Made by a program: the position numbers and the translations under genes. Shown piece by piece: positions 1 to 39,704 of a stretch of DNA of 39,704 bases (position 1 is the stretch's first letter; each line of letters begins with the position of its first letter). The notes under the pieces were generated by a model. That model was not told the DNA's origin. It saw only the letters and a list, made by a program, of their open reading frames with translations, and searched no databases. Source of the DNA: Candidatus Woesearchaeota archaeon (GTDB taxonomy: Archaea > Nanobdellota > Nanobdellia > Pacearchaeales > GW2011-AR1); the NCBI GenBank assembly GCA_964388875.1, contig CAYMCA010000001.1, forward strand, positions 309 to 40,012, in the 5' to 3' direction.

Positions 1-21
1 GTTGATTTGACAGTGTTGTGA

Positions 22-1191
22 TTGGGGTTTGTGTTGTTTGTATTCGCCGGCGTGCATGTGTTTATGACGACATCCCGGACAGTTAAAAAAGAGATAGCGC
101 CCGCAGTAGCAAAAACTGCAGAGAAAGTAGCATCAGGATTGACATCAGAAGCAGAAGCCGCAGAGGACTATCCAACATTGTCGGTTGCAGTAAGTGAGTA
201 TACATCGTGGAGCGCACTTCTAGTAGCTCATTTAAAAGGAATCATCAACGGCGGGAAGCACAAGGTTGGCCCCATTGAAAAAAAATGGAAGGTTGACGTA
301 GAGCTTATTGAAATGGATTATGACCCCTGCATGGCAGCATACGGCTCAGGTGAAGTGGACAGTGTTTGCATCACAAACATGGATGTTTTGAATTATGCAA
401 TTGGCAGGAAGTCTGTAGCAATTGCGCCGACATCAACAAGCTATGGCGCAGATGCCTTAATTGTCACAAATGACATCACAGACATAAAACAGCTTAAAGG
501 CAAGAATGTATACATGTTAGCAAAGAGTGTATCTGAATACGCATTTTGCGGTGGCTTAGAGTCTTTGGGAGAAAACCCCAATGATTACACAATTGTAAAC
601 ATGGACCCTGCAGCAGCTGCCCTTGCTATGCAACAGAGGCAAAAGGGGTATGATGCAATAATGGTATGGAACCCATTTGTCCTTGAAACCCTGAGAAAAC
701 GCAGTGATGTGCATGTCTTGTTTGACTCAAAATTAATTCCGGGTGAGATCCTTGATATGCTTGTTATAGGACAGGACTCTTTAAACAAACCGGGCGGCAA
801 GGAGTTTGCATGTGCTATAATTGACACGTTCTATGAAGTCAGCAAGATGATTGCAGACCCTGCCACGCACGACGATACAGTTGTTGCGCTTGGAGAGAAA
901 TTCTCACATCTCGGCCTGAAGGATATGGAAAAGGCGGTTGAGCACTCACCCTTCTTTGCAACCCCCGAACAGGGCATTAGCCTTTACACCAATGGAATAA
1001 TATGCCCTATGGGAAAAACCATAACAACCAAGACACTCAAGCCAATCATGGAGAAGGTTGTTGATGTATGTGTCAAGCGCGAGATTATCCCAAGCACTCC
1101 AAAAATAAAAGTCAGCTATGGCACAAAAGAGGATGACTCAAACTTAAGGTTTGATGCATCATTCATGCAGGAGGTGTTAAGCAAGCAATAA
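22..1191 (+). CDS. ABC transporter substrate-binding protein, NitT/TauT (NMT1-like) family; start uncertain (TTG 22 or ATG 64)
   Basis: 389 aa ORF directly upstream of a cognate permease and ATPase. The TTG start gives a hydrophobic N-terminus (GFVLFVFAGVHVF). EYTSWS...GPIEKKW...CITNMD blocks resemble NMT1/TauA-type periplasmic binding proteins as I remember them. Confidence 0.7.
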   Translation: MGFVLFVFAGVHVFMTTSRTVKKEIAPAVAKTAEKVASGLTSEAEAAEDYPTLSVAVSEYTSWSALLVAHLKGIINGGKHKVGPIEKKWKVDVELIEMDYDPCMAAYGSGEVDSVCITNMDVLNYAIGRKSVAIAPTSTSYGADALIVTNDITDIKQLKGKNVYMLAKSVSEYAFCGGLESLGENPNDYTIVNMDPAAAALAMQQRQKGYDAIMVWNPFVLETLRKRSDVHVLFDSKLIPGEILDMLVIGQDSLNKPGGKEFACAIIDTFYEVSKMIADPATHDDTVVALGEKFSHLGLKDMEKAVEHSPFFATPEQGISLYTNGIICPMGKTITTKTLKPIMEKVVDVCVKREIIPSTPKIKVSYGTKEDDSNLRFDASFMQEVLSKQ

Positions 1192-1217
1192 TATATAAAA
1201 CACCTCTTGTATAACCG

Positions 1218-1263
1218 CCTGCGGCTCAGCTAATTTTTTATTACTCTATGGCTGGGCCGCAGG
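1218..1263 (+). promoter_or_regulatory. Intercistronic stem-loop between SBP and permease genes
   Basis: CCTGCGGCTCAGC (1218-1230) pairs with GCTGGGCCGCAGG (1251-1263): 13 bp including one G-U, no T-run. Its position is typical of an mRNA-stabilising hairpin after an SBP gene. Confidence 0.4.
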
Positions 1264-1300
1264 CTCTACAAAACTTTACAAAAAATACAGGAGGTGCAAA

Positions 1301-2110
1301 ATGATAAGAGAGCCGATAAACAATAGATTGAGTATTGCTCTCGGCGTGATTTCTATTGCCTTGTTGTTAGCAGGATACACTTACATGTCTCACAAACAGC
1401 ATTTAAAAAATCCTGATGACAGGACAATACCAACATGGTCGCAATTGAGGCAGGGTGTTACAACTATCTTTAAGGTTGACAATCGTTCTCATCAGAGATG
1501 GATTGTTGTAGACTCAAAGTCAACAGGAATTAGGCTGTTTTTAGGATTGCTGTATGGTGTTCTTGGCTCAATAGTTCTTGGCTTGCTTATGGGATGTTTT
1601 CCAGCTATTGAGGCATTCTTTGTTCCGCCGCTTTCATTTCTGGCTAAATGCCCGCCAACAGCAATGCTTGCTGTTTTTTTTGTGTTGGTAGGCACAGGTG
1701 AAAACATGTTCATTACAATGATAGCGTTTGGCATATTGCCGACATTAGCACAGAGCATATACCTGGCAGCAAAAAAGGATGTTCCTGAGGAATTGTTGCA
1801 TAAGGCATACACATTAGGCGCATCAAACAGCGAGGCTATATTATGCATTGTCTACAGCCATATACTGCCAAAGATGATTGATGCAATAAGATTGTGCATA
1901 GGGCCTGCTGTTGTTTACCTGATTGCAGCAGAGATGTTATGCGCAAATACTGGGTTTGGCTACAGGATGAGGCTGCAATCAAGGTTATTGAACATGGATG
2001 TTGTTTATCCATATATAGCAATTCTCGCAGGCTTTGGCTTTGCAATGGATTATGCGCTTAAGCATCTTCAGAGGATTTGCTGCCCGTGGTATACAAGGGA
2101 GAGGGGGTGA
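1301..2110 (+). CDS. ABC transporter permease (BPD_transp_1 type, NitT/TauT family)
   Basis: 269 aa with multiple TM segments. SD caggagg lies 8 nt upstream. It sits between the SBP and ATPase genes. Confidence 0.8.
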   Translation: MIREPINNRLSIALGVISIALLLAGYTYMSHKQHLKNPDDRTIPTWSQLRQGVTTIFKVDNRSHQRWIVVDSKSTGIRLFLGLLYGVLGSIVLGLLMGCFPAIEAFFVPPLSFLAKCPPTAMLAVFFVLVGTGENMFITMIAFGILPTLAQSIYLAAKKDVPEELLHKAYTLGASNSEAILCIVYSHILPKMIDAIRLCIGPAVVYLIAAEMLCANTGFGYRMRLQSRLLNMDVVYPYIAILAGFGFAMDYALKHLQRICCPWYTRERG

Positions 2111-2116
2111 TTTGCC

Positions 2117-3097
2117 ATGACAAATATAGCTAATGTAAGCAGCATTAACGACATTGTCCTTGAATGCAAAGGCATCAGCCACTGGTTTGGAGCAAACAAT
2201 GTTTTGTATGATGTAAGCTTTAGGATTATCAGAGGAGAGATTGTTGCTATGGTTGGGCCTTCAGGATGCGGCAAATCTACCCTGTTGAAAGCAATTATAG
2301 GGACGCACCTGCCAAAACAAGGAAAGACAATTGTGTATTCTAATGGCAAAGAGGTTGTTGTAGAAAAACCCGGAAGGGACAGGGGAATTGTGTACCAAGC
2401 ATATTCCTTATTCCCATTCCTGACAGCACAAGAGAATGTTGCCCTTGGCTTGAAGCTAAGTGAGACAAACATTCCATTTAGATTTTTCATGTTTCCAAAA
2501 TGGTGGAAAATGAAAAAAGAGCATATGAGAAAATCAGCAGAGCTGCTGGAGAATCTTGGATTGAAAAATGCAATTTCAAGGTATCCTAACCAGATGTCAG
2601 GAGGCATGCAGCAAAGGGTGGCTGTGGCTCAGGCGTTAATCATGAAGCCAGAGATATTGCTGCTTGATGAGCCTTTCGGTGCTTTGGATGAGGCAACAAG
2701 GGAAGAGATGCAGAGGATGCTTCTTACACTCTATAATGAAAACTGCGATGCAATCAAAAGAAATGAGGAGCCAAAATATACAATGTTGATTGTGACGCAC
2801 GAATTGAACGAGGCAATCTATGTTGGAGACAGGGTTTTAGGATTGTCTCAGTATTGGAACTGGAAGAAGGAAGGACATGCGCAATGCCCCGGAGCTACAA
2901 TAGTCTATGACAAGGTTGCGCCTGTGTTTCTGCCTGATGCAGAAAGGGAGTTTGATAAATTTGCTCAGCAGCGAAGAGAGATAAGGGATGTTGTATTTGA
3001 GCAGTTCCTGACTGATAACTGCAGGCAATTTCTTCAGTTCTGGGAGCAGATAAAAGGCGGAGAAGGAAAGGGGGTGTTAGATAATGGCAATGCCTGA
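2117..3097 (+). CDS. ABC transporter ATP-binding protein
   Basis: Walker A GPSGCGKST, signature MSGGMQQRV, Walker B LLLDEPFGALD and H-loop VTHE. SD gagggggtga overlaps the permease stop. Confidence 0.9.
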   Translation: MTNIANVSSINDIVLECKGISHWFGANNVLYDVSFRIIRGEIVAMVGPSGCGKSTLLKAIIGTHLPKQGKTIVYSNGKEVVVEKPGRDRGIVYQAYSLFPFLTAQENVALGLKLSETNIPFRFFMFPKWWKMKKEHMRKSAELLENLGLKNAISRYPNQMSGGMQQRVAVAQALIMKPEILLLDEPFGALDEATREEMQRMLLTLYNENCDAIKRNEEPKYTMLIVTHELNEAIYVGDRVLGLSQYWNWKKEGHAQCPGATIVYDKVAPVFLPDAEREFDKFAQQRREIRDVVFEQFLTDNCRQFLQFWEQIKGGEGKGVLDNGNA

Positions 3098-4919
3098 AAT
3101 TAGATATGAATTTCTGGACAAGGCAGCAAGAATACTGAGCTTAGGGCAGTCAAGGAGCATCATCCTCACCGGGAATGTCCCTGACTTGTTTTATGTTCCT
3201 GGCGGCAATGGGGGAAAATATGTTCCTCTTATTGACTGGATGACAGAAAGGTGGAATCTGCCCGGCGAGCTTATAATTATTGTGTATGAGCTTAACAGCC
3301 CAATAAGGTTTGTCAGGGATTCTGACAAGGAGAAGATGGAGAAGGCGTGGCTCAAGCATATGGTAGGAATGACTGAAGATGAGCTGGCGATAAAAAGAGT
3401 AGCTGAGCCAAAAAAGATACAAAAGCTTATGGAAACACAGGGCAAGTACTTTGAGTCAACAATGAAAGAGGCAGACTCAAACTCAAAGGTTGCCATTGAG
3501 CTTCTGAAGCAGTTCTGCGAGTGCTCCCGCTCTAAGATTGATGGAAAGCCGCTCATGAAGGAAACCCTCTTGATAATCATTGATGGAATTGACGTGATGA
3601 TTCCTCCTGGTGAGATTTCAAGGATGGGCGAGGGAGACAGGTACAGAATAGGCGCTTTTCAGAACTGGTTTTCCGACCCTGAATTTATGAACGGCAGGGA
3701 CTCTGTAATCATGACTGCAGAGTCAAAAAGCCTTGTGAACAGGATTGTTGCAAACCTGCCGCAAATCATTGAGGTGGAGATTCCATCGCCAAACCAGGAG
3801 GCAAGAAAGCATTTTATCTCCTGGTTTAATGAGCAGCAGCCAGATGGCAGCAAGATTCAGCTTTGGAATAATGGAACAGAGGATGAGCTAGCAAAATCCA
3901 CAGCAGCGCTGTCAATCCATGCCCTGATGCAGCTTCTGAAAGGAGCTAATTTTGGAGGCAGGAAGCTTGAGCAAAGAGATGTCATTGACAAGGTAGGGGA
4001 TTATATCAAGAGCCAGCTAGGCGGAGAGGATATAGTTGAATTTGAAAAGCCCACCCATACGCTTGATGATGTTGTTGGCTATAGGAAGCTGAAGCAATTC
4101 TTTGTTGATGAGCTTATTCCATGGTTTGACTCAACAGGCTCTGATGCACTGACAGGAGTTGGGGTATGCGGGCCTCTTGGAAGCGGAAAAACCTATCAGT
4201 TCAAGGCAGTTGCCTCTATGCTCGGAAGGGTTGTCCTTGTGCTGAAAAACTTTCGCAGCAAGTGGTTTGGCGAGAGTGATGTAATAATGGAAAGGCTGAG
4301 GCGCATCCTCTATGCACTGGACAAGGCGCTCGTTTTTGTTGATGAGGCAGACACTGCATTTGGCGGAGTGTCTAAGGAAACGCATGAAACAGAAAGGCGC
4401 CTGACAGGGAAGATACAGCAAATGATGTCTGATACTGCCTTGAGAGGCAAGGTAATCTGGCTTCTGATGACAGCGAGGATACATTTGTTGTCTCCTGATA
4501 TGAGAAGGCCTGGCAGGCTTGACATGATTATCCCGATACTTGACCCAGAGGGAGATGACAGGACAGATTTCCTGAAATGGGTTTTGTCAGCAGGGCTTCA
4601 GGATTGCAAAGAAGAGGATGTCAAAGCGCTTGATGAGCTTACAAAAGGATATTCTGCAGCGAGCTTTGATGTTATCAGAAGGCTGGTTCTTAGGGACAAG
4701 CGCGGCGGCAGAAAGCTTGATATCACCAGGGTAAAGGAGATAGTCAAGGATTATATCCCGCCAGCAATCGGTGAAACAAGAAGGTATCAGACTCTTCAGG
4801 CACTGATAAACTGCACAAGAAGGAGCCTCCTGCCAAGCCCTGAAACCTATGACGAAGACAGAAAAAGATGGGAGCAGGAAATCAAGATGCTTGAGGCAAG
4901 GGGAATAACCGGAGACTAA
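3084..4919 (+). CDS. Classical AAA+ ATPase with a roughly 340 aa N-terminal region of unknown function
   Basis: Walker A GPLGSGKT, Walker B LVFVDEAD and second region of homology MRRPGRLD. The start overlaps the ABC ATPase stop by 14 nt. Confidence 0.85.
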   Translation: MAMPEIRYEFLDKAARILSLGQSRSIILTGNVPDLFYVPGGNGGKYVPLIDWMTERWNLPGELIIIVYELNSPIRFVRDSDKEKMEKAWLKHMVGMTEDELAIKRVAEPKKIQKLMETQGKYFESTMKEADSNSKVAIELLKQFCECSRSKIDGKPLMKETLLIIIDGIDVMIPPGEISRMGEGDRYRIGAFQNWFSDPEFMNGRDSVIMTAESKSLVNRIVANLPQIIEVEIPSPNQEARKHFISWFNEQQPDGSKIQLWNNGTEDELAKSTAALSIHALMQLLKGANFGGRKLEQRDVIDKVGDYIKSQLGGEDIVEFEKPTHTLDDVVGYRKLKQFFVDELIPWFDSTGSDALTGVGVCGPLGSGKTYQFKAVASMLGRVVLVLKNFRSKWFGESDVIMERLRRILYALDKALVFVDEADTAFGGVSKETHETERRLTGKIQQMMSDTALRGKVIWLLMTARIHLLSPDMRRPGRLDMIIPILDPEGDDRTDFLKWVLSAGLQDCKEEDVKALDELTKGYSAASFDVIRRLVLRDKRGGRKLDITRVKEIVKDYIPPAIGETRRYQTLQALINCTRRSLLPSPETYDEDRKRWEQEIKMLEARGITGD

Positions 4920-4953
4920 GCAAGCAGGAAGATTGTAAGCCAAGGAGCAATGA

Positions 4954-4995
4954 GGGCGGTGATATTTGCAGGGATTTTTTCACCGCCCTTTTTTT
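4954..4995 (+). terminator. Rho-independent terminator after the AAA+ gene
   Basis: GGGCGGTGA (4954-4962) pairs with TCACCGCCC (4980-4988), followed by T7. Confidence 0.7.
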
Positions 4996-5027
4996 AAATG
5001 CGCTAAAAAAGAGAGGAGGAAAGTAAA

Positions 5028-5279
5028 ATGGCAAATAACTTAAGCCAGGAGTTAGAAGGGAAATTTGTTGTTCTAAAAGCAGAAGAATATGGGAGAGACC
5101 AATTGAAGAGAATTTTCTTCTGCAGAGGCGGCTTTGGAACAAGCCCTAAGACAAACGGAAGTGCTATCTTTGGTTATTTTGTGTTTGACGGAGAAGATTG
5201 CAGAGTTGAAGGTTATGAAATAGAGAGATTTGCAACAGGCGACGAAGTTAAAGAAGCAGAGCGATTAAGAGGCAAATAA
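5028..5279 (+). CDS. Hypothetical protein (83 aa)
   Basis: SD aggaggaaagtaaaATG. No recognisable motif. Confidence 0.5.
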   Translation: MANNLSQELEGKFVVLKAEEYGRDQLKRIFFCRGGFGTSPKTNGSAIFGYFVFDGEDCRVEGYEIERFATGDEVKEAERLRGK

Positions 5280-5366
5280 AATAAATAAATTTAAGCAGGA
5301 TGAAATGGCTGCGGCTTTAGAACATTCATAATAAATTATCCCGGGCAGCAAAAGCAAAGAGCATGG

Positions 5367-5422
5367 AGAGGAGCAGTAAATCTTACATAAGATTATGCCA
5401 AAACTGCTCCTCTTGTTTTTTT
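5367..5422 (+). terminator. Rho-independent terminator
   Basis: AGAGGAGCAGT (5367-5377) pairs with ACTGCTCCTCT (5403-5413), then a T7 run at 5416-5422. Confidence 0.65.
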
Positions 5423-5474
5423 GACAAAATTCTTTTTTTGTAAAACAAAATTCTGGCTTAAAAAAGGAGATAAT

Positions 5475-5720
5475 ATGAAGAAGCTGAAAAAAGAAGATAA
5501 GAAAAAATTGAATTTATTTTTGCATGGAAATAGCAGGCAAATCTTAAAAGAGATAAACAGAATGTTTAATGTTAATATCCAAGAAGGCACTTTATACTGG
5601 CGTGAAATTGCTGAATTGTATGCAAAAACCAAAGATAGATTTGTAAAGATATTCATTGAAAGGCATCCGCAACTTGAAAGGGAAATAATAGAAGACATCA
5701 TAAAAAATCTGGATAAATGA
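5475..5720 (+). CDS. Hypothetical protein (81 aa); start moved to internal ATG
   Basis: SD aaggaga lies 6 nt before ATG 5475. The track start (TTG 5421) lies inside the preceding terminator T-run. Confidence 0.5.
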   Translation: MKKLKKEDKKKLNLFLHGNSRQILKEINRMFNVNIQEGTLYWREIAELYAKTKDRFVKIFIERHPQLEREIIEDIIKNLDK

Positions 5721-5737
5721 AAAAAAGGGGGGAAGAA

Positions 5738-5965
5738 ATGGCATATTTAAAAAATATTTTATACATCTTATTCTTGTTCTTGCCAGCTATTATTTTTGTG
5801 TGTCTTTCATTGATTTATCTTTTAAAAGAGCCGCTATGTGGCTTCAGCATGCTTCTTGTAATATTGTTTCTAAACATCTTATCATTAGTAATCAGCCCAT
5901 TCATTATGTTTTTTCTGCTAATTATCGGGGCATATTTTATCTTTGTAACTTTCAAAATAAAATAA
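5738..5965 (+). CDS. Small membrane protein (75 aa; alternative ATGA-overlap start at 5717)
   Basis: Two or three hydrophobic helices. SD ggggggaag precedes ATG 5738. Confidence 0.5.
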   Translation: MAYLKNILYILFLFLPAIIFVCLSLIYLLKEPLCGFSMLLVILFLNILSLVISPFIMFFLLIIGAYFIFVTFKIK

Positions 5966-5977
5966 AAGGAGGAATCA

Positions 5978-6607
5978 ATGAAAAATATAAAATTATGGTG
6001 CAACATATTCAAAAGCAGCATGTTTCCTTTTCTGTCTGTTTTGGTGGTGCTTTTTCTTCATGCCCGCTTGAGGAACATCCTGCCTGAAAAACAGTGCAAG
6101 CTTCTTGGCGGCACTGCCTTCTTAACCACAGCATTATTCCTGACATACTGGGTGCAGAAGCTATCCACCACAATCCTGCACTGGTATGGCGAGAACATAG
6201 CAATAAAAACCGCGACAAAGCTGGACGATGAGTTTATACCCTTGTTTAAGCATGTTGCCCGCATACTCGTCTGGGCAATAGGGCTGATAATTACACTCAG
6301 CCATTTTGGGGTGAACATCAATGCATTAATCACAACCCTTGGGGTAAGCTCGTTGGCAATCGCGCTTGCAGCTCAGGACACAATATCAAATATAATAGCA
6401 GGGTTTCTCATCATGGTTGACAGGCCTTTCAGGGTAGGGGATGAAATTCAGCTGCCATCCGGAGAAAAGGTTAGTGTTTTAAGCATAGGCGTTAGGCGTT
6501 CAAGGTTTCTCAACGCTGACAGAGCCATAGTTATCATGCCAAATCTTGAGCTTTCCAAAAGCAAGATTGTAAACTTCACTTATGGGAAAGAGGAAAGCAG
6601 TTGTTAG
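5978..6607 (+). CDS. MscS-family mechanosensitive channel, short form
   Basis: Block LGVSSLAIALAAQDTISNIIAGFLIMVDRPFRVGDEI is the typical MscS TM3 plus beta-domain. At 209 aa it ends just after the beta-domain. Confidence 0.8.
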   Translation: MKNIKLWCNIFKSSMFPFLSVLVVLFLHARLRNILPEKQCKLLGGTAFLTTALFLTYWVQKLSTTILHWYGENIAIKTATKLDDEFIPLFKHVARILVWAIGLIITLSHFGVNINALITTLGVSSLAIALAAQDTISNIIAGFLIMVDRPFRVGDEIQLPSGEKVSVLSIGVRRSRFLNADRAIVIMPNLELSKSKIVNFTYGKEESSC

Positions 6608-6642
6608 GGCAGGCTTGAATAAATAAAAGAGGGGAGCAAGAT

Positions 6643-6849
6643 ATGCCAATCATAATCCTGTTGCTTACTCCAGCAATATCAGCATGCGCGCTCTGGATGC
6701 TTGCCGGTTATATGCGCAGGCTGGAAAGAAGCACTGGGAGCGTGCCGCCTTATGTGCATTTTGCAGCAGTATCTTTTGCTGTAATTTTTCTTTTGTCAAT
6801 TGCAATATTGGCAATAATGCTGTGGGTAGCAGAGCTGTTTAAGTTATAG
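6643..6849 (+). CDS. Small membrane protein (68 aa)
   Basis: Two TM helices. SD gaggggag. Confidence 0.45.
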   Translation: MPIIILLLTPAISACALWMLAGYMRRLERSTGSVPPYVHFAAVSFAVIFLLSIAILAIMLWVAELFKL

Positions 6850-6892
6850 TGATGAAAAAAGAAGAAAAGAGCAAACAGAAAGGGGGTGGGTT

Positions 6893-7303
6893 GTGAATTA
6901 TAAAGAAACGCTGAAAGAAGCAGAGTTTTTCATGGAAAAAACAAATATCCGGGACTTATGCACAAATTTCTGCAAAGGAAAATGCTGCGCCGGATGTTAT
7001 GCAGGTGAAAATAGCTGCAAGGGAGAGGAAAGAAGGCTTTCTTGTTCTGTATGGCTATGCGGCGAACTCAAGGATATCTTGCAACCAGAGCTTAATCACT
7101 ATTATGGAATAATAGACAGGGTAGAAGAAGCGCTTGTAAAAGCAGGGCAGAAATGCAATGTTTATCACAATCGCCCGCCTCAGGATGTAAAAGACAGGTT
7201 TTTCTTTCAGGGCGAAGAGCTATTTTCCAACCCGGAAAAAATTGAGGCAATAAGGCGCAAGGTATACTCTCTGGTATGCCTTTTTAACAAAATGCGCGAG
7301 TGA
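6893..7303 (+). CDS. Cys-rich hypothetical protein (136 aa, GTG start)
   Basis: SD aagggggtgg. Cys cluster CTNFCKGKCCAGCYAGENSC...CSVWLC. Confidence 0.5.
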   Translation: MNYKETLKEAEFFMEKTNIRDLCTNFCKGKCCAGCYAGENSCKGEERRLSCSVWLCGELKDILQPELNHYYGIIDRVEEALVKAGQKCNVYHNRPPQDVKDRFFFQGEELFSNPEKIEAIRRKVYSLVCLFNKMRE

Positions 7304-7334
7304 GAAAAATGCAGAAATTAGAAAGGAGCAAGCC

Positions 7335-7598
7335 ATGAAAAAGCATTTTAATCTGGTGTCAGCGGTTATGCTGGCAATTATGTGTTTATGCCTGGCTTCA
7401 AGCGGCTGCGTAAATATTATTCTAAATAAGTTAGACCCTCCTAAAAGCATAACACTATACTCTGCAAATGGTGAAATAATCAAAACATGGAAGGGAAGGC
7501 TCAAGCCTGCTGATGGGATTCTCGTCAATTTTGAAACAGATGATGGCAGGAAAGTCAGCATCAGCGGGACAATTGTAATAGAAGAAATTCAAGAATAG
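7335..7598 (+). CDS. Lipoprotein (87 aa)
   Basis: Signal peptide with lipobox LASSGC. SD gaaaggag. Confidence 0.6.
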   Translation: MKKHFNLVSAVMLAIMCLCLASSGCVNIILNKLDPPKSITLYSANGEIIKTWKGRLKPADGILVNFETDDGRKVSISGTIVIEEIQE

Positions 7599-7615
7599 AA
7601 AAAGGAGAAATAAGA

Positions 7616-7996
7616 ATGAAAGATAAATTAATTCTGCTTGGCATTTTGATGGCTTTTGCATTGGGCGGCTGCATTGAGATGCAAGAAGTGAGCACAGAGG
7701 AAAAATATCCTGCAGTTGTCATAGGAAAGCCGATAAGCGTTGTGCCGAATGTAGGGGATAGCTTTGACTATATAGCAGTTGTTGTGGAAGTTGATGGCAA
7801 GTATGTTTTAGCTATTACAGATTTTGAAGATGACAGGGAGCTTACAGCAGCAATGGCTATAATTCAATCAGAAATCTCTGATGAAGACGAAGATGGGACA
7901 GTAGAGCTGAAAGGACATTATTCTAAGGATGAGAATGAAAAAGGCAGGTTCATAATGCAATATCTCAAGGCAAACGGGCTTGAGCTTGAGTTTTGA
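7616..7996 (+). CDS. Lipoprotein (126 aa)
   Basis: Signal peptide with lipobox ALGGC. SD aaaggag. Confidence 0.6.
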   Translation: MKDKLILLGILMAFALGGCIEMQEVSTEEKYPAVVIGKPISVVPNVGDSFDYIAVVVEVDGKYVLAITDFEDDRELTAAMAIIQSEISDEDEDGTVELKGHYSKDENEKGRFIMQYLKANGLELEF

Positions 7997-8055
7997 AAAA
8001 AGGATATTGAACAAGCAGAAGCAAAAAAGAACAAAACTAAAGAAAGGAAAAATCA

Positions 8056-8424
8056 ATGAAACCTAAAAGCCTGAAGGTTAGGATTAGGAAAATATTCAAA
8101 GATAACCTGGATGCAAGGTTCAATCCGGATAATGCTCTGAAGGTTGAAGGTAGAGATACATTTAAGATTAATGTTGAATGCTCACTTTGTCGAGTATTTC
8201 GTTCTGGTTTTGCGTGTACCTTTTGTCCTTTCAGGAAATTTGAAACAAAGCATGTTGAGGGTTGTGTGCGCTGGATAAGGCGTGTAACAAGAATACCCAT
8301 CAAATCGGGAAAGCTTGGGATTTGGTCAGATTGCATATGGTGGTACTCTGTTGACGACAAAGAAGCAAGGCAGCAGCTGAGCTTGCTCAGGAGAAGGGCA
8401 GAAAAACTAATCACCTGGGTGTAG
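8056..8424 (+). CDS. Hypothetical Cys-containing protein (122 aa)
   Basis: Contains CSLCRVF...CTFCPF...GC. Weak SD gaaagga. Confidence 0.5.
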   Translation: MKPKSLKVRIRKIFKDNLDARFNPDNALKVEGRDTFKINVECSLCRVFRSGFACTFCPFRKFETKHVEGCVRWIRRVTRIPIKSGKLGIWSDCIWWYSVDDKEARQQLSLLRRRAEKLITWV

Positions 8425-8503
8425 AAATAAGCCCTCGGCAGTATTAGGCGATTTACAAATTGCAAATAGCAAAAACAAGAAAGAAATTAGAAAGGAGTAT
8501 TCT

Positions 8504-9211
8504 GTGAACATAATAGACATAATCAAGATAGGCGGCAAGATAAGCAAGATAAACAAGAACACGCTCGTGATTTCTGCGCTGTGCGTGGCAAGCATTCTTT
8601 TGTGGAACACACTGCTGATTTATCCCTTAAAGCTTCTTGTTGTTTTGATGCATGAAACAAGCCATGCTGTCGCAGCCCTTGCAACAGGCGGGCATGTGGA
8701 GAGGATTAGCGTGAATATTCTGCAGGGCGGGGTGACATACACAAAAGGCGGGAACAGCTTTCTTATTTTGAGCGCAGGGTATTTAGGCTCATCGCTGATA
8801 GGCGCATTGATTTTGTGGGCGTCAACAAGAAAGCCGTGGAAAGAATATCTGGCAGAGGTGTTTGGGTTGCTGATAATCCTAGAGTCAATCTTCTGGGTGA
8901 GGGACTCTTTTACATTCTTCTTTGCTGTTGTTATGGGCGCTGCCTGCATCTTTATCGGCACAAAAATAAAAGGCATATTTGAAAGGCTGTTCATGCAGCT
9001 GGTTGGAACAGTCTGCTGCCTTTATGCTGTCTATGACATATTCTCTGACATCCTGAGCTTAAGGATTCTAAGCGGGCAGGGAAAGAATGATGCCCAGGCG
9101 CTTGCGCAGCTGACGCATATCCCTGCTTTTATCTGGGGCGCAGCATGGATAGCAATAGCCTCTGTGATTTTCCTCTGCGTGATGAAAAACATCAGCAAAA
9201 CCGAGGAATAA
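8504..9211 (+). CDS. M50B-like integral-membrane metallopeptidase
   Basis: HETSH (HExxH) sits inside a TM helix and is followed by ATGGHVERISV...GGVTY, as in the Peptidase_M50B family. GTG start with SD gaaaggag. Confidence 0.75.
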   Translation: MNIIDIIKIGGKISKINKNTLVISALCVASILLWNTLLIYPLKLLVVLMHETSHAVAALATGGHVERISVNILQGGVTYTKGGNSFLILSAGYLGSSLIGALILWASTRKPWKEYLAEVFGLLIILESIFWVRDSFTFFFAVVMGAACIFIGTKIKGIFERLFMQLVGTVCCLYAVYDIFSDILSLRILSGQGKNDAQALAQLTHIPAFIWGAAWIAIASVIFLCVMKNISKTEE

Positions 9212-9239
9212 AAATAAAATATTGAGAGGAGTGGGTGAG

Positions 9240-9482
9240 ATGAGAGTTATAAAAAAGATTATTTTTCTGTTTTTGCTTTTAATGATAGCAAGCATAATGA
9301 GCATTATTTTCTTAGCGATTTTCACCGGAGGGCTTTTCTTAATAAGCAAGGCAGCTGAAGTAAGCAGGGTAGATTGGTGCTTTTTATTGACCTTGTTTAT
9401 GATTGCGGTGCTTATCTGCATAAAATATGCTTTTGACAGGCTCTTTGTGCACAGCTGCCAAAAAACTGAAAGGGGTGGGTGA
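9240..9482 (+). CDS. Small membrane protein, tandem paralogue 1 (80 aa)
   Basis: Starts MRVIKK. Its 25 nt initiation region (9231-9255) is identical to 9475-9499. Confidence 0.55.
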   Translation: MRVIKKIIFLFLLLMIASIMSIIFLAIFTGGLFLISKAAEVSRVDWCFLLTLFMIAVLICIKYAFDRLFVHSCQKTERGG

Positions 9483-9483
9483 G

Positions 9484-9717
9484 ATGAGAGTTATAAAAAC
9501 ATTAATAGAGTTTGTTTCTCTAATTTTGTTTATATTAGGAACAAACATAGGTGTTTTGGCACTCGTGGTAGGATGGGCTATGTTACTAGAAAAAGCAGAA
9601 TCAGCAAGAAACTTTGAATCATTTTTTCTGTTATGCCTGTCATTTCCATTTGCGCTTTTAACTTTTGGCGCTATAGTAAGTTGTGTTTTTGACAAGCTTT
9701 CTTCAAAGAAGTGGTGA
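9484..9717 (+). CDS. Small membrane protein, tandem paralogue 2 (77 aa)
   Basis: Starts MRVIKT and shares the initiation region with 9240. Confidence 0.55.
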   Translation: MRVIKTLIEFVSLILFILGTNIGVLALVVGWAMLLEKAESARNFESFFLLCLSFPFALLTFGAIVSCVFDKLSSKKW

Positions 9718-9781
9718 CAGCAACAATAATCTGCACAAGAAAAGAAATGAGAAAAAATGCATGGAAAGAAGGTGTGAAAGC

Positions 9782-10084
9782 ATGAGCGCTAAAAATAGAA
9801 TAATAACTAAAGATTATTCGCCAAGGATAGTTAAAAATTCCAGAGAGGCAGGGAAGACATACAGCTTTGACGAAAGGCATAATAAGAACCTGCCTGTTGG
9901 CATGTGGTTTCAGAATTCCAATGAGGGGCTTGTGCTTTTCATTGTGTTTTACACGCAGGCATGCAGGTGGTCAAGATGCCTTGGCTGCAATCTTCCATCA
10001 AAGGTATCGCAATATCCTGTAAGCTATAAGGCGCTAATGAAACAGATTGACTATGTGTTTGCGAGAAAGGATGTGGCTGAGTGA
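9782..10084 (+). CDS. Radical-SAM-like protein, N-terminal part (Fe-S cluster loop); ends at in-frame TGA
   Basis: FYTQACRWSRCLGCNL gives a Cx4Cx2C cluster motif. The next ORF continues in the same frame. Confidence 0.55.
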   Translation: MSAKNRIITKDYSPRIVKNSREAGKTYSFDERHNKNLPVGMWFQNSNEGLVLFIVFYTQACRWSRCLGCNLPSKVSQYPVSYKALMKQIDYVFARKDVAE

Positions 10085-10102
10085 AGAAAAACTATAAAGA
10101 AG

Positions 10103-10822
10103 GTGATAATCAGCAATAACGGCTCTGTTCTTGATGAGGCAACATTCTCATCTACAGCTTTAATGTATCTTCTCGCAAAGCTGAACCTGCACCTTCCAAG
10201 CCTGGCTGTATGCAGCATTGAGACAAGATGCGAATATGTTGATATTGCAGAGCTTGAGTTTATCTCAAGGGCTCTTAAAGAAGGCGATACTCCAACGCAA
10301 CTTGAATTAGCAATAGGGTTTGAGGCATTTGATGAGGATATAAGAAACAGGATTTTCAAGAAAGGGCTTTCCTTAAAGGCATTTGAGTCTTTTGTTCAGA
10401 AGATAGCTCCATATCGCTACGGGCTTAAATGCTATTTCATGCAAAAGCCTGTTCCTGGCATGAGCGATGAAGAGGCAGTATTAGACATACGCCGCGGAAT
10501 ATATTACCTGGACAGGATTGCCTCTTTGCACGGAATTAAAGTCAACATGCACCTCAATCCCACATTTGCGGCTAAGGGCACGCCTCTTGAAAAAAGCTTT
10601 TTGAAAGGAAAATACATTCCGCCAAGGCTTGTTGATGTTGCAAAAGCTGCCTTGCATGCTGAAGAAAAAAACATCTCTGTATTTGTCGGCTTGTATGATG
10701 AGGGGCTTGCTGTTAATGGCGGCTCTTTCATCAGGAAGAATGATGAAGGGATTATTGCCCTTATCAAGCAGTTCAACATGACAGGCAATTTCAGGTTTCT
10801 TCGCCTGGCTTGCAGGGAATAA
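10103..10822 (+). CDS. Radical-SAM-like protein, C-terminal TIM-barrel part (TIGR01210-like)
   Basis: SNNGSVLDE, SIETRCEYV, LAIGFEAFDEDIRNRIFKKG and GKYIPPRL follow the order I recall for TIGR01210-type radical SAM proteins. Same frame as 9782-10084, separated by TGA plus 6 codons. Confidence 0.6.
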   Translation: MIISNNGSVLDEATFSSTALMYLLAKLNLHLPSLAVCSIETRCEYVDIAELEFISRALKEGDTPTQLELAIGFEAFDEDIRNRIFKKGLSLKAFESFVQKIAPYRYGLKCYFMQKPVPGMSDEEAVLDIRRGIYYLDRIASLHGIKVNMHLNPTFAAKGTPLEKSFLKGKYIPPRLVDVAKAALHAEEKNISVFVGLYDEGLAVNGGSFIRKNDEGIIALIKQFNMTGNFRFLRLACRE

Positions 10823-10842
10823 AAAAGAAAGGAGAAAGCAAG

Positions 10843-11160
10843 ATGAGAATAGCAGCAGAGATAGTGCTGATGCTCCTGATAATAGCAGTGTTAATCAGCG
10901 CGTCAGTTATTGGCATTTATGCACACAGCACACTTGACAGAGAATATAATCTTTCAGGCCAATTGGACAGGTTGCAGCTTCTTAGGGCTATGGCAATCTC
11001 TCTTTTGATAGTGCCCTTGGCATATTACTTTGGCTCTAACATACGCTATCTTCTGTACGACAGAAAGCATGAAGAGATAATGAAGGCACTGGAAGAAGGC
11101 ACAAGAGAATTAAGGTTTAGAAACAGCTACCTGAATAATTATAGCAAAGGACGCTCATAA
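10843..11160 (+). CDS. Membrane protein (105 aa)
   Basis: SD aaaggag lies 9 nt before ATG 10843. Two TM helices. Confidence 0.5.
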   Translation: MRIAAEIVLMLLIIAVLISASVIGIYAHSTLDREYNLSGQLDRLQLLRAMAISLLIVPLAYYFGSNIRYLLYDRKHEEIMKALEEGTRELRFRNSYLNNYSKGRS

Positions 11161-11224
11161 TTTACCAAAAAAGCGCCTTTGCTATAAGTGGGGCTTCTTA
11201 AGTCTTAAAGAAAAGGAGAAAAAG

Positions 11225-11587
11225 ATGAAAACAAAGAAAGGTTTTACGCTTGTCGAGGTTATGATTGTTCTTGCGATGGTGGGATTGCTTGCAGCGATTG
11301 CAATTCCATCAATGCTGAAGGCGCGCGAGGTTGCACAAGCAAAGGCAAAAGCAGAGGCATCAAAAAACATTTCAACCATGCCAAGCCAGCAGGAGAAATT
11401 TACAGTTACGCTGGAGTGGAAGGAAGGCATAAAGGCAACCCCTGAGAACATTGAGATTGTTTATGGCGTAAGAGAGGCAAGGATTGACAAGAAAGATGGC
11501 GCTCAATTCCTTGTGCTGGCATGCGAGGACGGCGAGAGAAGCATAACCCTGAACGAGAACCTTCTCTCATGGAAGATTGGAAAATAG
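11225..11587 (+). CDS. Prepilin-type N-terminal cleavage/methylation domain protein (120 aa)
   Basis: KKG|FTLVEVMIVLAMVGLLAAIAIPS has Gly-1, Phe+1 and Glu+5. The C-terminal TLEWKEGIKATPENIEIV module is shared with 14971. Confidence 0.8.
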   Translation: MKTKKGFTLVEVMIVLAMVGLLAAIAIPSMLKAREVAQAKAKAEASKNISTMPSQQEKFTVTLEWKEGIKATPENIEIVYGVREARIDKKDGAQFLVLACEDGERSITLNENLLSWKIGK

Positions 11588-11639
11588 GGAAAGGAGCAAA
11601 AAGAAAAACAAGAAAAGGAGGAAAGAATGATAAAATTAA

Positions 11640-11815
11640 GACTTCAAAAATGCTCTTTGAGTACCCACCTGTTTTAACTAACAGAAAGCAAAGGCATTTT
11701 TGATAGCTTCAGAAACAAAGTTTCTGATAGTGCTCAAGATTTTGTGAAATCTTGACATGCTCAAAAACTTAAACACGCTCTGGGGATTTAGTCCAGAGTT
11801 TTTGACAAAGCAAAT
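11640..11815 (+). repeat. Mosaic hairpin repeat, copy C
   Basis: Shares modules with 37862-38056, 14422-14522 and, inverted, 34590-34730. Contains hairpins at 11710-11726 and 11735-11754. Confidence 0.7.
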
Positions 11816-11843
11816 ATTAGCAAAGAAGATTGAGAGAGAGGCA

Positions 11844-12113
11844 ATGAAGAGCCTTCAAAGAGCATACAAAGCTTTGGGTGAGTGCAACTTAAAAAAATTC
11901 AGGTTAGCCATAGAATCTATTGAGAAGCAGATTACGCCTGCTGCATTAAAAAACATTCCAAGAGCGCCTATTTTGAAGGAAGGAATTGAGAAGATTTACA
12001 GAGATTTAGTAAAGCTGGAACAAGATGATATGGCAGATTTAAGCCGCAGAATTGGCAGCATTGGCTATGGCCTTTGGTGCAAGGTAGATGATATTGGCTA
12101 TGTGCAAAAATAG
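11844..12113 (+). CDS. Hypothetical protein (89 aa); start moved downstream of the repeat
   Basis: The track start 11757 lies inside the repeat element. ATG 11844 follows gagagagagg. Confidence 0.4.
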   Translation: MKSLQRAYKALGECNLKKFRLAIESIEKQITPAALKNIPRAPILKEGIEKIYRDLVKLEQDDMADLSRRIGSIGYGLWCKVDDIGYVQK

Positions 12114-12197
12114 CCAAGCATAAAAACATATGAGAGCTGCCGAAAATAACAAAACAAAAAATAAGGCTCTCATTTTATTAAAGAAAAGGAGGCAGAA

Positions 12198-12500
12198 ATG
12201 AGCATTTACAAAATCGGCTTGATTTTGCTAATTGTTGTTATTTTAGCCGGCGGAGCTTGTTATCTTCGCATTCAGGGGGAAAGCTTTCAGGACTGCCGGG
12301 ATGTTGCAGATTACTACCAGGCAAAGTACAGGTACCAGGTAGGAAACATCAAAGGGTTTGGGCATTTTAGCCTTGTCTCTCTTGATGGAGGAAAAAACTG
12401 GTATGCCTTCGCTGAGAATGAGAAAAACGGCGAGGTTAAGATTCTCGGCGCAGCAGAGGAGAAATTCCCCGGGCTTCTGAGATATCTGGGAGAAAAATAA
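12198..12500 (+). CDS. Signal-anchored hypothetical protein (100 aa)
   Basis: SD aaaggagg. N-terminal TM helix. Confidence 0.5.
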   Translation: MSIYKIGLILLIVVILAGGACYLRIQGESFQDCRDVADYYQAKYRYQVGNIKGFGHFSLVSLDGGKNWYAFAENEKNGEVKILGAAEEKFPGLLRYLGEK

Positions 12501-12528
12501 TGCAGGATAAACAAAAAGGAGGAAAGAG

Positions 12529-13392
12529 ATGAGCAAGACATGCGTTGCATACCCGATTGTGGCTGCTTTAAAGAAAGCAGAGGAGATTGTAAAGCCGGTG
12601 GAAAAATGGGCAGCTAACAATGAGGCACAGCGGGTTTTTCTGGAAGAGTTTTTTAGTGAATGCCAAGAAGAAATCAGCAGAATTCCGGAGATAGAAAGCA
12701 TTGCATCCTGGAGTGCTAATGTTATCAACAAGTTTCTGAAAGAGAGGGGTTTTTCAATTCAGCTTCAGCCATTTGACTCATTGACATTCGGGGTTGCAAG
12801 TGTTTTGGATGTTCTTGTTGAGTGGCTGAATAAAGGCGATGTCACCTCAATTAAAAAGGGTGGGGTAACCTATCCGGCAGTAAGGATTGAAAGTAAGCAT
12901 GCTGATTTCTTTGAAATAAGCACCCATAAAAATCCAATAGTATGCTTGCATACAAAATCCGGGGATTTGGTGCACATGACAATCCTTGACAATGCCCCTG
13001 ATGGCTTTGATATGGTGGAAAAGGCGCAGGAGTTGTTCAAAGGCGAGGAGAGATATAATTTCAGCAGCGTGGTTTTCCCGATGGTTAGCCTTAACCAGGA
13101 TGTTGATATAAGCTGGCTGATTGGATTGAGAACAAAAGGCGCAGATGGCCAGCCTGCAGTTATAACACAGGCGCTTCAGCAGACAAAGCTCAGAATGAAT
13201 GAGGAAGGCGCAAGGGCGCAGAGCGCTGTTGCTATTGCAGTATTCAGGGGAGGGTTCTCGCCAGAGAAACAATATGTTATTGACAAGCCTTTCCTCTTCT
13301 GGATAACCCGCCCAGGCATCTGCAAGCCGCTCTTTGTTGCATATGTCACAGAGGATGACTGGAAAAACCCAGGCGACATCAGAAGCAAGTAA
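12529..13392 (+). CDS. Serpin-like protein, unusually short (287 aa)
   Basis: YVIDKPFLFWI fits the PROSITE serpin signature as I remember it. NEEGARAQSAVAIA resembles the reactive-centre-loop hinge and lies about 20 aa upstream. Confidence 0.6.
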   Translation: MSKTCVAYPIVAALKKAEEIVKPVEKWAANNEAQRVFLEEFFSECQEEISRIPEIESIASWSANVINKFLKERGFSIQLQPFDSLTFGVASVLDVLVEWLNKGDVTSIKKGGVTYPAVRIESKHADFFEISTHKNPIVCLHTKSGDLVHMTILDNAPDGFDMVEKAQELFKGEERYNFSSVVFPMVSLNQDVDISWLIGLRTKGADGQPAVITQALQQTKLRMNEEGARAQSAVAIAVFRGGFSPEKQYVIDKPFLFWITRPGICKPLFVAYVTEDDWKNPGDIRSK

Positions 13393-13402
13393 ATCAAAAC
13401 AT

Positions 13403-13450
13403 GCGAGAGCCTTGCCCAAACAGAAACAAAAAGCAAGGCTCTCGCTTTAT
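13403..13450 (+). terminator. Hairpin terminator after the serpin-like gene
   Basis: GCGAGAGCCTTGC (13403-13415) pairs with GCAAGGCTCTCGC (13433-13445), a perfect 13 bp stem, then TTTAT. Confidence 0.6.
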
Positions 13451-13469
13451 CAAGAGAGAGGAGGATAAA

Positions 13470-13763
13470 ATGAGAAGGAGAAAAGGAAAACTCATTATTT
13501 TAAAAAACAGTGATGCCCATAAGATAGGGGATATATGGGTAGTATATGGAGAGGGGGAGGACGGGGATAACAAAAGGGCTTTAATAAAAATTGTTTCTAT
13601 AAATGATAATGTGAGTGTTACAGGCTGGACGGGTTCAGATTGGCGTACTGTCCCTACTTATGATTTAATTAGAGGTGCTAGAGGAAGGGGGGCAAGAGAA
13701 TATTTAAAAGAATCCTTGCGGAAATTAGGGTATATCCGGAAGTATCAGAGAAGGGACAAATAA
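13470..13763 (+). CDS. Hypothetical basic protein (97 aa)
   Basis: SD gagaggagg lies 7 nt before ATG 13470. The track start 13401 lies inside the terminator stem. Confidence 0.5.
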   Translation: MRRRKGKLIILKNSDAHKIGDIWVVYGEGEDGDNKRALIKIVSINDNVSVTGWTGSDWRTVPTYDLIRGARGRGAREYLKESLRKLGYIRKYQRRDK

Positions 13764-13979
13764 GATTGGTGGGTCAATTAAAGGCTTTTTGGGCTTGGCA
13801 ATATTGGTTTGGTTATTTGCAAAGTCTATTGAAGGTTTTTTGATGTTGATAGAGATTGCTATTAAAAAATTAAAAGAACAACCAGCCGTATAAAAACCCA
13901 AAGACAAATGTAAATGTTATATAAAATAGTGCAAAGATGGTGAGTATATTGTTGATAACAAAGAAAGAGGAGGAAACAA

Positions 13980-14357
13980 ATGAAAAACAGAAAAGGTCGC
14001 ACTTTAGTTTTAGCTGTTAGCATAATAGCATTATTTTCATTTTTGGCAGGCTTGAAGATATTCACGATAACCAGCCATGCAAATGCCAATGCAGAGCCGG
14101 CAGAAACACAGCAAGAGCACAAAGAGCCGAGCGAAACAATAGGGCAGAGCGCAGAGACAAGGGATATAAATGCGCTGCTTAAGAAAGCAGAGGGATATGC
14201 AAGGCAGGCAGAAGAGGAATATAAAATAGCTGAAGGCAGTTGGGGTGCAGAAAGCAAGGCATATGGGAGCCAGCCGGCTATCTACTTTGCATTAAAAACA
14301 ATTAGCATTCAGAATGAGGTTATTATCAAGCTTCTGAGAAAAAAGGTGGACATGTAG
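13980..14357 (+). CDS. Signal-anchored protein (125 aa), paralogue of 19579
   Basis: SD agaggagg. Has an N-terminal hydrophobic segment. The C-terminal QNEVIIKLLRKK matches QNEALIELLRQK in 19579. Confidence 0.55.
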   Translation: MKNRKGRTLVLAVSIIALFSFLAGLKIFTITSHANANAEPAETQQEHKEPSETIGQSAETRDINALLKKAEGYARQAEEEYKIAEGSWGAESKAYGSQPAIYFALKTISIQNEVIIKLLRKKVDM

Positions 14358-14396
14358 GAAGGATGCCTTAAATACAACAGAGAGCCAGTGGGCTAG

Positions 14397-14619
14397 TTTT
14401 TTCTGAGGTGCAGCTTCGCTATGGATAATTCTGTTGTTTAGATTACATTGTTTCAGAACTTCAGAAACAAAGTTTCTGATAGTGCTCAGAAAAATAAACT
14501 AAGGTTTCAAATTTTTCTGACATTATACAGATAGAAAATTCTGTACAAAATGTCATATAACCCGCAGAATTTTCTATACATGGGAGCGAGAGTTGGCAAC
14601 TGCAGAGAGCCCTCTGGCT
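14397..14619 (+). repeat. Conserved 66 nt module (25 + 41 nt) interrupted by a 157 bp insert
   Basis: 14397-14421 is identical to 34734-34758 (25/25). 14579-14619 matches 34759-34799 (40/41). The two halves are contiguous at the 34.7 kb locus. Confidence 0.8.
14422..14576 (+). mobile_element. MITE-like 155 bp insertion flanked by a TA duplication
   Basis: An empty site exists at 34757-34758. The ends tggataattctg and cagaattttcta form a 10/12 imperfect TIR. TA is present on both flanks. Confidence 0.4.
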
Positions 14620-14699
14620 GAATCTATGCAGCCAAAGATTTTTAAGCAAGCATAAATATCAAAGATAAAAATAATAACTGCCTTTTGGCTTGATTAAAA

Positions 14700-14903
14700 A
14701 TGGAAGAATGGTATGGCAAAGAAGAAGACATATTGAATATAGAATTAACAACAGGCAGGGATTATTGGAAAAGCATAGAGTTGCCCAATGGAATAGTTAT
14801 TGACATAGGAGAAGACGGCAAGATTAAAGGCATTGAAATTTTAAGGGCGAGCAAGGTATTTTCAGGGGATGTTAAGAGTGTGCTGGAATCTGTTTCTAGG
14901 TAG
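14700..14903 (+). CDS. DUF2283-family protein (67 aa)
   Basis: ILNIEL...GIVIDIGEDGKIKGIEILRASK matches the DUF2283 pattern as I recall it. Confidence 0.65.
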   Translation: MEEWYGKEEDILNIELTTGRDYWKSIELPNGIVIDIGEDGKIKGIEILRASKVFSGDVKSVLESVSR

Positions 14904-14970
14904 TTTTTCAGCCTTTTTGGTGCTAAAATGCATCAATCACCAAATATTTTAATGAGAAAGGGAGGGCAAT

Positions 14971-15327
14971 ATGTTTCGGATAATTAAGAACAAGAGAGGA
15001 AAAGCAACACTTATTGAGTTCTTAGTAGCTGTTGCAATCATAGCTATTTTTACTGCTTTGTTAATCCCTATCATTGATGGGTTACGCAAAAAAGCAGCAG
15101 CCAGCAGGGCAAAGCCTGAATCTGTACAGGCAGTTCCTGAATCAATGGGAAAGACAATCACGCTCGAATGGAAGCAGGGGATGCGGGCAACGCCTGAAAC
15201 TATTGAGATAGTTGAAGGCGTCAGCGGGATAACTGTCAATGACTGCAATGACCTTGTTCTGGCACTCTCAGGCGGAAGCCATAGGATAATCCCGAAAGAA
15301 AATCTTGTTGAATACAGGGACAGGTAA
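14971..15327 (+). CDS. Degenerate prepilin-leader protein (118 aa), paralogue of 11225
   Basis: The RGKATLIEFLVAVAIIAIFTALLIP leader has Glu displaced by one position. The C-terminal TLEWKQGMRATPETIEIV matches 11225. Confidence 0.65.
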   Translation: MFRIIKNKRGKATLIEFLVAVAIIAIFTALLIPIIDGLRKKAAASRAKPESVQAVPESMGKTITLEWKQGMRATPETIEIVEGVSGITVNDCNDLVLALSGGSHRIIPKENLVEYRDR

Positions 15328-15459
15328 AACAGCAGAAAAGCAAAGCCTTTTGCTATATAGTAAACGCATTAAATAACCGATAGCATTTCCTATCTATCTA
15401 ACGTATAAAAATTATCGGAAACATAATGCGTTAGATATACAAGAAGGGGGGCGATAAAA

Positions 15460-15639
15460 TTGTCTTCACTGCAGTTCTTTTGCATGGCGGCTGAGCTGGC
15501 TTTTGAATTTGGCAAAAAGTATTTTGAGCATGCCTGCTTGATTGCATGCATTGTGGTGTGGTGCTTATGGATGCGCAGGATGATTAATGAAATAAAAAAA
15601 CAGCAGGGGAAAACAGGGGAGAAAGCTAACTGGAGGTAA
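15460..15639 (+). CDS. Candidate small membrane protein (59 aa, TTG start), not in the ORF track
   Basis: SD aagggggg lies about 8 nt upstream. Has a hydrophobic core (CLIACIVVWCLW). It competes with an antisense shadow ORF. Confidence 0.3.
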   Translation: MSSLQFFCMAAELAFEFGKKYFEHACLIACIVVWCLWMRRMINEIKKQQGKTGEKANWR

Positions 15640-15644
15640 CGAAA

Positions 15645-15920
15645 ATGGCAAAAAATAAAATGCCTAAAAAAGAGCAGGATATAAAGAGCAATGTTTACCT
15701 GATAGAATGCCGGCGCCAGGATTGCAAAAGGCAGGGAAAGAGCCATCGGTTTGAAAAAAGAATCTTTAGCGACAGGTGGCTGAGGAAGATTAAAGGATGC
15801 ATCTATGAAATATACCACAATTTTAAGCTAAAAAAGTATTCAAGGATAGGGTTTGTGGAGTGCGACAGGTGCCACTCATCATGCAACCTGAGGATTGTAA
15901 AGAGGCTGTATGAAGAGTGA
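15645..15920 (+). CDS. Hypothetical protein with zinc-ribbon-like Cys pairs (91 aa)
   Basis: CRRQDC ... CDRCHSSC. SD tggagg. Confidence 0.5.
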   Translation: MAKNKMPKKEQDIKSNVYLIECRRQDCKRQGKSHRFEKRIFSDRWLRKIKGCIYEIYHNFKLKKYSRIGFVECDRCHSSCNLRIVKRLYEE

Positions 15921-15947
15921 TTTTAAGAATAGGAAAGGAGACGCGTC

Positions 15948-16355
15948 ATGAATGCGGTTCAAGACGATGAAAAGGTAAAGAAGTTTCTTGAAATTGACCG
16001 CAAGATTAAATATTGTTTTGAAAAGGGCAAGTGGTATGTTGGCACCACCAAGAGATTGAAAGTCAGCATGACACGCGGGTTTTGTGATGAAGAGCTCATA
16101 GAACATATAAAGAAAATTGAGAAGTTTCAAAGAAAACTGTACATTACAGTGGAGATTATGGCTCCCGCCTTTGATGTAGACCCGCCTTATTACCAGACTA
16201 TAATAGATGCTGGTAATGAAGATTTTGAGGCAATATTTACTCTGAAGCCCAAAAAAGAAACAGGGAAGAAAACTATCCATATTCTAATACTCAGGAGTGC
16301 GGATTTGATATTTTCTGTTTCTAAGAAAGTATTTGTCAGAAACAGGGAAAAGTAA
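15948..16355 (+). CDS. Hypothetical protein (135 aa)
   Basis: SD gaaaggag. No motif recognised. Confidence 0.5.
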   Translation: MNAVQDDEKVKKFLEIDRKIKYCFEKGKWYVGTTKRLKVSMTRGFCDEELIEHIKKIEKFQRKLYITVEIMAPAFDVDPPYYQTIIDAGNEDFEAIFTLKPKKETGKKTIHILILRSADLIFSVSKKVFVRNREK

Positions 16356-16382
16356 ACATAACGGGGAAAGGGGGTGTTTTAC

Positions 16383-17036
16383 ATGAAAATGCTAAAGCTA
16401 TTTCTCGCGCTGGTATTTGTGCCTGCTTTAGCATGCAGCATGGCTCATGCAAAACCTGAAAAGAAAACTGGAGCAAAGAGCATAAGCGCAAAGAGCACAA
16501 AGGCAGCAATTGCAAAGAGAAAGCCAGCAGAAAAAGGCAATGCAGCATACAAGCTTAAGCCGGCAAAGGCAAGGGTAAGAAGCTTCTTCTTTGCTGCTTA
16601 CCAAGAGCTTAGAGAGATGGGTTATACAGAAAATCAGGCATTGAACGCAGCCTTTGCTGTCAGCATACACTGCTGGAGAGAAAGCAACATGCACGGCCAG
16701 GGTGTTGCAAAATGGCTTTATGAAAAGCACCATGCAATTAATCCCGGGCATATAACTGTTCCGGCAGAATGGAAAGGCATCTGGAAAAGGGAAAGGGATA
16801 ATGGCGTTAGTGTAAGAAAGAAATGGGCTGCATGGGCAACATATGAGGATGCTGCAAGGGGAACTATAGAATACATTCAGCGCAACAATCCCCTGGCGTT
16901 TAAGGCAGCCTTGAGGGGCAACATCCATGGCTATGCAGATGCAGTCAGCAACAGCAACTATCACACCGGCAACGCCCAGGATTACAAAAAGGTTCTCATG
17001 GACTGCGCGCCGACAGTAAGGAGAATGCTAAAGTAA
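16383..17036 (+). CDS. Secreted protein, possible GH73 glucosaminidase (FlgJ-like) domain
   Basis: Signal peptide MKMLKLFLALVFVPALACSMAHA. WATYEDAARGTIEYI...YADAVSNSNYHTGNAQDYKKVL resembles the F-x-Y...YATDPNY layout of glucosaminidases. The similarity is weak. Confidence 0.45.
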   Translation: MKMLKLFLALVFVPALACSMAHAKPEKKTGAKSISAKSTKAAIAKRKPAEKGNAAYKLKPAKARVRSFFFAAYQELREMGYTENQALNAAFAVSIHCWRESNMHGQGVAKWLYEKHHAINPGHITVPAEWKGIWKRERDNGVSVRKKWAAWATYEDAARGTIEYIQRNNPLAFKAALRGNIHGYADAVSNSNYHTGNAQDYKKVLMDCAPTVRRMLK

Positions 17037-17063
17037 GCAGAAGAGAAAGAGGAGGAATGGGAG

Positions 17064-17423
17064 ATGAAACTTTTGAGAAGAAAGGGAAAAGGATTTGCAT
17101 GGATAGAACTGTTGGTTGTAATTGCAATTATAAGTATTCTTATAGCACTTGCTATTCCATTGTTGCCAGGAGCAAGAAAAGCAAGGCAGCAAGCGAAAGC
17201 TGCAGAGTTTTCAAAGGAAATGATACTGACAATCTCTGCAGCAGAGTATTGCGAGAATGTTGGCAGAAAGCTTTCTGATTACAAAATGATTGGAGTTTGG
17301 AGCGATAGTAGTTGGTATGGTGATTTTCAGAAAGCTATTCCTGCAGGAACAGAGGTTATTGTTGGTTTTGCGCAGAGTGAAAAAGGCTATGCAGGCACAG
17401 CATTGATACCAAAGGACAGGTAA
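17064..17423 (+). CDS. Prepilin-type N-terminal domain protein (119 aa)
   Basis: GKG|FAWIELLVVIAIISILIALAIP has Glu+5. Confidence 0.75.
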   Translation: MKLLRRKGKGFAWIELLVVIAIISILIALAIPLLPGARKARQQAKAAEFSKEMILTISAAEYCENVGRKLSDYKMIGVWSDSSWYGDFQKAIPAGTEVIVGFAQSEKGYAGTALIPKDR

Positions 17424-17480
17424 AGTCATTTGAGAAATGGGAAATAGCAGAATAGAAAGAGGAGAAAGGAGGAATGGGAG

Positions 17481-32922: not shown

Positions 32923-33276
32923 ATGCCAAAAAAATTATGCGAAAGAATAATGTATCGGGTAGAAAAGTATCTTGTGCGAGAGTGCCCAAAATGCCGGCAT
33001 AAATTTGACAAGAACGGAAAGGACTGGGTGCTGTATCATGGTGAGATTGCCAGGGGAGAAAAAATTCTCAGAAAAACCTCTGGCTATATTATCTTCGCCT
33101 GCAAACATTGCGAAAACATGACTGCGCAGGTTGTTGAAGAGTCTTTCCAGCTTTCAAGCATCAAGAAAGCAAAAGCGCTTTTGAAAGAAGGGTTTGTCAA
33201 CTTTCAGGAATGCATAGCTGTTGGAAATGTTCCGGAGCGCCATACTGTTCATAAAGATTTCAGCTTTTATAGTTAA
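32923..33276 (+). CDS. Zinc-ribbon-like protein (117 aa)
   Basis: CPKCRH ... CKHCEN. SD aaaggagg. Confidence 0.5.
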   Translation: MPKKLCERIMYRVEKYLVRECPKCRHKFDKNGKDWVLYHGEIARGEKILRKTSGYIIFACKHCENMTAQVVEESFQLSSIKKAKALLKEGFVNFQECIAVGNVPERHTVHKDFSFYS

Positions 33277-33312
33277 GCAGCCATGCCGCAGAAAGGAAAA
33301 GAGGTGATAAAA

Positions 33313-33612
33313 ATGAAGAATTTATCTAACTTGCTTAAGGCTTGGCTGAAGGATGCTGAAAAGCAGATGCCAAAACAGCACAGGCAGAAAACTTCTGAAT
33401 GCCTAGGCATTAAAGAGTTAGGAGAATATCTTGCAGGCAGGCTAAAAGGCATAAAACGCAGAAAGCATATCTCTGCATGCAAATACTGCAAGAGGATGGT
33501 TGCAATAGCGCTTGATGAAATTAAGCCAGAGTATAGCGTAAGGATTGCAATAGGCAAAGATGGCAATCCTATCATAAAGAGCGCAACCAAAGGCGTGGAG
33601 ATAATAAAATGA
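33313..33612 (+). CDS. Hypothetical protein (99 aa)
   Basis: ATG 33313 follows agaggtga. Confidence 0.45.
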   Translation: MKNLSNLLKAWLKDAEKQMPKQHRQKTSECLGIKELGEYLAGRLKGIKRRKHISACKYCKRMVAIALDEIKPEYSVRIAIGKDGNPIIKSATKGVEIIK

Positions 33613-33633
33613 GGGTGGAAAGGAGTGAGAAAG

Positions 33634-33870
33634 ATGAAACTTAAAAATTATATTAGCATCTATGGAACCCTGCTCTTGGTAATCGCTATTATATGGACAC
33701 CCCCTTTAGCAGGCTATCTCGCTGGTAAAATGAGCAGGGAAGATGCAAAGTCGGCTGTTGGCTTGCTGGCAGCAGTTATCTTTGTTTCAATAATTCTGCC
33801 TATCTCAGCAGATGCCATTGATTTCTACTTCAGAAAAAGAAAAGCAGGCGCAATGAAAACAGCCAAATGA
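33634..33870 (+). CDS. Small membrane protein (78 aa)
   Basis: SD ggaaaggag. Two TM helices. Confidence 0.5.
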   Translation: MKLKNYISIYGTLLLVIAIIWTPPLAGYLAGKMSREDAKSAVGLLAAVIFVSIILPISADAIDFYFRKRKAGAMKTAK

Positions 33871-33914
33871 AAGGCAAAAAATTGTATCATGGTATAAAGG
33901 AAAGGAGAAAAGCC

Positions 33915-34580
33915 ATGGAAACAAGAGAGATGGTAAGGTATGGAAACAGGAATGTGAAATGCGTCATAACAGAGATAGCAAAAGAAGAGGCGCAAGGCAA
34001 GGCTGGCAGGGTTGGTGAGTTTAAGCCTGATTTTTCCCTTGCCAAGGAGTATGAAAAGCTTGGATTGCTTAAACAGGCAAATCTGGTGAAACAAGAAGCA
34101 AGAACAGAGCTTCTTAAAAAACTCGGCTTCCGCCTGCTTTCCAGGGATGAGATACTTAGAATTGGAAGGTACTATGCCAACAAGGTTGAAGAGCAAAGAT
34201 GGTTGCCAAACGATAAAAATGATAAATTTAGTGGTATTTTTTCAGGTTTGCGGGCAATGCGGGAATATGGGAGATACTTCACATGCAACCCCTGGGTAAA
34301 GCTGGAGAATATGGACACAGAGCTTATTCCTTTGCAAGTTGCCGGGGCATTAACAACACTTAAGCCTATGTTTGATGATATCTATATTGCTTCAGCAGGG
34401 CAGGTGGAAGAATCAATGGTATATTATTCTCCTGTAGCAGTCGGCATTGCTGGAGCTAGTGTTGCCCTGCTTGCAAGATGGGGAGACTACCCGCCATTCC
34501 TTGATGGCATAGAAGAAAGCCCCAAAGGCATCTGGAAGCTGGACGCAGCACTAGGCAGGCTTTTTGGCCAGAAGAAATAA
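33915..34580 (+). CDS. Hypothetical protein (221 aa; alternative ATGA-overlap start 33867)
   Basis: SD gaaaggag lies 8 nt before ATG 33915. Confidence 0.5.
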   Translation: METREMVRYGNRNVKCVITEIAKEEAQGKAGRVGEFKPDFSLAKEYEKLGLLKQANLVKQEARTELLKKLGFRLLSRDEILRIGRYYANKVEEQRWLPNDKNDKFSGIFSGLRAMREYGRYFTCNPWVKLENMDTELIPLQVAGALTTLKPMFDDIYIASAGQVEESMVYYSPVAVGIAGASVALLARWGDYPPFLDGIEESPKGIWKLDAALGRLFGQKK

Positions 34581-34589
34581 GAATAAGCT

Positions 34590-34800
34590 TGTCATTTAGA
34601 TTGTTTGAGCATTTGAATCAACAAACAAAAAAGCCAGAGGGCTTTTCAGCATTCAAGAGCTGTTTTGTCTTGTCAAGATTGCAAAATCTTGAGCATCTCG
34701 AAAATCAAAAGATTTTCGAAGTCTTGGTGCTGGTTTTTTCTGAGGTGCAGCTTCGCTACATGGGAGCGAGAGTTGGCAACTGCAGAGAGCTCTCTGGCTC
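34590..34800. repeat. Mosaic hairpin repeat (inverted orientation) plus the intact 66 nt module and a terminator-like hairpin
   Basis: 34671-34695 is the reverse complement of the tgctc-stem-gaca unit. 34734-34799 is the uninterrupted form of 14397-14421 plus 14579-14619. Confidence 0.7.
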
Positions 34801-34920
34801 GCTTATTTTTTAGCCGAACAAGAAAGGTAAGGTGATGCGCGACAGATTTCTAAAAGTTGAATGAAAGAATATGCAAGAGCTGTAAAGGGATTTAAAAAGT
34901 TTCAAGGAAAAGGAGGAAAA

Positions 34921-35091
34921 ATGGCAAGGAAACAAACAAAACTTGAGAAGGTTCTTGAACAAGAGCGTATCTACCAGAGTAAAACAAGAGTTTATCATTG
35001 CATAAACGGACATGAAACTATTGCCCGGCCAGGTGGTCCACCACCACTATTCTGTAAATGTGGCAGCATGATAAAAGGTGTATTAGCCTAA
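34921..35091 (+). CDS. Small protein (56 aa) with a possible zinc knuckle
   Basis: SD aaaggagg lies 6 nt before ATG 34921. Contains HCINGH...CKCG. Confidence 0.45.
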   Translation: MARKQTKLEKVLEQERIYQSKTRVYHCINGHETIARPGGPPPLFCKCGSMIKGVLA

Positions 35092-35140
35092 TTATGGGAG
35101 CTGGTTCTTAACCAATTTTTCTTGTTTCAATAGAGTCAGC

Positions 35141-35174
35141 TCCTCCTTGTAAAAATCAAACAGGGAAAGGAGGA
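35141..35174 (+). promoter_or_regulatory. Anti-SD hairpin sequestering the SD of the VIT-vWA gene
   Basis: TCCTCCTT (35141-35148) is the exact complement of AAGGAGGA (35167-35174). The loop is 18 nt. Confidence 0.35.
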
Positions 35175-35181
35175 AAGTAAA

Positions 35182-37533
35182 ATGGGAGAAAGTGGCAAGA
35201 AAGATAAAAAAGGGAAAGAGGCAGGGCAGCCAAAACAGCATATTCCCCTTCAGCATGTTGCATACAGGGCAGATGTGAATGGCGCATTTGCCAGGGTGGA
35301 ATGCGTGCAGGAGTTTAAGAATAATGCAGCAAAGCCTGTTGAGGCAGTTTATGTCTTCCCTGTGCCTGATGATGCATCAGTGACAGAGTGCGAGATGGCA
35401 ATCGGAAAAAAGAATGTTACTGCAGAGCTGAAGAAAAGGAAAGAGGCTCGCGAGGAATATGATAAGGCGGTTGAAGCCGGGCATCATGCCTCATTGCTGG
35501 AGCAGGAGAGGCCTAACATCTTCACAATGAATGTCGGAGGCATTGAGCCGAAAGAGGAAATCAGGGTCAAGGTTGCGTATGTTCAGCGCATTCCGTGGGG
35601 TGTTGGCGGAGCCAGGTTCAGAATTCCACTTGTTGTTGCCCCTCGTTTTATTCCAGGAGTGCCAATAGGCAAGGAGGGGGGAGGCTGGGCTAAAGATACT
35701 GACCAGGTTCAAGACGCATCAAAGATAACGCCTATTGTTGCAGAAGAGGGTGTTTCATATGATGCGGGCATTGAAGTCTCATTCTCGCCGGGATTCAGGT
35801 GCAAGCTAAGCTGCCCATCTCATGAAACAATCATCTCCGAGCAAACAGTTGCAAAAGGCGGCACACTCAAATTAAAGACAGGCAGCATAAGGACAGACAG
35901 GGATTTTACCCTCGTATATGAATCACTGTCCCAAGTGCCTGAGATAGCTGTTCATGCAGGCAGGCATGAAAATGAAAACTTCCTGCTTGCAAGTGTTATT
36001 CCTCCAGGCAATGTGGCTCCTGTCGCTTCAGATATTGTGCTTGTTTTGGACTGCTCAGGAAGCATGTGGGGAGCGAAGATTGCTGGCTTGAGGTTAATTG
36101 CAAAGAAGATTGTTGAAAACCTCAAGAATCAAAAGGTTGGGCATCGCATTGGCATCCAGCCTTTTGACAGCCAGCCATGGGCTGCTCATCCTGTCAGTGA
36201 CATCAATGAGGCAACAGGCAGCTTTATTGATAAATTAGAAGCAAGAGGCGGCACTGAGCTTGGCGCTGCTCTTATGGCTGCAGAGCGCCTGTTTTCTGCA
36301 TCAAGCAAGCCGAGAGTGATGCTCATGGTTACAGACGGAGATACTGAAAGCGGAAAGTATTGGAACGGCAATGGAATCCGCCTTATTGCTGTAGGCATAG
36401 ACACTGCTGTTAATGACACGCTTATCAAGGAGCTTACAAGGAGAAACAATGGCGTGTCAGAGTTTGTCCTGCCTGGAGAGGATTTCAGCGCTGTTTCAAA
36501 CAGGCTTGCCGGATATGTGTCTGGCCCTGTTTTGCAGGATGTTTCTGTGAAGGCAGATGGCGATGTTGTCGGGGTGTCAGATGTGTTTCAGGGCTGGCCT
36601 GCAACAATCTCTGCAAGATTTAAAAATAAAGATTTCCCTGCCTGCAAATTGCATATCACAGGAAAAAACCCTGAAGGCAAGGAGATTTCCTGGAAGCTTG
36701 GCGAGAAAGGCGCAGACAAATGCGATTTTGCCGCACAAATCTGGGCGCGGGATTTTATCAGGGAAAATAAGGATGAGAAAAAGCAGACTGATGCAAGCTT
36801 AAATTATGGAGTGGCTTGCGCATACACATCCTTTGTTGCTGTCTCTGAGAAAAAGGTGCCTGGGCAGAAGCCAGAGCGTGTTGAGATTCCTGTCAATCTT
36901 CCTGCTGGATGGGTGTATGAAAAGGTGTTTGGCACAGGCCTTACACATCGTGGCATAACTGTTGGAGTAGCTTCTTCAGTAAGTCGCGGAGTAAGCCGCA
37001 CAATGGCTGCAGGCCCAGTTGATATGCTTTGTTCAGTTGAGGAGATAAGCACAGGGCCAGAGCCTGCAAATTTATTGAAAGGCAGGATTGTTTCTATTAA
37101 ATCTGGCGGATTTAACTTTGGCGCAACAGGCATAGCAGAGGGGATGATTGCTGTCCTTATTGCTGCTGATAAAGGGAAGAATGAGGATGCAGAAAGAATA
37201 TTCAAGATGTTATGCAAGAGCCTGACACTGAAACTCGCCAAGAAGCTGGATGAAACAACAAGGGCAAAGGCATACTATTTTGCCCTGAGGCTCGCAGCAT
37301 ATGGCTACAAGATTGAGAGAAAGGTAATGAAATATCTCTCATGGAAACCGAGCGCAAAATCTACAGAAGCGCTTGCTTGGCACTATCTTGCGCTAAAGGA
37401 AGCAGGCCGCACAATCCCCTCAACCTCTGCAATCTCTGTGCCTTCTGCTGGCGGCAACGGGTATGATTATATTATGTGGAAGCTTGGCAGGGGTGCAAGG
37501 CCAACTGATATGATTTGGTGCGAGGTTCCATAA
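35182..37533 (+). CDS. VIT domain plus von Willebrand factor type A domain protein (783 aa)
   Basis: VIT-like N-terminus (VYVFPVPDDASVTECEMAIG...EEYDKAVEAGHHASLLEQERPNIFTMNVG). vWA MIDAS motif VLVLDCSGSM, then TELGAAL and MVTDGD. Confidence 0.85.
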   Translation: MGESGKKDKKGKEAGQPKQHIPLQHVAYRADVNGAFARVECVQEFKNNAAKPVEAVYVFPVPDDASVTECEMAIGKKNVTAELKKRKEAREEYDKAVEAGHHASLLEQERPNIFTMNVGGIEPKEEIRVKVAYVQRIPWGVGGARFRIPLVVAPRFIPGVPIGKEGGGWAKDTDQVQDASKITPIVAEEGVSYDAGIEVSFSPGFRCKLSCPSHETIISEQTVAKGGTLKLKTGSIRTDRDFTLVYESLSQVPEIAVHAGRHENENFLLASVIPPGNVAPVASDIVLVLDCSGSMWGAKIAGLRLIAKKIVENLKNQKVGHRIGIQPFDSQPWAAHPVSDINEATGSFIDKLEARGGTELGAALMAAERLFSASSKPRVMLMVTDGDTESGKYWNGNGIRLIAVGIDTAVNDTLIKELTRRNNGVSEFVLPGEDFSAVSNRLAGYVSGPVLQDVSVKADGDVVGVSDVFQGWPATISARFKNKDFPACKLHITGKNPEGKEISWKLGEKGADKCDFAAQIWARDFIRENKDEKKQTDASLNYGVACAYTSFVAVSEKKVPGQKPERVEIPVNLPAGWVYEKVFGTGLTHRGITVGVASSVSRGVSRTMAAGPVDMLCSVEEISTGPEPANLLKGRIVSIKSGGFNFGATGIAEGMIAVLIAADKGKNEDAERIFKMLCKSLTLKLAKKLDETTRAKAYYFALRLAAYGYKIERKVMKYLSWKPSAKSTEALAWHYLALKEAGRTIPSTSAISVPSAGGNGYDYIMWKLGRGARPTDMIWCEVP

Positions 37534-37569
37534 CCTGCAGTTCTATGGTTAAGGCAGTTAAATGCAGTT

Positions 37570-37627
37570 AAAAGAGGGCTGAATCCTGCAAGGTTTTTAT
37601 CAGGCATGACAGCCCTCTTTTCTTTTT
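37570..37627 (+). terminator. Rho-independent terminator after the vWA gene
   Basis: AAAAGAGGGCTG (37570-37581) pairs with CAGCCCTCTTTT (37610-37621), then CTTTTT. Confidence 0.7.
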
Positions 37628-37861
37628 GAAGAAAGATTAGGAAAGATAAAGAAGGAGAAAAAGGGAAGGTGAGAACATGAACAATGCAAACAGCGAAACA
37701 GAAATAGTCTCAGTATTGGGCTTTAAGGTTATAGCTGCTGCTGAAAGCCCGGCTGGCATGAATGAATTAAGCGCCTCAATATCCTGAGGGATAAAGAAAT
37801 TGCTGGTAAATATTCAGGAAACCCGGAAAAGAAAGATATTCTGCTCTGTGTTCTTGGAAGT

Positions 37862-38056
37862 TAACACATCAAAAATGCTCTTTGTGTACGCTGTCTGTTT
37901 CAACTCGCAGAAAGCAAAGGCATTTTTGGGGTGCTCAAAAACTCAAACACGCTCTGTGACTCATCAAAAATCTTTTGGAATTTCGAGATTTTTGAATGTG
38001 CTCAGAAATGCAAGATATCAACAGCATTTCTGACATTAGCCCAGAGTTTTTGACAG
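37862..38056 (+). repeat. Mosaic hairpin repeat, copy D
   Basis: Collinear with 11640-11815 for catcaaaaatgctctttg, cagaaagcaaaggcattttt, gctcaaaaact.aaacacgctctg and ccagagtttttgaca. The internal hairpins differ. Confidence 0.7.
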
Positions 38057-38087
38057 AAATGATTAAAACAACAAAAAGGAGGCGGGA

Positions 38088-38330
38088 ATGACAATAGTCT
38101 TAATGGCTGGAGTTGGTGGGGCAGGTTTTATAGGCTTGTGCATTCTTTATGCAGGAAAGAGCATATTCCTGCGGAAGCAGACTTATATTGTTAAGAAGAC
38201 ATATGTTATACCGCACTCGGATGGGCGCGTTGTTATCTTGGAAGAGGATGGCTCGTCCGTGATAGAAGGAACAAATGAAAGCACGGGCTCTGAGGATAAA
38301 CTGCCTGTCCTAAAACCGCTTGATAGATAA
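38088..38330 (+). CDS. Signal-anchored small protein (80 aa)
   Basis: SD aaaggagg. N-terminal TM helix. Confidence 0.5.
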   Translation: MTIVLMAGVGGAGFIGLCILYAGKSIFLRKQTYIVKKTYVIPHSDGRVVILEEDGSSVIEGTNESTGSEDKLPVLKPLDR

Positions 38331-38342
38331 GGAGGTTAAAAG

Positions 38343-38933
38343 ATGGATAATACAGGAACAAAAATAGCGGCAGAAAGAAAAAAGAATAAACTATCAAGAA
38401 GTGGGCTGGCAAGGAGAATTGGTATTTCAGATGTTCATTTATGGCGGATTGAGAAAAGTCTAAGTCAGCCCGGTGCTTTGGTGTTAGCGAAAATAGCTAA
38501 GGTTTTGGGGAAACCAATGGATTATTTCATGCCAAAGATTATAGTAAGGAACACCAAATTGAATGTAGAGAAGTATCTTGTATATTCAGCACAGCCGTCT
38601 TATACGCCAAGAGTGGCACAGGTAATCAATAGGAGGTTAAAAATGAAAAAGCCAGCTGCATCAGCTTCACTAAAGAGCAAGAAACAAAAAGGGGCAGAAG
38701 TACACAAGATAATCGGGGAGATAAAAGCCGGGACAGAGGAATTGCTTCAGCAGGTTACAACAGCAATTAAGCCGGCAGAAGACCTCAAAAAGAAGGTTGG
38801 AAACTTCACGCTTGTATTAAATGGCTCTGACAATATTTTCTCAGTGTATGCCGAGCTGGAAGAAATAACAAGAAACATAAGAGAGGCAGAGGCAAAGCTC
38901 AAGGCATGCCTTGAGAAACTTGGAGATAGCTAA
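38343..38933 (+). CDS. XRE-family HTH protein with a helical C-terminal extension (196 aa)
   Basis: IAAERKKNKLSRSGLARRIGISDVHLWRIEKSLSQPGALVLAKIAKVLGKPMDYF follows the HTH_3 pattern. SD taaggagg. Confidence 0.75.
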   Translation: MDNTGTKIAAERKKNKLSRSGLARRIGISDVHLWRIEKSLSQPGALVLAKIAKVLGKPMDYFMPKIIVRNTKLNVEKYLVYSAQPSYTPRVAQVINRRLKMKKPAASASLKSKKQKGAEVHKIIGEIKAGTEELLQQVTTAIKPAEDLKKKVGNFTLVLNGSDNIFSVYAELEEITRNIREAEAKLKACLEKLGDS

Positions 38934-38948
38934 GAGGGGAGCGGTGAG

Positions 38949-39182
38949 ATGAAAATTGAAAAAAAGAATATGGGCAAAATAGAAAGAATATCATTAGAAT
39001 TAGTCATAAAAGGCAGGGAGCTTTCAAAAGAAGAGGCTGAGCTTTTAGAGCTTGTTGCAAAACTACTTGCGTTTGGAGCTATACTTTCTGTGGATAGCCC
39101 AGACACGACTAAACTGCACCTGAAAAAAGCCAAAGAGCGTGTAAAGAGTTTAATGAAACTTAGGGATGTTATAAGCAAATAA
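38949..39182 (+). CDS. Hypothetical helical protein (77 aa)
   Basis: SD gaggggag. Confidence 0.45.
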   Translation: MKIEKKNMGKIERISLELVIKGRELSKEEAELLELVAKLLAFGAILSVDSPDTTKLHLKKAKERVKSLMKLRDVISK

Positions 39183-39374
39183 TTTTACAGGGGCATCGCA
39201 TATTTCGGGATTTTTGTCAGGCAATTCAGAGTGGGAAAAATAAAATGGGGGAATTCTCTACAAACATGACATCAAAACAAAGGAAATAGTTTCAGTAATT
39301 AAATGCAAAATATGCACGACAATAGGCAACAAAAGATTTTGACAAAATAAGCGGGCAGAAGAGGGGGTGAGAAA

Positions 39375-39704
39375 ATGTTGTCATTCATTTTAGAGGGCTG
39401 GTTTTTAAGTATCTTGTGGCTTATATGCCTTATAGTAATTTGGGCATGGAATGTATTTCTTGTAGCGTCTAATCTTTTAGGCCTTGGCTGCCTGACAAGA
39501 AAATGGAAAATCGGATTGGCTATTTGTTTTATAGCCGGCATTATTACGGCATACAAAGGCATGTTTTTGGGCGCAAGCAATTCAGGATTACAAATCCTGC
39601 TGGGCGGATTTTTGCTTGACATTTCTGCATTCTTGTATGCCTACTTAATGTTATGGCGGCGCTTTGAACAGAATGGCAATAAGCCTAAGGAGGTTGTTGC
39701 AGAA
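39375..39704 (+). CDS. Membrane protein, 3'-partial (runs off the window), not in the ORF track
   Basis: SD gagggggtga lies 5 nt before ATG 39375. 110 sense codons run to the window end with multiple TM helices. Preferred over antisense ORF 39299-39622. Confidence 0.5.
   Translation, partial: MLSFILEGWFLSILWLICLIVIWAWNVFLVASNLLGLGCLTRKWKIGLAICFIAGIITAYKGMFLGASNSGLQILLGGFLLDISAFLYAYLMLWRRFEQNGNKPKEVVAE

Follow-up and report, generated by a model that had tools for sequence, protein, structure and literature searches.

Several non-coding regions of this locus carry short hairpins that resemble one another in their flanks and differ in their stems. An earlier note on this DNA described five intergenic regions sharing short modules in different combinations, and proposed that the changing stems reflect selection on a structure, either RNA or single-stranded DNA. 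The question is therefore what these hairpins are: parts of an RNA, binding sites for a regulator, or pieces of DNA that move. We address it for the whole stretch that was analysed, 39,704 nucleotides (the window), together with related loci from other genomes.

The credible genes of the window are on the + strand throughout, with strong AGGAGG ribosome-binding sites, and the GC skew is positive along its whole length. The gene content is cellular or island-like and not phage-like. The encoded proteins include an ABC transporter, an MscS channel, an M50B peptidase, a serpin-like protein, JAB and ThiF domain proteins, a Clp_N protein, a 783-amino-acid VIT-VWA protein, three N_methyl pilin-like proteins and two XRE-type HTH proteins (27961-28338 and 38343-38933). 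No transposase, HUH or integrase domain was found in the approximately 40 proteins of the window, no tRNA was found in the window, and Rfam gave no match at gathering thresholds over its whole length. A phage origin was considered and rejected: there were almost no matches to PHROGs, and no nucleotide match in the phage and plasmid collections.

The evidence on the domain of the host, from the window and its homologues, is in conflict. The NCBI contig JACPBA010000001.1 (GCA_016180545.1) is 99.9% identical to the window, and exact look-ups with the window proteins led only to contigs of the identical strain. A relative whose VIT-VWA protein has 78% amino acid identity is binned as Candidatus Woesearchaeota, and homologues at 55% identity are found in archaeal contexts, beside TopoVI, proteasome and Hjc genes. 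Many other VIT-VWA homologues, however, are labelled Patescibacteria, and the window has bacterial-looking traits, namely N_methyl pilin signal sequences, GC-rich intrinsic terminators and strong SD sites. Its gene content, too, resembles that of Patescibacteria.

The window has some further features of its own. The stretch 25744-26987 (approximately 1.2 kb) is AT-rich, follows a strong terminator (25779-25823) and has no ORF of at least 60 amino acids on either strand; it contains palindromes, including 25869-25892 and 25924-25972, as well as the degenerate repeat copy E described below, and could be an origin or control region, or the border between two gene blocks. Two 71-nt copies, 99% identical and 591 nt apart (28566-28636 and 29157-29227), each contain an SD sequence, an ATG and a 15-codon mini-ORF (MGMTMQLRQGTRAKA) ahead of a gene; a leader peptide or a regulatory leader may have been duplicated here. 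An operon-like group at 22347-25210 encodes a 350-amino-acid protein with no Pfam match, a JAB-domain protein, a ThiF/E1-like protein and a 95-amino-acid protein, a layout that recalls bacterial ubiquitin-like conjugation or defence modules. A non-coding stretch upstream of the VIT-VWA gene region, GGTGATG(C/T)G..CAGATTTCTAAA (34826-34856), is 87% identical to positions 1529-1559 of the related locus L014, while the sequence around it differs between the two. Finally, NCBI contig JACPBA010000100.1 (L017) is 100% identical to window positions 13385-15302, after which come 184 nt of an unrelated sequence with a higher GC content (L017 1919-2102); the assembly may be chimeric at this joint, or strains may differ within the pilin-like gene 14971-15327.

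Self-BLAST confirmed that modules recur among the five regions, in combinations that vary. Module M1 is represented by 11633-11702 and 37858-37928 (85% identical), with a partial copy at 25969-26000 that matches 11630-11662 at 85%. M2 is shared by 11699-11736 and 14451-14488 (92%), M3 by 11758-11782 and 37932-37956 (96%), and M4 by 11788-11807 and 38036-38055 (95%). A further match, 11731-11757 with 34695-34671 (89%), is inverted. The degenerate copy that the earlier note had placed near 25981-26040 is present as E, although its covariance-model score is weak, and the four stems that were quoted are found at 11734-11755, 14486-14520, 34673-34692 and 38002-38033. The coordinates of all these features are listed in Table 1.

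Table 1. Repeat elements, their parts and associated features. Positions are those of the window unless another contig is named; ^ marks a junction.
Feature	Position	Strand	Description
Composite element A	11641-11806	+	166 nt; modules common to D and B
A, LE hairpin M1	11644-11703
A, hairpin M2	11709-11727
A, unit A1	11731-11757
A, RE unit TGCTCAAAAACT...AGTTTTTGACA	11758-11808		inner CTCTGG/CCAGAG hairpin
Composite element D	37866-38054	+	189 nt
D, LE hairpin M1	37869-37927
D, outer RE unit	37932-38056		loop contains h1 and unit D2
D, hairpin h1	37964-37995
D, unit D2	37999-38035
Hairpin block	14422-14574	+	153 nt, in P3 loop of motif M5; long imperfect outer arms
Block, M2	14461-14479
Block, unit B1	14483-14522
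Block, 13-bp hairpin	14531-14577
Expanded P2 arm of second M5 copy	34645-34728
P2 arm, unit C1	34671-34695		flanks read on - strand
P2 arm, hairpin C2	34698-34719
Weak TGCTCA..TGACA match upstream	34590-34611	-
Degenerate copy E	25975-26045	+	starts TTAAT^ACTTCAAAATAATCTTTGAG (M1 left end), then h1 and D2 remnants
Palindrome TTTTTGAcacaTCAAAAA	25283-25300		reads like a right end (TTTTTGAC) abutting a left end (ACATCAAAAA)
12-bp hairpin TTATAGCAAAGG...CCTTTGCTATAA	11139-11187	+	further module of the repertoire
M5 copy 1	14384-14619	+	11-bp closing stem GCCAGTGGGCT/AGCCCTCTGGC around conserved core; hairpin and T-run after
M5 copy 2	34634-34799	+	closing stem GCCAGAGGGCT/AGCTCTCTGGC; T-run 34806-34811
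M5 copy 3	metagenome contig Ga0209541_10098569 (L003), 290-410	-

The recurring unit had been described as a variable stem between tgctc and gaca. The pattern TGCTCA-N-TGACA does recur, five times in the window against 0.88 expected (no shuffle out of 100 reaches five), but the conserved part is larger than this and extends into the stem. Every unit stem opens with TCA(A/G)(A/G)A and closes with the complement of this sequence, ending in TGA; it usually has (G)TGC before it and CA after it. There are 12 units in the window, of 19-45 nt, with AT-rich, perfectly Watson-Crick paired stems of 7-10 bp. The window has 15 perfect hairpins that measure 7 bp or more and are closed by TCA...TGA, compared with 0-5 (about 2) in 30 shuffles. 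Of the 15, 10 or 11 fall within the four main regions, all of which fold more stably than shuffles, with z scores of -3.4 to -5.0. It is concluded that the regions hold a real, non-random and structurally constrained repeat family of short AT-rich DNA palindromes.

The units are arranged in tandem or nested, and a tandem junction reads TGA-(y)a(g)-TGC-TCA. Nearly all have the same orientation, the single exception being unit 34671-34695, and the polar copies are all on the G-rich strand. The earlier description of 34590-34730 as an inverted copy is right for the flanks of this one hairpin but not for its neighbour at 34698-34719, which scores on the + strand. Modules M3 and M4 together form one TGCTCA[CAAAAACT...AGTTTTTG]ACA unit (11758-11808 and 37932-38056) that has other hairpins in its loop, a small one in A and two in D. 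The shared ending CCAGAGTTTTTGACA, previously assigned to copies "C and D", in fact belongs to the first (11793-11807) and fourth (38041-38055). Nesting of modules in loops is seen in five places: the interior of M1, the outer loop of D, the P3 loop and the P2 arm of motif M5, and the loop of the 14422-14574 block. Short-read assemblies of the same population break exactly at the shared modules, L013 at 11735 and both L016 and L018 at 14581, which is expected, given that the modules are repeats.

A covariance model of the unit was searched against the window and approximately 130 kb of related loci, making about 170 kb of the lineage in all. It recovered the known units and also an M1 hairpin of L014 on which it had not been trained (E = 6e-4), with no other significant match in the window or in relatives with a VIT-VWA identity of 59% or less. 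Further copies exist outside the window, in the related loci L004/L014 and L010. The 12-bp hairpin at 11139-11187 also has a counterpart at L010:686-728 (82% identical), which there adjoins a TCAGAAATG...CATTTCTGACA unit. The full composite copies seen in the approximately 170 kb of lineage are only three, namely A, D and the copy in L014. A metagenome scan returned one related contig. In viral contigs, exact-pattern scans found no match to two modules, and one chance coding match to a 21-mer of M1; a 20-mer of M2 had no match in the scanned genome contigs, which do not include the window's own genome. Annotated plasmids and phages gave no match to the family, and against Rfam at E<=1 the regions gave only chance-level miRNA and snoRNA matches. 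The earlier remark that the sequence is unfamiliar is supported in that no match to an Rfam RNA family or to an annotated mobile element was found.

Two of the five regions lie inside a separate repeat, M5, which the earlier note overlooked, so that its five-region picture mixes two repeats. M5 is distinct from the hairpin family. It has a conserved core of approximately 105 nt, inner stems and a GC-rich closing stem of 11 bp, is followed by a T-run, and is located upstream of small genes. Self-BLAST shows it to be contiguous at 34729-34799 and in L003, and split at 14421/14572 by the 153-nt block that contains M2 and B1. The hairpin modules occupy the P3 loop in copy 1 and the tip of the P2 arm in copy 2; at the P2 position L003 has only a 27-nt hairpin, and the 14384-14619 copy has no arm. 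The structures of M5 are 11-14 kcal/mol more stable on the + strand than on the - strand and contain 5-7 G-U pairs (copy 1: 11 kcal/mol more stable on the + strand, 5 G-U pairs; copy 2: -64.7 kcal/mol on the + strand and -51.5 on the -). By contrast, the mosaics (A, D, the B insert, and the elements of L004 and L010) have equal minimum free energy on both strands. Given the strand-biased stability and the G-U pairs, M5 behaves like a + strand RNA, whereas the mosaics behave like DNA palindromes. M5 has no Rfam match and is a candidate for a small RNA, a leader or a complex terminator, one that would tolerate large insertions in two of its loops.

Presence and absence of the elements was compared with two relatives, L010 (VIT-VWA protein 82% identical) and L014 (78%; a superset of L004). 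Element D is absent exactly at the orthologous site in both, where the sequence is GGAA(A/G)TTAAC^AGAAATGATTAAAAC (reading GTTAAC^AGAAATG across the empty site), with flanks that are approximately 89% identical on both sides. The junction is base-exact, with no flanking repeat longer than 2 nt, and shows that the position of D is the result of an insertion event. D is thereby placed three codons ahead of the stop codon of a small ORF, and this ORF is intact in both L010 and L014. A D-like copy is present at L014:4598-4732 (and in L004), 83% identical to D and approximately 400 nt upstream of the empty site. It stands between two genes that are missing from the window, and a two-gene indel adjoins it. 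The small ORF itself (37678-37790; counterparts at L010 4205-4399 and about 4938-5137 in L014) has an in-frame TGA in the window, TCC TGA GGG compared with TCA GCA GA(T/C) in the relatives, so the window copy may be a pseudogene.

The positions of A and of the L014 copy suggest insertion as well. In-silico removal of the 166 nt of A joins an orphan SD and ATG at 11627 to ORF 11844-12113 in frame, and removal of 150 nt from L014 joins an SD and ATG to a 55-amino-acid gene, again in frame. The restored L014 protein has a K/R-rich N-terminus followed by a membrane helix; a homologue search with ORF 11844-12113 returned only itself. Both restorations together would occur by chance approximately once in nine. 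From this restoration of the frames we infer that these two copies were probably also inserted. All three full copies are located within a few codons of the start or the end of a small gene.

The three full copies have the same ends. They start with AC(T/A)TCAAAAATG and end with GAGTT(T/C)TTGAC, and their end hairpins are alike, TCAAAAATG(C)... on the left and TCAA(A/G)AAC...GTT(T/C)TTGA on the right. The 5′ flanks, in a sample of four, are TTAAG (A), TTAAC (D), TTAAT (E) and TTAAG (L014); the empty site also has the TTAAC, which is therefore part of the target. In both A and the L014 copy the left-hand dinucleotide is AG and the right-hand one AC, which implies that there is no target-site duplication, and comparison of D with its known empty site leaves an ambiguity of no more than 2 nt. 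A piggyBac-like duplication of TTAA was also considered, and rejected since the right end has no TTAA. The ends depart from the classical MITE signature in that they are complementary only through their hairpin arms (TCAAAAA/TTTTTGA) and lack a duplication. The foot of the left hairpin is 3 nt from the junction, compared with 19 nt in IS608, so that an IS608-like guide arrangement cannot be recognised. A, D and the L014 copy represent a single non-autonomous insertion element, 150-190 nt long. Neither the TTAA(S) junction nor the ends of A and D are seen in the blocks at 14422-14574 and 34645-34728, and thus no single insertion rule covers everything.

As the earlier note claimed, stem sequences change while pairing is kept. 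Ten units, chosen because they pair, were aligned by their conserved flanks: 98.9% of the cells are paired and seven of the ten pairs change on both sides, which was matched by none of 500 shuffles and by no slid register. One cell in 94 is G-U, and there are no one-sided intermediates. Because the units were selected as hairpins, this statistic follows in part from the selection, and the comparison of D with its homologue in L014 is more independent evidence. Here there are two compensated double changes, A:T to G:C in the outer stem and T:A to C:G in h1. Approximately 10% of the stem positions are substituted, with four out of six changes compensated, compared with approximately 30% in loops and linkers.

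Covariation of this sort would be expected if the units were cis-acting RNA elements of the + strand, such as terminators or attenuators, RNase processing sites or mRNA stabilisers, under selection for RNA structure. The four regions do fold more stably than shuffles when treated as + strand RNA, the units with conserved flanks score higher on the + strand in the covariance model, and two of the sites sit within M5, which is itself + strand RNA-like. The units also have A-rich 5′ arms and T-rich 3′ arms, and in A a TTTTT run comes directly after the inner CTCTGG/CCAGAG hairpin. However, a terminator scan flagged none of the units; their T-runs lie inside the 3′ arms, and only this inner hairpin of A comes near to the pattern of an intrinsic terminator. 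The equal stability of the mosaics on the - strand, the single G-U cell and the lack of an Rfam match even at the relaxed threshold also speak against RNA, as does the fact that two relatives lack D at this intergenic site, although the flanking sequence there is otherwise conserved. Moreover, A and the L014 copy part ORFs from their SD and start codon. We therefore regard an RNA function of the units as unlikely. Since there are neither wobble intermediates nor strand asymmetry, the alignments argue for DNA-level palindromy, and not a conserved RNA fold, as the origin of the stem covariation. Of the two structures that had been proposed, single-stranded DNA (or a cruciform) is thus the better fit and a selected RNA structure is not supported, given also the clean insertion of D and the two interrupted 5′ ends of ORFs.

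Some more specific candidates were rejected. Several 3′ ends contain TTGACA, which might suggest sigma-70 promoters, but there is no -10 box at the right spacing, the promoter scan was empty, and in L014 the start codon is just 9 nt downstream. The flanks do not fit C/D-box or K-turn RNAs, and no exon-exon pairing was found around A of the kind expected for a bulge-helix-bulge intron.

Watson-Crick palindromes that are present in one genome and absent from another fit single-stranded or cruciform DNA that is recognised by a mobility enzyme. The same pattern is also compatible with template switching, which corrects palindromes with no dedicated enzyme: switching at quasi-palindromes would keep the hairpins perfect, while ordinary or illegitimate recombination would spread them in a cassette-rich, fast-rearranging region. 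This would account for the perfect pairing without one-sided intermediates, and for growth at hairpin tips, and the region is indeed rearranged, since L003 and L014 are strongly mosaic in gene content relative to the window and there is the two-gene indel beside the L014 copy. It would not readily account for a composite of 150-190 nt that recurs with one and the same pair of ends at three unrelated places, always beside TTAA(S), nor for the base-exact insertion of D with a flanking repeat of at most 2 nt, nor for junction tags that are conserved between unrelated stems. We consider it improbable.

The TCA and TGA that are invariant in all units could alternatively be half-sites in operator arrays for a DNA-binding regulator, for example one of the two XRE-type HTH proteins, reading TGA-N4-6-TCA or TCA...TGA; one of their genes is just downstream of D. 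But the half-sites may be as close as 4 nt or further than 100 nt apart, stem sequences vary among units, and neither insertion within ORFs nor presence and absence between relatives is expected of operators, which makes this explanation very unlikely. All three alternatives are less well supported than a mobile DNA element, and it is probable that the family is a mobile palindromic DNA repeat of a REP- or MITE-like kind. This reading draws on the tagged palindromes, the mosaics and nesting, the presence and absence between relatives, the two end hairpins, the lack of a duplication, the position 3′ of a short motif and the single orientation on the G-rich strand.

The resemblance to REP/BIME mosaics that was noted earlier is apt. 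REPs carry a conserved tetranucleotide tag at one end, and have been found inserted into genes and into other palindromes (PMC3733652). Both the GTAG- and CGTC-REPs and REPINs (PMC3733652, PMC2817692) and the present family are short palindromes (20-45 nt) with a conserved tag at the foot of the stem, with stem sequences that vary and units that cluster in mosaics, and both are presumed to be recognised as single-stranded DNA. REP dimers have been documented inside palindromes and genes (PMC3733652), and the modules described here nest likewise. There are also differences. The REP tag is GTAG or CGTC, neither of which occurs here, the units having (G)TGC as 5′ tag and CA as 3′ tail; REP stems are GC-rich and imperfect, and these are AT-rich and perfect; and BIMEs alternate in orientation with conserved linkers, while the present units are tandem or nested in the same orientation. 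REPs are high-copy and accompanied by a RAYT; no RAYT was seen among the approximately 40 window proteins, and the copies are known from approximately 170 kb. By its tag and its non-alternating layout, and with no RAYT known, the family falls outside the REPs in the strict sense.

The IS200/IS605-type single-strand transposons have no inverted repeats, make no duplication, insert 3′ of a tetra- or pentanucleotide and have hairpin ends; they target the lagging-strand template, giving an orientation bias (PMC7290912). A MITE derived from such a transposon would share with the present elements the subterminal hairpins at both ends, with no true terminal inverted repeats beyond them, the insertion 3′ of a conserved motif of 4-5 nt without target-site duplication, and the single orientation on the lagging-strand template (PMC7290912): the polar copies are all on the G-rich strand, which is the orientation expected of lagging-strand-template targeting (PMC7290912). 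On the other hand, IS200/IS605 elements encode TnpA and TnpB, neither of which was found in the window, and no TnpA (Y1) gene was found in the fetched related loci either. The interior of an IS200/IS605 derivative is a deleted IS, and here it is a variable mosaic of hairpins. An assignment to IS200/IS605 derivatives would be made by analogy.

Two further systems share some features. The BOX, RUP, Correia/NEMIS and RPE elements, modular MITE-like repeats known from Gram-positives and other bacteria (reviewed in PMC3184786), are likewise small, highly folded, intergenic and modular, with variable internal hairpins, presence and absence between strains and occasional in-frame insertion in genes; but they have terminal inverted repeats and target duplications (e.g., TA), both absent here, and there is no sequence similarity. 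Integron attC sites also have conserved flanks around a variable palindrome, are recognised as folded single strands and occur among small co-oriented ORFs. They were rejected because their RYYYAAC/GTTRRRY core sites are missing, the unit ends being TGCTCA and TGACA. Furthermore, D is not inserted at G^TT, the units do not follow each cassette and have no extrahelical bases, and there is no integrase in the window.

The best reading, by analogy with these systems, is a non-autonomous palindromic element resembling REP/BIMEs or IS200/IS605-derived MITEs. Such elements would be moved in trans by an enzyme encoded elsewhere, which may recognise the hairpins in single-stranded DNA, as do the HUH/Y1 enzymes of IS200/IS605 and the REP-associated RAYTs; an HUH-type mechanism specifically is a tentative suggestion, and a doubtful one. 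Preferred landing places would be the exposed loops of existing hairpins and sites beside existing units, so that mosaics would grow by accretion, and the apparent covariation could come from a need for a DNA palindrome or from its replicative correction. The most fitting view of the elements is as selfish or neutral DNA, whose effects on neighbouring genes, such as parting a gene from its ribosome-binding site, would be a by-product.

A bolder reading is that the 20-45-nt units, tagged (G)TGC-TCA...TGA-CA, are themselves mobile, by means of an undescribed hairpin-specific single-stranded DNA enzyme of a DPANN- or Patescibacteria-like lineage. They would land in loops and beside each other, and composites would accrete from them and colonise the loops of M5 and the first or last codons of genes. 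We regard this as a long shot. In a still bolder variant of it, the copies that interrupt ORFs would be taken out of the RNA or bypassed in it, and the genes would thus remain functional.

Work on small palindromic repeats has dealt almost wholly with cultivated Proteobacteria, Firmicutes and cyanobacteria, and the small-genome uncultivated groundwater organisms of lineages such as this one are thought to be poor in repetitive DNA. To our knowledge, elements of the REP/MITE type have not previously been described in the host lineage. If the mobile reading is correct, such a lineage has a distinct palindromic repeat family of its own; this would be interesting but not surprising, given that the general kind is known. 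The exact filled and empty sites, together with the TTAA(S) target and the lack of a duplication, provide a handle for finding the enzyme responsible. The repeats break short-read assemblies of these genomes. More generally, apparent covariation in the stems of dispersed hairpins can arise at the level of DNA, and should not be taken as evidence for RNA.
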